NCBI GenBank assembly: GCA_040768485.1
Contig: JAXGMU010000002.1
Span: 106,285 to 168,865, forward strand
Length of the DNA: 62,581 bases
Direction: 5' to 3'
From: Bacteroidales bacterium
GTDB taxonomy: Bacteria > Bacteroidota > Bacteroidia > Bacteroidales > GCA-2748055
Below, in pieces: positions 1 through 62,581 of this stretch. The translations under genes and the position numbers were made by a program. Position 1 is the stretch's first letter. Each line of letters opens with the position of its first letter. The notes under the pieces are model-generated. The model did no database searches, was not told where the DNA came from, and worked only from the letters and a program-made list of their open reading frames with translations.

Positions 1-954
1 GTGGAAGGAGCCATGACCGCATTGCTGAAGGATGCCATCAAACCCAACCTGGTCCAGACCATCGAGGGCAATCCTGCCATTATTCACGGGGGACCCTTCG
101 CAAATATTGCACAGGGGACCAACTCGGTGATCGGCACCCGGATGGGTATGACCTTCTCGGAATACACCGTCACCGAGGCCGGATTCGGATTTGACCTGGG
201 GGCTGAGAAATTCTTTGACATCAAGTGCAAGAGTGCCGGACTGTCGCCAAAAGCCGTGGTGCTTACCGTGACCGTAAGGGCTCTGAAATACCACGGCGGA
301 GTGGAGCGGGACAAGCTTACCCAGCCGGATCCGGAGGCGGTGCAACGGGGATTGTGCAACATGGAAAAACACCTGGAGAACATCCGGCTCTTCAACGTGA
401 CCCCGGTGATCGCGCTGAACAGGTTTAGCTCTGACAGCCAGGAAGAGATCCGGGTGATCCTGGACAGGGCAAAGGCGCTGAACACGGAAATCGCCGTAGC
501 GGATGTATGGGCCAGCGGGGGAAAGGGAGCACTGGAACTCGCCGAAAAAGTGGTCAGGGTCGCCGAATCTGATCCTCCGCCTTTTACCCCGATGTATGAC
601 TGGGAATGGGATGTGAAGAAGAAGATTGGTACCCTGACTACCAAAATATACGGCGCGGAACATGTGGACTACACCCCCCAGGCCGGGAAAGATTTGAAAA
701 AGATCGCCGAACTGGGCCTTGAAAAGCTTCCGGTGTGCATCGCAAAAACACAGAATTCACTTTCCGACAATCCTTCCCTGCTCGGTCGTCCCAAGGATTT
801 CATCGTGACCGTCAGGGAGATCGAAATTGCTTCGGGGGCAGGATTCCTGATCCCCATCACCGGGAACATCATGCGCATGCCGGGATTGCCTGCCTTCCCC
901 GCCGCAGAACAGATCAACATTGACAATGAGGGAAACATCACCGGATTGATGTAA
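1..954 (+). CDS. fhs: Formate--tetrahydrofolate ligase, C-terminal part (5' end lies outside the window)
   Basis: LLKDAIKPNLVQT, HGGPFANIAQG, TEAGFGFDLGAEKFFDIKC, PVCIAKTQ.SLSD and IMRMPGLP are canonical FTHFS motifs. Confidence 0.97.
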   Translation: MEGAMTALLKDAIKPNLVQTIEGNPAIIHGGPFANIAQGTNSVIGTRMGMTFSEYTVTEAGFGFDLGAEKFFDIKCKSAGLSPKAVVLTVTVRALKYHGGVERDKLTQPDPEAVQRGLCNMEKHLENIRLFNVTPVIALNRFSSDSQEEIRVILDRAKALNTEIAVADVWASGGKGALELAEKVVRVAESDPPPFTPMYDWEWDVKKKIGTLTTKIYGAEHVDYTPQAGKDLKKIAELGLEKLPVCIAKTQNSLSDNPSLLGRPKDFIVTVREIEIASGAGFLIPITGNIMRMPGLPAFPAAEQINIDNEGNITGLM

Positions 955-976
955 TTCCCCTTAAACAGGAACGAGC

Positions 977-1816
977 ATGAAAACCATCTTACAAGGAAAG
1001 AGCAGGGAAGTGGCGATCGACACCGGCGGGCCCGTGGTGATCATCGGCGAGAGCATCAACCCCACCCGCAGGAAGAAACTGGTGGAAACCCTGTCGGAAC
1101 GCAATTTTGAATTCGTCCGGCAGTTGGCAGAGCAACAGATCGGGGAGGGTGCGGAAGTGCTGGACGTGAATGTGGGATACCCGGGAGTGGACGATGAATC
1201 GCTGTTGCCCGAAACTGTCTCCTTTCTGCAGGAAAACTTCGACATTCCCCTCTGCCTCGATTCCCCGAACCCGAAAGCCATTGAAGCCGCCCTGAAGGTT
1301 GCCGTGGGCAAGCCGCTGATCAACTCTGTCAACGGAGAGGAAAAATCGCTGCAGGCAATCCTTCCCCTGGCCAGAGAATACGGGGCGGCGGTCATCGGGC
1401 TGGTCATGGACGATGACGGGATCACCCACGATCCGGAGAAACGGCTGAAGATCGCTGAAAAAATCGTGGATCGTGCCGTCGCCATGGGGATCCGCAGGGA
1501 GAACGTGATCATCGATCCCATGGCCATGGCCGTGAGTGCGGATCCCACCGCCTGCCTGGTCACCCTGGAAACCATCAGGCTGGTCCGTGACCGGCTGGGA
1601 CTGAACATCACCCAGGGGGCGAGCAACATCTCCTTCGGGCTTCCGGGCAGGGAGGTTCTGAACGATGCCTACATGGCACTCTCCATCTGGAACGGGCTGA
1701 CCTGTCCCATTGCCAACCCGGTGAAGATCACCGCACTGGTAAAGGCAACGGACCTGGTCATGGCCAGGGATGATTATGCCATGCGCTTTGTGGAATATTT
1801 TCAGAACCGTTCCTGA
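977..1816 (+). CDS. Stand-alone pterin-binding methyltransferase (methyl-THF:corrinoid methyltransferase, AcsE / MetH pterin-domain-like)
   Basis: IIGESINPT, LDVNVG, LCLDS, LINSVNGE, IIDP and GASNISFGLP motifs of the Pterin_bind TIM barrel; lies between fhs and MTHFR. Confidence 0.88.
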   Translation: MKTILQGKSREVAIDTGGPVVIIGESINPTRRKKLVETLSERNFEFVRQLAEQQIGEGAEVLDVNVGYPGVDDESLLPETVSFLQENFDIPLCLDSPNPKAIEAALKVAVGKPLINSVNGEEKSLQAILPLAREYGAAVIGLVMDDDGITHDPEKRLKIAEKIVDRAVAMGIRRENVIIDPMAMAVSADPTACLVTLETIRLVRDRLGLNITQGASNISFGLPGREVLNDAYMALSIWNGLTCPIANPVKITALVKATDLVMARDDYAMRFVEYFQNRS

Positions 1817-3261
1817 TGGCACTGTTCACTCCGGGCAGAAGGTGGCAGCCACCTTTCCTTCCGTTCAAAAGGGAACCGTTCGGAAGACGCCTGCTGGCAA
1901 GGATCGAAAGGTGGACGAAAGGCCCGCTCTGGGGGTGCAGGATGTGCGGGAACTGCCTGCTGCAGGAGACCGCCTTCATCTGTCCCATGGAGTGCCCCAA
2001 GGGAATGAGGAACGGTCCCTGCGGAGGCTCAACCCCCGAAAGATGCTACGTGGATGAGACAAGGCCATGCATCTGGTACAGGATCTATGACCGGGCGTTC
2101 CGGATGGGCCGCGGGGAAAAACTGCTGGAGGTCCTGCCACCGCTGGACTGGGACAAGGCTGGGACGGAGACCTGGGGGGATGTGTTCCGTTCGGTAAGGA
2201 AATACGGCTCGGGAAAATTCCTGAAAAGCTTTCTTTCCCGGGACAGGGAAATAAAAACCGGTGCCTGGGAGGGGGTATTCAGGCCGGTGAGGCAGCCCGG
2301 CTGGTGGCAGGGTGATTCGGCGTACCATCCACCGGCCTCCCAGGAGCCGGTATCCAGGCTCGAGCGGGAGCTCAGAGCCGGGAAGTTTGTGATTACCACG
2401 GAGGTTTCACCTCCCCTGAGCACCGCCACCGGGAAGCTCAGAAGAGATATTGAGATGGTCCGCAACCTGGTCACCGCGGTCAATTTCACCGATAGCGCCT
2501 CGGCCAGTCCCCGCATGTCCAGCATGGCATGCTGCAAGGTGGCCGCGGAACTGGGAGCAGATCCGGTTCTTCAGATCGCGGCGCGGGACAAGACCCGCAG
2601 CGGACTGCAGGCAGATGTGGTGGGTGCCAATGTCCTGGGTGTGAAGAATGTGCTCTGCATCACGGGCGACCATGCAAGGATCGGACCCACCCCCACCAGC
2701 AACACGAACATCCTGGATATGGATGCGGTACAGATGCTCTGGATACTCAGAAGGATGCGGGATGAAGGCATATACCTGGACGGGCGGAAGATGAAATCAC
2801 CTCCCGCATTGTTTCTTGGTGCCGCTGCCTCGCCCTTTGCGTCTGAACCACATTTCCAGGCCCTCCGGGAACAGAAAAAAGTCAATGCGGGGGCGCAGTT
2901 CTTCCAGACCAACGTGATCTTCGACCCCCAAGGACTGGAAACCTGGCTGGAAGCACTGTATAAAAGGGATGTGCTGAACAAGGTTTACATCCTGGCCGGG
3001 GTGATCCCCATCCGCAGCAAGCGGATGGCGCATTACCTGCACGACACGATCCCCGGGGTCAGGGTCCCGGAATGGATTCTGAACCGTTTCGAAGAAACCC
3101 GGGAAGATGACTGGGAAGAACTGGGTGTGGAGATCGCGCTGGATCTCATTGAACAGATCAGAACAAAACAGGGCATCCACGGGTTGCATCTGATGTCGGT
3201 GGGATGGGAGGCAATTGTGCCCCGCATCATCGGGGAAGCAGGGCTTATTCCGTCACCCTGA
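1816..3261 (+). CDS. metF: Methylenetetrahydrofolate reductase with N-terminal Cys-rich MetV-like domain (MetV-MetF fusion)
   Basis: N-terminal CRMCGNC...CPMECPKGMRNGPCGG...C...CIW (MTHFR_C/MetV-type). C-terminal ITTEVSPP, NFTD, RDKTR, LCITGD and GAQFFQTN (MetF). 1-bp overlap with the upstream stop. Confidence 0.9.
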   Translation: MALFTPGRRWQPPFLPFKREPFGRRLLARIERWTKGPLWGCRMCGNCLLQETAFICPMECPKGMRNGPCGGSTPERCYVDETRPCIWYRIYDRAFRMGRGEKLLEVLPPLDWDKAGTETWGDVFRSVRKYGSGKFLKSFLSRDREIKTGAWEGVFRPVRQPGWWQGDSAYHPPASQEPVSRLERELRAGKFVITTEVSPPLSTATGKLRRDIEMVRNLVTAVNFTDSASASPRMSSMACCKVAAELGADPVLQIAARDKTRSGLQADVVGANVLGVKNVLCITGDHARIGPTPTSNTNILDMDAVQMLWILRRMRDEGIYLDGRKMKSPPALFLGAAASPFASEPHFQALREQKKVNAGAQFFQTNVIFDPQGLETWLEALYKRDVLNKVYILAGVIPIRSKRMAHYLHDTIPGVRVPEWILNRFEETREDDWEELGVEIALDLIEQIRTKQGIHGLHLMSVGWEAIVPRIIGEAGLIPSP

Positions 3262-5467
3262 AAGTACCCGTCACCATCTCAACCCCCAGTTCCCTGCTCC
3301 GTTCGCCGGGTGATGCATTCCCCACATGCACCCTGTATGTCCCGGGAACGACCACGGGATTTCCACCCTCATCGAACTGTACCAGGTCCTCCCTGTCCAG
3401 TTCAAAGGTGACCCCGGCCGTTGAACCGGCCTGCAGCGAGACCCGCCTGAAATCCCTCAGCGACCAGCGGGGCTGTTCAATCCGGCCTTCAGGAGTAGAA
3501 ACATAGAGCTGGACCACCTCCTCGGCATCCGTCTCCCCCCTGTTTTCTACCTTCACCGAAACCTGCAGGGTTTCCCGGGAGGAGATCTCTTCCGCACCCA
3601 TGACCAGCTCCCCGATACCGAATTCCGTGTAGGAAAGGCCGTATCCGAAAGGGTACAGCGGTTTGGAGGTCATGTACCTGTAGGTGCGGCCCTTCATGGA
3701 ATAGTCCTCGAATGCCGGGAGCTGGTCGGCCGATACCGGAAAGGTGACGGGCAGTTTGCCGGAGGGTGCCCGCTTTCCGAAGATCACATCTGCCACGGCA
3801 TTGCCCCCCTCCTGTCCCGGGTACCACACCCAGAGGATGGCATCGGCCAGTTCTTCCACCTCCGGCATGGTGATGGGACTTCCCCCTGTCATCACCACGA
3901 TCAGCGGATTATCATTGGCAGCCCTGATCTCCTTCAGAAATGCAAGCTGGCTGGGGGGAAGGTTCAGATCTAACCGGTCTCCCTTGGAAGGAGATGCAAT
4001 GGAAGCCCCCTCCTCTCCTTCCAGAAGTCCCGAAATACCCATCACGGCAATCGTGGCATCCGCCCTCTCAACGTCCCCGAGGGTATAGTTCATGGGATTG
4101 AGGTTTTCCCTGTAGGCAAGGACCCCGTACCTGTAATTCATTGTGGTCCCTGCACTCACCCTGGAGGTGATCCCCTCCAGGATATTCACCAGGGAACCGC
4201 TCATTCCGTAATAATTACCGAGCAGCACTTCACCGGTATTGGCCTGGGGACCCGTTACGAAGAGGAATCTGATCTCCGGGTCAAGGGGCAGCACGTGACC
4301 TTCGTTCTTCAATAAAACAAGTGACTTGACTGCAGATTCATATGCCAGTTCCAGATGCGATTCACTGTTGATGATGCTTTCATCCACATCATTGTAGGGA
4401 TTCATTTCCGGCGGATCGAACAAGCCCAGCTCAAACCGGGTGATAAACAGTGTGGCAAACCGTTCATCGATGGTCTCCCCGGTGACCAGCCCCTGTTTCA
4501 GGGCTTCCCCCAAAAACGGATAGGTATCCCCGCAATTGAGGCTCACTCCCATATTCAGGGCAAGCGCGGCCGATTCAGCAGGGGTATCCGTTACCCCGTG
4601 ATCCCTGTAGATGTCCTGCAGCGCCCAGCAGTCACTCAGGATATGTCCCTTAAAATTCCAGCGATCCATGAGAATTTCCCGCAGCAGCAGCCGGCTCGCA
4701 CAGGCAGGCTCGCCATTCACCCGGTTATAGGCCCCCATGACCGCTTCCACGTTTGCTTCCGTTACCAGCGCCTTGAATGCGGGCAAATAGGTTTCGTGAA
4801 GATCCTTCATGCCGACAACCGCGTCAAATTCATGCCGAATGGCTTCGGGACCCGAATGCACTGCATAATGCTTTGCACATGCCCCTGTCTTCAGGTATTT
4901 CGGATGATCGCCCTGCAATCCTCTGACACAGGCTGTCCCCAGCCGGGACGTGAGGAAGGGATCTTCCCCATAGGTCTCCATTCCCCTGCCCCATCTGGGA
5001 TCCCTGAAAATGTTGATGTTGGGGGTCCAGAAGGTAAGTCCGGCATACCGTCCCCGGTTCCCGATTTCCTGCGACATCCTGAACTTCGCCCTGGCTTCAT
5101 CTGAAATGGCACTGAACACCCTGTATATCAAATCTTCATCGAAGGTAGCCGCCAGGCCGATGGTCTGGGGAAATACCGTGGCCCTGCCGTTGCGGGCCAC
5201 CCCGTGAAGTGCCTCGTTCCACCAGTTGTACTGCGGGATACCGAGCCGTTCGACAGCCGGTGCATCATACACCAGCTGGCCGATCTTCTCTTCTGTGGTC
5301 ATCTCATCCATCAGCATGGATAATCTTTCTTCAAAAGAGATGGCAGGATCGTACCAGGGGTAATCGTACCCATTGTTTTCCCCTGCACTTTTTTGATGGC
5401 CGCACCCGGTGAGGGCCACCAGGGAGAAGAGCATGACCAGGTACCTGATCAGGAACAGATGCTTCAT
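3245..5467 (-). CDS. Glycoside hydrolase family 3 (beta-xylosidase/beta-glucosidase), lipoprotein
   Basis: WWNEALHGVAR, WTPNINIFRDPRWGRGMETYGEDP, CAKHYAVH, SDCWA nucleophile region, YPFGYGLSY, Fn3-like tail; lipobox LTGC. Confidence 0.95.
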   Translation of the reverse strand: MKHLFLIRYLVMLFSLVALTGCGHQKSAGENNGYDYPWYDPAISFEERLSMLMDEMTTEEKIGQLVYDAPAVERLGIPQYNWWNEALHGVARNGRATVFPQTIGLAATFDEDLIYRVFSAISDEARAKFRMSQEIGNRGRYAGLTFWTPNINIFRDPRWGRGMETYGEDPFLTSRLGTACVRGLQGDHPKYLKTGACAKHYAVHSGPEAIRHEFDAVVGMKDLHETYLPAFKALVTEANVEAVMGAYNRVNGEPACASRLLLREILMDRWNFKGHILSDCWALQDIYRDHGVTDTPAESAALALNMGVSLNCGDTYPFLGEALKQGLVTGETIDERFATLFITRFELGLFDPPEMNPYNDVDESIINSESHLELAYESAVKSLVLLKNEGHVLPLDPEIRFLFVTGPQANTGEVLLGNYYGMSGSLVNILEGITSRVSAGTTMNYRYGVLAYRENLNPMNYTLGDVERADATIAVMGISGLLEGEEGASIASPSKGDRLDLNLPPSQLAFLKEIRAANDNPLIVVMTGGSPITMPEVEELADAILWVWYPGQEGGNAVADVIFGKRAPSGKLPVTFPVSADQLPAFEDYSMKGRTYRYMTSKPLYPFGYGLSYTEFGIGELVMGAEEISSRETLQVSVKVENRGETDAEEVVQLYVSTPEGRIEQPRWSLRDFRRVSLQAGSTAGVTFELDREDLVQFDEGGNPVVVPGTYRVHVGNASPGERSRELGVEMVTGTFRVTE

Positions 5468-5470
5468 GTC

Positions 5471-7501
<2,031 letters not shown>

Positions 7502-7700
7502 TCATTCATTTTGTTAAACAACACATCCTGGCTGTCTCAAAAAGCCATATTCATGATCCTTAAAAAACCTTTGAAATCGGCCCGGTTTCAGAATCCTTTT
7601 CCGGGTGCCTTACCCGCCCTGCAGAATTACCGTGAAATAAACTGTTTAAACAACTATTAATCAGATATATAATAACCAAAGGCCGTTTTCTCAATGGTTC

Positions 7701-7714
7701 TGCTAAATTTAGCA
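7701..7714. promoter_or_regulatory. Perfect 14-bp palindrome TGCTAAATTTAGCA in the AT-rich region upstream of gyrB (candidate operator)
   Basis: Self-complementary sequence read directly; a second 10-bp palindrome TGTTTAAACA lies at 7643-7652. Confidence 0.35.
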
Positions 7715-7779
7715 AAAAATATTGGTATTCCCATATGTGAAATACTTGAGAACCAGATAAGTTATTAACATTTTGCGGC

Positions 7780-8499
7780 TTAATTCTTTGTACCGAAATC
7801 AAGTTTGTGGGAAACCTCCCTTATCACCCTTCCCGCGAGACGCGAGCGGTATTTCTCCATAAATTCCCTTACAGCATCCGGATCCCTTTTTGAAAGTTCG
7901 CGAAGTGCCCATGAGAGGGCCTTCTGGATCATCTCATGGTGATCACCAACCACATGCTCACAAACCCGCAGGGTCCGCTCTGTGTCCCCGGTCCCACCCC
8001 TTGATTTCAGGTTCAGCGCGACCGTGGAAACCACCCCGAGCCTCCTTTGCCAGTGATCATCCGATCCCAGCAGCCTGGTGACCTGTATGTCTTTTACCAC
8101 GCCCTTCCTCCAGAGCACACCCACGATCCCCACCCCGAAACTGTCTACCGAACCCCAGTTGTCCAGATGTTTTCCCAGCTCCTGCAGGTCCCCCGCCGTC
8201 ACCGATGCGAGTATCCTTCTATTTCTGGCGATCAGGTCATAGGCCAGGCCCTGGCACTCAAAAATGCCTGTGGCCACAAGGGCCTTGCTGAGTGCGATCC
8301 ATTCCCGCCCGTTCCAGTCACCGTACCTTTGCTTCAGTGCCCGGCTCATCGCCCTGAGTTGGGGGACAGGGACACCCAGCACGCGCATGGAGGTGGGTGC
8401 ATAATATACTGATTTTGCTGCCCTTTCAGGACGCCCCATCTTCTCCAGCGCATCCACAATATCTTCTGCAGCAGCCTGGATCTTCAGGTCCTTTTCCAT
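7780..8499 (-). CDS. DNA alkylation repair protein (AlkD-like HEAT-repeat family)
   Basis: LGVPVPQLR, LDNWGSVD, SDDHWQRR and MIQKALSWALRELSKRDP are typical of DNA_alkylation/AlkD proteins. Confidence 0.88.
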   Translation of the reverse strand: MEKDLKIQAAAEDIVDALEKMGRPERAAKSVYYAPTSMRVLGVPVPQLRAMSRALKQRYGDWNGREWIALSKALVATGIFECQGLAYDLIARNRRILASVTAGDLQELGKHLDNWGSVDSFGVGIVGVLWRKGVVKDIQVTRLLGSDDHWQRRLGVVSTVALNLKSRGGTGDTERTLRVCEHVVGDHHEMIQKALSWALRELSKRDPDAVREFMEKYRSRLAGRVIREVSHKLDFGTKN

Positions 8500-8592
8500 C
8501 AATAATAATAAAATAATTGAATTACTAAATATAATATATTTTATGACCTATTTCTATAGATATGCACTATTTAATTTATATCACTTGCAACA

Positions 8593-9309
8593 TCAGAGAT
8601 CCCCGGAAACAAAGAACTGTTCCAGGCCTTTTACAAATTTACCCAGGCTGGGCATCTTTTCCGCCAGTCCGTGCGTGAAGTAGTGCAGGTCCAGTTTATT
8701 GACCACCGCGTACAGCCGGTCCCGTTTCTTCGTGTAGTCATGTCCAACCAGCCGGTAGATCGCTTTCATGTCCTGCGACGGACAATCCCTCTCCTCCATG
8801 TTCCCGGTGGCCGGATTAAAACCGAGGTGCTTCTCGATGAAGGCAGGGGTGAGCCTTTTGGATACTTTCTTGAGGTGTTTGTGTTCCCCCAGGAACCAGG
8901 CCTCTATCTCCATAATAGCCAGATAAATGTGAGTGAAGGCCTTTTTCTGCGGAAGCTTGTAGTTCAGTCCCCGGAGCAGCTTCCCCACCTCCTCCCTGCT
9001 GAAATTGGGATACACATCCCTCAGCCCGATCACCATGTTGTACCCGTTGGAAACCAGCTTTTCCCGGTGCGCCAGCAAGTACCCTTTCACGTTGCTTTCA
9101 CCCCCGCAATCATAAATCAGCACATAATAATCCGTGAAGTTGTCAACATGTGCTGCCTTCATCACGGTGAATGACATCCTGACATTGTGACCGCCCGTGA
9201 TCTTCACGGTCTGCACCGCGATCCTGTGTTTGTCCATCACGGAGTCGAGCAGGCGCCTGACCAGGATCTGCTCGGTAAGACCTTCTACAAAAATGGCAAG
9301 CTTCCTCAT
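8593..9309 (-). CDS. DUF4276-like / TOPRIM-fold putative nuclease partner of an ABC ATPase
   Basis: N-terminal FVEGLTE, central GLRDVYP, and MEIEAWFLGE; ATGA overlap with the upstream ATPase. Confidence 0.65.
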   Translation of the reverse strand: MRKLAIFVEGLTEQILVRRLLDSVMDKHRIAVQTVKITGGHNVRMSFTVMKAAHVDNFTDYYVLIYDCGGESNVKGYLLAHREKLVSNGYNMVIGLRDVYPNFSREEVGKLLRGLNYKLPQKKAFTHIYLAIMEIEAWFLGEHKHLKKVSKRLTPAFIEKHLGFNPATGNMEERDCPSQDMKAIYRLVGHDYTKKRDRLYAVVNKLDLHYFTHGLAEKMPSLGKFVKGLEQFFVSGDL

Positions 9310-10484
9310 TCTTCCGGTTCCCCGTCTTTTTCATCCTCCAGGTCAGCATCCCTGAAACCGGATTTGAAAAATTCGCTCGCATAAAAATCGAAATTATTGA
9401 GCCCCGTATATTTAAATTCCTCAAAGATCTCCCTGGAATTCTCGTAATTGAACAGGCTGATCTTGTTCCCTTCACGCTGAAGCACCGCCCAGTTCTTGAT
9501 ATCCACCGCATTCATGATGAAGGAGTCATTGGTGGACATGATCAGCTGGATGGAAGATTGTGCTGCCTTTTCGATCAGGAGCTGCACCAGCTGGGTGGCA
9601 CGCTTGAAATCCAGGCCCTCCCCGATATCATCGATGATCACCAGTCCCTCCCTCCCGCACAGCATGTAATAGTTGAGCTGGACGAGTACGGAGAAGGCCC
9701 TGAACATGCCCTGGGAAATGTCCCGCTGGGTGACCTGTTTTTCCAGTCCCGTCTCGGTCACATACACCGCATACCTGTCCTCGCTGCTCTTGCTGAACGG
9801 CTCCGAAAAACGGATGATTCCAAAATCCTCCAGCTCGTAATCAATCTCCTTCATATCCTTCAGCACCAGCTCCTTGAATGTGTCATTCCGGGAGGTGGCG
9901 ACCGATACGATGGGCACCAGTGAATTCCTTGTCACGCCCAGGTCAAGCTCCTTTTCCTCAAAGGAAGATTTCAGGGCATACCGGTTTTTTCCCAGTTCAC
10001 CGCTGAAATCAAACCTCCGCATGTTGATGGCCCAGTCATGCAGCCGCTCAATGAAAGGATGCTGGAGCCGGTCCCTCTTGGCATAACACGCCAGCTGTTC
10101 ATGGGGGATCCCGAAATCCAGGAAAATGGATCCGGGTGTGGCCTCATACTTGATCCTCCCCTTCCCTTCATCCCCCCTGTCCAGCACCAGCTCATCATTC
10201 ACATACATCCGTTCCAGGTGGACGGTATCCAGATCGTATTCCAGCTGGTACCGCATCTCATTATCCCCGTTGCGGAAAAGCACCCTGTATGTAACCGGTC
10301 CCCCGGCACTGGTCCCCTTCCCCAGCAGCATCCCCACCAGATCCGAAAGCGCATTCAGTGTCCTGGTCTTGCCGCTGGCATTCTTGCCCACCACCAGGTT
10401 GATCTCCCCGAGGCTCACCTGATCGATCAGCCATTCGATTTTTTTTCCTGCATTTTCACGGAAGGAGAATTGACGGAGGTACAT
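9306..10484 (-). CDS. Soluble ABC-type (AAA_15/AAA_21-like) ATPase; probable start MYLRQF at 10484
   Basis: Walker A GKNASGKT, signature ISQGMFR, Walker B IIDDIGEGLD, switch STNDS; no transmembrane segments. The longer ORF to 10631 only translates the upstream repeats. Confidence 0.85.
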   Translation of the reverse strand: MYLRQFSFRENAGKKIEWLIDQVSLGEINLVVGKNASGKTRTLNALSDLVGMLLGKGTSAGGPVTYRVLFRNGDNEMRYQLEYDLDTVHLERMYVNDELVLDRGDEGKGRIKYEATPGSIFLDFGIPHEQLACYAKRDRLQHPFIERLHDWAINMRRFDFSGELGKNRYALKSSFEEKELDLGVTRNSLVPIVSVATSRNDTFKELVLKDMKEIDYELEDFGIIRFSEPFSKSSEDRYAVYVTETGLEKQVTQRDISQGMFRAFSVLVQLNYYMLCGREGLVIIDDIGEGLDFKRATQLVQLLIEKAAQSSIQLIMSTNDSFIMNAVDIKNWAVLQREGNKISLFNYENSREIFEEFKYTGLNNFDFYASEFFKSGFRDADLEDEKDGEPEE

Positions 10485-10529
10485 GGTGGAAGGAGTTAGA
10501 TGAGTTAGTGAGTTAGATGGGTTAGGTTT

Positions 10530-10580
10530 GTTAGAGTTGTTAGAGTTGTTAGAGTTGTTAGAGTTGTTAGAGTTGTTAGA
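10530..10580. repeat. 9-bp tandem repeat (GTTAGAGTT) x5.7, preceded by degenerate GAGTTAG units from 10493
   Basis: Read directly from the sequence. Confidence 0.95.
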
Positions 10581-10645
10581 TAAGGTAATAAAGTTAGTTT
10601 TTTTGGCTGATTTTATAAGGAGAAAGCGCATTAAATGGGAAAAAG

Positions 10646-10976
10646 ATGGATTTAAGCAGATTTAGAATCATTGAGATTTCGGACAGGCTTTCTGATGATA
10701 TCTGGGATGAGGTCCAGCAGTGGAACCGGTTTGATCAGGACACCATCGGAAAACAGCTTGCGAGGGCGGCAGATTCTGTCTCGGCAAACCTGAGCGAGGC
10801 ATACGGCAGGTATACATTTCCTGACAGGAAGCGGTTTTCATATATTGCCAGGGGGTCTCTGTGTGAAACACTGAATTGGATCGGAAAAGCGACAAGGAGG
10901 AATTTGCTGGATACAAAACTCGGTGATGAATTACTACATCCGAAGTCTTGACCGAAACCCGACCAACACTTCCTGA
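10646..10976 (+). pseudogene. Four-helix-bundle protein (23S rRNA IVS protein / Avd-like family), C-terminus frameshifted or internally deleted
   Basis: QLARAADSVSANLSEAYGR and FSYIARGSLCET are family motifs. The frame stops at 10951, but a family-like tail MNYYIRSLDRNPTNTS* runs in the +1 frame at 10926-10976. Confidence 0.75.
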
Positions 10977-11012
10977 TCCCTTCCTGATCCCTTCCTGAGC
11001 CCTTCCTGAGCC
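10969..11012. repeat. 11-bp tandem repeat (CTTCCTGAKCC) x4
   Basis: cttcctgatcc x2 followed by cttcctgagcc x2. Confidence 0.95.
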
Positions 11013-11049
11013 CTTTCTAACTCCCCTAACTCATCTAACCCCGAAGGGA

Positions 11050-12732
11050 TCATAGCACATACGTTAACCCCAGCATGATCCTGAACCGGTATGATGGATA
11101 CTGGTTATAGATGTAGTACTTCTGGGCGGCCAGGTTGTTGATGCGGGCCCAGAAGGAGAGCAGGTTGCTGTAGCGGTACTCCACGCCCAGGTTGGCGTCC
11201 ACCGTGAGCGGCAGTTTGCCCGGTTCTTCTCCGGGCCCGAAGACCTTGTAATAGCGGGGACCGATGGCGAAAATACCGCTGTTGAACAAAATTTTATCGC
11301 TCATGTTATAGCGCACCTGGAGGGAGAGGTCGAAATCCGGGTGGTGCCAGGGATGATCCTCCCTGACCATCAGGTAACTGTAGTAGTTCCCCTTCAGGAA
11401 GATCTTCCACGGATCGGAGGGCCTGATGGTGAATTCCCCGTGCACATTGACCATGGTCAGGTCGTCGTAGATGACCCTGAACTGGTTCTTCAGCTCACTG
11501 CTGGTGTCATTCACGAAATAGTGCTGGTTGTCAATGATGGAATAGCTTCCCTTCAGGTTCCAGGCCAGCGCATCCGAAAAGCGGCCCTTGAGACCGGCAT
11601 AGGCAATCAGCTTGTGGTTAACGGGCTCGATGGCAAGTCCCGGCACCACATATGGGTTCTCCTCCACGGTTTTCCGCAGGCTGTAGGACTCCAGGTACCC
11701 ATCCACACCGAAGTAGGGAACGATCACCTCCCTGACGATGTTGAACTGGAAGGTGGCCCTGGGATAAAAATGGGGTGTGAACACCCCGCCGGTGATCTCG
11801 GAATAGATATTCACCCCTGCCGTGAATCTCCATTCGGCTGAGCCTTTTGCCAACGTCGGCTTGAGGCGGATGATGGCCTGGTTCCCCACAAGTGTGTCCC
11901 AGGATGCATCATGGTTGTAATATTCAAATCCCGCATCGCCTGCGATATCAATGGCCCTCAGGCTTTTGTCGAAGGTGAAATCAAACGTGCCCGCGTGCTC
12001 GGCCAGGTCGAACCGGTGGGTGAAATAGTGGTATCCGAGACCGGTGTTATAATTGAAATGCAGGGAATCCGCATGCATGGAGTGCAACCCGATCCCTCCT
12101 GCCGCGGTGAAGTAAGGATGCAACGCATCCTCCCTGGCGAGCACCGTATCCAGATCCGGATCAACCCCGTAATGCACATATGAATTGTAACTGGCCCCGG
12201 CTTTGTATTCAAATACCGCATTCCGAAGAAACCTGTTGCCGAAAACCTCCCCCATGTTCTCGTTAAAACCTGCTGCGGCCTTCAGTTTTTCGGGCTCCGT
12301 ATCCAGCTTCACCTTCCCGTTCATGGAATGGTGCTTCAGGTTCAGGCCGAATGTCCCCCTGCGTGACCTGAGCTGACTGATATTCAGCTCGGCCAGCGGA
12401 GTCAGGTAATTCCCCAGTCCCATGGTAAGCTGGCTCTTGTAAAGCTTCTTCAAAGGAGCCTGCACCATTCTGGCGGCGTTGATGGGTTCCACCCTGAACT
12501 CACTCTCATAGCGTTTCGGGAAAAGCTGGTAGGTGAAACCGGGCGACTCGAAGGCCACCTCTTCATCCAGACTGGGAAGAAGCTGGATCTTTTCGGCACC
12601 CGACAGGGTGGGCGTGTAAGGTTTCACCACCCGGACCTCCTCCTGCTGGCCGCTCAGGCTGAGCGGGACCAGGACACTGATGGCTGCAATCAGCAGCACG
12701 GAAAGGAAATATTTCATATGCATCTGGTTCAT
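11050..12732 (-). CDS. Outer-membrane beta-barrel / TonB-dependent-receptor-like protein (partner of the TPR protein)
   Basis: Signal peptide, VVKPYTPTLS N-terminal motif, amphipathic beta-strands, C-terminal INNL...Y...YPSY..GLTYVL; the usual Bacteroidota position downstream of the TPR gene. Confidence 0.75.
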   Translation of the reverse strand: MNQMHMKYFLSVLLIAAISVLVPLSLSGQQEEVRVVKPYTPTLSGAEKIQLLPSLDEEVAFESPGFTYQLFPKRYESEFRVEPINAARMVQAPLKKLYKSQLTMGLGNYLTPLAELNISQLRSRRGTFGLNLKHHSMNGKVKLDTEPEKLKAAAGFNENMGEVFGNRFLRNAVFEYKAGASYNSYVHYGVDPDLDTVLAREDALHPYFTAAGGIGLHSMHADSLHFNYNTGLGYHYFTHRFDLAEHAGTFDFTFDKSLRAIDIAGDAGFEYYNHDASWDTLVGNQAIIRLKPTLAKGSAEWRFTAGVNIYSEITGGVFTPHFYPRATFQFNIVREVIVPYFGVDGYLESYSLRKTVEENPYVVPGLAIEPVNHKLIAYAGLKGRFSDALAWNLKGSYSIIDNQHYFVNDTSSELKNQFRVIYDDLTMVNVHGEFTIRPSDPWKIFLKGNYYSYLMVREDHPWHHPDFDLSLQVRYNMSDKILFNSGIFAIGPRYYKVFGPGEEPGKLPLTVDANLGVEYRYSNLLSFWARINNLAAQKYYIYNQYPSYRFRIMLGLTYVL

Positions 12733-12739
12733 ACTGGCT

Positions 12740-15700
12740 TTACCGGGGATTCTCCGGCCCCGGAACGATATCGCTTTCAGCCTGTTCTGTCAGGGCTGCT
12801 TTCCTCTGTTTTGCATTTGCGATGATCCCGTCATCGGGAATGGTGTAATAATCGATCAGGCTCTGCAGTGAATTGATCGCCGAGAATTCGTCGCCTTTGG
12901 CAAGGTAGATATCCGACAGGGTAAGAAATGCCATACCCATCCAGTACTGGTGGGGTGTGTTCATCTCTATGAATTCGTAAACCTCCTCTTCCGCCTCATC
13001 CATTTCGCCCCTTTCGTAAAGGATCTCGATGATCCGGTACTTGGATTCCGCACCCTCCCGGCTGTTGACTTCATGGGCCACCTTTCTGAAATGATCATAG
13101 GCGAAATCCATCTCATTGAGCGCGTAGAACGACTTGGCAATGCAGAAGTTGGCTTCCCTCCGGATCTCCTCCTGAAGCTTGTCGAGTGCAAGCACTTCCC
13201 GGGCCGCCTCGATGGCACTGCCATGCTCGCCCAGCTCAAAGTAGCAGCGCATCAGGCCGATCCGTGCATCCTGGATGTTGTTCTTCTTTTCGGCCACCTC
13301 GAGCATGGTCAGGTAATTCTCAATGGCCCTGTGATAGTTCTGCTGCCCGAAATTGATCTTTGCCGCGGCTTCCAGGGCAGGTTCGGTGAACATGTTCCTG
13401 GAATGGCCGATGATGTAATCCAGTGACTCCAGGGCTTCCTCGTTCTGCTGCAGTTTCAGCTGGCAGTCCGCCTTGTAGTAATGGGCGTTGAGAAGGAACC
13501 TTCCCCGGGGAAAAGCGTCCAGGTAATCCTTGAACGCACGCACCGTCGCTTCACAGTTGCCCCGCATGTACACCATTTCGGCTGCCGTATAGGTGAGGGA
13601 GTCCTGCTCCCGCCTGGTGATGTCCCTTCCGAGCCTGTTCACGAATGTGAGGTATCCGTCCACATTGTCCCTCCGGACATAGATGTTCTTGATGCTGGTC
13701 AGGGCATTGTCCGCCTCCGGGGTTCCCGGGTAGGTGGTCGCCACCTGTTCGTAATACTCCAGTGCCCTCTCATAATCTCCCTGGTTGTAAAAGATCAGTC
13801 CCATCTGGTTCATGGCCTTGCTGGCATAGCTTGAATTGGGATGGCTGTTCAGCAGTCTCTGGTAATATTGCTGGGCCCTAACCGGATCATTCAGGGTCAC
13901 ATAGCTCCTTCCGATCTCAAACAGGGCATCATCCACGAAATTGGACTCCGGAAGCTCCCTGGTCAGCCTGGTAAGCACCTCCACTTTCTCCTGGGGCCTG
14001 TCCAGCAAACCCAGGGTGAATCCTTTCTGGAACATGGCATAATCGGTGTCCGCCTGTCCCGAGCCGATGGACTGGTCATAATACTCCATGGCCTGCACGT
14101 AGCTCTTATTCACGAAATAACAATCGGCCACCCGGTTGTATGCATCCGACAGGGTGGGTGCCTTCCGGTCCTGCTCCAGTCTGATGTACCGGTTGAACCA
14201 TGTCACTGCATCGTCATAGTCAGCCTCATCAAAAAAGATGTATCCCATGCTGTAGTGGCACAACGGATACTCTTCCTGCCTCGAGGCGCTCCCGTCACTC
14301 AAAAATTCCCCGTAGTAAACCTGTGCCGTCCCGGGATCGCCGGACCGGTATGCCGCCTCTCCCAGCCAGTAGTAAGTCCGCGCTGCGATCACAGGATCAT
14401 ACCGGGCATATTTCAGGGATTTCTCAAAGACCTCGACCGCTTCGGTGAACCGGAGGTTCTTATACAGCTCCAGTCCCCTGTAAAATGCCACCTTCTGATA
14501 GGCCTTTTCGATCTCAGGACCTTTCTCGCGGATCTTTTCCAGTGAAACAAGCGCCATGCTGTAGTTGCGCGTGCTCAGGTAAGCGTTCACCAGGTAATTA
14601 TAAGCCTCATCGGTGTTGTCGGCTGCCGGGTATAGCCGGATGTATTCCTCGAATGCCCTGATCGCCTCATTGAACGGGTTGTAGGACAGTTCATAGGTGA
14701 CCTTGGCATAATTGAACATGGCATCCTGCTGTATGCGCAGGTCGAAATCCATCTTTGCCGCCTGTGAAAAGGCAATGCGCGCCTTGTTCTTGTCTCCCAG
14801 GTGCAGGTAGCAATCCGCCAGGTGGTACAGAGCGCTCTGGGCGATTTCCGTCCTCCGGTAGCTGATCTGTTCGAAAAGCTCCCGGGCCCTGTCGTATTCC
14901 CCGCTCATGTAGTAGGCAAATGCCAGCTGGTAACGGTCATGGATGGTGGTTCCCCCGCTGTTTTCCCGGTAAGTCTCCAGGTACGGGATCGCCTCCTCAT
15001 ACGCTTCCAGCATGAAATATGATTCCCCGATGATCTTTGCCATCTCCCCCAGCCTTTTTTCGGAAACCCCCTCCATCAGCGGTGGGGCGAACCGGATGAC
15101 CTCATCATATTTTTTCTGCATGTAGAGGATCTGGGCAATGTAATAGGGGGCAATGTTGGAAAAGAGCGGATCATCCACGATCCTCCGGAATCCCATCAGG
15201 GCAGTCTCGTAATTCCCTTCGGTGTAATGGATGTGTGAATAATAATAGGTGGCCGGGGCGGTGTAGGATGACTCCACATCCAGGATTTCATAGAAATGGA
15301 CCCTGGCCTGCTCGAAATCGTTCCGCTGGTAATAGGCGAAACCCTTCTTGAAATGGTACTCGGACAGTTCGCTGCGGTTCAGTGCGAACCTGTCCACCCG
15401 GTCGTACCAGTAGATGCATCTGGCCCAGCTGTTCTTGTCATAAAAATAATCGGCCAGCCGGAAAGCTGCTTCATCCACGTGGGGACTCTCGGGATATTCG
15501 GAAATGAACGAAAAGACCAGGTGTTCGGAATCATCGTTGCGCAGCTCTACAGCGCACATGGCCAGGTAGAAAGCAGCTTCTGAACGGACCTCCGACCGGG
15601 ATCCTTCCGTGCTTTCAAGCAGTTTTTCGAAAACATGCCTGGCCGCACCGTATTTCTCCTTTTCATAAAGCCCGAGTCCCTCCAGGTAGGTATTATCACC

Positions 15701-15796
15701 GTACTGGTAGATGGCGTTTTTCTGACCCGAAGCACAGATGGCAGAGGTGATCATGATGAAGGGAAGGACAACCTTGATGGAATGGATCATATGCAT
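12740..15796 (-). CDS. Large tetratricopeptide-repeat envelope protein
   Basis: Signal peptide and many TPR units (YYWLGEAAY, ALFEIGRSY, YPGTPEA). Confidence 0.92.
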   Translation of the reverse strand: MHMIHSIKVVLPFIMITSAICASGQKNAIYQYGDNTYLEGLGLYEKEKYGAARHVFEKLLESTEGSRSEVRSEAAFYLAMCAVELRNDDSEHLVFSFISEYPESPHVDEAAFRLADYFYDKNSWARCIYWYDRVDRFALNRSELSEYHFKKGFAYYQRNDFEQARVHFYEILDVESSYTAPATYYYSHIHYTEGNYETALMGFRRIVDDPLFSNIAPYYIAQILYMQKKYDEVIRFAPPLMEGVSEKRLGEMAKIIGESYFMLEAYEEAIPYLETYRENSGGTTIHDRYQLAFAYYMSGEYDRARELFEQISYRRTEIAQSALYHLADCYLHLGDKNKARIAFSQAAKMDFDLRIQQDAMFNYAKVTYELSYNPFNEAIRAFEEYIRLYPAADNTDEAYNYLVNAYLSTRNYSMALVSLEKIREKGPEIEKAYQKVAFYRGLELYKNLRFTEAVEVFEKSLKYARYDPVIAARTYYWLGEAAYRSGDPGTAQVYYGEFLSDGSASRQEEYPLCHYSMGYIFFDEADYDDAVTWFNRYIRLEQDRKAPTLSDAYNRVADCYFVNKSYVQAMEYYDQSIGSGQADTDYAMFQKGFTLGLLDRPQEKVEVLTRLTRELPESNFVDDALFEIGRSYVTLNDPVRAQQYYQRLLNSHPNSSYASKAMNQMGLIFYNQGDYERALEYYEQVATTYPGTPEADNALTSIKNIYVRRDNVDGYLTFVNRLGRDITRREQDSLTYTAAEMVYMRGNCEATVRAFKDYLDAFPRGRFLLNAHYYKADCQLKLQQNEEALESLDYIIGHSRNMFTEPALEAAAKINFGQQNYHRAIENYLTMLEVAEKKNNIQDARIGLMRCYFELGEHGSAIEAAREVLALDKLQEEIRREANFCIAKSFYALNEMDFAYDHFRKVAHEVNSREGAESKYRIIEILYERGEMDEAEEEVYEFIEMNTPHQYWMGMAFLTLSDIYLAKGDEFSAINSLQSLIDYYTIPDDGIIANAKQRKAALTEQAESDIVPGPENPR

Positions 15797-15809
15797 TGGA
15801 TTGACCTGT

Positions 15810-15817
15810 CAAAATTA
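15810..15817 (-). promoter_or_regulatory. Bacteroidota sigma-A -7 element TAATTTTG for the TPR operon
   Basis: Matches TAnnTTTG on the minus strand 13 bp upstream of the annotated start. Confidence 0.55.
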
Positions 15818-15925
15818 CGAATAATCCCCGCGGCTCTCGCGGATACGGTTCTTTTTAATTAACAGCAGGATGTTAATTTTAGTATAATTATAATTCTTAT
15901 TTTAGCCGGATAATTAAAGGATTTT

Positions 15926-16639
15926 ATGCCCCTGGACAACATCATTACGCTTGAAAATGCGGTGATCAGCATCAACGACCACCTGGTCCTTTCCGATGTG
16001 AACCTGCATGTCACGAAACGGGAGTTCGTTTATGTGATCGGCAGGGTCGGAAGCGGCAAAACCAGCCTGATCAGGACCATCAATGCAGAATATCCGCTGC
16101 ATGAGGGACATGGAGTGGTGGCGGGTTTCCAGCTTGAAAAGATCAGGAGGAAGGAGATCCCCTATCTGAGGCGAAAACTCGGGATCGTGTTCCAGGATTT
16201 TCAGCTGCTGACCGACCGCACGGTGGAAGGGAACCTGGAGTTTGCACTGAAGGCCACCGGCTGGAAGAATAAAGGGGAGATCAGGGACAGGATCGCCGAA
16301 GTGCTGGAAAAGGTGAACCTGGGATACAAGGGTTATAAAATGCCCCACCAGCTGTCGGGGGGTGAACAGCAGCGGGTGGTCATCGCCCGGGCCCTGCTGA
16401 ACGATCCGGAGGTCATCCTGGCAGACGAACCTACCGGGAACCTTGATCCCGCCACCTCGGATGAGATCATGAAGATCCTGCTGGCCATTTCAGAGAGCGG
16501 ACGCGCCGTGATGATGGCCACCCACAACTACAACCTGCTGAAGCGCTTTCCATCGCGGACGCTCAAATGCGAGGATGGCCGGCTCGAAGCCGCCAATTTG
16601 AGCGAAACCGACATCGACCGCCTGATCCGCAACGAATAA
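15926..16639 (+). CDS. ftsE: Cell-division ATP-binding protein FtsE-like
   Basis: [42 protein letters not shown]; divergent from the TPR gene as is common in Bacteroidota. Confidence 0.8.
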
Positions 16640-16649
16640 TCCGGGATCG

Positions 16650-17738
16650 TTGGATCTGAAAACATATACCCTTGAAGAACTGGCATCCTATGCCGGATCG
16701 ACCCGTTACGGCAGTTCAGGCACCTTCCCCCTGAGTCCCCTCCGCCTGGCCTCATATCTCCACAATCCCAGGGCTGAAAGAACCGATCATGTGCTTTTTG
16801 AGATGTACGACGGGAACAGACTGGTGGCATTCCGCACGCTGCTTCCCGACCTGTTCCGCGATCATACAGGACATTCCCACCGGTTTGCCTGGCTGAGCGG
16901 AAATTACGTGGATCCCGGTTTCAGGAGGCAGGGCATCTCCACGAAGCTGTTCCTGGCAGCCGAGGAGTGCTGGGAGGGAAAACTGCTGTATACCAATTAT
17001 GCACCGGCCTCCAGGGCGGTTTATGACCGGACCGGCAGGTTCAGGCTGCTGAAGGAGCGAAAAGGGAAAAGATTCTATCTGCGGGCCGCCTCCCGGGAAC
17101 TGATGTCGTGGAAAGGCCTGCCGGGATCCCTGCCGGGAATTGCGGACCGGATCATCAACCAGGTCCATGACAGAATGCTTGAACGTTTTCAACCGGAAAA
17201 AAAGACCACCTGTTCGGTGGAGGAGATGGTTACACCTGATCCGGAGGTCGGGTTGCTCATCGGAAGGCTGCAGGAAAATTCACTTTTTTGCAGGGACATG
17301 GAGGTGTTTCAATGGATCCTCCGTTATCCGTGGGTAACAGACCGTGATGCGGCTCCTGTCCCTTACCATTTTTCCCACAGGGCATCCCTTTTCAGGAACC
17401 GGCTGTTAAAATTCACCACACCCGGAACGGGAAAACCGGCTTTCCTCTGGATGATCATCCATAACAGGAAATTGACAGTACCCTATGCCCTGCGCGAAAA
17501 CACTTCCATGGACCGGGACATGGCCGTCGAGATCCTCCGGAGCATGATCATCCACCGGTGCGCCTACACCACCATTCGCGAGCCATCTTTGGTGGAGCAG
17601 ATGACGCGGTACAAAAAATGGTTCCTGCTTATCCGTAACATGCCCCAGCTGGTATTCGCCCATGAAAAAATTGCAGGGATGATCCCGGGCGACCGGGTGA
17701 TGCACGACGGTGACGGGGATGTGGTATTCACCGGGTAA
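16650..17738 (+). CDS. GNAT-family N-acetyltransferase
   Basis: Acetyl-CoA-binding motif YVDPGFRRQGIS; TTG start. Confidence 0.7.
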   Translation: MDLKTYTLEELASYAGSTRYGSSGTFPLSPLRLASYLHNPRAERTDHVLFEMYDGNRLVAFRTLLPDLFRDHTGHSHRFAWLSGNYVDPGFRRQGISTKLFLAAEECWEGKLLYTNYAPASRAVYDRTGRFRLLKERKGKRFYLRAASRELMSWKGLPGSLPGIADRIINQVHDRMLERFQPEKKTTCSVEEMVTPDPEVGLLIGRLQENSLFCRDMEVFQWILRYPWVTDRDAAPVPYHFSHRASLFRNRLLKFTTPGTGKPAFLWMIIHNRKLTVPYALRENTSMDRDMAVEILRSMIIHRCAYTTIREPSLVEQMTRYKKWFLLIRNMPQLVFAHEKIAGMIPGDRVMHDGDGDVVFTG

Positions 17739-18737
17739 TCAATATCTCAGCCGGTTCCTTCCCAGGGGCATCTTCAGCAGGTAATACAGGTACTCGGTTT
17801 TCAGCCGGCTCATGCCGCTCCCCGGCATGGACTCCATGGGGATTCTCTGGATGAACCGTCTGAATCCCGTCTGTTTCAGTCCCGCCGTACCGAACAATGC
17901 CCCGGCCACGTTTCCCTCGAGCAGATAGCGGATCACAGATCCGGGCACCCCTTCACTGGTAAAGGGGAAGGAAAACCAGGCGGTCCTGATCCCGAATCTG
18001 GCCTGCAAATCTTCCACACTGTCACGTACCTGCCGGACCATCTCATCCTGTTCCATATAAGCGAACTCCTCATGCTCCGCTCCATGGCCACCAATGGCAA
18101 AGCCCCATTCAAGCAGGTCCCGGATCTGACCGGTGGTCATGTAGACGGGCTGCTTTTCCATATAACGGTGAAAATCCACTCCCAGCTCAGATGCCAGCGG
18201 ATCCAGCAGCGGGATGCGGGGACCTGCGACCATCTTAAGTGCACTGATCACCCGATCTTCAGGGACGACAAGGAATTCAGCAGCCTTTCTGCATGCCTCC
18301 CGGTCGGAACTGACCCGGTCCATCAGGATGCTGGCCCGGTACCTGAAAAAAAGGTCTTTGTTGTCAATAAAACGATTGTTCAGGAAGAAGATGGCCGGTA
18401 TTCCTTTCTTTTTCAGAAGCGGGGCGATGACGGAGTGACATTCTGCCAGTCCGTCGTCAAAACTGAGGACCATCCGGGGCCGCATGTCTCCCTGAGTTGT
18501 ATCTTCCAGGTAATCTTCCAGCTGCACCGGTTCGAACAGCCGGAGCAGGGATTCCAGGTCACTCTCGAACCGGGCCGGATCTCTGAACGGGTAGAGGTGA
18601 CCGATGTGCGGAAGCGGCCGGTCGCTGACCACATGGTAGAAGGGAAAAATGGTCTTTTGTCCGGACAGGGCGATCATGGTTCTGAAAGGCATCCACCCGG
18701 CCGGCAGGGACAGGATTTTTCTGCGGGTATCAGGCAT
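17739..18737 (-). CDS. Polysaccharide deacetylase (CE4/NodB-like)
   Basis: FYHVVSD, LSFDDG, IGGHGAEH, FSFPF. Confidence 0.88.
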   Translation of the reverse strand: MPDTRRKILSLPAGWMPFRTMIALSGQKTIFPFYHVVSDRPLPHIGHLYPFRDPARFESDLESLLRLFEPVQLEDYLEDTTQGDMRPRMVLSFDDGLAECHSVIAPLLKKKGIPAIFFLNNRFIDNKDLFFRYRASILMDRVSSDREACRKAAEFLVVPEDRVISALKMVAGPRIPLLDPLASELGVDFHRYMEKQPVYMTTGQIRDLLEWGFAIGGHGAEHEEFAYMEQDEMVRQVRDSVEDLQARFGIRTAWFSFPFTSEGVPGSVIRYLLEGNVAGALFGTAGLKQTGFRRFIQRIPMESMPGSGMSRLKTEYLYYLLKMPLGRNRLRY

Positions 18738-19644
18738 GTCTCCGCGCAGATTTTAAAGGAGCCGACAAACGGTTAAAACGAACGCGCTGGAAAACTTCAG
18801 GGTGAGCACCGAATCCTGAAAAGAAACGGGCCACGGACGGAATGCTTGAACCTTCGAAATCAAGGATCATACCGGAACCTGCATGATCCGCGATAAAAGC
18901 GTCCACTACTTTGAACATGCTCCGCCGTTGTTTTCCCCGTTCACTCGAAACGGCCACCAGGTATATGGCCCTGGTCCGGCTGTATCCGAAAAATGCGGCC
19001 GCATCCGGTTCTTCTCCCTCCATGGAACCGTAAATCATTCCGTCGCCGTTCGTTAAGATCGTCTTCAGCAGGCCCAGCAGCCAGCGGTAGGAAGCTTCGG
19101 GCCTCCTGAAGATATCATGTTTTTTCTTTAAGCTGACCAGTACCTCCGGATCAATGTCTTTCCGGACCCCTTCATCCAGCGCCAGTGCCCGCTGGATGTT
19201 TCGCCTGGTGTTACTGGCATAGGATTGTCTCAGGCTTTCATAGCCGGCTTGCAGGGTGAGCCGGTAGTTTTTGCGGTCGTCCACCACAAATGGTCCCTGC
19301 TCCCCGACCAGGTTCCCGCTGTTAAAATGCATGTGACCGAAAATGAACTTTTTCGGTACCCGGGCAAGCATGGCGGAAATGGTTACGGGATCTGTAAATT
19401 CCCTGCCGAACACGCCAAGCTGCTGTGTGTAAAAAGGCTGGTACAGATAGCTGATCCCGAATTTGCGCTTCCATACAAGCGGCATGATGAAGCGGTAATC
19501 ATCCATGATCAGGGCGGACCAGTGCTCTGCGGCGGCATCCAGGTACCAGGAGTATGGATAGAGGGTTTCTGCGGAAGAATGGGTTATCACCTCATTCCAC
19601 CGGTCATCGTCAATGTTTTTCCGGTCGACAAATTTGATCATCAT
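18730..19644 (-). CDS. FemAB/GNAT-like (Acetyltransf_6-type) cell-envelope modification protein
   Basis: YQPFYTQQLGVF, NTRRNI, LDFEGSSIPSVARFFSGFGA; overlaps the deacetylase start. Confidence 0.75.
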   Translation of the reverse strand: MMIKFVDRKNIDDDRWNEVITHSSAETLYPYSWYLDAAAEHWSALIMDDYRFIMPLVWKRKFGISYLYQPFYTQQLGVFGREFTDPVTISAMLARVPKKFIFGHMHFNSGNLVGEQGPFVVDDRKNYRLTLQAGYESLRQSYASNTRRNIQRALALDEGVRKDIDPEVLVSLKKKHDIFRRPEASYRWLLGLLKTILTNGDGMIYGSMEGEEPDAAAFFGYSRTRAIYLVAVSSERGKQRRSMFKVVDAFIADHAGSGMILDFEGSSIPSVARFFSGFGAHPEVFQRVRFNRLSAPLKSARRHA

Positions 19645-19662
19645 ATACTGCTACTTCGTAGC

Positions 19663-19703
19663 GTTAGTTGAGTTAGTTGAGTTAGTTGAGTTAGTTGAGT
19701 TAG
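19663..19703. repeat. 9-bp tandem repeat (GTTAGTTGA) x4.5
   Basis: Read directly; ends in GTTAGGTTTGT as the 10.5-kb array does. Confidence 0.95.
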
Positions 19704-19735
19704 GTTTGTAAGTCCCATTCCCTAACTTCTAACAA

Positions 19736-19822
19736 TTTCGACTCCCGACTTTCAACTCCCGACTCTTGACTTTCGACTAAAGACTTTCGACTAAAGACTT
19801 TCGACTAAAGACTTTCGACTAA
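19736..19822. repeat. Heptamer array: 12 units of Tnnn(G/A)AC, including (GACTTTCGACTAAA) x~4, overlapping the mutS2 stop
   Basis: tttcgac tcccgac tttcaac tcccgac tcttgac, then alternating tttcgac/taaagac. Confidence 0.93.
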
Positions 19823-22309
19823 CCTTACTACCGTAATCCCCGCCCCGCCCCGGTCCACATGTTCATCCCCGTACCACTCCACCATGTCCACCGTATGCAG
19901 GTACTCCCTGATCAGCTGGCGGAGGATCCCGTCGCCTTTTCCGTGGAGGATCCGGAGTTCTTTCGCGTTGACCATGATGGCCTCATCGATGAATGCCACC
20001 ACCGCTTCCAGGGCTGCATCCGCCCTTTTGCCGCGCAGGTCAATATCGGGACGGAAATGGATCCGCCTGGACCCCACATCCCAGTCGCCCAGGTTCACGG
20101 CGGACTGACCGCGGACCCGCAGCTTTTCCGCTTCCCCGGCCCCGACCTTCTCCATCTGGTCCATTTTCACGTTGCTCTTGAGCATCCCGAATGCCACCAC
20201 GGCCCCTTTTCCCCTGATTTCCAGCACCTCCCCCGCAGCTTCCTGTCCCACGATCCGGACCAGATCACCCTTGCGGATCTCCCTGTCCTCCTGCTCCCGC
20301 TGTTTCCGGCCCGTTGTCCGGGCCGCACGTTCCCTGATGTCGGGTCGTCTTCGTTCAAGCTCCGACGCCCGCTCCCGGATCTCTTCAATGCTTTTCTCCA
20401 TCTTCTGTTCCTCCACTCCCCTCTCCTGCTCCAGCCGGCTCCTGAATTCCTCCAGTTCCTTCCTCACCTCCTTCGTACGCTCTTTTTCCGCTTCCGCCTC
20501 CCTGATCTCCCTGATGGTCTGTTCGATCTTCCGGTTGGCGCCGCCCAGCATCTGGTCGGCTTTTTCCCTGGCCTCTTTCACGATGGCTTTCCGCTGCCTG
20601 TCGCTCTCCTGAAGTTCCTTTTCATACCGGGCCATCAGCTCCTCCAGCTTTTTTTCGGACTGCCGGATCTTTTTCCGCTTGCTCTCCCAGTACTGCTTGT
20701 CCCTTAAAATTTCCCTGAGGTGTTTATCGAAATCGATGTGGTCCTGTCCGACCTTCCCGGAGGCTTTGGCCAGCACATCTTCCGGGAGACCGATCTTGCG
20801 GGCGATCTCGAAGGCGAAGGAACTGCCGGGCTTTCCCACCTGGAGCCGGTAGAGGGGCTCCATCTTCTGGTTGTCAAACAGCATGGCACCGTTCACGATC
20901 CCCTCGGCCGAGGTGGCGTAATGTTTCAGGTTGGTATAGTGGGTCGTCATGATCCCGTGGGTACCCGAATGGTTCAGCTCCTCCAGGATCGACTCGGCGA
21001 TGGCCCCGCCCAGCATGGGCTCGGTGCCCGTTCCGAATTCATCGATCAGGATGAGCGTTCCCGGGGAGGCATTCCTGAGAAAATATTTCATATTCATCAG
21101 GTGGGAGCTGTAGGTGCTCAGATCGTTGTCGATGGACTGCTCGTCACCGATGTCGATGAAGATCCCACCGAAAAGGCCGAATACGGAATCCTCGCTGCAT
21201 GGGACCAGGAGCCCGCACTGCAGCATGTACTGCAGGAGCCCGATGGTTTTCAGGCAGACGGATTTCCCGCCGGCATTGGGACCCGAGATGAGCAGGATCC
21301 GGTGCTTTCCCCCCATCCTGAAGGTGAGGGGCACCACCTCCCTTTTTTCTGCCTGGAATGCCAGCCACAACAGGGGATGCCTGGCATCCCGCCAGTCAAA
21401 CACCGGTTCGTCCCTCACCTCCGGCAGCCGGGCTCCGATCCGCAATGCAAATAATGCCCTTGCCCTGATGAAATCAATTTCCGAAAGGAACTCCTGGGAT
21501 TCCAGCAGCTCCGGAATGTATGGCCGGATATCATCGGTGAGCTGGCGCAGGATCCTGATGATTTCCCTCCGTTCCGCATACTCCAGTTCCCGGATCTCGT
21601 TGGACAGCTCCACCACTTCATCCGGTTCGATGAACACGGTCCTCCCGCTGGCCGACTCATCATGGATCATTCCCCTCAGCATTCTTTTGTTCGCGACGGT
21701 CACCGGGATCACGGGCCGGCCGTTCCGGAAGGTTGGAGCGGCATCCTGGTCCACCCATCCTTCCCGCTGCGCCCTGCCGAGCACCTGGTTCAGCTTTTTC
21801 GATACGGCTCCCTGCAGTTCCTGCTGGCTGCGCCTGATCCGGAGCAGTTCCTGGGAGGCATTGTCGCGGATGTTCCCGTGTTTGTTCAGGACCTTCTGGA
21901 TCCGTTCGCTGACAAAGGGAAAGACTTTGACGGGCCGGCACAGGTCACCCAGGCAGGGATATTTTTCTTCTTCATCCGAACGGAAGAAGTGAAGAATGGC
22001 TTTGATGGAGTCCAGGGTCCGGGAAAGCGCGAACACCTCCTCGGCAAGCAGGTAGGTCCCTTCCACCTGCGCCTTGTTCAGTGGTTCCCTGTTGTCCATG
22101 AAGTGCTGGAGGGGAAACTCCTCTTCCTGCTGACAGATCTCCCTGAATTCGGCCGTCCGCTTCAGCTCCTGCTCCACATCCCCGAAAACGGTCATGAAAC
22201 CCATGGCATCCACCCGCTCCTGTCCCGGCTCAAACAGGCAGTGGGACTTGATCAGTTCACGGATCCTGTCGAATTCAATTTTCTCCTCGAATTGCTTCGG
22301 ATAGATCAA
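19805..22309 (-). CDS. mutS2: Endonuclease MutS2 (Smr domain)
   Basis: HDESASGRT, GPNAGGKS, DIGDEQSI, IDEFGTGTEP, coiled coil, Smr IDLRG...ILHGKGDG. Confidence 0.96.
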   Translation of the reverse strand: MIYPKQFEEKIEFDRIRELIKSHCLFEPGQERVDAMGFMTVFGDVEQELKRTAEFREICQQEEEFPLQHFMDNREPLNKAQVEGTYLLAEEVFALSRTLDSIKAILHFFRSDEEEKYPCLGDLCRPVKVFPFVSERIQKVLNKHGNIRDNASQELLRIRRSQQELQGAVSKKLNQVLGRAQREGWVDQDAAPTFRNGRPVIPVTVANKRMLRGMIHDESASGRTVFIEPDEVVELSNEIRELEYAERREIIRILRQLTDDIRPYIPELLESQEFLSEIDFIRARALFALRIGARLPEVRDEPVFDWRDARHPLLWLAFQAEKREVVPLTFRMGGKHRILLISGPNAGGKSVCLKTIGLLQYMLQCGLLVPCSEDSVFGLFGGIFIDIGDEQSIDNDLSTYSSHLMNMKYFLRNASPGTLILIDEFGTGTEPMLGGAIAESILEELNHSGTHGIMTTHYTNLKHYATSAEGIVNGAMLFDNQKMEPLYRLQVGKPGSSFAFEIARKIGLPEDVLAKASGKVGQDHIDFDKHLREILRDKQYWESKRKKIRQSEKKLEELMARYEKELQESDRQRKAIVKEAREKADQMLGGANRKIEQTIREIREAEAEKERTKEVRKELEEFRSRLEQERGVEEQKMEKSIEEIRERASELERRRPDIRERAARTTGRKQREQEDREIRKGDLVRIVGQEAAGEVLEIRGKGAVVAFGMLKSNVKMDQMEKVGAGEAEKLRVRGQSAVNLGDWDVGSRRIHFRPDIDLRGKRADAALEAVVAFIDEAIMVNAKELRILHGKGDGILRQLIREYLHTVDMVEWYGDEHVDRGGAGITVVRLVESL

Positions 22310-22326
22310 GACAATCAGCTTTACGC

Positions 22327-22334
22327 CAAAAGTA
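22327..22334 (-). promoter_or_regulatory. -7 element TACTTTTG for mutS2
   Basis: TAnnTTTG match 17 bp upstream of the start. Confidence 0.55.
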
Positions 22335-22345
22335 AGAAAAAGGAG

Positions 22346-23347
22346 CTAGACCACCTCGATCCATTCTCCCTTTGCGGCGGATGCAAAGATGGCGGTAAGG
22401 ACCCGGGTGTTTGCCAGTCCATCCTCCAGGGGAACGGGTACCTCCGTATCTTCCAGGATCGCCCTGGAGAAGGCACCCCCCATCAGCCGGTACTGGTCCG
22501 CCACGGGAAAGGATTTGATCCGGATCTCGTCCAGCAGGATGCTTCCCCTGTCATGGGCAACAGTACAGGGACGGTCGCCTGGTGCGTTGAAGGGGATGTG
22601 CACTTCCAGATGCCCTTCGGTCCCGAAGAGATGCATCCGCTGGTAGGGAACCAGCTGCGTGCTGACAGCAAACTGGGCCTGGCCGGAAGGGAATTCCATG
22701 ATCACGCTTCCCAGCCGGTCGGTCCCCATCTCCGGATCGAACTCCAGGAGGGCGATCACCCTGAGCGGCTCCTCTTCGAAAATATAGCGGGACATGGTCA
22801 CCGGATAACAGCCGATGTCCAGGATCCCCCCTCCCCCCAGTTCCCGGATGTTCCTGATGTTGGAAGGGTCCGGATTGTGATAGCTGAACATTCCCTGGAT
22901 AAGCCTCAGCCTCCCGATCTCCCCCTTTCTCACCCGCTCCCTGGTACCGGTCCACTGCGGATTTGACTTCACCATAAATGCCTCACCGGCCTTCACCCCG
23001 CAGCGGTCCCTTACCCGGATCATCTCTTCGGCCTCTTCCACAGTCATGGCCAGCGGTTTCTCGCAGAGCACATGCTTGCCCGCCTCCATGGCCTTCACGG
23101 TCCACTCCGCGTGCATGGTATTGGGGAGGGGATTGTACACCGCATCGATGGCAGGATCATCCAGGAGTTCTTCATATGAACCGTATGCCTTTTTGATCCC
23201 CAGCCGGACTGCTGTCTCTTCGGCGTTTGGCAGGGACCGGGAGGCGATGGCGGCCACCTCGCTGTATTGCCCGTTCTGCATGGCCGGGATCACATGTTCG
23301 ATCCCGATCTTTGCCGTGCTGATGATACCCCATTGAATCTTTTCCAT
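22346..23347 (-). CDS. Gfo/Idh/MocA family oxidoreductase
   Basis: WGIISTAKIG, YNPLPN..H, HVLCEKP, GGGILDIGCY. Confidence 0.93.
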   Translation of the reverse strand: MEKIQWGIISTAKIGIEHVIPAMQNGQYSEVAAIASRSLPNAEETAVRLGIKKAYGSYEELLDDPAIDAVYNPLPNTMHAEWTVKAMEAGKHVLCEKPLAMTVEEAEEMIRVRDRCGVKAGEAFMVKSNPQWTGTRERVRKGEIGRLRLIQGMFSYHNPDPSNIRNIRELGGGGILDIGCYPVTMSRYIFEEEPLRVIALLEFDPEMGTDRLGSVIMEFPSGQAQFAVSTQLVPYQRMHLFGTEGHLEVHIPFNAPGDRPCTVAHDRGSILLDEIRIKSFPVADQYRLMGGAFSRAILEDTEVPVPLEDGLANTRVLTAIFASAAKGEWIEVV

Positions 23348-23372
23348 GGATGAAGCTCCCGATTGTTCCGGT

Positions 23373-23380
23373 CAAAATTA
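23373..23380 (-). promoter_or_regulatory. -7 element TAATTTTG in the divergent oxidoreductase promoter region
   Basis: TAnnTTTG match. Confidence 0.5.
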
Positions 23381-23427
23381 AAAAAAGCGTTAGTTTTATG
23401 TAGTCAATCATAAACAGAAATCCAGCA

Positions 23428-24579
23428 ATGATACAAAGGAAAATACGCATGGGAATGGTGGGAGGCGGACCCGGTTCATTCATCGGTCGCGTCCATTACA
23501 TGGCAGCCGTCATGGACGGACAGGCGGACCTGGTATGCGGCTCATTCAGTTCGGACCCTGCAAAATCGAAGATCACGGGAAAGGAATACTACCTGCCTGC
23601 CCACCGGGTGTATGACACTTTCCAGGAAATGATCAGGGAAGAAGCAAAACTGCCGGAAGGGGAACGGATGGACTTCCTCTCCATCGTCACCCCCAACCAC
23701 CTCCATTTCCAGCCGGCCAAGCTGGCCATGGAAAATGGTTTTCACGTGGTGTGCGACAAGCCCCTGGCCCTGGACTCGGACGAGGCGGAAGTGATGGTGC
23801 GGATCAAGGAAGAGACGGGAATGCTGTTTGCCCTGACCCACACCTACTCCGGGTATCCCATGGTCAAGGAGGCCAGGGAGGTGGTGCGGAGCGGTGCGCT
23901 GGGAAAGATCAGGAAAGTGGTGGTGGAATACCCCCAGGGCTGGCTCAGCGAGCCCCTGGAGAAGACCGGCCATGTGCAGGCTTCCTGGCGGGGGGATCCG
24001 GAGAGGTCGGGGAAGACATGCTGTGTGGGAGATATCGGCACCCATGCGTTCCACCTGGCCGAATATGTGACGGAGATGAAGGTGACATCGCTGCTGGCCG
24101 ATCTCAGCACGCTTGTCCCCGGACGGATCCTGGACGACGACGCCAATATGCTGCTCCATTTTGACACCGGGGCACGCGGTGTGCTCTATGCGAGTCAGAT
24201 CTCCGCCGGGGAGGAGAATGCGATCAAACTGCGGGTGTACGGCGAAAAGGGAGGGCTTGAATGGAGCCAGATGGAGCCCAATACCCTGGTCATCCGCTGG
24301 CTGTACAAACCCATCGAGGTAAGGAGGACGGGCACCCCCTTTGTCAGTCCCCTCGCCACCTACAATACACGGGTACCCGCCGGTCATCCCGAAGGATACC
24401 TGGAAGCATTCGCCAACATCTACCGGAATGCGGTCAGCTGCATGAAGCACCTGATGGAGGGGACCGAGCCGCCCGATGCGGTGCTGGATTTCCCCACCAT
24501 TTACGACGGACTCAGGGGCATGCATTTTGTGGATGCGGCCGTGGAAAGTTCAAAGACCAGATCCTGGATCCCACTGTAA
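23428..24579 (+). CDS. Gfo/Idh/MocA family oxidoreductase
   Basis: GMVGGGPGSFIG, VTPNHLH, VVCDKP, GDIGTHA, PAGHPEGYLEAFAN. Confidence 0.93.
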   Translation: MIQRKIRMGMVGGGPGSFIGRVHYMAAVMDGQADLVCGSFSSDPAKSKITGKEYYLPAHRVYDTFQEMIREEAKLPEGERMDFLSIVTPNHLHFQPAKLAMENGFHVVCDKPLALDSDEAEVMVRIKEETGMLFALTHTYSGYPMVKEAREVVRSGALGKIRKVVVEYPQGWLSEPLEKTGHVQASWRGDPERSGKTCCVGDIGTHAFHLAEYVTEMKVTSLLADLSTLVPGRILDDDANMLLHFDTGARGVLYASQISAGEENAIKLRVYGEKGGLEWSQMEPNTLVIRWLYKPIEVRRTGTPFVSPLATYNTRVPAGHPEGYLEAFANIYRNAVSCMKHLMEGTEPPDAVLDFPTIYDGLRGMHFVDAAVESSKTRSWIPL

Positions 24580-24597
24580 ATCAACACAACTAAACAG

Positions 24598-27500
24598 ATG
24601 AGAAAACATTTTACAGTCATTCTGCTGCTCCTTGCCTGCGGAATGTTCGCCCAGGATTTTGACAGGGCCCTGATGGACAGCCTTTTTTCTCACATCGACA
24701 TGCATGACCAGGGGATGGGCAGCATTTCCGTTTTCAGGGACGGGACGGAGGTGTACGGGAGGGCAACCGGATATGCCAGCCTGGAAGAAGGACTGAAAGC
24801 CGACCGGAATACGATCTACCGGGTGGGATCTGTATCCAAGATGTTCACCGCCACCATCATCATGAGGCTCATCGGGGAGGGGAAACTGACCCCGGACACT
24901 AAGCTGGGGGAATATTTTCCGGAAATCGGCAACGCGGACCGGATCACCGTGATGCACCTGCTGAGGCACCGGAGCGGGATCTTCAATTTCACCGATGCGG
25001 AAGATTACCATGAATGGATGGAGCAACCCGTCAGCAGGGAGGAGCTAGTCCGGCGGATCAGTGAATACGGAACCGTATTCGAACCCGGGGAGAAAGCAGA
25101 ATACTCCAATTCCAATTATGTATTGCTCTCCCTCATTGCCGAGAAGACCGAAGGCAAAGATTTTCAGGATATCCTGGAGGAACATATCACGGGGCCCTGC
25201 GAACTGCGAAATACCCGCATGGGCGGTCGGATCAGCCCGGACGATCATGAAGCCCTGTCATACAGCCGGATCGGGGAGTGGAAAACTGCCACCGAAACCC
25301 ACATGAGTGTTCCGCTGGGGGCCGGTGCCGTCGTTTCCACGCCGGCGGATTTGAACCGTTTCCTTCACTGCCTTTTCAGGGGGAACCTGGTTGCCCAGAG
25401 CACGCTGGATGAAATGATGCAGATGGAGGAGAATTTCGGGATCGGGATGCTCCGCTTCCCCTTTTACGGGAAAAGTGCCTACGGCCATACGGGCGGCATT
25501 GACGGGTTCCAGTCCGTCGTCGCCTTTTTTCCCGAAGAGAATATGTCCATTGCATATCTGTCGAACGGGGTGGTCATGTCCGTGAACGAGATCCTGATCG
25601 GCGCCCTGAGCATCTTTTTCGGAAGGGATTACGCCTTCCCGGTCTTTACGAAAGCCATTGATCTGGAGCCCGGAGCGCTGAAAAAATATACGGGTGTGTA
25701 CAGCAGTCCGGATTTTCCGTTCGAGCTGTCCGTCACCATTCATGACGGCGTGCTTACAGGCCAGGCCACGGGCCAGCCTTCCTTCCCCCTGGAAGCATAC
25801 GAGCCGCATAAATTCCGGTTCGACCAGGCGGGATTGAAGCTGGAATTCTTCCCCGGTGAAGACAAAATGATCCTGAGGCAGGCCGGGATGGAATTTACCC
25901 TGACCAGGGAACCGGTAAAGGAACAGGAACATATCGGTTACCAGAATCCCCCGCAGGAGATCCTGGAACTGGTGGATGTGCAGCCCCCTCCCTCGGTGCT
26001 CATGGACGGTGACCGGTCGCATCTGGTGTTGCTATACCGGGACGCTTTCAAATCAATTGAAGAATTGTCACGGGAGGAGATGAGGCTGGCAGGGCTGCGG
26101 ATCGATCCCACAACAAACATCGGAAGCAGGGTCACCTATTACAACAATATCCGGATCAGGGACCTGGCGATGGAGGATCCGGAAGCGAAAGCGGTCAGAG
26201 GACTGCCCGGGAATCCCTGCCTGGCCAATTTCAGCTGGTCGCCCGATCAGAAAAAGATCGCATTCACGCATACTGCCCGGGATGGGGTGGAAGTGTGGGT
26301 GGTCGACCTGGCAGGTGCAACCGCAACCCGGCTCAGCGGAGCCGGGGCCAATGCGGCACTGGGGGATGCAATAAGCTGGTTCGGGGACAGTGAATCTTTG
26401 CTGGTGAAAATGGTCCCGGCTGAAAGGAAGCCCCTGATCGATGAAGAAAATGTGGTCCCGGCGGGACCTGTCATTTCAGTGAGTGAGGGGCAAAAGGCCC
26501 AGAACAGAACCTACCAGGACCTCCTCAAAAACAGGAACGACGAACACAACTTTGAACAGCTGGCCCTGTCCGAACTCTGGAAAGTATCAACTGCCGGAAA
26601 CAGTGAACCCTGGCTCGGCACTGCCATGTATGATGAGATCAGTTTTTCGCCCGACGGAAATTACGTCATGATCAGTACGGTGGAAAAGCCGTTTTCCTAC
26701 CTGGTGCCCTACAACCGTTTTCCTTCCAGGACAACCATTTACACTTCGGAGGGCGGTGTTGTGGAAACAGTTCTGGAGGTTCCCCTTCTGGAGGTCCTTC
26801 CAAAGGGATTCATGGCCGTCAAGAAAGGAAGAAGGAATCTCAGCTGGCGAAGTGACAGGCCATCGACCCTTGTTTTCGCGGAAGCTCTGGATGAAGGTGA
26901 TCCGGAAATCCAGGCCGAGTTCCGGGATGCCGTGTTCCAGCTGGAAGCCCCCTTTAAAGGCGAGCCCAGGGAGATCCTTAAAACGGTCAACCGGTTCTCC
27001 GGGATCCGGTGGGGCAGTGACCGGCTGGCCATCGCTACCGACTACTGGTGGAACACAAGGAACACAAAAACCTACGTTTTCAATCCTTCGGATCCGTCGG
27101 CCGGCCCTGTGATCATTGACGACAGGAATTACCAGGACCGGTACAGCGATCCCGGCGATTTTGTCACCCGCATAAATGAATACGGAAGGGATGTCCTCGC
27201 CCTTGTTGGTAACAATGCTTTTCTGATCGGGTCCGGTTTTTCCCCGGAGGGACAGTTTCCCTTCCTGGATCTGATCAATCTGAAAAACCTGAAGAAAAAA
27301 CGCCTCTACCGCTCTGAATACACAGACAAACTGGAAGATCTGAGGGACTACGATCCGGAGAAGGACCGGCTGCTGGTGCGGATCGAGTCGCCCGCCGAAT
27401 ACCCCAATTATTTCTTCCGGAACCTGAAACAGGATCGTCTGGAGCAGATCACATTTTTCGAGAATCCTTTCAAAAGTATCCGGGATGCCCGCAAGGAAGT

Positions 27501-28281
27501 GATCACATACCAGCGGGAAGACGGACTTGAACTGTCTGCCACACTGTATCTTCCACCGGATTATGACATCGACAAAAGGGAGAAACTTCCAATGATCCTG
27601 TGGGCCTATCCAACCGAATACAAGGATAGATCGAGCGCCGCACAGAACACGCAGAATCCGAACAGTTTCACCTACCCCTCCTGGTCTTCACCCATCCACT
27701 GGATCACCAGGGATTATGCGGTCCTGGATGATGCAGCTTTCCCCATTGTGGGTGAAGGGGATACGGAACCCAACGATTCCTTCCGCAAACAGCTTGTCGC
27801 CAATGCCGGGGCTGCGATCGACGCGGTGGATGCAATGGGATATATCGACCGGGAACGGGTGGGAGTGGGTGGACACAGCTACGGCGCCTTCATGGTGGCC
27901 AACCTGCTGTCGCATTCCGATCTTTTTGCAGCCGGTATAGCCAGAAGCGGTGCGTATAACAGAAGCCTCACCCCATTCGGTTTCCAGAGCGAGGAACGAA
28001 CCTATTGGGAAGCCCCGGATGTGTACTACGGCATGTCCCCCTTCATGCATGCCGATAAAATGAAAACCCCGCTGTTGCTGATCCACGGGGAGGCTGACAA
28101 CAACTCGGGGACCTACCCCATGCAGAGCACCCGCTATTTCAATGCACTGAAAGGATTGGGGGCCACTGTCAGGCTGGTGATCCTGCCGAAAGAAAGTCAC
28201 AGCTACCGGGCGAAAGAGAGCATTCTTCACATGCTCTGGGAACAGGACCAATGGCTTGAGAAATATGTAAAAAGCCGGTAA
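24598..28281 (+). CDS. Fusion: beta-lactamase-fold serine hydrolase (S12-like) + S9 prolyl-oligopeptidase-family peptidase
   Basis: N-half: signal peptide, SVSK (SxxK), YSN, HTG. C-half: beta-propeller, GGHSYG, EADNNSG, ESHSY. Confidence 0.88.
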   Translation: MRKHFTVILLLLACGMFAQDFDRALMDSLFSHIDMHDQGMGSISVFRDGTEVYGRATGYASLEEGLKADRNTIYRVGSVSKMFTATIIMRLIGEGKLTPDTKLGEYFPEIGNADRITVMHLLRHRSGIFNFTDAEDYHEWMEQPVSREELVRRISEYGTVFEPGEKAEYSNSNYVLLSLIAEKTEGKDFQDILEEHITGPCELRNTRMGGRISPDDHEALSYSRIGEWKTATETHMSVPLGAGAVVSTPADLNRFLHCLFRGNLVAQSTLDEMMQMEENFGIGMLRFPFYGKSAYGHTGGIDGFQSVVAFFPEENMSIAYLSNGVVMSVNEILIGALSIFFGRDYAFPVFTKAIDLEPGALKKYTGVYSSPDFPFELSVTIHDGVLTGQATGQPSFPLEAYEPHKFRFDQAGLKLEFFPGEDKMILRQAGMEFTLTREPVKEQEHIGYQNPPQEILELVDVQPPPSVLMDGDRSHLVLLYRDAFKSIEELSREEMRLAGLRIDPTTNIGSRVTYYNNIRIRDLAMEDPEAKAVRGLPGNPCLANFSWSPDQKKIAFTHTARDGVEVWVVDLAGATATRLSGAGANAALGDAISWFGDSESLLVKMVPAERKPLIDEENVVPAGPVISVSEGQKAQNRTYQDLLKNRNDEHNFEQLALSELWKVSTAGNSEPWLGTAMYDEISFSPDGNYVMISTVEKPFSYLVPYNRFPSRTTIYTSEGGVVETVLEVPLLEVLPKGFMAVKKGRRNLSWRSDRPSTLVFAEALDEGDPEIQAEFRDAVFQLEAPFKGEPREILKTVNRFSGIRWGSDRLAIATDYWWNTRNTKTYVFNPSDPSAGPVIIDDRNYQDRYSDPGDFVTRINEYGRDVLALVGNNAFLIGSGFSPEGQFPFLDLINLKNLKKKRLYRSEYTDKLEDLRDYDPEKDRLLVRIESPAEYPNYFFRNLKQDRLEQITFFENPFKSIRDARKEVITYQREDGLELSATLYLPPDYDIDKREKLPMILWAYPTEYKDRSSAAQNTQNPNSFTYPSWSSPIHWITRDYAVLDDAAFPIVGEGDTEPNDSFRKQLVANAGAAIDAVDAMGYIDRERVGVGGHSYGAFMVANLLSHSDLFAAGIARSGAYNRSLTPFGFQSEERTYWEAPDVYYGMSPFMHADKMKTPLLLIHGEADNNSGTYPMQSTRYFNALKGLGATVRLVILPKESHSYRAKESILHMLWEQDQWLEKYVKSR

Positions 28282-28337
28282 ATCTGCTTTAAATGCAATT
28301 TTCGTAACAAAAAATTAGCATTTTACGTAAGAATTAT

Positions 28338-28345
28338 TAGCTTTG
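28338..28345 (+). promoter_or_regulatory. -7 element TAGCTTTG for the DgkA-like gene
   Basis: TAnnTTTG match 21 bp upstream of ATG 28367. Confidence 0.5.
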
Positions 28346-28366
28346 GTCAAAATATTACCCTTAGCC

Positions 28367-28750
28367 ATGGATTTCAGCCAGACAGATTACGCCCTTGAGG
28401 CCAGGACCGGTATCCTCCAGAACATTCTGAGCGCCCTTCGCAAGGTATTTGTTTTTGATCCCGGACTGACCGCACAGCTGATGCTGACAATCCCCATCAT
28501 TGCAGGGGGCATCGTCCTCCATCTGAATGCCGTACAGTGGCTGCTTGTCATTTTCGTCACCCTGCTTTTCCTGGTAGCCGGCATCTTCAGGACCGCCGCC
28601 ATGCTGCAGATGCGTCAGGACAGCTCCATTACACCGTTCCATGCCACCAGGATCAGGCTGATGGGCAACTCCCTGGTGGTAATCACGGCAGGATTGTCGC
28701 TCTTTACCTACCTGCTGGTCTTCATTCCCAGGATCCTGGTAATGCTTTAA
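28367..28750 (+). CDS. Three-TM membrane protein resembling prokaryotic diacylglycerol/undecaprenol kinase, catalytic residues absent
   Basis: 127 aa, N-terminal amphipathic helix plus 3 TM segments, W in LNAVQW and C-terminal VFIPRI match DgkA-family spacing; no E-x-x-N-x-A-x-E or KD motif. Confidence 0.55.
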   Translation: MDFSQTDYALEARTGILQNILSALRKVFVFDPGLTAQLMLTIPIIAGGIVLHLNAVQWLLVIFVTLLFLVAGIFRTAAMLQMRQDSSITPFHATRIRLMGNSLVVITAGLSLFTYLLVFIPRILVML

Positions 28751-31700
28751 AGACAAAAGTGAATCTGGCCGGTTGAGGCAGCACCCGGTACTGGTTCAGC
28801 AGTGTAATGGCCGTTCCCCCCACTCCGCTCACCCGGTGATCCAGGTTCAGGATCACCCCTTTTGTCTTCTCCAGCTGGAAGGAGTAGAAAGCCCGGGTGA
28901 GGTTGTCCGTTGTGAACCTGTGCGCGCTGGCATTGAAGGGCTCCTCTCCGCGGACATGCAATCCCCTGCCCGCTGCATCGGTAAGTGAGATCCAGTGCAC
29001 ATCGGTCTTGTTCCCGTAATCCTGAGGGATGATGTAAGGTACGTAATCCTCATCCACCGTCCGGCTGTATTTTCCCATCCTGGCTCCGGTCTTCCGGTCG
29101 GGATAGGTCTCGAAGGGACCCCGGCCGAACCACTCCATATTCCTGAATTTTTCCTTCATCTCCAGCTGCAGGCCCAGTTTCGGCAGCCAGTGGGTCATCC
29201 TTCCCTGGGGCAGCACGTCCGTGGTAACTGAAATTTCCCCGTCTCCCAGGATGGTGTAGTGGTAGCGGACCTTGAAACCGGTGGTATAATTGTTGGCATG
29301 CACGTTCACCTCTGCAAAGACTTCCGCCCTTCCCTCTCCCTGCTCAACCACCCGGAATCCAACCAGGTCATGTACCAGCCGGTCCAGTCCGGTCGTGCGC
29401 CAGCCGTTGGCGATCTCCCTGCCCATTCCTTCGCTTGTTTCTCCGATATCCGTCCTCCCCGTCCCCCATTCATCCTGGTCATTGGCCAGCGGGGCGCGCC
29501 ACACATTGAATCGTGGCCCCTTTCTGAAGAGTTCTTCACCGCTGACCTGCATGGATGCGATCAGTCCGTCTGTTTTTCCGATGGCACAGGTGAAACCCTC
29601 CCCCGCAAAGACCACCTGCCGGTCATCCTCGCTGATCTCAAGGGGTGCATATGCCCTGTGCTCCTGAGCTGTTTGCTCAGGCAGTTCAGTTCGGGGCAGC
29701 TCGAATTGTTCCCACGCCACTTCATGTCCCCGGGGTGCCCAGGCCTGGTCTTCAGCCAGGGTGAAAAGCACCAGCAGGTGGTGGCATGCTCCGGGGGACG
29801 CTACGGGGGGTTTGTAGGGTACCCGGATTACGTTCTTCCCGCCCGGTTCAAGCTCCACATCAAGACTTCCCTGCCGGATCACATCACCATCCGCGGTCAG
29901 CTCCCAGGAGCAGTCCAGCTCCTCCAGGTTCCTGAAATGATGGCGGTTGGTCACCTCCAGCAATCCCTCTTCAAGAGATACAGCCCTGATTCCCACGGGC
30001 TGGGGGGACTTTTTCAGCTGCCACAGCTCGGGTTGTACCGACCGGTCGGGCCATACCAGCCCGTATGTGCGCCCGGGCAGGCCGACGGACCAGAATTCCC
30101 CTTCGTCCCGGGTGGATTCGAAATCCAGCCAGAGCAGGGATTTTTCTTTCAGATCCGCGGCATCCGATTCAAGGTCCTGCAGCGGGACCGGCTCCCCGAA
30201 GATCCGCACCCGGTCGATGGTGGCATGGCTGAGGGGTCCCGTGTGGCTGTCCCCCATCGCCGTGCTTTTTCCGATGGCCACCCGTTCCGGTCCGTTGAGG
30301 ATGTCACCCCTGCAAGCTCTGGTCCCGATGATCTTCCCGTCCACGTACAGTTCCATTTTCTGTCCGTCATAGATACCTGCCACTTGGTGCCAGCGGCCGA
30401 CCCAGCCGGAAGGCAGCTTTCCTTTTAGGGCGGTCCTTTCCCGGGTATGCAGATAGAATTCAAGATGTCCCGAATCGGGTTGAATGATCCCATACTGGTG
30501 ATCCCCCTTGGTCAGGTAATGTGCATAACCGTTGTAGGGTTCGGGCCTGATCCGGAAAGAGATCGTGATCGCGTCACCGGATATATCCAGTGAGGAGTCC
30601 CTGTAGACCTCCAGGAAATCGTCGTGCCCGCTCAGGTAAAGCGCATTCCCATGGTTTCCTGGGACCAGGTGTGCCCGGTTCATCAGCGCGCACAGGACAT
30701 CACCGGGCGATTCGTCGGGTGTGGTCACCACCGGCTGGGTGATCCCGGGACTGATCCAGTCCCAGATGGCCCCGCCCGTCAGCCTGGGATACCGGCGGAT
30801 CAGTTCCCAGTACTCATCCAGTCCGCCCAGGCTGTTCCCGGTTGCGGCAATATATTCATCCATGAATGAGGGCCTGGGGTCATCCGACAGAGCAAAGAGT
30901 TCCTCAAGAGCAAAGGGCTGAAGGTACCTGGGCCCCACGATGTCCTCGCATTTGATGGGATTTGTCTCCGGATCCTGGTCATTGTTCCCTCCGTACAACC
31001 ATCCCGGGCGACTGGGATCGATCTTCTTTCCCTCTTCCATGACCGCGCAGATGTTGTCGCCCGGACCGCTTTCATTCCCTGCGCTCCAGATCACCACAGA
31101 AGGGTGGTTCCGGTCGCGGTACACCATCTTTCTCATCCGGTCCAGGTATTGTGCCCGCCATTCGGGCCGGTATGAGAGGTATGTGTAGGCATGGGCCTCG
31201 TCGCCCGTCTCATCCACGATGTAGATCCCCAGTTCATCGGCCAGGTCCAGATACTCCACGTTCGGGGGATAGTGGCTGGTCCGCACACAGTTGATATTGA
31301 ACTGTTTCATCAGGACCAGATCCTTCTTCATGGTTTCCATGTCCATGGCATGACCCGTTCCGGGATGCAGCATATGGCTGTTGACCCCGTTAAATTTGAT
31401 CCGGACCCCGTTGATCCAGATGGCCTGGTCCCTGATCTCCACCTCCCGGAATCCCACCCGACTGCTTAGAATTTCGGTGACCATTCCCCTTGCGTCAAGA
31501 AGTTCGAGGGTCAGGGTATACAGGTTCGGGTATTCGGCGGACCATTTTGCAGGCCCGCGGACCGGGATGGATTGAGCGATCCGGACGGTGGCCGTACCTT
31601 TTACGGGTGCTACGGGGATGGACACAGGTTCCTCGAGTACCCGCTTCCCTCCGGCATCGCGTAGCTGCACCCTCACCGAGTAGCCATCCCGGGTCCCTCC

Positions 31701-32492
31701 GCGGTAGCCGGTGACATCTGCCTCCAGCATTAGCAGCGCATGCTCATAAGCATCATCCAGGTGGGTGGTGATACAGAAATCACTGATGTGCACATCCGGG
31801 GTGGCCATCAGGTAGACGTCCCGGTAGATCCCCGACAGCCGCCAGGTATCCTGGTCCTCCAGGTAAGATCCGTCACAGAAGCGCAGCACCTGTACAGCGA
31901 TGCTGTTTTCACCTTTTTTCAATAAAGCGGTAATATCATATTCGGCAGGTTCCATGCCTCCCTGGTTGTAACCCGCTTCTTTACCGTTGATCCACACATA
32001 GGAGGCCGACTGAACCCCTTCAAAATGAAGGAAGACCTGTTTACCCTCCCATGATGCTGGCAATTCAAAGGTCCTGTAATAGCATCCCACCGGATTGAAA
32101 TCATCCGGCACATCAGGCGGCTCATTGGGGAAAGGCAATCCGATGTTGCGGAAAATAGGGTATCCGAATCCCTCCATCTGCCAGTTGGAGGGCACCCTGA
32201 TGCTGTCCCATCCCGACCGGTCATACCCGGTCCGGAAAAAGCCGGCAGGTGCAAGGTCCGGATTCTCGGACCAGTTGAACGCCCATCTCCCGTTCAGCGA
32301 AAAATGGTTCGGGGATGATTTCCGCCGGCATTCCAGGGCCTGGTCCAGCCGGTCGTAAGGCATCAGGGTGGCATGGGGAGGCACCTGGTTCTTTTCAAAC
32401 ACCGCAGGATTTTCCCAGTCGGGATGCAGCTGAGAGAACAGAAAGCTCACAGGGTATGCTGTTGCCAGAAGGAAGAACACCGCTTTTTTCAT
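28722..32492 (-). CDS. Beta-galactosidase (GH2, LacZ-type) with inserted LamG-like domain
   Basis: DWENP, VRTSHYP, WSAGNE (acid/base), MDEY (nucleophile), GGAIWDW, Bgal_small_N tail; WHQVAGIYDG..MELYVDG insert. Confidence 0.93.
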   Translation of the reverse strand: MKKAVFFLLATAYPVSFLFSQLHPDWENPAVFEKNQVPPHATLMPYDRLDQALECRRKSSPNHFSLNGRWAFNWSENPDLAPAGFFRTGYDRSGWDSIRVPSNWQMEGFGYPIFRNIGLPFPNEPPDVPDDFNPVGCYYRTFELPASWEGKQVFLHFEGVQSASYVWINGKEAGYNQGGMEPAEYDITALLKKGENSIAVQVLRFCDGSYLEDQDTWRLSGIYRDVYLMATPDVHISDFCITTHLDDAYEHALLMLEADVTGYRGGTRDGYSVRVQLRDAGGKRVLEEPVSIPVAPVKGTATVRIAQSIPVRGPAKWSAEYPNLYTLTLELLDARGMVTEILSSRVGFREVEIRDQAIWINGVRIKFNGVNSHMLHPGTGHAMDMETMKKDLVLMKQFNINCVRTSHYPPNVEYLDLADELGIYIVDETGDEAHAYTYLSYRPEWRAQYLDRMRKMVYRDRNHPSVVIWSAGNESGPGDNICAVMEEGKKIDPSRPGWLYGGNNDQDPETNPIKCEDIVGPRYLQPFALEELFALSDDPRPSFMDEYIAATGNSLGGLDEYWELIRRYPRLTGGAIWDWISPGITQPVVTTPDESPGDVLCALMNRAHLVPGNHGNALYLSGHDDFLEVYRDSSLDISGDAITISFRIRPEPYNGYAHYLTKGDHQYGIIQPDSGHLEFYLHTRERTALKGKLPSGWVGRWHQVAGIYDGQKMELYVDGKIIGTRACRGDILNGPERVAIGKSTAMGDSHTGPLSHATIDRVRIFGEPVPLQDLESDAADLKEKSLLWLDFESTRDEGEFWSVGLPGRTYGLVWPDRSVQPELWQLKKSPQPVGIRAVSLEEGLLEVTNRHHFRNLEELDCSWELTADGDVIRQGSLDVELEPGGKNVIRVPYKPPVASPGACHHLLVLFTLAEDQAWAPRGHEVAWEQFELPRTELPEQTAQEHRAYAPLEISEDDRQVVFAGEGFTCAIGKTDGLIASMQVSGEELFRKGPRFNVWRAPLANDQDEWGTGRTDIGETSEGMGREIANGWRTTGLDRLVHDLVGFRVVEQGEGRAEVFAEVNVHANNYTTGFKVRYHYTILGDGEISVTTDVLPQGRMTHWLPKLGLQLEMKEKFRNMEWFGRGPFETYPDRKTGARMGKYSRTVDEDYVPYIIPQDYGNKTDVHWISLTDAAGRGLHVRGEEPFNASAHRFTTDNLTRAFYSFQLEKTKGVILNLDHRVSGVGGTAITLLNQYRVLPQPARFTFVFKALPGSWE

Positions 32493-32518
32493 GGTTTGGT
32501 CTTTATTACATGTCAGGG

Positions 32519-34360
32519 TTACTGCAAGAGTGAATCGGCCACATCGATGGCCAGCCTGTATTTCCCGAAGGGAGCACTCACCTGGATTCCGCTGGCCAGC
32601 GGCTTCACCGCATCCACCATCATCCTGGCGATCTCCAGCCCGGCTTTCATCTGGTCCTCCTTCGTATCATATTTGGCCATGTAGCTGACAACGGCATCGG
32701 GGACATACACACCGGGCACTTCATTCTTCATGAATTCCGCGTTGCGGAGACTGACCAGCGGCCAGATCCCGGCGATCAGGTAAAGCTTGCCGGGACCGGC
32801 TTTCTCAAGGAAGGTCTCCAGGGAAGGAATGTCGAACACTGGCTGGGTGATGACAAACTCGGCCCCGGCTTCCCGCTTGGCGCGCAACCGCTCTATCTCT
32901 TTTTCCGGATTGATGCTGTTGGGATCCAGTCCCACCCCGGTGAAGAATGCAGTGGGTTCACCGATCCGCTTCTCACCCACATCCATCCCGTGGTTCAGGT
33001 TGTTGATCAGGTGCACCAGTCCGACGGAATCGATATCGAACACGGCGGTTGCCTGGGGATAATCGCCGATCATGGGCGGATCGCCCGTAATGGCCAGAAT
33101 ATTCCTGATCCCCAGGGCTGCGGCACCCAGCAGATCGGATTGCATCCCCAGCAGGTTGCGGTCCCGGCAGGTATAGTGGATCACGGTTTCGATCCCCACC
33201 TGGTTCTGGATCAGCACGGCCAGCGAGAGCCCGGTCATCCGCGCCGATGCCCTGGGTCCGTCGGGGATGTTCACGGCATCCACCCCGTGGTCAAGCAGGA
33301 GCCTGGCTCCTTCGACCTGTTTGCTGATGTCCGTGCTCCTGGGAGGAACCATCTCCACCAGCACTACCTTCTCTCCCGAGGTAAGCCTGGCGGCGAGCCT
33401 GGATTTTTTTTCCATCCTTACAGGCTCGGGCAACGGCTCTCCGGTCACCGGTCTCAGTCCGATCTTCAGGGAGTGCTGGACCCGGGTCTGTTTCATGGCC
33501 AGGGCGTCGGCCATCAACCTGATATGTTCGGGGGTTGTCCCGCAGCAGCCACCCATCATCCGGACCCCCTTTTCAATAAATCTTTTGGTGAATATTTTGA
33601 AATATTCGGGGGTGCTCATGTAGATCATCCTGCCGTCCGTATACTGCGGCCTTCCCGCATTGGGCATGATGCAGACAGGTTTGCCGGAATGGTTGATCAT
33701 CGTCTCCACAAAATCCAGCATGGGTTTGGGGCCCACGGTACAGTTCAGCCCCACCAGGGTGGCTTCGGATTTCGCCAGCCGGTAGGCGATGTCCCCGATA
33801 TCCACCCCGTATCTTGTTTTGCCGTCCTCATTGACGGTCATCATGGCCGCCACAGGCAGGTCGCTTGCCCTCCTTACCGCGCGGATGGCCTGCTCCATCT
33901 CCCTGATATCCTGGAAGGTCTCCAGGATGAACAGATCCACTCCGCCTTCTGCCAGGATGCCGGCCTGCTCCGCATAGGCATCAAACACCTCCTCCAGTGT
34001 GGTATCCCCCCAGGGCTCGATCTCCACCCCCCCGGGTCCCATGGATCCCGCCACGTATGCCACCTCACCCGCCGCCTCCCGGGCGAGGGCCACCCCGGCA
34101 AGGTTGATCTCCCCTAGTTTTCCGGACAGGTTGTGGGCCCCCAGCTTGAAGCGGTTGGCCCCGTATGTATTGGTTTCAATGACCTTTGCACCGGCACGGA
34201 CATAATCCTCGTGGATGGTCCGGATCAGATCGGGCCGTGAAAGGTTCAGTTCGTCATAACATTTGTCAATGAACACACCCTTCTGGTAGATCAGGGATCC
34301 CATGGCCCCGTCGAGCAGGACCAGGTTATCCTTCATGTATTCCTCGAATGGGATCATCAT
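32519..34360 (-). CDS. yitJ: Bifunctional homocysteine S-methyltransferase / methylenetetrahydrofolate reductase (YitJ-like)
   Basis: LDGAMG, GLNC and GGCCGTTPEHI (Zn-binding Hcy domain); VEMVPP, NIPDGP, CRDRN, ITGDPP, ITQPVFD (MTHFR). Confidence 0.92.
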   Translation of the reverse strand: MMIPFEEYMKDNLVLLDGAMGSLIYQKGVFIDKCYDELNLSRPDLIRTIHEDYVRAGAKVIETNTYGANRFKLGAHNLSGKLGEINLAGVALAREAAGEVAYVAGSMGPGGVEIEPWGDTTLEEVFDAYAEQAGILAEGGVDLFILETFQDIREMEQAIRAVRRASDLPVAAMMTVNEDGKTRYGVDIGDIAYRLAKSEATLVGLNCTVGPKPMLDFVETMINHSGKPVCIMPNAGRPQYTDGRMIYMSTPEYFKIFTKRFIEKGVRMMGGCCGTTPEHIRLMADALAMKQTRVQHSLKIGLRPVTGEPLPEPVRMEKKSRLAARLTSGEKVVLVEMVPPRSTDISKQVEGARLLLDHGVDAVNIPDGPRASARMTGLSLAVLIQNQVGIETVIHYTCRDRNLLGMQSDLLGAAALGIRNILAITGDPPMIGDYPQATAVFDIDSVGLVHLINNLNHGMDVGEKRIGEPTAFFTGVGLDPNSINPEKEIERLRAKREAGAEFVITQPVFDIPSLETFLEKAGPGKLYLIAGIWPLVSLRNAEFMKNEVPGVYVPDAVVSYMAKYDTKEDQMKAGLEIARMMVDAVKPLASGIQVSAPFGKYRLAIDVADSLLQ

Positions 34361-37300
34361 ATGTCTGAAGTTGGTTTTCTGAAGGAATGGCTGCCTGCCA
34401 TGCCAGAAAGCTCCACCACGATCTCCCCTGAATCACCGGGGAAATCGCTCCTGTCGAATTGTATCTCCAGCCGCTTCAGGTCGGGGATGTTTTTATCATA
34501 CGAAAGGGGAGGCGGTGAGAGGGGAACCACATTGAACCTGAAAGGCACAGATGACCTGACAAGCAGGGAAAGCTGTTCCCCGTCCTGGGTGAGTACCAGC
34601 CGGTGGTCCTTCTCCTCCACCCTGGCCAGGGTTATCATCTGCCAGGAAAGGGTGCGGGTCCCGGGACTGAATGAGATTACGTCCCTTACCCGGAGTGTTT
34701 CACCGGACACTTCAGAGAAGCTGCGCAGAACCTTTCGTGCGGACCCGCCAAACACAGGGGTCAGGTCGAATGTTACCCGCGGGACATCCCCGTCCCGATC
34801 CATCCCGGTCATTGTCGCCCGTGCATCGGCCAGGTGCATCTCCCCGTTCAGCGTCAGCGTGCTGTGGCCGAAATTGTTCTTGGTGAGCAGGCTCCACCTG
34901 CGGGAATCCTGTGCCTGGTTCCAGAGTTCGTTTCCCATGATCTGTTCCAGCTCATTATAATTCTGATTTCCCGGATCCACTGACCAGCGTACGCCGTTCA
35001 GTTCAAAGACGAAAGAACCGGCATCCATGTTCCCGTGGTTGTCCGCCGCCCTGCCCCCCTTTGCGGCCAGGAAGAAAGCATCCTTACCCCCTTCGGGATC
35101 ACGCAGGATGCAAACGGGTTCGTCACCCCGTCCGGTCCACACCTCAGCGGGAACGAATGTGGCATTGTCTGCCTGGTCCAGTAGAGCGGAATGGAGCAAA
35201 TAAAGGCTGAAGAAGCGGTGATGAAGCACCTGGTCAGGCTGCTCCAACTCCTTCGATAGCAATGCAGCATATGCATCCATGTCCGTTTCAATGCCCACGT
35301 TCGCTGCAAACCATGAGAGCAGTCCATGGTGTGAAAGCGACAGGTACCCTTCCAGTCCGGCATCGAAATAATTGAAATATTGCCCGGAAGGTCCGGCCAG
35401 TACCCGGCTGAAGGTGGCGCTCTCCTTCAGTCCCGGAGCAGCGCCGAACCCGAAGTCGGTCCCCAGCGCAGAACGGAAGGCAGAGATGGCGGCGGTCAGG
35501 TAATCGGTGGCATAGAACCAGTAAGAGGGGCCTTCGGGATACACCCCGTCGGGTGCATAAGGTGCCAGTCCCAGCGGAATCTTTTCCACGGCCCTGTGAA
35601 GGATCGCGGCAGCCAGTCCGGGCTCCTCCTCAAACACTGCCAGCGCCGCCAGGGAGAGTCCCCCGTGACACACCAGGTTCCAGTTGTGGTGCACATCCAC
35701 CCAGAAATGATCCCCTGCGCCGGGCATGCCCGGCTTGAGGGCTTTCTCCACAAGTGATGCGCGTGCCAGACTGTCCAGTTCAGGAGGAAACCATTCACCG
35801 GCCCAGTCCACCGCCAGCGCGACAGCCGTGGCCATTTCCGCCACATCCAGGAAATGGGAAGGATTCCAGTCAGGGAACATGCAAACCGCCTCCATCTCCT
35901 GTTCCAGCCTTTGCATATAACGTGCATCCTGTTTCATCCGGTATACCAGGGCCAGCGTGGTCATTCTGCGGATGGCTTCCCTGGATACCCCCAGGAGTCT
36001 GCGGCCTGTTTTGGAATAGGTAAGCGGCTCCGTTTCGAGCATGGATGCTGCAACCTGTTCCAGTAAATAATATCCGTTCCGGGTGAGCGGATCCCTCTGT
36101 ATCCCTTCCCGGAGCCGGGTTTCCAACTCCGGGGTCAGGATCAGCCTGGGAGCGGAATCCCGCAGATGCTCCATGATCCATTCCGGGGTGACCGGGTTTT
36201 TAAATCCGGACATATGGAGATCCGCAAAATCCAGGTACTGTTCCCAGTCATACACGGTCAGGTCATGGTCACCCGACCGAATATGGTATCCTGTCTTCCC
36301 GCTCCATACCGGATGGTCCGTGGCGGGCAGGACTGTCTCTTCCATCTGCTTTTCTCCGTAAAGCGAATACACCTCTCCTGCATGATACAGGGAAAGATAC
36401 TCCCCCGGGGGATCCGCCCAGTCATCATTCTCTGAACTGGCCACATAGAGGGGCCGCGGAGCGATCAGGGCCAGCAGCATGTGCTGGTCCACCGGCAGGG
36501 CTTCTTCCCTGCCATTGTATGCGTGGAACCTTGCAGCGAACCAGTGCGGGAAAGTGGTGTTGATGTCGGCGACCCTCTCCCCGAAAGCCCTCCTGGAGAG
36601 GGCCGCTCCGCCGCAGCCCGAATTGTTGGAGATCACCAGGGAAAACCTGTCATCCTGTGCGCCGGCCCACAGGGCAGCCTTCCCCAGGCGGGAATGACCG
36701 ATCACCGCCACCCGGCCGGGATCCACTGCCGGGTCGGTCTCCAGGTAATCCATGGCCGCCGAAAGTCCCCGGGCCCAGGCTGCAATGGCCCCCCAGTCGG
36801 CCGAATCCCTCCCGGCCGGTTCCGGTCCCAGGATGGCATGGATCCCGTTCCTGAACCCGTCATCAAAGTCAGGATCGATATCATGGTAACACATGGTGGC
36901 CAGTCCGTACCCGCGGGAAAGGATCATTTCCAACGGCCAGCGGTGGGCCCTGACGCCCCTGGATTCAGGGGTGGCACGGTTCTCAGTGATCCCGAACGCC
37001 TTATTGTTCTCCATCCAGCTACCCATGATCCGGATGCCCTCATCAGGATGGATGCTGTGGTTCCCGTAGAAGTTCAGCCCCAGGAAAACAGGCACCGGTC
37101 CGGAACGCGCTGCCGGTAGATACAGGAGCAGGCCCATGGTGAGGGTGTCCCCGTCAAGGCTGACCACCACATCCACCTCCTTCCTCACAGCCAGGCCACC
37201 CAGGGCGTTCTTTGCGGGCACTGCCTCCTCGAAATGAATCTCCGCTTCCCTGTCCGGCACCCTTCCGTACACGTGGTCCCTGAACAGTTCCAGGATCTCT

Positions 37301-37503
37301 TTTCTGCGGATCCTTTCCCAGTCTTCAGCTGATTCCACGGGGATCCCGTCAGAGGTGACCAGAAGATCGGGAAGCGGGGCAATGAGCGGATCGGTGGCTC
37401 CGGATCCGCTCCGGTACCAGCCGGTAAGGCTTAATATACCGGTGAGGACGAACAGGACCCGGATGGCAGTTCCCGGTCCGCCCGGGGGGAAAATGTGTCG
37501 CAT
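34357..37503 (-). CDS. Fusion: CE15-like (glucuronoyl/acetylxylan) esterase + heparinase II/III-like domain
   Basis: GHSRLGK nucleophile, SGCGG, LPVDQH, DDWADP.GE, H.LT.YDW (CE15-like). Then WNPSHFLD, NWNLVC, YPEGPSYW, HGNMDAGSF, HSTL (Hepar_II_III-like). Confidence 0.82.
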   Translation of the reverse strand: MRHIFPPGGPGTAIRVLFVLTGILSLTGWYRSGSGATDPLIAPLPDLLVTSDGIPVESAEDWERIRRKEILELFRDHVYGRVPDREAEIHFEEAVPAKNALGGLAVRKEVDVVVSLDGDTLTMGLLLYLPAARSGPVPVFLGLNFYGNHSIHPDEGIRIMGSWMENNKAFGITENRATPESRGVRAHRWPLEMILSRGYGLATMCYHDIDPDFDDGFRNGIHAILGPEPAGRDSADWGAIAAWARGLSAAMDYLETDPAVDPGRVAVIGHSRLGKAALWAGAQDDRFSLVISNNSGCGGAALSRRAFGERVADINTTFPHWFAARFHAYNGREEALPVDQHMLLALIAPRPLYVASSENDDWADPPGEYLSLYHAGEVYSLYGEKQMEETVLPATDHPVWSGKTGYHIRSGDHDLTVYDWEQYLDFADLHMSGFKNPVTPEWIMEHLRDSAPRLILTPELETRLREGIQRDPLTRNGYYLLEQVAASMLETEPLTYSKTGRRLLGVSREAIRRMTTLALVYRMKQDARYMQRLEQEMEAVCMFPDWNPSHFLDVAEMATAVALAVDWAGEWFPPELDSLARASLVEKALKPGMPGAGDHFWVDVHHNWNLVCHGGLSLAALAVFEEEPGLAAAILHRAVEKIPLGLAPYAPDGVYPEGPSYWFYATDYLTAAISAFRSALGTDFGFGAAPGLKESATFSRVLAGPSGQYFNYFDAGLEGYLSLSHHGLLSWFAANVGIETDMDAYAALLSKELEQPDQVLHHRFFSLYLLHSALLDQADNATFVPAEVWTGRGDEPVCILRDPEGGKDAFFLAAKGGRAADNHGNMDAGSFVFELNGVRWSVDPGNQNYNELEQIMGNELWNQAQDSRRWSLLTKNNFGHSTLTLNGEMHLADARATMTGMDRDGDVPRVTFDLTPVFGGSARKVLRSFSEVSGETLRVRDVISFSPGTRTLSWQMITLARVEEKDHRLVLTQDGEQLSLLVRSSVPFRFNVVPLSPPPLSYDKNIPDLKRLEIQFDRSDFPGDSGEIVVELSGMAGSHSFRKPTSDI

Positions 37504-37562
37504 TTGATTATCTTGCTATTCCCCACTAAAATTACAATCCTTAACTTCACCGCAAAAAGAAA

Positions 37563-38795
37563 TTGGGTAAAAAACTGGTTTTCCTTCTGATTGTCCTCGT
37601 AATCCTTGGAATGGAGCTGTATGCTTCCAGGGGGCTCCGGAATTTGTTTCACATCCATCCGGGGAATGTGTTCACTTTCAATATTATATACTGGGGGCTT
37701 ACCCTGCTGATGATCGCTGCCCTGGTCTGGGCAGGCCTGACTTTCCGGAACCAGCGCGAACCGGAGGTTTTCCGCAGGATCACCCTGGTGCTGGGGATCT
37801 TCCTCATGTATTTTCTCCCCAAACTCATCTTCAACCTGTTTCAGATGGCAGGCGACCTGTCCGCCGGGATCGTATGGCTGGTCCACCGGGAGGCCGGTAC
37901 GGACCGGATCCGAAGTTTTTTTCTCATTCCGGGAGCCGTCGCGGGAATCCTGCTGCTGGCCGGATTCGCCATGGGCATGATCCGGGGGGTAACGAACATT
38001 AAAATCGTCCGGGAAGAGATCGGGCTCCCGGACCTTCCCGCTCCTTTTTCAGGGGTCCGTATCGTGCAGGTCAGCGATTTCCACCTTGCCGGTTTCCATC
38101 ACCGACCGGACCACATCAAAAGAGTGGTGGAGCAGGTGAACGGGCTCACGCCTGACCTGATCCTGTTTACGGGCGACATGGTCCATAATTTCGCCGAAGA
38201 GATGGATCCATTCATGGAGATGCTGAAGTCGCTGAAAGCGCCGCTGGGAAAGTATGCCATCCTGGGCAACCACGATTACGGAGCCTATTACAGCTGGCAT
38301 TCGGAAGCAGAGAAGGCGGCCAACCTGGAGAAAGTGAAATCACAGATCAGGGAGACAGGATTTGACCTGCTCCTGGACGAACACCGGACCCTCGCCCTGG
38401 ATGGGGCAGCCATCGAACTGGTGGGGGTGGAAAACTGGGGGAAGGCACCCATGCCGCAGGAAGGCGATCTGGAGAGGGCGATGGCGGGAACGGATCCTTC
38501 GGCGGTGAAGATCCTGCTGTCCCATGATCCGCACCATTGGTTCCTGCATGTCCGGGGAAAGAAGGACATTCCCCTGACCCTGGCGGGGCATACCCACGGT
38601 TTCCAGTTCGGGTTCGAGATCGGGAAATTCAAATGGAGCCCCTCGGCCTGGATGTACGACCACTGGGCCGGACTGCTGAAGGAAAATGGCCAGCAGCTGT
38701 ATGTGAACCGGGGGATCGGATATACCGGTTTCCCCGGCAGGGTGGGCATCCGTCCCGAGATCACCCTGATCACACTGGTGCAGGAAAAACCCTGA
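37563..38795 (+). CDS. Membrane-anchored metallophosphoesterase (YkuE/YaeI-like)
   Basis: SDFH, TGD, GNHD, LSH, AGHTHG; N-terminal TM helices. Confidence 0.93.
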   Translation: MGKKLVFLLIVLVILGMELYASRGLRNLFHIHPGNVFTFNIIYWGLTLLMIAALVWAGLTFRNQREPEVFRRITLVLGIFLMYFLPKLIFNLFQMAGDLSAGIVWLVHREAGTDRIRSFFLIPGAVAGILLLAGFAMGMIRGVTNIKIVREEIGLPDLPAPFSGVRIVQVSDFHLAGFHHRPDHIKRVVEQVNGLTPDLILFTGDMVHNFAEEMDPFMEMLKSLKAPLGKYAILGNHDYGAYYSWHSEAEKAANLEKVKSQIRETGFDLLLDEHRTLALDGAAIELVGVENWGKAPMPQEGDLERAMAGTDPSAVKILLSHDPHHWFLHVRGKKDIPLTLAGHTHGFQFGFEIGKFKWSPSAWMYDHWAGLLKENGQQLYVNRGIGYTGFPGRVGIRPEITLITLVQEKP

Positions 38796-38812
38796 TCCGC
38801 CGGAATGATCCC

Positions 38813-39229
38813 TTAAACGGATCTTTGACCCGAGAGGAGGCGCAGGAGTTTCTCCGGGGCCCTGACGGGCCGGTTGGTTTTCATGTCCAGAAAGACGAGT
38901 ACCACCCTGGCCATATGCACCTCTTTTCCCGCTTCATTGAAGATCCGGTGCTCAAATTCCATCCTTGCCCCCGGGATCCGGTGCACGGTGGTTTCGATGG
39001 TGACCAGTTCGTCGTACCGGATCACCCCCCTGTACCTGGACTCCACGGAATAAACGGGCATCCTGATCCCCTCCTCTTCCAACGACCTGTAGGGCATACC
39101 CATCTCACGGATCATCTCGGTACGGCCGATTTCATAGAGCCGGGCGTAGTGCCCGTAGTACACCACCCCCATCTGGTCCGTATCCCCGTAGGTCACCCTG
39201 TATGTGGTCCTGTGCGTAAGCGGTAACAT
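38813..39229 (-). CDS. Acyl-CoA thioesterase (YbgC/FadM, 4HBT family)
   Basis: RVTYGDTDQMGVVYYGHY. Confidence 0.93.
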   Translation of the reverse strand: MLPLTHRTTYRVTYGDTDQMGVVYYGHYARLYEIGRTEMIREMGMPYRSLEEEGIRMPVYSVESRYRGVIRYDELVTIETTVHRIPGARMEFEHRIFNEAGKEVHMARVVLVFLDMKTNRPVRAPEKLLRLLSGQRSV

Positions 39230-41364
39230 CAGTTATCTATATCTTCCAGCTTCAGCAGGAACGCATACTCCATGGCGGTTTCCCGGTACCTTTCGAACCT
39301 GCCGGACGCGCCCCCGTGCCCGGTGTCCATGTTGCAGTAAAGGAGCAGGAGGTTGTCGCCCGTTTTCATGTCCCTCAGTTTTGCCACCCACTTGGCAGGC
39401 TCCCAGTACTGTACCTGGCTGTCGTGCAGACCGGTGGTGACCAGCATATTCGGATAATCCTGCGCCTCCACATTGTCGTAGGGCGAGTAACTCAGCATGT
39501 ACCGGTAGTATGCTTCCTGGTTGGGATTGCCCCATTCGTCATACTCCGACGTGGTCAGGGGGATGTCATCATCCAGCATGGTGGTCACCACATCCACGAA
39601 GGGGACCGCGGCGATCACCCCGTTGAACAGGTCAGGCCTGAGGTTGATCACCGCACCTATGAGCAGTCCCCCGGCACTCCCGCCCATGGCGTAGAGGTGC
39701 TCCGGGGCGGTGTAATTCTCCTTGATGAGATGTTCGGCGCAATGAATGAAATCGGTGAAGGTATTCATCTTTTTCAGCAGTTTCCCGTCCTCGTACCAGG
39801 GCCGTCCGTACACCTGGCTGCCCCTGATGTGGGCCATGGCGAAGACAAAGCCCCTGTCAAGCAACGACAGCCGGGATGAATTGAATCCGGGATCCTGTGT
39901 GATCCCGTAGGAACCGTATCCGTAAAGCAGGGTGGGATTGCTCCCGTTGCGCACCATTCCTTTCCGGGACACGATGCTCATGGGGATCTTTTTCCCGTCG
40001 CCGGCCGTGGCGTAGATCCTCTTTGCCTCGTAATTGGAAGGGTCGAAATCCCCGAGCACTTCCTGCTGCTTCATCAGGGTTTTCTCCCGGGTATCCATGT
40101 TGTAATCATATGTGGAAACCGGTGTGGTCATAGAGGAATAGGCATACCTGAGCAACCCGGTGTCAAATTCAGGGTTCACGGAGATGCCGGCTGTGTAGAC
40201 CTCCTCACCCATGTCCACGTAATATTCGGAACCGTCCTCCCAGCGGATCACCCGAAGGTTGATCAGCCCTTCCTTCCGCTCCTCCACCACCAGGTAATCC
40301 CTGAAAAGCTCGATCCCCTCCAGGAACACCTCTTCGCGGTGACCGATCACCTCTTCCCAGTACTCCTTCCCGGTCCGCTCCACCGGCGTTTTCATGAGTC
40401 TGAAATTGACAGCATCCAGGTTGGTGACAATGTAGAAATGGTCCCCGAAATGTTCCACACTGTATTCCAGTCCCCGTTCCCTGGGATGGATCACCCTGAA
40501 TTCCCCGCCGGGCTCATCTGCAGGCATGACCCTGCACTCGCTGGTAAGGGTGCTGGAGCTGCCGATGACGATGTACATCTTCGATTTGGACTTCGTCACG
40601 TAGGTGCCGAAGGTGTCGTCGGTCTCCTCGTAGACCATCACATCAGCAGAAGCGTCCGTTCCCATCATGTGGCGGAAAATGGCATGGCTACGGAGGGTCA
40701 GGTCATCTTTTTTGGTGTAGAACAATGTTTTGCTGTCGTTTGCCCAGACGGCCCGGCCGGTGGTCACCGGGATCTCATCTGCAAGCATCTCGCCGGTCTC
40801 CAGGTCTTTGATTCGGATGGTATATTTCCTGCGGCTCACGGTGTCGATCCCCATGGCAGCATACCGGTTATCGGGACTCACACTGATTCCCGACACCTGG
40901 AAATAGTCATGCCCTTCCGCCATCTCGTTCACATCGGCCATGACCTCCTCACCGGCTTCCAGGGTTCCCTTTTTTCTGCAGAAAACGGGATATTCCTTCC
41001 CTTCCACATACCGCACGTAATAATAGTAGCCGTTGTCCATGTAGGGCACACTTTCGTCCTCCTGTTTGATCCGTCCCACCATCTCCTCGTAGAGTTTTTC
41101 CTCAAGCGCTTCTGTGTCCTTCATCACCGCTTCCCTGTATGCGTTTTCGGCTTCCAGGTATGCGATCACTTCGGGATTGTCGCGCTCCCTCAGCCAGTAA
41201 TAGGGATCCACACGGGTATCCCCGTGGATGGTGAGTTCTCTGGGTCTTTTGTCTGCGATCGGTGGTTCCATTTGATCAGTTCTGTTGCAGGATTGCATGC
41301 TCATGAGGGTCAGCAGGCCCGTCAGAGGGAAGATGACCGGCAAAGCAGCGGTGATGATTTTCAT
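39229..41364 (-). CDS. ptrB: Oligopeptidase B (S9A), lipoprotein
   Basis: HGDTRVDPYYWLR, YGYGSYG, GGSAGG, HDSQV, GHGG; lipobox MQSC. Confidence 0.95.
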   Translation of the reverse strand: MKIITAALPVIFPLTGLLTLMSMQSCNRTDQMEPPIADKRPRELTIHGDTRVDPYYWLRERDNPEVIAYLEAENAYREAVMKDTEALEEKLYEEMVGRIKQEDESVPYMDNGYYYYVRYVEGKEYPVFCRKKGTLEAGEEVMADVNEMAEGHDYFQVSGISVSPDNRYAAMGIDTVSRRKYTIRIKDLETGEMLADEIPVTTGRAVWANDSKTLFYTKKDDLTLRSHAIFRHMMGTDASADVMVYEETDDTFGTYVTKSKSKMYIVIGSSSTLTSECRVMPADEPGGEFRVIHPRERGLEYSVEHFGDHFYIVTNLDAVNFRLMKTPVERTGKEYWEEVIGHREEVFLEGIELFRDYLVVEERKEGLINLRVIRWEDGSEYYVDMGEEVYTAGISVNPEFDTGLLRYAYSSMTTPVSTYDYNMDTREKTLMKQQEVLGDFDPSNYEAKRIYATAGDGKKIPMSIVSRKGMVRNGSNPTLLYGYGSYGITQDPGFNSSRLSLLDRGFVFAMAHIRGSQVYGRPWYEDGKLLKKMNTFTDFIHCAEHLIKENYTAPEHLYAMGGSAGGLLIGAVINLRPDLFNGVIAAVPFVDVVTTMLDDDIPLTTSEYDEWGNPNQEAYYRYMLSYSPYDNVEAQDYPNMLVTTGLHDSQVQYWEPAKWVAKLRDMKTGDNLLLLYCNMDTGHGGASGRFERYRETAMEYAFLLKLEDIDN

Positions 41365-41418
41365 GGGTGTTTTTTTAAAGATGCGAAAATAGCGATAATT
41401 CTTGCAAATGCACCCGAT

Positions 41419-42402
41419 TCAGGAAGGAAAGTAACGGGTCACATCGCCCACGATCTCCAGTCCGGCATGCAGTCCCTTTCCACTGAACAGGACCGTCCCC
41501 CTGTGATCTAAAAGTTCCAGGGTGAGGGATGATACGATGCTCTCGGTGATCTCCCTGTCCATCGATCCGTGCCGGGGCGCTTTCAGAACCCCCCCTTCCT
41601 TTCTCTCCACACGCACTTTCAGCCTGTTCCTGCGGTTGGCCATCTCCACCAGTACTTCCCTGTCGCGCACCCCTATCCTGCTGATCAAGGAGCGGTTCCA
41701 GGTGGCAAAGCGGTATACCTTACCGTTCAGCATGAGGAAGGAAAGGAATCCGGGGAAAAAGCTTTTGCGCCAGGGGATCCTGGCCACCGACAGCATGAAG
41801 GAAGCCTGGTCGTTTTCCCGGAAATGGTTGGACTGCATCCAGATCCAGTCCGACGGCATGGACCGGCCCCAGTCCTTTTCGATATATCCCTTTCCCCCGT
41901 CAAAGGAGATCTCCTTCCCGTTGACCCTCAGGGTGCCGCCAAGCCTGTGCTGCATGGAGACCACCCCGTGGTAGCATTCCATAAAGGGGACGTAGCTGTA
42001 CCAGCCCATGATGCCCGGGGCCAGAAGCCTGAACGGAAAGGGATGCACTCCCCCGATACGCAGTGCTCCTTCCATTCTCAGATCCCCGGCATCCAGATCC
42101 AGCCTGAGCCCTTCCAGGCTGAATGCATTGGGACCGATGCTCACCGAGAATCTGTTCTTCGTGAAGCTGAAGGCCTGAAGGTCATAGCGCCGGTACCAGG
42201 TTTGCCCGCTGTTGGCATGGATCACCTGCACAAAACTGTGCGGGTCATCCGAATAGGAAACGCCAGGAATGACCGACCAGATCCGGTCTCCCCCTGCATC
42301 CACCAGCTTGAAATACCAACCTTCGAAATAGCCGGCCGGGTTCTTTCTTCCCTGGTATACGGCCGGGCGGAATATCCGGGGGACAGAAGGTATTGTTCGC
42401 AT
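41419..42402 (-). CDS. Tocopherol cyclase family protein
   Basis: YFEGWYFK, PGIMGW...PFMECYH, GYIEKDWGRS.P..WIW. Confidence 0.85.
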   Translation of the reverse strand: MRTIPSVPRIFRPAVYQGRKNPAGYFEGWYFKLVDAGGDRIWSVIPGVSYSDDPHSFVQVIHANSGQTWYRRYDLQAFSFTKNRFSVSIGPNAFSLEGLRLDLDAGDLRMEGALRIGGVHPFPFRLLAPGIMGWYSYVPFMECYHGVVSMQHRLGGTLRVNGKEISFDGGKGYIEKDWGRSMPSDWIWMQSNHFRENDQASFMLSVARIPWRKSFFPGFLSFLMLNGKVYRFATWNRSLISRIGVRDREVLVEMANRRNRLKVRVERKEGGVLKAPRHGSMDREITESIVSSLTLELLDHRGTVLFSGKGLHAGLEIVGDVTRYFPS

Positions 42403-42433
42403 CAGGATAATAACAAAGCTCCGGCCGGGAAGT

Positions 42434-44572
42434 TTATTTTCCCGGTTTCCCCATGTCTTTCATGGAGAGCTGGATGCGGTTGCGCTGGACATCCACCTCC
42501 AGGACCTTTACCCGGACATGCTGGTGGATCTTCACGATGTCGTTGGGATCTTTTACGAACCGGTCGGCCAGCTGGGAGATGTGCACCAGTCCGTCCTGCT
42601 TCACCCCCACATCCACGAAAGCCCCGAAGCGGGTGATGTTGGTCACGATCCCGGGAAGTTCCATCCCGGGCTTCAAATCCTCGATCGTGAACACGTTCTG
42701 GTCGAATTCAAACACCTCCACCTGCTGCCTGGGATCCCGTCCCGGTTTCTCCAGTTCGTCGCGGATGTCCCGCAGGGTGGGGAGTCCCACCTCCCCTGCC
42801 ACATAATTTTCCAGCCCGATCTTTGAGACAAGTTGCCCGTTGCCCACCAGCTCGGCCAGTCCCACACCCAGGTCGGCCGCCATGCGCTCCACAATGTGGT
42901 AGCTTTCCGGGTGGACCGCCGAATTGTCCAGCGGATGCACACCCCCCCCGATCCTGAGGAACCCGGCACACTGCTCGAACGCCTTGGCACCCATGCGGGG
43001 GACCTTCTTCAGCTGCTCCCTGGAAGTGAATCCTCCCATCTCCTGCCTGGTTTCCACCACATTCTGCGCCAGCACCGGTCCCAGTCCCGACACATAGGTC
43101 AGCAGGTGCTTGCTGGCGGTGTTCACGTTCACCCCCACCAGGTTCACACAGCTTTCCACCACCTGGTCCAGACTCTCCTTCAGGCTGTGCTGGTCCACAT
43201 CATGCTGGTACTGTCCCACCCCGATGGATTTGGGATCGATCTTCACCAGTTCGGCCAGCGGATCCATCAGCCTCCGCCCGATGGACACAGCCCCCCGGAC
43301 CGTCACATCGTAATCGGGGAACTCGTCCCTGGCGATCTTCGAAGCGGAATAGATGGAGGCCCCGGACTCGTTCACCACGTATACTTCCACATCGTGCGGG
43401 AACCTGAGCAGCCGGATGAAACGCTCGGTCTCCCTGCTGGCGGTCCCGTTCCCGATGGCGATGGCCTGGATCTTATACTGCTGGATCAGGGAGCTCACCT
43501 TGCGGGTGGCCCCTGCCCGGTCTGCCTGGGGAGGATGCGGGTAGATGGTCTCATTGTGCACCAGGTTCCCCTGTTCGTCCAGGCACACCAGCTTGCAGCC
43601 CGTCCTGTAGCCCGGATCGATGGCCAGCACCCGTTTCTGTCCCAGCGGCGGGGCCAGCAGAAGCTGCCTCAGGTTGGTGGCAAATACACCAATGGCTTCC
43701 CGGTCCGCTTTCTCCTTGAAAAGTGATTTGAATTCATTCTCCATGGAAGGCTGCATGAGCCTTTTGTATGCATCCCTGACCGCTTCGGCCACCTGACGGC
43801 CCGCTTCCCCTTCTCCCCTGACGAACTGCGCTTCCAGGTCCGCGACCACCTTTCCGGAAGCCGGTTCCACCGTCAGTTTCAGGAACCCTTCCGCTTCTCC
43901 CCTCCGCATGGCAAGGATCCGGTGCCCCGGGCATCTTTTCAACGGTTCGCTGAATTCGAAGTAGTCGCTGAACTTGGAACCCTCCTCTTCCTTTCCCTTG
44001 ACCACCCTGGAGGAGATCACCGCTTCCCGGCTGAAATGGTGGCGCACCGTCTTCCTGGCCCGCTGGTTCTCGTTCACCCATTCGGCCACAATGTCCCGCG
44101 CCCCCTGCAGCGCATCTTCCGGCGATTCCACCTCTTCGCTGAGAAACCGGGAAGCTGCCTCCTGCAGATCTTTTTCCTGCTGCCGCATCAGGATCTTCGC
44201 CAGGGGTTCCAGCCCCCTGTCCCGCGCCACCGTGGCCCGGGTCTTCTTCTTGGGCTTGTAAGGCAGGTACAGGTCCTCCAGGATCACCGGATCCAGGCAG
44301 GTTTCGATCTTTTCCTTCAGTTCGCCGGTCAGGTTCCCCTGTTCCCCGATGGTCTTCAGGATGTACTGTCTCCGTTTTTCCAGTTCCTTCAGCTTGTTCA
44401 GCTCGTCCCGGATCCCGGTGATCTTCACCTCGTCCAGGCTTCCTGTATGTTCCTTGCGGTACCGGCTGATGAAGGGGATGGTGGCCCCTTCTTCCAGCAG
44501 TTCGATGGTGTTTTTCACCTGCACCAGGCCGATCCCGGTGCGCCGGGCGATGATTTCTTCAAAAACGATCAT
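42434..44572 (-). CDS. tex: Tex family RNA-binding transcriptional accessory protein
   Basis: TIPFISRYRKE, DPGYRTGCK, IGNGTASRET, IGVGQYQHD, HhH, C-terminal S1 domain. Confidence 0.97.
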   Translation of the reverse strand: MIVFEEIIARRTGIGLVQVKNTIELLEEGATIPFISRYRKEHTGSLDEVKITGIRDELNKLKELEKRRQYILKTIGEQGNLTGELKEKIETCLDPVILEDLYLPYKPKKKTRATVARDRGLEPLAKILMRQQEKDLQEAASRFLSEEVESPEDALQGARDIVAEWVNENQRARKTVRHHFSREAVISSRVVKGKEEEGSKFSDYFEFSEPLKRCPGHRILAMRRGEAEGFLKLTVEPASGKVVADLEAQFVRGEGEAGRQVAEAVRDAYKRLMQPSMENEFKSLFKEKADREAIGVFATNLRQLLLAPPLGQKRVLAIDPGYRTGCKLVCLDEQGNLVHNETIYPHPPQADRAGATRKVSSLIQQYKIQAIAIGNGTASRETERFIRLLRFPHDVEVYVVNESGASIYSASKIARDEFPDYDVTVRGAVSIGRRLMDPLAELVKIDPKSIGVGQYQHDVDQHSLKESLDQVVESCVNLVGVNVNTASKHLLTYVSGLGPVLAQNVVETRQEMGGFTSREQLKKVPRMGAKAFEQCAGFLRIGGGVHPLDNSAVHPESYHIVERMAADLGVGLAELVGNGQLVSKIGLENYVAGEVGLPTLRDIRDELEKPGRDPRQQVEVFEFDQNVFTIEDLKPGMELPGIVTNITRFGAFVDVGVKQDGLVHISQLADRFVKDPNDIVKIHQHVRVKVLEVDVQRNRIQLSMKDMGKPGK

Positions 44573-44581
44573 GGAACAGAT

Positions 44582-45619
44582 TTAATACCTTTCGTAATAC
44601 CAGTAGTCTTCAAACTCCGGTATAAAGGTAGTGATTGTGTACTGATCCGTGGAATAACCCCCGAAGAAGCCGGTCCCCGATTCGATGTTGCTGTACACGA
44701 TCACCGGCACCGCCAGGTAGTTGTCCCGCGTCTCATAATGCTTTTGCCTGGATTTCAGGTACCTGTAATACGACTCGGAGATGGAATGGAGCCGGAAGGA
44801 GATCCTGGCCGAATCGGCTGAACCCAGATATTGGGCATATGTAAAAAGACGAACGGAGTATCTCTTCCCGTCGATCAGCTGGTCGGAAAAGAGGATCCCG
44901 TCCTGTGTGGTCGCTTCCACGATCAGATCCCTGGATCCCACCGAAACCCGGTCGGTGTACCTGATGATCCTGGTCAGCTGGTAAGTGGTATCGTTGACGT
45001 AATAGTGCCATTCCCCGTTGTGGTAGAGGGAATCCACATACACGACCGTCGTGTCGTACCACTCTGTCCGGGAAAGGTCCCCCTCCACATCCACCATGTA
45101 GTAATTCCCTGTGCCCGGCGGATCATCAATGGTCAGGTCCACCTGCATCACCTTCATGGACTCACTGTAATATGGGGTGCTGGTTTCTTCAACGACCGTA
45201 AATGTATCCAGGGCGGCGATCTTCACCGGTTCGGGGATCTCACAGCTGGAAGTGACCGCCGGATAGCCCGGGCATTCCACTTCGATGGCGTAACGCTCAC
45301 CGGCGGAAGCCCTGATGCTGCCGGAGCGGTACACCGCATTCCCGGAATAGCTGAGGCGCTCCAGCATGTCGCCCCCCCTGTAAAGCCTCACCTCGGCGTT
45401 CTCAAGGGGAACCAGGGGTGCATTGTCCAGGATGTGCCGGGTGCGGGACACCTGCAGGGACACGATCGAATCACTGCCGAGGGCGCCGTTCACCACGATC
45501 ATCCTGTCGGACTCTTCCAGTTAAATGAACAGTACGGATTCACAGGCCGGGACCGCCGCCAGGAGAACAGCCGCGAAAACCAGCCGGTACATTGTCTGAT
45601 ATATACGCCTGATATGCAT
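44582..45619 (-). pseudogene. DUF4249-family lipoprotein interrupted by an in-frame TAA at 45521-45523
   Basis: Reads MHIRRIYQTMYRLVFAAVLLAAVPAC-ESVLFI*LEESDRMIVVNG in one frame; C-terminal DPPGTGNYY, SISESYYRY, YSNI..G.GFFG; directly after a TonB receptor. Confidence 0.8.
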
Positions 45620-45623
45620 GCTG

Positions 45624-48011
45624 TCAGAATTCAAAAGAGTAACTGATGGAGGGGATCAGCATGAAGATGCTCATTTGCTTCAGGGCCCTGTTCCCGTAGT
45701 TGTCATAGCCGAAGAAAAGGAAAAAGGGATTCTGGCGGTTAGAGGCATTGTAAAGTCCGAAGCTCCAGGTCTGCCTCCCCCATTTTGTTTCCCTGTGCCG
45801 GTTAACGGCCACATCCAGGCGGTGGTAAGCCGGCTCCCTGTATGCATTCTTCCCTTTGTAATACTGGATCTCCTGGTAATAGTAATAGGAGAAAGGGTAC
45901 ATGGAGCCATCCTCAAAGTAATAATCACCGGGTGCATACCTGGATACAGCCAGGGTCCTGGCCTTACCGGTGCCGTATACCCAGGTGGCGCTCAGGTCCG
46001 TCTCCTCATTCACGCGGAACATTAGCACGACGGATACATCATGTCTCCGGTCATATGTATAGGGATAGGGGTCGCCGTTGTTCAGGTTTTCGAACTGCAG
46101 GTCCACTTTTGATAGGGTATATCCCACCCATCCCCGGATCCTCCCCAAATCTTTCCGGGCAAGGAACTCCATGCCGTAGGAAAGTCCGGTGCCGCCCCGC
46201 TCGATCTTATCCTCCCAGTCCACCCCGAACTCGAAAAAACTGGATCCTTCCGAATAATCGATCAGTCCGCTCATTGTCTTGTAAAATCCTTCCAGGGTGA
46301 AATACCAGCTGTCGTTCAGGTTATAGGCAAGCCCGAGGGCCGACTGGTAGGAACTCTGGGGAGGCGTCCGGTCGGTGGCCGGCACCCATATGTCGGTGGG
46401 CAGTCCGATCGTGCTGTTGGTGAGCAGGTGGATGTACTGGTCCATGCGTGAAAAGGCAGCCTTCAGAGAAAGGTCCGGCGTGATCAGCAACCGGCCCGTG
46501 AAACGGGGCTGGAGGGAATGATAGAACTCACCCCTGACAGCGAATGCCGAATAGTGGAGCCCCACATTGGCCCGGATCCTGGATCCCAGCTGGAAGTTGT
46601 CCTCACCGTACAGATAGAATTCATGGGCATTGACCGGATCGGAATTAAACTCCAGCCGGAGGGTGTCGTCGGTGGACTCCAGGGTCTCGATCCCGGGGGA
46701 AAAAATATGGTACAGGTATTTGGCCCCGAACCGCAGTGTATGGGCCGTGGAGGGCCGGTAGTCAAAATCGGCCATACCACCCAGGTCTTCGATCCCGGAA
46801 TAATAGTCGTATGAAAATCCCAGGTCGTATTTCCCGTTGACCAGCATCCGGGTCTCGTCAAAGGTATCGAACCTGTAGTTGCTGTAGATCAGCGATGCAT
46901 TGCTGAACAGCTTGTTCCCGTAAACATGGTTCCACCTCAGCGCAGTAGTCAAATTCCCCCAGTACAGCCCCGACTCGGACCTGGTCTGGTAGGAGGTGTC
47001 ATCGTCGATCCGGTTCTCTTCGTTATCGATATAGAGGCGGTCGCGTCCGTGGTAAAGGCTCAGGTAAATGCGGTCGAATTCGGAGAACTTGTGGTTGATC
47101 TTGGCATTCACGTCATAGAAATAATAGCCCGTCATCCCTTCCACCCCGTTGGCCTTGTTCACCGCCCGGATGATCGGGCGTGCCAGGATATCCAGGTAAG
47201 TCCTCCGGGCGGAAAGGAGAAATGAGGTCTTGTCGCGGATGATGGGCCCTTCCACTGTCAGCTTGGACGCGATGAGCCCCACCGAGCCCGAACCTTTCAC
47301 CTCCTTCATATTGCCTTCCTTCAGCCTGATATCCAGAACCGAGGAAAGGCGTCCCCCGTAATGGGCCGGAAAACCGCCCTTGGTGAGCGTGATGCTGGAT
47401 ATGGCATCCGGATTGAATACGGAGAAGAACCCGAACAGGTGGTTTGCATTGTAGATGGGCACCCCGTCCAGCAGGAAAAGGTTCTGGTCGGGCCCCCCTC
47501 CCCGCACGTAGATCCCGCTGGTTCCCTCGGTGCCCGACTGCACCCCCGGCATCAGCTGAATGGTCTTGATCACATCGGCCTCACCCATGAACATTGGAAT
47601 GGTCCTGATCTCTTTCACGGGGATGTGCACGGTGCTCATCTGAACATCCTGCACAATGTCCCGCGGCCGGTTGGTTGTCACCACCACCTCCTCCAGCTCC
47701 AGGGATGGCTCCAGGTGGATGTTCATGTTCAGGTTTGCCCCCAGCCTGATGGTCTCGCTGAAGGTGGAATACCCCACGTAGGATGCCAGCAGCCGGATCT
47801 CCCCTGCCGGAACCGAGAGGCTGAAAAAACCGTACTCATTTGTAGAGGTTCCTTTCCCCCTGATGGAGTCATACACCGAGGCGGCGATCAGCCGTTCACC
47901 CGTGGCGTTGTCCTGCACATACCCGCTGAGGGTGTACTTCTGACCTGCCAGGTTGATTGTCAGTATGAAAAGCAGCAAACCGGATAGAAACGGAAATCTG
48001 TGCATGGCCAC
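45624..48011 (-). CDS. TonB-dependent receptor (CarboxypepD_reg-like N-domain + plug + barrel)
   Basis: GEADVIKTIQLMPGV, VRGGGPDQN, YGGRLSS, YHRLD, C-terminal YSFEF. Confidence 0.95.
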   Translation of the reverse strand: MAMHRFPFLSGLLLFILTINLAGQKYTLSGYVQDNATGERLIAASVYDSIRGKGTSTNEYGFFSLSVPAGEIRLLASYVGYSTFSETIRLGANLNMNIHLEPSLELEEVVVTTNRPRDIVQDVQMSTVHIPVKEIRTIPMFMGEADVIKTIQLMPGVQSGTEGTSGIYVRGGGPDQNLFLLDGVPIYNANHLFGFFSVFNPDAISSITLTKGGFPAHYGGRLSSVLDIRLKEGNMKEVKGSGSVGLIASKLTVEGPIIRDKTSFLLSARRTYLDILARPIIRAVNKANGVEGMTGYYFYDVNAKINHKFSEFDRIYLSLYHGRDRLYIDNEENRIDDDTSYQTRSESGLYWGNLTTALRWNHVYGNKLFSNASLIYSNYRFDTFDETRMLVNGKYDLGFSYDYYSGIEDLGGMADFDYRPSTAHTLRFGAKYLYHIFSPGIETLESTDDTLRLEFNSDPVNAHEFYLYGEDNFQLGSRIRANVGLHYSAFAVRGEFYHSLQPRFTGRLLITPDLSLKAAFSRMDQYIHLLTNSTIGLPTDIWVPATDRTPPQSSYQSALGLAYNLNDSWYFTLEGFYKTMSGLIDYSEGSSFFEFGVDWEDKIERGGTGLSYGMEFLARKDLGRIRGWVGYTLSKVDLQFENLNNGDPYPYTYDRRHDVSVVLMFRVNEETDLSATWVYGTGKARTLAVSRYAPGDYYFEDGSMYPFSYYYYQEIQYYKGKNAYREPAYHRLDVAVNRHRETKWGRQTWSFGLYNASNRQNPFFLFFGYDNYGNRALKQMSIFMLIPSISYSFEF

Positions 48012-48028
48012 ATGGCTCTGAAAAGGAT

Positions 48029-48036
48029 CAAAGATA
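48029..48036 (-). promoter_or_regulatory. -7 element TATCTTTG for the TonB receptor operon
   Basis: TAnnTTTG match. Confidence 0.5.
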
Positions 48037-48144
48037 ACAATTCATCCCGTTTTGAGAACGGATGTTTGATCCTTCTGGTATAAGAGGGACCTGCGGATGG
48101 ATCGGTTGCGCGGACCGGAATGGTGGTGATCCGGCATAAAAGAT

Positions 48145-48152
48145 TATTTTTG
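48145..48152 (+). promoter_or_regulatory. -7 element TATTTTTG for rpe
   Basis: TAnnTTTG match 16 bp upstream of the ATG. Confidence 0.5.
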
Positions 48153-48168
48153 TGGAAAACGATCCGGC

Positions 48169-48825
48169 ATGAGCAAGCACATGATCTTCCCCTCCATCCT
48201 GACAGCCGATTTTTTGCACCTGGCCGAAGAAATCCATATGGTGAACCGTTCGGAAGCAGACATGCTGCACCTGGATATCATGGACGGGGTCTATGTGCCC
48301 AATCTCACCATCGGGTTCCCCGTGATCCGGCAGATCAAATCGGTATCGGAGAAACCGCTGGATGTGCACCTGATGATCGTGGATCCGGACCGCTACCTGG
48401 AAGCCTACCGGGATGCCGGTGCCGACTGGGTGACCGTGCACTACGAAACCTGCACCCATCTGCACCGCACCATCCAGCGGATCAGGGAGCTGGGCATGCA
48501 GCCGGCCGTATCGCTGAATCCCCATACCGATGTTTCTTTGCTGGAGCCTGTGCTCGGCGACCTGAACATGGTGCTGGTCATGACCGTGAACCCGGGATTC
48601 GGCGGACAAACCTTCATAGAGGCATCCTGGGACAAGATCCGCAAACTGAGGAAAATGATCGATGACAGGGACCTGGATACACTGATCCAGGTGGACGGCG
48701 GGGTTACCGGTGAGAACATCGGGGAACTGATCGGTGCCGGGGTGGATGTATTCGTGGTGGGGAACACCATCTTTTCGTCGGATGATCCTCCCGGGATGAT
48801 CTCCACACTGAAAAATGCCACCTGA
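48169..48825 (+). CDS. rpe: Ribulose-phosphate 3-epimerase
   Basis: PSIL.ADF, HLDIMDG, DVHLM, MTVNPGFGGQ, VDGG. Confidence 0.98.
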   Translation: MSKHMIFPSILTADFLHLAEEIHMVNRSEADMLHLDIMDGVYVPNLTIGFPVIRQIKSVSEKPLDVHLMIVDPDRYLEAYRDAGADWVTVHYETCTHLHRTIQRIRELGMQPAVSLNPHTDVSLLEPVLGDLNMVLVMTVNPGFGGQTFIEASWDKIRKLRKMIDDRDLDTLIQVDGGVTGENIGELIGAGVDVFVVGNTIFSSDDPPGMISTLKNAT

Positions 48826-48826
48826 C

Positions 48827-50044
48827 CTATTTCCCTTCCAGGTAATCCGCCAGGTACCCGAATTGTTCCGTGAGTGAACCGTCCTCTGCAATGGTGGCCC
48901 GCTCCAGCATCCCGCCTGCTTCCTGTCCCAGCAGTTCCGGGATTACGTGTGCCGTCAGTGCTTCCCCGAAATCTTCCGAGGCGTCCCGCGGAAGCTCCCC
49001 CGGCAGGTTGTCCACCGCCATCACGGTAATGGCTTCCGGTTGAAACGGCAACGTCTCTTTGCCTGTGAAAGGATCGTACCCGTAAAACGGTTCTGCGATG
49101 GTGGAGGCCCGGATGGTGGAGGCGATGGGACCGCCGATGTCACAGCTGATATCGGCGATGATGCGAATGGGGATCACCGGGTTCTTCAGATCCCCCCGGG
49201 TCAGCAGCAGCGGGGAGCGCGGATCCCAGAAGTGGCAGGCCATGTACAGGTCCGTCCTCTCCGCGTAGGGAATAAAATTGTTCACGTACTGCCCGGGGTG
49301 GGCCACGAAATGGTCAAAATCGAAAGGTTTTCCTTCCCCGTGGCGGGTATAGTGCCATGGATCCAGCCGGGTGCAGACCGCATGGTTGAATTCCCTGCTC
49401 AGGTAATCCGGGGGGTCCGCCTGTACGATCCCCGCCGCATCCAGGATCTCCGTGGCTCCCCCTGCCACCCTTCCTCCGCCGGTGACCGCGATGCGGACAT
49501 TTCCCGGATCCACCCGATCCAGTTGAGATTTCAGGTGAGCCAGATCCCTGCATCGGTGGGCCGGAACCAGTTCATACCGTCCCGACCGCAGGCCGAGTGC
49601 CCGCAATCCGTTGTAGGCACCCACCACCCCGGCCCAGCGTCCGAACGCCACCACCCGGGTCCGGTCCGACCCTGTCAGGTATTCATAGTCGATGAGCCTG
49701 ATCTTTTTCCGTACGATGGTCTGCAGCAATTTCCTGTTATGTGATTGTTCTTTTGCCGTATGGGAAAAGAACAGGTAGGTCTTCCGGTCAAGCAGTGTGT
49801 CGGTCCTGACTTCCTTGACACCCATCAGGATGCTGCACCCCGACAAATCCTCCGTCACCCGGACGCCCTGCGTGGCGTACTCTTCATCAGTAAAGCAGCG
49901 GTGCGGGGAGGGCTGCACCCGGATCTCCAGACCGGGGTACTCTTCGGTCAGCTTCCGGCACTGGACGGGAGTCAGCGGAACCCTCCTGTCAAGGGGTACC
50001 TTTGTTTCACGAATGATCCCGATCTCTATTCCTGCATCTATCAT
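48827..50044 (-). CDS. Saccharopine dehydrogenase / AlaDH-PNT-like NAD(P)-dependent oxidoreductase
   Basis: IGIIRETK..DRRVPLTP, FFSHT.K, IDYE, DISCD, MAVDNLPGELPRDAS; start placed at MIDAG just after the upstream stop. Confidence 0.82.
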   Translation of the reverse strand: MIDAGIEIGIIRETKVPLDRRVPLTPVQCRKLTEEYPGLEIRVQPSPHRCFTDEEYATQGVRVTEDLSGCSILMGVKEVRTDTLLDRKTYLFFSHTAKEQSHNRKLLQTIVRKKIRLIDYEYLTGSDRTRVVAFGRWAGVVGAYNGLRALGLRSGRYELVPAHRCRDLAHLKSQLDRVDPGNVRIAVTGGGRVAGGATEILDAAGIVQADPPDYLSREFNHAVCTRLDPWHYTRHGEGKPFDFDHFVAHPGQYVNNFIPYAERTDLYMACHFWDPRSPLLLTRGDLKNPVIPIRIIADISCDIGGPIASTIRASTIAEPFYGYDPFTGKETLPFQPEAITVMAVDNLPGELPRDASEDFGEALTAHVIPELLGQEAGGMLERATIAEDGSLTEQFGYLADYLEGK

Positions 50045-50045
50045 G

Positions 50046-51053
50046 CTATTTAAGCGGGAAGGCAATGATGGTCTGCCATTTGGAAGGATCCTGCTCGCTC
50101 ATGGGATCGGTCAGATAGAGCTCAAAAGCCTCCCCGGTGGTTTCCAGTCCGTTTGCCTGCACATATTCATCCAGTTCCATGTAGGAACTCATGAATTCCT
50201 CGTAGGGACCTGTGTGTATGGCCTGCACCACCCTCATGTCCCCGTAGGTTTTCGGTTCCACTTCTCCGGCTTTCCGGCCGCCTCCCGTAACGGGGATCCC
50301 GGCCAGGTAATTGGAGAACCCGGTGGCCTCATCGAAATCCAGGTAATGGGCAAAAGGCGGTCCGGCCACCTGCAGCTGCTGGTTCTGGATTTCTGCCATG
50401 ATCAGACCGTAGAGCCTTTCCATTTCCTGCCCGATGGTCTCCATGGTCCCGCTCCCCCTGGCTGTCATGGTCGTGACGGGCTCGACGGTCTCGATGGTGA
50501 TCTTTCCCAGGTAGCTCAGCGGGGGAGGATTTTCCTCCAGGTAGACCTTCAGGTTCTCCAGTCCGGTTTCAAAGCTCTTCCGCATGAACGATTTTCCGAT
50601 CAGCATCCTGAGCCGGCCGAAGGGATAGCTCGTTTCCTCGGCAAAGGACCAGTTGATGCTGGTCCCCTCCCCTGCCGGTTCAAAGGTCCATTCGACCACA
50701 CCCGGGGTTTCAATTTCCCCGAACCAGATGGATGATTTGATGTATTCATTCTCCACCACGGACTGTACTTCCATTTTGCCTGTTCCGATCATCTCCCCGT
50801 CCCAGCTGTAGGTGGACCCGACGTACCCGGGGACGGGCCGGATGACCACCTTGGTGGTGGTATCCATGGTGACCCAGGGATCCCACTGATCCCTGTTTTC
50901 ATAGGAAGCAACGAACGGAAATATTTGTGAGGGCTTCAGCGCAATCTCGGTCCCTGCGCTTACTTCGGTGGTAGCGGGGACAAACAGCGGAACGATCAGC
51001 ATGGCTGCAACCAGGATGCCGATAATGATCAGAATAATCTTCAGGGCTTTCAT
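50046..51053 (-). CDS. SRPBCC/polyketide-cyclase domain + GyrI-like effector-binding domain protein
   Basis: N-terminal TM, W.PW, G.G.TYSW, FETGLENLK; HTGPYE...ELYLTDP...W.T.IAFP. Confidence 0.85.
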   Translation of the reverse strand: MKALKIILIIIGILVAAMLIVPLFVPATTEVSAGTEIALKPSQIFPFVASYENRDQWDPWVTMDTTTKVVIRPVPGYVGSTYSWDGEMIGTGKMEVQSVVENEYIKSSIWFGEIETPGVVEWTFEPAGEGTSINWSFAEETSYPFGRLRMLIGKSFMRKSFETGLENLKVYLEENPPPLSYLGKITIETVEPVTTMTARGSGTMETIGQEMERLYGLIMAEIQNQQLQVAGPPFAHYLDFDEATGFSNYLAGIPVTGGGRKAGEVEPKTYGDMRVVQAIHTGPYEEFMSSYMELDEYVQANGLETTGEAFELYLTDPMSEQDPSKWQTIIAFPLK

Positions 51054-51086
51054 AAATCCTTGAATTTGGTTGGTTTATCAGGGTAA

Positions 51087-51094
51087 CAAAATTA
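51087..51094 (-). promoter_or_regulatory. -7 element TAATTTTG for the GyrI-like gene
   Basis: TAnnTTTG match. Confidence 0.5.
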
Positions 51095-51113
51095 AGAAAC
51101 CATCCAATACGGG

Positions 51114-52214
51114 TCAATAGCCGGGACCGATCAGTCCGGCAGCCGCCCTCCGGTCCGGTTTGAAAGAAGGATTCCGGGGGAATTCCCTCACCGTCACGAT
51201 CCTTTTGGGACGCGCATGCCCCGGGAGTTTTTTCCGGAGCATCTCCTCCCACTGCCCGGCCGGGGCAGGATGGCCGCCTGTCTCCACCAGCAGGACGATC
51301 CGTTGTCCCAGTCCGGGGTCCTCTTCGGGCAGGACGAGGCAGGGTCTATTCAGCCACTCTCCGATGCGCTGCTCCAGAACCTCCGGGACCACCTTGATGC
51401 CTCCGCTTTTGAAGACATGATCGATCCGCCCCATCCACCGGAATCCCTTTCCGTCCCGGCCGATCTCCACCAGGTCGCCCGTCACCACCTCACCATCGGT
51501 GACACCCGGTACCTGCACCACCAGGCAGCCCCTCCGGTCCCTCCGGATCCGCACGCCTTCCATCAGCCTGAAGTGGCTGTCCGGGTTGCTGCCGTTGACC
51601 CGCCGCAACGCAAAGTGGGAATATGTTTCCGACATGGCGAAAGATTCATAGATGGCCGGCTTCTCCAGTTTCTCCAGCTCCCTGAGAAGCGCAGGATGCA
51701 CCTCCCCTCCGCCGATGAGCAGCTGATCCAGCAGGGACAGCGGATCCCCGCCCTGCACCGATTCGTGCACCTGGAGCGGAACCATGGAACCGAACCGGAA
51801 AGATTGGGACATCCCTCTCAACGGGCGTGATGCGGGTTCCGCTGTCACCAGGCGGAGTCCCCCGCTCAGCGCCCGGACCACCATCATCTTTCCGGCAATG
51901 TACCGGACAGGCAGGCAGAGGAGGACTGGATCGCCGGGTTGCAGCCGGAAAAAGTCCAGTGTCATTTCTGCGCTGCGGATCATCGCCGAGCGCTTCAGGC
52001 TGAGTTTCGCGGGTTCACCCGTGGTACCGCTGGTTCTCTGGATGATCGCCTCCCCGCCCTCGTCCAGGAACATGCGGATAAAAGCGAAGAGGTCCCTCCG
52101 CCATTCCGGTACCGCCTGGTCCACTGACAGAGCCTCCGCGCGGGATCGCAGCGCTTTCAGGGAAAACGCACTGTCATCGATCAGGAATGGCTCCGGAAGG
52201 TTCATCGGGGGCAT
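51114..52214 (-). CDS. menE: O-succinylbenzoate--CoA ligase (short Bacteroidota type)
   Basis: TSGTTGEP, YIAGKMMVVR, MSETYSH, GRID..FKSGG.K; last gene of the men cluster. Confidence 0.9.
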   Translation of the reverse strand: MPPMNLPEPFLIDDSAFSLKALRSRAEALSVDQAVPEWRRDLFAFIRMFLDEGGEAIIQRTSGTTGEPAKLSLKRSAMIRSAEMTLDFFRLQPGDPVLLCLPVRYIAGKMMVVRALSGGLRLVTAEPASRPLRGMSQSFRFGSMVPLQVHESVQGGDPLSLLDQLLIGGGEVHPALLRELEKLEKPAIYESFAMSETYSHFALRRVNGSNPDSHFRLMEGVRIRRDRRGCLVVQVPGVTDGEVVTGDLVEIGRDGKGFRWMGRIDHVFKSGGIKVVPEVLEQRIGEWLNRPCLVLPEEDPGLGQRIVLLVETGGHPAPAGQWEEMLRKKLPGHARPKRIVTVREFPRNPSFKPDRRAAAGLIGPGY

Positions 52215-52215
52215 T

Positions 52216-53268
52216 TCACATTTCATGTTCATCGACGGGAGACAGGTCCCATTCCCGCTCAGGCCTGTACCAGAGCCTGTCGCCTGCAGTCTCCAGCGGG
52301 GACGGAATGTTGTTGCGGTAGATCCTGCCGGTGCCGAGTCCCTGCACTGTTGCAGTCTCCAGGGCCGCAACCCACTGGGCGATGGCATTCAGGCCGACAC
52401 TGGATTCGAGGGCGGAAGTAACCCACCATCCGGCATGCAGCTCCCCGGCCAGCCGGATCCATTCCCGGGCCACACTGAAACCTCCCAGAAGACCCGGCTT
52501 CAGTACGATGTAAGCTGGCCTTACGGCTTCGATCATGTGCCTTCCGGCACTGGCCGGATCCAGGCCCAACAACTCCTCGTCCAGGGCCACCGGGATCGCC
52601 GCCCCGGCACAGAGCGCCGCCATGGCTTCCGTCTGCCCTGCTCCGATAGGCTGTTCGATGGAATGGATCTGGAATTTGGAGAATCCGGCCATTTTTCCGG
52701 CAGCTTCCTCCGGGCTCCAGGCTCCGTTGGCATCCAGCCGTATTTCCAGATCGCGCCATGTAAATTCGCTGCGTATATGGTCCAGCACTTCCATTTCTTC
52801 CTCCATTTCAAGCGCCCCCACCTTCAGCTTCAGAACCCTGTAACCGTCCTGCAACTTCTCCCTGATCTGTTCCAGCATGAAATCCCTGTCACCCATCCAG
52901 ATGAGCCCGTTGATGGGAATCCCGGTCCGCCCCCCTGTAAAATCCGACGGAAACAGCACCCTGCTACCGTTCCTGTCCAGGTCGAGCAGTGCCGTCTCCA
53001 GGGCGAAACGAATTCCCGGGGCCGTGGAGAACGGCCGGCGCGGATCCAGCTCTCCGCGGCTGATCAGCCTGCAGACATGGTGGATCTGTCTTTCCAGTTC
53101 TTCCGCTCCCTCCGCACCCAGGCCCGGAATGTAGGAGACCTCCCCGATCCCGGTCACATCCCCCTGCCGCAGCCTGATAAACCAGCTCTGCTTCGTCCGG
53201 AGGATCCCGCGGGAAGTCCCCGCAGGCCATTTGAAATCAAGAGAGTATGGAGTGAATGATGCCTGCAC
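52216..53268 (-). CDS. menC: O-succinylbenzoate synthase
   Basis: AGTSRG, KLKVG, RLDANGA, IEQPI, ALDEEL, LKP, SALES. Confidence 0.93.
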   Translation of the reverse strand: MQASFTPYSLDFKWPAGTSRGILRTKQSWFIRLRQGDVTGIGEVSYIPGLGAEGAEELERQIHHVCRLISRGELDPRRPFSTAPGIRFALETALLDLDRNGSRVLFPSDFTGGRTGIPINGLIWMGDRDFMLEQIREKLQDGYRVLKLKVGALEMEEEMEVLDHIRSEFTWRDLEIRLDANGAWSPEEAAGKMAGFSKFQIHSIEQPIGAGQTEAMAALCAGAAIPVALDEELLGLDPASAGRHMIEAVRPAYIVLKPGLLGGFSVAREWIRLAGELHAGWWVTSALESSVGLNAIAQWVAALETATVQGLGTGRIYRNNIPSPLETAGDRLWYRPEREWDLSPVDEHEM

Positions 53269-53271
53269 TGT

Positions 53272-54174
53272 TCAGAGAATGAGTCCGATTCCGAATGAAA
53301 GAGAAAACAGCAGGGTGGCAACTGCCAGTTTTTTCAGTTCGGCATTCAGCTCCACGGGGACCGTGTTGGTCAGTACTTTCTGAACGTCAGATGCGAGAAG
53401 GGGCAGGGGCAACAGGAACATCAGCTGGAGAAAGGAATCAAAATTGATGACCGTATATGTGATTCCCAGAAGAAATGCCGTGAACAGCAGTCCCACGTGG
53501 TACACTTTGGCCCATGTGATCCCCATGCGCACAACCAGGGTCTGTTTCCCGTTGAGCTCGTCATTTTCCCGGTCCCTCATGTTGTTCAGGTTCAACACAC
53601 CCACACTGAGCAATCCGATGGATGATGCGGGAAGCAGGATGGCGGGATGGAAGGTGCGGGTATGCAGGAAATAGGTTCCCGCCACCCCAAGGATCCCGAA
53701 ATAGATGAAAACCATGATGTCCCCGAAACCCAGGTAGCCGTAAGGCTTTTTACCGATGGTATATTTCACCGCCGCATAGATGGCTGAAAAGCCAAGCAGG
53801 AAGAACACCGCATACAGCAACAGGTGGTCCCTTCCCAGTCCCGACCAGATCAGCATCGAACCTGAAATCAGGCTCAGGATCACAAAGAGGGTGATCATCC
53901 ACCGCATCTCCCTCAGGGTCACCAGGCCGGTCTGGGTCACCCGCAGTGGACCGAGCCGCTGGCTGTTGTCGGTTCCCTTCCTGGCATCACCGTAGTCATT
54001 GGCCAGATTCGACAGTATCTGCAGGAAGAGGGTGGTACAGGTTCCAAAGATGAACACCCCCCATTTGAACCTTCCTTCCTCAAATGCAAGAAAGGACCCC
54101 AGGATGGTGGCAGACAGGGCCAGGGGAAGGGTGCGCAGGCGGAACGCCCTGATCCATATGGAAAACTTGTTCAT
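53272..54174 (-). CDS. menA: 1,4-dihydroxy-2-naphthoate prenyltransferase
   Basis: RLRTLPL, SNLANDYGD..KGTD, NLNNMRD..ND...GK.TL. Confidence 0.96.
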   Translation of the reverse strand: MNKFSIWIRAFRLRTLPLALSATILGSFLAFEEGRFKWGVFIFGTCTTLFLQILSNLANDYGDARKGTDNSQRLGPLRVTQTGLVTLREMRWMITLFVILSLISGSMLIWSGLGRDHLLLYAVFFLLGFSAIYAAVKYTIGKKPYGYLGFGDIMVFIYFGILGVAGTYFLHTRTFHPAILLPASSIGLLSVGVLNLNNMRDRENDELNGKQTLVVRMGITWAKVYHVGLLFTAFLLGITYTVINFDSFLQLMFLLPLPLLASDVQKVLTNTVPVELNAELKKLAVATLLFSLSFGIGLIL

Positions 54175-54210
54175 GTCAGTGTCATTTAACAACCGCCCGG
54201 CGTGATTGGT

Positions 54211-55032
54211 TCAGGGAAGCCCCGGGAACCTGTCCCAGTCGGGTTTCCTTTTCTCCAGGAAAGCTTCCTTGCCCTCCCGCGCTTCGTCGGTCATGTAGTA
54301 CAGCATGGTGGCATTTCCCGCCAACTCCTGGATCCCGGCCTGACCGTCCAGCTCGGCATTGAGACCCGCCTTGATCATGCGCAGGGCAACCGGACTGTGC
54401 TGCATGATCTTTTTGCACCATTCCACCGTGGTGTCCTCCAGCTGTTCAATGGGCACCACCTTGTTCACCATCCCCATTTCCATGGCTTGCGCAGCCGTGT
54501 ACTGTTCACACAGGAACCAGATCTCCCTGGCTTTCTTCTGTCCCACGTGCCGTGCCAGGTAAGAGGAACCGAATCCCGCATCGAAGCTGCCCACACGCGG
54601 CCCCGTCTGCCCGAACCTGGCATTTTCCGAAGCAATGGTGAGGTCACAGACCACATGCAGCACATGTCCCCCCCCGATGGCATAGCCGTTGACCATGGCA
54701 ATGACCGGTTTGGGAAGACTCCGGATCTGCCGCTGCACATCCAGGATGTTGAGCCTGGGCACCCCGTCCTTTCCCACGTAACCTGCAAAGCTTTTCACAT
54801 GCTGGTCACCTCCGCTGCAGAAGGCCTTATCCCCCTCCCCGGTAAGGATCACCACCCGGACTTCCTGCATCTCCCTGCACGCCACGAGAGCCTCGCTCAT
54901 CTCCCGTGTGGTGTCAGGGGTAAACGCGTTGTGGACGCGGGGACGATTGATGGTGATCTTTGCAATGCCTTCAAAAAAATCGAACTTTATCTCTTCAAAC
55001 TCCCTGATGGTCTTCCAGTTTCTTTTCTCCAT
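54211..55032 (-). CDS. menB: 1,4-dihydroxy-2-naphthoyl-CoA synthase
   Basis: [31 protein letters not shown]. Confidence 0.98.
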
Positions 55033-56704
55033 AGGATGAATGGTGATGGTTCAGAAACGACTTAAAGATACGACTATTTTCGCTGCCCGAGGTGTCAGCC
55101 TCCAGGACATTGATGCCGGAGTCCGGTGCCAGGAGAAGATTCAGTTTTTCTTCCAGCTCGTCCAGCCCGTCAGCCTTCAGATGTTCCCTTCCGAACGAGC
55201 GGCTCAGCAGTTCCAGGGAGACCGGATGGCGGGTTACGGAATATTCCTCGAAAAACGGCATGCGATCGGGTCCCTCAAGCAGCCGGAAGATCCCTCCTCC
55301 CCCGTCGTTCACCACCACGATCTTCAGGTTCGCCGGAAAATCCTTGTTCCAGAGCGCATTGGAATCATACACAAAGGACAGATCTCCCACCAGCAGCAGG
55401 TGTTGCCCGGCAGATACCATGGCTGCCCCCACGGCTGTGGAGACCACACCGTCGATCCCCGACGTGCCCCGGTTGGAGAAGTACTGCAGGTCCTTTCGCA
55501 TGGGCAGCAGCTGGGAATACCGGATCACGGAACTGTTCCCCAGGTGGAGGACCGTCCCTGCCGGCAGGGAGGACATCGTCCGGTGAATCACAGCCAGGTT
55601 GCTGAACGGCGTCCTTTCCAGAAAATCAACTGCCTGGGCGAGCGCTTTTCCCTCCAGCCTTTTCCATGCCTCCGGATATCCACCGAAGCGTCCGTCTTCT
55701 TCGTCGTCTGTTCTTTTGGCCGACCCCTCCAGTGTTTCCAGAAGTGTACGCAATCCTCCTTCCGGATCATTCTCCAGGAGCACGATCTCACCGGGAGGAT
55801 GGGCTTTCAGAAAGAGTTTCATCCGTTTCGAGACCACCTGTCCCCCGAACACCACCAACCGCTCCGGGGTCAGCTCCTTAAGCTCCTTTTCGCCCGCCGC
55901 GTTCAGCAGCAGTTCCGGATTGGCGATGAACCGGTCTGACGGCAGGTTGGCGATGTTTTCCGCCACCACCACAGTCCCGTATTTCCTGGCCATGGATTCC
56001 AGGAGAGCGGGAATCTCCCCGCCATGTCTGCCCGCGCCTGCCAGCACGAGCAGCCTGGTACCGGAAGAAATCCGCTTCCACCGGTTCCGGCTGCTCTTTT
56101 TCACAGGGTGGTTTTTTCCCTGTTTGGGAAGGTTCTCGCCGGAAGGGGGCTGGTTCTCGCGGGGAGGGGGCAGCGGTTCATACAGCGGCTCCTCAAGCGG
56201 CACATTGAAGTGGACCGGCCCTTCGGGGAAGGAGCACGCCTCCCGGACCAGGGTCTGCACGTGCCCGCCTATTTCCTGCAACTGTCCCTCGTTTCCGGCC
56301 CCTGCCGGGAACTGGAAGAATCCCTTTGAATTCCTGATGAACGGCTCCTGCTGGTCGATGACCTGGTTGTCGAACTGGGGAACGGATTCGCGGGGACGGT
56401 CGGCTGTGACCAGTACCAGCGGGACATGCTGGAAATGTGCTTCCGCCGCGGCGGGGGCAAGATTGAGGACCGCCGTTCCAGAGGTGGTGACAACCGCCAC
56501 GGGCTCCTGCAGCTGCCTTGCCATGCCCAGGGCCACATAGCCTGCTGAGCGTTCATCAACGATGCTGTGGCAACGGAAGGACGGATCCGATGTGAATAGC
56601 TGGATCAGGGGCGCATTGCGGCTTCCGGGGCATATGATCACATGGTGGATCTTCTGTCCCGCGAGGACAGGGGCCAGATCAGCGATATGTTGGTTGCGCT
56701 TCAT
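54995..56704 (-). CDS. menD: SEPHCHC synthase
   Basis: [44 protein letters not shown]. Confidence 0.96.
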
Positions 56705-57836
56705 GTAAGGGAGCCAGGTCCCTGATGTAGATGCGGAGGATCTTCAGAAGCGATTCCGCTTTCCAGCGGGTTTCATCCCACTCGGCCTGCGGATCGGAGT
56801 CCAGGGTGATGCCCCCGCCCGTGTACAGTGCAAGATAACCCGGTGTGATTTTCATACATCTCAGGTTCACAAACAGATCAATGTCCCCTTCCCGGCTGAC
56901 AGGACCCAGAAAACCGGTATAATAACCGCGGTTGTGCGGTTCCAGCTCACGGAGGAAGGAGACGGCTTCCTCCCTTGGCTGTCCTGCCACAGCCGGTGTT
57001 GGATGCAGTGAGTCCACGAACTCCCACAGGCGGGATGCGATCCTGTCGAAATTGAAGCTGAAGTCGGTGCAGAGGTGCAACAGGCTGCCGGTTTTCTTCA
57101 CATAAGGAGAACCCACCCGGTAGTCGCCGATCCGGAAACTCCTGAGTACATCGTGGATGTAACGGGTCACATACTCCTGTTCCAGGACCTCCTTGGCGGT
57201 CCACCGGTTCACATCCATGTACTTTTCCGCATAGGGCACGGTGCCTGCCAGGGAGACCGTGGAGATTTTCCCGTTCATCCGCCTGAGCAACGGTTCCGGT
57301 GAAGCGCCCATCCAGAATTGTCCGCAGCTTTTGAAAAGATACACAAAGGCCTCGGGATATTTTTTGCACAGGGTCCTGAACATCCTGGGAATAATGGATA
57401 CATAATTCCCTTCGATGGTCCTGATCCGCGAAAGCACCGCTTTCTGGAAGGCGCCTTTCGAGATACTGGCTTTGATGGATCCCACCTGATCCAAGTAGGC
57501 TTCCCGTCCGGTCACCACCGGCGGGTTCTCTTCCCTGAGAGAAGATCCGCACCCCTCCATCCCGGAGAGCCGGTTTACTATGGACGATTCAATTGAATCT
57601 CCCTCAATCACCAAATCGGGACGCACCAGAACGCAGCTGTCGCCGTTCCCCGTATCGAACGGCGCCATGAGAAATCCGTCCATGCTGGAGATCTCCCGGA
57701 CCGCATTCCACTGCACATGGTCGGCCGAGGTCTGGATATAGGTGGTGGATTGGTCCTGCCCGGGGAGGCGGAAGGTGACAAAAGGGATGTTTCCGGAGAT
57801 GCAGATGTCGTGGATCCTGGTCAGATATTCGCTCAT
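56679..57836 (-). CDS. menF: Isochorismate synthase
   Basis: KAVLSR, GASPE, SLAG, LHPTPAV, RGYYTG, LFVNLR, GGGI...S....EW.ET. Confidence 0.9.
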   Translation of the reverse strand: MSEYLTRIHDICISGNIPFVTFRLPGQDQSTTYIQTSADHVQWNAVREISSMDGFLMAPFDTGNGDSCVLVRPDLVIEGDSIESSIVNRLSGMEGCGSSLREENPPVVTGREAYLDQVGSIKASISKGAFQKAVLSRIRTIEGNYVSIIPRMFRTLCKKYPEAFVYLFKSCGQFWMGASPEPLLRRMNGKISTVSLAGTVPYAEKYMDVNRWTAKEVLEQEYVTRYIHDVLRSFRIGDYRVGSPYVKKTGSLLHLCTDFSFNFDRIASRLWEFVDSLHPTPAVAGQPREEAVSFLRELEPHNRGYYTGFLGPVSREGDIDLFVNLRCMKITPGYLALYTGGGITLDSDPQAEWDETRWKAESLLKILRIYIRDLAPLHEAQPTYR

Positions 57837-57851
57837 GTTTCTTACGCTCAG

Positions 57852-58268
57852 CTAATCCGCCTCCTGTTTGATGGGTTTGATACTATTAGTAACACGGCTG
57901 ATGGAAATAAGTTGCCCTTTCTCATCCCTAATTTCCACGTCCCAGATATGTTTAAAATCACTTTTCGACAGGATCGAGGCCCTTGCCACCAGCTTCCCCT
58001 CCTTTGCAGGAGAAAGGTGCTGTGTGTATACCACCGATCCGTACACGCTGAATTTTTCCGGGTCCACCTGAAGTACCGAACCCACGCTTCCCACCGATTC
58101 TGCCAGGGAGATGAGGGCACCGCCGTGCACCACACCCAGGGGCTGGTGGTGTTCGGAGGTGATCTGCATAACCGCTTCCACCGCGGTATCGGAAAACGCG
58201 GTGAACTCGATGTGAAGCAGGTCCATAAAGGAACCTCTGCAGGTCCGGTTCAACTCGTCGATGGTCAT
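57852..58268 (-). CDS. menI: PaaI/hotdog thioesterase, probable DHNA-CoA hydrolase
   Basis: QPLGVVHGGALISLAES; located in the men cluster. Confidence 0.8.
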   Translation of the reverse strand: MTIDELNRTCRGSFMDLLHIEFTAFSDTAVEAVMQITSEHHQPLGVVHGGALISLAESVGSVGSVLQVDPEKFSVYGSVVYTQHLSPAKEGKLVARASILSKSDFKHIWDVEIRDEKGQLISISRVTNSIKPIKQEAD

Positions 58269-58284
58269 TATCTCATTCTTCCGT

Positions 58285-58292
58285 CAAAGATA
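58285..58292 (-). promoter_or_regulatory. -7 element TATCTTTG for menI-menF-menD...
   Basis: TAnnTTTG match 16 bp upstream of menI. Confidence 0.5.
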
Positions 58293-58300
58293 CACATTTT

Positions 58301-59056
58301 TCAGTCCCTTTTTTCCGACACCACCAGCATCACCGAACCCAGGAAGAGCGGCTTGCCTCTGAGCACCCCGAATCCCGCTTTCTCCAGGATCCCGCCCATC
58401 TCATCGATTGTATAGTAATTCTTGGATGATTCCGACAGGTAGCGGTAGGCGGCCAGGTTCCCTGAAAGCAATCCTCCCAGGAGGGGTAGGATCAGTTTGA
58501 GGTAAAGGGTATTGGCCTGCCGCCAGATGGCATTCCCGGGGCGGCCGCTTTCCAGAATGACCAGCCGTCCGCCCGGTTTCAGCACCCGTCTTATTTCTGA
58601 CAGATGCTGACCGGCACGTGAGTTTTTATACAGCAGGTTCCTGATCCCGAAGGTGATCCCCACGGCATCGAAGGAATCGTTTGGGAAAGGCATGCCGGCA
58701 GCATCCCCTTCCACGAATGAAAGGGAGCGGATCCCGGACCGTTCTGCCAGTCCCCCGCTCTTCCTCCTGGCCAGCCCGAGCATGGAGGCGCTGAAATCGA
58801 ATCCTGTCAGCTCGAGCGGATCTTCTGCCTGCCGGGCCAGTTCGATCAGGAAATCACCCGTGCCGGTACAGAGGTCCAGGATCCGGAGAGGCCGTGCGAG
58901 CAGGCATTCGGTCGCTGCTTTTCTCCTCCAGGCCCTGTCCCTGCCGAATGTGAAGACCCGGTTCACAAGGTCGTACCGTGCATGGATCTTGCTGTAAAAA
59001 TCGTGCAGCGGATGGTCTTGATGGTGATCCATGAATGTACCCGGAAACTCAGTCAT
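58301..59056 (-). CDS. menG: Demethylmenaquinone methyltransferase (UbiE/MenG)
   Basis: YDLVNR.F.FG.D..WR, LDLCTGTGD, FGIRN, RVLKPGG, AYRYL.ES; start may alternatively be 59032. Confidence 0.9.
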   Translation of the reverse strand: MTEFPGTFMDHHQDHPLHDFYSKIHARYDLVNRVFTFGRDRAWRRKAATECLLARPLRILDLCTGTGDFLIELARQAEDPLELTGFDFSASMLGLARRKSGGLAERSGIRSLSFVEGDAAGMPFPNDSFDAVGITFGIRNLLYKNSRAGQHLSEIRRVLKPGGRLVILESGRPGNAIWRQANTLYLKLILPLLGGLLSGNLAAYRYLSESSKNYYTIDEMGGILEKAGFGVLRGKPLFLGSVMLVVSEKRD

Positions 59057-59846
59057 GCGTTTGTCCGGGACCCGTAAAGACAAACTCCAGTCCGTCCATA
59101 TACCCGATGATGGCATTGGAATCATGGGTCTTGTCCGGTTTCACGCTGAACTCCCAGATCAGCGAGTCGGGCGCATCGCTCTCAAGTTTCAGAGCGAAGT
59201 TCTTGGTAGCCTCCGTCACCAGCTCCTCCCCTCCCAGGCTCATGTAAAACCGGGTCTCATTGCCGGAAATCTTATCGAACATCGTCTCCGGATCGAAGAC
59301 CTGGTCCAGGAAACGAAAAACCGGACTGGTGGCCAGGTAGGCGTCGAAAAGCTCCGGCTCCTCGAGCATCACATAGATGGTGAAGAAACCAAGGAAGGAG
59401 TGGCCCCAGATGATCTTCATCCCGATGTTGAACCGGGATTCCAGGAAAGGGAAGAGCTCCTCTTTGTAAAAAGCGATCATCTTCTCCGCCCTGCCGCTGT
59501 TGGGTACCCGTTCCATATAGGGTGCATAATCCAGGTTCCTGTCCACATTGGGGATCCCCACCACGATACATGAGGGGATCAGCTTCTGCCAGTTCATCAG
59601 TTCGGTGGCACTGGCAAATGCCTTGAATGAAGCCTCCCCGTCCAGGAGAATCACCAGGGGGAAAGGCTGCGAGCTGTCGTAATCCACCGGAAGGTGAATG
59701 AATAATCTCCGCTCCTGATCCAGGTGCTCCGACCGGATGGAAGTGATAAATCCCGTTTTGACATAGACAGAATCAGGCAACTGCTGGGCCCGGGCAGTAG
59801 ATGCCAGGACAGCGATCGATACAACCAGGAAAAACAACTTTTTCAT
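59049..59846 (-). CDS. Exported alpha/beta-hydrolase (IroE/Fes-like esterase family)
   Basis: Signal peptide, SEHL.QER...HLP..Y, ILLDG, IVVGI...R..DY.P, GHSFLG, YLATSP. Confidence 0.8.
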   Translation of the reverse strand: MKKLFFLVVSIAVLASTARAQQLPDSVYVKTGFITSIRSEHLDQERRLFIHLPVDYDSSQPFPLVILLDGEASFKAFASATELMNWQKLIPSCIVVGIPNVDRNLDYAPYMERVPNSGRAEKMIAFYKEELFPFLESRFNIGMKIIWGHSFLGFFTIYVMLEEPELFDAYLATSPVFRFLDQVFDPETMFDKISGNETRFYMSLGGEELVTEATKNFALKLESDAPDSLIWEFSVKPDKTHDSNAIIGYMDGLEFVFTGPGQTHD

Positions 59847-59874
59847 CTGCCAAATATAACCATATTCCGGTTTG

Positions 59875-61176
59875 TTACCAGTACCGTCCGTTTCCGAACC
59901 TGGGATTGACGATGTTGTTGTAAATGGAACCGAACGTGTAGGTCAGGCCGATCTCCCCTCCCACACTGTAATCGGTCTCCAGCTCGGTAAGATGTAACAA
60001 TATATCGGCCTCCGAAAGATCCCCCTTCCTCAAAGTGAGCTGGTCATGGATCCGTGCAACCCTCCCCTCGATGCTAAGGGAAAGCCCCTTCAGCAAACGA
60101 ATGGAAATATCCCCGCCGAGTTCGATCCTGTTCTTGCTGAAATCATGAAAATAATTGGACCCTTCCAGAGAAACATTGATGGAACCCCACTTTTCAACCA
60201 CCTGGTAAGCGATCTGGAGCTGATGCAGCCACAGCGTTTCCCGGATCCTGTCAAAAATCGTGGTGTCATGGTACACATTGTATGCACCTCCCACTCCGTA
60301 CAGGATCCTCAGCTGCCGGTGGGTCGACCTGGAATAGGGGAAAACATTATACTCCACCGATGGAAAGAAATCCACCCCGAAATTCAAATTGGAATAGGTG
60401 GATGAGACCAGGTCGGTGCGCAAACCGGCTGACCAGTGCTCCCCCAGACTTTTCACCACCAGCACATCAAGGCCCGAATAGGTGCTTTCAGTGGTATACA
60501 GGGTATCTTCATACATGTACCTGGTCCGTGAAAAGTGGTAATCAAAATCAAATTCCATCTTCCACTTGTGGGTGATCCTTACCGCAGATGCCGAGTTGCG
60601 GAGGAAAAATCTTTTCAATGATTCTTCAATGTCAAAATTGGGTTCCGCTTCGATCTCGAACACCCAGTTGTTCCAGCGGTCAACCACTTCCTGCTGAACC
60701 ATGTTTTCGGTATGACCGATCTTCACCTCACTGTACAGGGGGGTCCTTGCCACGTAACGCATGAGCCCCATCTTTATCATCTGGGTCCGCCAGGTCCGGA
60801 TATAGTCCTCCGAGTCATCAGGCCTGCATGCGTAGACCAGGGTGTCATTGATCCCCCGGTAATCGTCCTGACCCTGAAAGATGAAAGTGTATTTCCTGCC
60901 CCCGCTTCCGGTGTTTTCACCGGTTTCAAGAATATACACCTGCGCCTCCTTCACATCCCTCACATAATTCACATAGGGGATCTGTTCGCGGATGTAGTTG
61001 ATGTCACAGCGGTCACAGTCGATGAACACCTTTACCGCATTTTCCCTGCCTGTGATTTCGCCTTCTTCCTGTTGCTGACCCCACAGCCACATCCCTTGCA
61101 TAAAGAGCAAAAGGAGGAGGATGCAGGTCGGCATGACACATTTGTTCATTTCTGTTACATATTTGATTATGAGCAT
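59875..61176 (-). CDS. Hypothetical exported / outer-membrane beta-barrel protein
   Basis: Signal peptide, VFIDC..C, alternating beta-strands, C-terminal TYTFGSIYNNIVNPRF; start uncertain. Confidence 0.65.
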   Translation of the reverse strand: MLIIKYVTEMNKCVMPTCILLLLLFMQGMWLWGQQQEEGEITGRENAVKVFIDCDRCDINYIREQIPYVNYVRDVKEAQVYILETGENTGSGGRKYTFIFQGQDDYRGINDTLVYACRPDDSEDYIRTWRTQMIKMGLMRYVARTPLYSEVKIGHTENMVQQEVVDRWNNWVFEIEAEPNFDIEESLKRFFLRNSASAVRITHKWKMEFDFDYHFSRTRYMYEDTLYTTESTYSGLDVLVVKSLGEHWSAGLRTDLVSSTYSNLNFGVDFFPSVEYNVFPYSRSTHRQLRILYGVGGAYNVYHDTTIFDRIRETLWLHQLQIAYQVVEKWGSINVSLEGSNYFHDFSKNRIELGGDISIRLLKGLSLSIEGRVARIHDQLTLRKGDLSEADILLHLTELETDYSVGGEIGLTYTFGSIYNNIVNPRFGNGRYW

Positions 61177-61242
61177 ATTAAGTTCAGAGTCCGTTCGCAG
61201 TACGTCTGCTTATATTGTTTGACTTAATAACTGAAAGACCGT

Positions 61243-62574
61243 TTAATCCGGATTGGTTCGTCTCACCAGGTAATAGAGGGGCACTCCCGCCGTGATGACC
61301 CCCAGGGCGATCCCCGATTCGACAGGACGCTCCAGGAAGGTGAGGAAAAGGATGGAGAGGGAGGCAGCAATGAACAGGATCTGCAGGAACGGGTAGCCCG
61401 GCATCTTCAGCACGGAGAGCCCTTTCATCCTCAGCCTGAATACACCGATCACGCAGAGCACGGGGAACACACCCAGGGAGAAGCCCAGCAGGGTCAGGAT
61501 CTGGTCGAAAGTCCCCGAGACGACAAAGACCACCGCCAGCAGGCTCTGCGCGATGATGGAAAAGCCGGGTACGTTGAACCGGTTCACACGTCCGGCCGCC
61601 CTGAAAAAGTGGCCTGCCCCGGACATGGCGAAATAGACCCTCGGCCCGATGATCATGTAGGCGCTGATGGAAGAGAGCAGGATCAGGGCGATGAAAGCCG
61701 AGAAGAAGCGGTCGGCCGTTATGCCGAACATCTTACTTGCCGCCAGTCCCCCGACAGAAATGACACCGCTCATCTCACCGGCCGGGATGGCATAGATGAA
61801 GAGGGCATTCAGCGCCAGGTAGATGAAGGTCACCACCAGGGTTCCCGTGATCAGCGAACGGGGAATGTTCCTTCCGGGCTCCCGGATCTCTGATCCCACA
61901 TAGGTGGAAGCATTCCACCCGCTGTAGGAGAACATGATGAGGATCAGGGCCCACCCGGCCGATCTGAACCGGGTGTGCGGGGGACTGCCACTGATTTGTT
62001 GGGTGAAATGCTCCATGCTGCCGTCCCCGGCGAGGAATCCCGCAAACAGGAATCCCGTGATCAGCAGGATCTTGATCATGGTGAGGACATTCTGAAAACG
62101 GGCACCTGACCTGAGACCGAGCGAATGGATCAGTGTGAAGAGGAGAATGATCCCCAGGGCGATCGCCTTCTTCAGAAGGAGGGGGTCTTCCGCAATGCCT
62201 CCCGGGGGAACGGCCCGGACCAGGTACTCACTGAATGCCAGTGAAGAGGCTGCGACAGGTGCGGAAAATCCCACCACAAATGAAACCCACCCGCTGAGGA
62301 AACCCGGCAACGGAGAAAAAAGCCTGGAGAGGAATATATACTCTCCGCCTGCCTCGGGGTACCTGGCTCCCAGCTCAGCGTAGCTCATCGCACCGCATAA
62401 TGCGAGGATCCCCCCGGCCAGCCAGAGGACCAGCATCAGCAGCGGATCATACAACCGGGTGATCAATAGACCGGAGGTGGTGAAGATCCCCGCCCCGATC
62501 ATGTTGGCAACCACGATGTTCGTAAGGGAATAGTATCCCAGCGCCCTTTTCAGGCCCCCTTCCCCCTTCCCCAT
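61243..62574 (-). CDS. APC-family amino acid permease
   Basis: ANMIGAGIF, YAELG..YPEAGGEY, FSYSGWN, GPRVY.AM; ~12 TM segments. Confidence 0.93.
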   Translation of the reverse strand: MGKGEGGLKRALGYYSLTNIVVANMIGAGIFTTSGLLITRLYDPLLMLVLWLAGGILALCGAMSYAELGARYPEAGGEYIFLSRLFSPLPGFLSGWVSFVVGFSAPVAASSLAFSEYLVRAVPPGGIAEDPLLLKKAIALGIILLFTLIHSLGLRSGARFQNVLTMIKILLITGFLFAGFLAGDGSMEHFTQQISGSPPHTRFRSAGWALILIMFSYSGWNASTYVGSEIREPGRNIPRSLITGTLVVTFIYLALNALFIYAIPAGEMSGVISVGGLAASKMFGITADRFFSAFIALILLSSISAYMIIGPRVYFAMSGAGHFFRAAGRVNRFNVPGFSIIAQSLLAVVFVVSGTFDQILTLLGFSLGVFPVLCVIGVFRLRMKGLSVLKMPGYPFLQILFIAASLSILFLTFLERPVESGIALGVITAGVPLYYLVRRTNPD

Positions 62575-62581
62575 ATGTTTT

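Follow-up and report, generated by a model that had tools for sequence, protein, structure and literature searches.

Here, we describe a unit of 545 nt from a member of the Bacteroidales that lives in digester or sludge communities, in which a four-helix-bundle (4HB) gene of the family PF05635/TIGR02436 lies between inverted arrays of short tandem units. The unit is located at positions 10495-11039 of the window, as we call the whole analysed stretch of 62,581 nt. It is probably a decayed member of a class of cassettes that carry a gene inside a repeat hairpin, i.e., the design of the ORF-bearing intervening sequences (IVS) of 23S rRNA, transferred to an ordinary intergenic spacer. A preliminary description, made from the letters of the sequence, had interpreted the locus as an IVS-like cassette outside rRNA and without a transposase, and this interpretation stands, since a PF05635 gene is indeed found between inverted tandem-array ends.

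The PF05635 family is very large. It was first found in rRNA intervening sequences in 1993 and occurs in the IVS of Leptospira 23S rRNA. If genes of this family are normally packaged between inverted tandem-repeat arms, the rRNA IVS would be just one variety of a more general element of intergenic regions. Such packaging would also offer a source for short tandem intergenic repeats. In the genus studied here, a single site provides a natural time series of the cassette, with intact, truncated, gene-less hairpin, one-arm and empty states. The present analysis contributes this decay series as well as arm co-variation, unit-number polymorphism, an orientation bias, a GTCAT/ATGAC core and a negative result on G:U pairs.

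Structure of the cassette

The inverted repeat, the arrays, the ORF, the 10-bp spacing and the antisense position were all recovered where the preliminary description had placed them (Table 1). The unit fills the spacer of two minus-strand genes and leaves exactly 10 nt on each side, towards the ATG of an ATPase gene (10484) and towards the stop of a gene of 560 codons (11050). Its ends form a perfect inverted repeat of 14 nt (10495-10508 versus 11026-11039), which extends to 17 nt at 94%, and five further overlapping arm pairs were found in 10400-11150. The unit of the 11-mer array next to the right arm repeats, in inverted form, the sequence around the stop codon of the 560-aa gene (10 out of 10 nt). 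The small CCC-UUCG-GGG hairpin outside the cassette is also kept in congeners that lack the cassette.

Table 1. Features of the cassette and its surroundings, in positions of the window.
Feature	Position	Strand	Remark
DUF4276/TOPRIM-like protein	8593-9309	-	Pfam
AAA_21 ATPase	9306-10484	-	Pfam
ATPase-side arm, GTTAG-core 9-mers	10493-10597	.	Tails off to 10597; ten GTTAG inside; Tandem Repeats Finder: 10493-10525 (period 9, 3.8 copies, degenerate) and 10528-10580 (period 9, 5.9 copies, 100% matches)
A/T-rich leader, from arm to start codon	10598-10645	+	Putative promoter
Truncated 4HB gene, 101 aa	10646-10951	+	PF05635/TIGR02436; profile positions 4-94 of 106
Helix-4 remnant in the +1 frame (..NYYIRSLDRN..)	10929-10976	+	Alignable to the C-terminal end of the ortholog in G043; by-eye reading
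11-mer array CTTCCTGAKCC, 4.3 copies	10969-11015	.	Tandem Repeats Finder: period 11, 97%
560-aa-gene-side arm, CTAAC-core 9-mers, 2.7 copies	11016-11039	.	Complementary to the ATPase-side arm; Tandem Repeats Finder: period 9
Host sequence outside the cassette	11040-11052	-	Stop codon of the 560-aa gene and CCC-UUCG-GGG hairpin
Upstream neighbour, 560-aa gene	11050-12732	-	Outer-membrane protein according to the preliminary description

The cassette is located between two protein-coding genes and outside any 23S or 16S rRNA helix, and an Rfam search of 10200-11300 with E values up to 1 gave no family. By eye, nothing convincing in the way of a Bacteroidota-type promoter was seen in the leader. 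A target-site duplication is absent, as the 10-nt flanks GGTGGAAGGA and CCCGAAGGGA differ, and a Pfam scan of six neighbouring ORFs revealed no transposase, recombinase or reverse transcriptase.

The four-helix-bundle gene and its decay

The ORF reaches 67.6 bits with PF05635 (cut-off 33.8, E 1.3e-18) and 66.7 bits with TIGR02436 (cut-off 24). Both curated cut-offs are exceeded, and the family membership assigned to this four-helix-bundle ORF before is thereby confirmed. The ORF is not intact, however, and lacks the full four-helix domain. Compared to the closest ortholog, which was found in G043 (77% identity; G000 denotes the genome of this window and other G numbers the relatives compared), about 38 nt coding for the start of helix 4 are missing. 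This frameshifting deletion cuts the last helix, and the remaining C-terminus is readable only in the +1 frame. The only other PF05635 gene of the genome, on contig C16, carries an in-frame TAG, such that neither copy is intact in this 95%-complete assembly. With the 4HB gene dead, only the hairpin and the arrays could still act in this genome.

In a PADLOC search, the 4HB protein matched no defence family. The Pfam family of the 4HB protein also includes Avd, which accompanies diversity-generating retroelements as an accessory protein. To our knowledge, no function has been assigned to PF05635 apart from the Avd branch in retroelements, and none to XCC0516 of Xanthomonas campestris, whose structure (PDB 2gsc) is the only solved one with a sequence match (E 3.4e-5). 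The match to XCC0516 covers residues 34-82 only, and the protein of the window is without most of helix 4. XCC0516 is described as a homopentamer of four-helix bundles that forms a ring (cited in PMC4990558 and PMC3936711). The motif GxxRxxxSxxxNxxE is given as conserved in the family (PMC3936711); its part RxxxSxxxNxxE is present here (RAADSVSANLSE), with the G five residues before the R instead of three as in the consensus.

History of the site within the genus

The 560-aa protein was searched in 40 relatives, and the DNA downstream of its stop was read. The 3' end of the gene is included in 28 ortholog loci, and the ATPase gene comes next in 15 of these. The antisense 4HB gene is found at six of the 15 junctions, that of this window among them. 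A PF05635 search of 49 genus genomes yielded six more with the same layout, i.e., 12 out of 49 in total. In all 12, the 4HB gene is antisense to both neighbours; a script check of 11 loci returned nine as antisense on both sides, with the downstream gene miscalled in G043 and the upstream gene uncallable in G049. Nine of the 12 same-site copies read intact, and three are truncated (G000, G010, G021).

The nine junctions between the 560-aa gene and the ATPase gene that lack the 4HB gene form a series of decay. G014 retains a remnant of 181 nt with both arms and the first codons of the 4HB gene, and G012 a bare hairpin of 68 nt. One-arm remnants, with CTAAC-type repeats beside the ATPase start only, occur in G004, G006 and G018. 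The spacers of G008 (58 nt) and G015 (22 nt) are clean, and G001 and G011 carry other inserts. Empty orthologous sites, which the preliminary description had named as a check on its reading, do therefore exist, alongside the five congeners with gene-less remnants.

The remnants could also be read in a different way, with the arm at the ATPase start having been retained because its A/C-rich sequence serves the ATPase gene as a translational or regulatory leader, and the rest being debris. CTAAC-type repeats are indeed located directly upstream of the ATPase start in all five gene-less congeners (G012, G004, G006, G018, G014). Since G008 and G015 do without such repeats and the junctions of G001 and G011 are occupied by other inserts, we regard a leader role as highly improbable.

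Across the 12 species, the same-site 4HB proteins share 50-77% identity. In the pair G000-G043, the identity amounts to 77% for the 4HB protein and 86% for the ATPase, and in the pair G017-G021 to 73% and 92%, respectively. Over all 45 species pairs, co-divergence at this site is weak (Spearman 0.24, p 0.11), such that the two closest pairs alone are informative; both agree with vertical inheritance. Intact copies are constrained (dN/dS 0.074 for G022-G049); at a second site, the pair G019-G058 shows a dN of 0 and a dS of 0.029. The same site and orientation in 12 species and the neighbour-like divergence in the closest pairs indicate that the cassette is old and not a fresh insertion. It was inherited vertically within the genus, and in several species it was lost or reduced to gene-less hairpins.

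The second conserved site is located between convergent genes, and here the orientation of the cassette in G000 and G063 is opposite to that in G001, G017, G019, G020, G044 and G058. Altogether, three resident sites are found in the genus, which are antisense, convergent and antisense. The genus copies are thus antisense or convergent, yet the intact ones are constrained and nine of the twelve same-site copies read intact, which implies a putative promoter of their own.

Association of arrays with PF05635 genes

To define what counts as a flanking array, a tandem run of at least 13 on a flank was required, and for an inverted repeat a score above 13.5. As controls served 898 random pseudo-cassettes from three congeneric genomes, of which 14 showed such a tandem run and one such an inverted repeat. 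This locus has an inverted-repeat score of 18 and tandem runs of 44 and 32. Among the PF05635 loci of the genus, 27 out of 31 have a tandem run of the required length, or 24 out of 26 where both flanks are present, and 16 out of 26 exceed the inverted-repeat threshold.

Beyond the genus, we considered three clades of 4HB proteins. Clade A, to which the gene of this site belongs, was represented by 80 loci from many phyla, 71 of them with full flanks. Clades B and C, the other two 4HB clades resident in the genus, were sampled from 401 Bacteroidota genomes. Arrays were found at 40/71 loci in clade A, 11/27 in clade B and 10/29 in clade C, and inverted repeats at 32/71, 15/27 and 15/29, respectively. 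About half of the 127 wider loci are flanked by arrays, and the rest fall below the thresholds. The design of a gene in a repeat hairpin is thus typical, not universal. PF05635 was matched in 161 and 143 of the 401 Bacteroidota genomes (two clades), and clade A in many other phyla. Bacteroides thetaiotaomicron, a control genome, also scored for PF05635.

The association is not due to repeat-rich genomes. In samples of 200 kb, Tandem Repeats Finder reported one row in G018, which has no PF05635 gene, four in G017 and 27 in G000, and both 4HB genes of G017 are flanked despite the array-poor genome. The preliminary description had proposed to compare the flanks of other family members and had expected arrays to be more frequent at these genes than elsewhere; the counts for the genus and for the wider loci bear out both points.

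Outside the genus, the orientation of the 4HB gene could be called at 103 loci. At 81 of these it is co-directional with both neighbours and at eight antisense to both, compared to a baseline of 43% co-directional and 16% antisense derived from crude gene calls in G000. Given this bias to co-direction, most cassettes could be read through from the host operon, like rRNA IVS. The genus studied here is atypical, as the copy of this window and all 11 orthologs run opposite to the genes on either side.

Arm units and a clade-linked core

At the site itself, the arm units differ from species to species. GTTAG-type units occur in G000, G043, G055, G056 and G010, GGTTAAT in G022 and G049, GGTTATT in G060, GGTAAAT in G057, GGATAGG in G017 and G021, and GTAGAAGG in G020. 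Complementary units are found in the partner arm at every locus that has kept both arms. Judged from these loci, the arm units have diverged between species while each pair has stayed complementary. When each left arm was compared with 25 right arms, its own partner ranked first in seven cases and third or better in 13, a ranking that is blurred by flanking-gene homology where the cassette is flipped.

Differences are also seen at much shorter distance. A near-identical strain, represented by contigs of another study, has an additional 11-mer after 10968 (depth 10.2) and an additional 9-mer after 11016, the latter at a low depth of 3.4. Such differences in unit number between near-identical strains indicate that the arms change by whole units, i.e., by slippage.

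Clade-A loci outside the genus share a common core. Upstream of the gene (300 nt), GTCAT reaches a density of 12.4 per kb, and downstream of it (260 nt) ATGAC reaches 17.1 per kb, compared to a background of 0.87 per kb each at a distance of at least 500 nt. With at least three copies required, 47 out of 69 clade-A loci show the core in that polarity and seven in the opposite one. It was found at none of the 29 clade-B and none of the 29 clade-C loci. The units around the core vary from 7 to 25 nt. A conserved core in clade C was not borne out (GGTGA/TCACC in 2/29), and the cores of clade B are diverse (AGTGC in 4/29, AGTCG in 2/29, GAGT-type in 11/29).

Clade-A proteins have a median identity of 60%, and cross-phylum pairs reach 78-81%. 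Since the core is clade-specific and the proteins are similar between phyla, the gene and the arm core of clade A travel together across phyla. This pattern fits whole cassettes that were spread horizontally in ancient times and whose function requires the sequence of the core.

Gene-less arrays

In this genome, 49 loci carry at least three GTTAG/CTAAC or AGTCG/CGACT units, and 47 of them are gene-less. The units of the gene-less arrays are exactly the two unit families of the two cassettes of the genome. Outside ORF interiors are 27 of the 28 Tandem Repeats Finder rows for GTTAG and 27 of the 35 for AGTCG. The array loci are nearly all intergenic, with 32 between co-directional, 11 between convergent and three between divergent genes; solo arrays show no clear bias in how they are oriented towards the genes on their flanks (27 runs versus 19).

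Among congeners, pattern counts range from 0 to 321, with control counts near 0. The genomes G003, G013, G062 and G012 contain 22-75 matches of the GTTAG pattern (75 in G003) and no PF05635 match. The second array locus of the window (19645-19804) has an empty counterpart in G003 and G055, and at the same spot in G017 the unit of that genome, GGATAGG, is found. The spacer downstream of the MutS2 gene contains arrays in G000 and G017 and is empty in G003 and G055. Arrays thus spread or persist without the gene. They are enriched at cassettes, yet the GTTAG arrays of this genome also occur elsewhere, since 47 loci with the same units have no 4HB gene.

It may be asked whether the arrays are simply genome-wide intergenic repeats independent of the gene, among which the 4HB gene merely lies or is retained. 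This would account for the 47 of 49 array loci without a 4HB gene, for the four GTTAG-bearing genomes without a PF05635 match and for the presence and absence of arrays downstream of MutS2. It would not explain why both cassettes of G017 are flanked although 200 kb of this genome, like 200 kb of G018, contain almost no arrays (four rows and one row, respectively), nor why 24 out of 26 genus loci are flanked compared to 14 out of 898 controls. Furthermore, across phyla the arm core goes with a single clade of the protein (47/69 versus 0/58), and the gene-less arrays of G000 use exactly the unit families of its two cassettes. We therefore consider independent arrays unlikely.

Equally unlikely, in our judgement, is a currently or recently mobile element that was inserted here, with the gene-less arrays as MITE-like non-autonomous derivatives. 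The preliminary description had envisaged an element that inserts in intergenic regions. This does not apply to the present copy, which is neither recent nor active: it resides at the same place and in the same orientation in 12 species whose proteins are 50-77% identical, it has no target-site duplication (GGTGGAAGGA versus CCCGAAGGGA), the six scanned ORFs provide no transposase, recombinase or reverse transcriptase, and both copies of the genome are broken. Mobility of some kind would nevertheless agree with the empty sites in G008 and G015, with proteins of 78-81% identity and the same arm core in different phyla, with arrays at sites that are empty in sister species, and with array counts that differ by orders of magnitude among congeners (0 to 321).

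The terminal stem and possible functions

The terminal stem appears in the minimum-free-energy and in the centroid folds of both strands, with a predicted length of approximately 30 bp. The whole-unit fold of the plus strand is no more stable than that of shuffled sequences (z -0.33). Mismatches between the arms show no bias towards G:U pairs on either strand, neither in 17 loci of the genus (48 versus 43, and 86 transversions) nor in 53 wider loci (93 versus 107, and 276 transversions), and transitions do not outnumber transversions. RNAduplex energies are split evenly, with 14 loci in favour of the sense strand and 14 in favour of the antisense strand. Without a G:U bias, the sequences give no hint that an RNA stem is under selection, and the inverted repeat may be kept by a process at the DNA level, such as arm conversion together with slippage.

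A module that works on DNA, with inverted arms that serve gene inversion or form a cruciform or hairpin at replication and have no RNA role, must thus be weighed. The flipped cassette at the second site (G000 and G063 versus six congeners), the arm mismatches without G:U bias and the concerted evolution of the arms, as expected from inverted-repeat conversion, all point in this direction. On the other hand, the orientation of the gene is non-random (81 co-directional versus 8 antisense, at a baseline of 43%/16%), a bias that frequent flipping would erase, and no recombinase gene is among the six neighbouring ORFs scanned. On balance, a pure DNA role seems rather unlikely to us.

For the design of the rRNA IVS, which we prefer as a model for this cassette, a course of events can be sketched. 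A transcript would cross the spacer, and the complementary arms would pair and close the 545-nt unit. The paired stem would then be a substrate of RNase III, as in rRNA IVS, and cleavage would separate the message of the upstream 560-aa gene from that of the ATPase. RNase III excision was demonstrated for IVS and is transferred to the cassette by analogy. That the arms form an approximately 30-bp stem in crossing transcripts and that this stem is an RNase III site is possible, though we would not call it probable.

Ring proteins such as TRAP read spaced triplets. In a similar manner, the tandem units might be binding sites of a ring-shaped 4HB protein, a suggestion we make tentatively. Such a reading of units by the protein is inferred from the tandem, clade-specific units and the pentameric ring of 2gsc. 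Binding of the repeats by the protein had been considered in the preliminary description, and the GTCAT/ATGAC core of one protein clade (47/69 versus 0/58) lends this idea indirect support. A more far-reaching scheme is conceivable as well, albeit doubtful: the 4HB ring would read its own arms, one subunit per unit, and gene and arms would form a propagating element without transposase that seeds gene-less arrays at dozens of intergenic sites. The rRNA IVS, the operon-lodged 4HB cassettes and the short tandem intergenic repeats of many bacteria would then be one system.

Comparison with known elements

Cyanobacterial short tandemly repeated repetitive (STRR) heptamers are short-period tandem arrays that are intergenic and dispersed at many loci. 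The arrays described here are similar in that tandem units of 7-9 nt occur in intergenic regions, at 49 loci of this genome. They differ in phylum, and they share their units with the arms of a 4HB cassette; we know of no reported link of STRR arrays to a gene. With TIR transposons and MITEs, the cassettes have in common inverted ends, a fixed motif polarity (47 versus 7 loci), gene-less derivatives and a patchy distribution across phyla. In contrast to these, no transposase and no target-site duplication are present, and the cassette stays in place across 12 species. The context of Avd differs as well, since no reverse transcriptase is encoded in the six neighbouring ORFs scanned here.

The closest resemblance in design is to the IVS of Coxiella burnetii. 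The latter has a length of 428-444 nt and a terminal stem of 28 bp; RNase III cuts it out, and the PF05635-type ORF inside it is decaying (PMC4990558). Located in helix 45 of the 23S rRNA, it is described as vertically inherited after an ancient horizontal arrival (PMC4990558). The cassette of the window is alike in size (545 nt), in the terminal stem (approximately 30 bp predicted), in the PF05635 (S23p) ORF within the loop and in its decay. Unlike the IVS of Coxiella and Leptospira, it is located outside rRNA and antisense to its neighbours, and its arms consist of 9- and 11-nt tandem arrays instead of unique sequence.

PF05635-type genes were noted between cas genes, in a passage that does not speak of repeats (PMC3936711). 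Passages of PMC8700078 and PMC11637426 only list such genes. Searches of the full-text literature, bioRxiv supplements and subscription journals excepted, yielded no account of tandem-array arms around PF05635 genes outside rRNA. The package of a gene in a repeat hairpin is apparently a widespread and undescribed kind of genetic lodger.

The neighbouring genes

The 560-aa gene reaches the cut-off of no Pfam or NCBIfam family. The ATPase gene and the DUF4276 gene gave PADLOC matches to AbiLi (1.2e-20), AriA (2.9e-17) and HEC-01A/B, and are predicted to be a defence-like pair. In G016, a DNA-alkylation-repair gene follows directly after the 560-aa gene; as the ATPase pair is missing from this junction, the pair itself is accessory. 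G003 has undergone a larger deletion, after which the stop of the 560-aa gene is directly followed by an internal part of the DUF4276 gene.

Dispersed arrays and their gene-less clusters

Across the whole genome, intergenic tandem arrays are dispersed over 49 loci and fall into two unit families, GTTAG/CTAAC and AGTCG/CGACT. The four-helix-bundle (4HB, PF05635) gene is absent at 47 of these. Across the 49 congeners, counts of the two patterns range from 0 to 321. Several contigs in congeneric assemblies start or end within such arrays (see the table); the arrays therefore break short-read assemblies, and their number is underestimated.

One gene-less cluster fills the spacer beside the MutS2 gene. 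It begins with AGTCGAA-type 7/14-mers, followed by two GTTAG units opposite five CTAACTCAA units, which together form a small hairpin. The corresponding spacer is empty in the congeners G003 and G055. That of G017, located at a contig end, carries a GGATAGG unit, the type proper to that genome.

The second PF05635 gene of the genome is interrupted by an in-frame TAG. It is flanked on one side by an AGTCGAA array of 11.7 copies and on the other only by a CTAACGACTAA remnant, and the locus is flipped in orientation versus six congeners.

Features and their coordinates (window positions unless a locus or contig is named; L001, extracted locus with its own numbering; C, contig of the named genome)
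Feature	Position	Remark
AAA_21 ATPase + DUF4276 gene pair	8593-10484	matches to defence families AbiLi, AriA, HEC-01A/B
Small CCC-UUCG-GGG hairpin	11040-11049	immediately past the stop of the 560-aa gene
Gene-less array cluster	19645-19804	occupies the spacer from the MutS2 gene to the next gene
Second PF05635 gene	L001:1353-1900, contig C16 of this genome (G000)	between convergent genes
Contigs with an array at an end	G017:C2:1-90; G043 C43, C57, C70; G049 C199, C525	

The cassette junction

The 11-mer array unit of the cassette (10974-10994) is an inverted copy, identical at 10 of 10 nucleotides, of the stop-codon region of the adjoining 560-aa gene (11043-11052). This match suggests that inverted copying of neighbouring host DNA can give rise to further array units. 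The small hairpin behind the same gene also occurs in G012 and G022, with an altered version in G004, and is thus part of the host gene and not of the cassette.

On the other side of the junction, the AAA_21 ATPase/DUF4276 pair is an accessory module. It is missing from G016, and in G003 it is partly deleted along with the cassette. In G001, the stop of the 560-aa gene is followed at the same junction by an insert of 641 nt, which contains two short ORFs and stands where the cassette would be.
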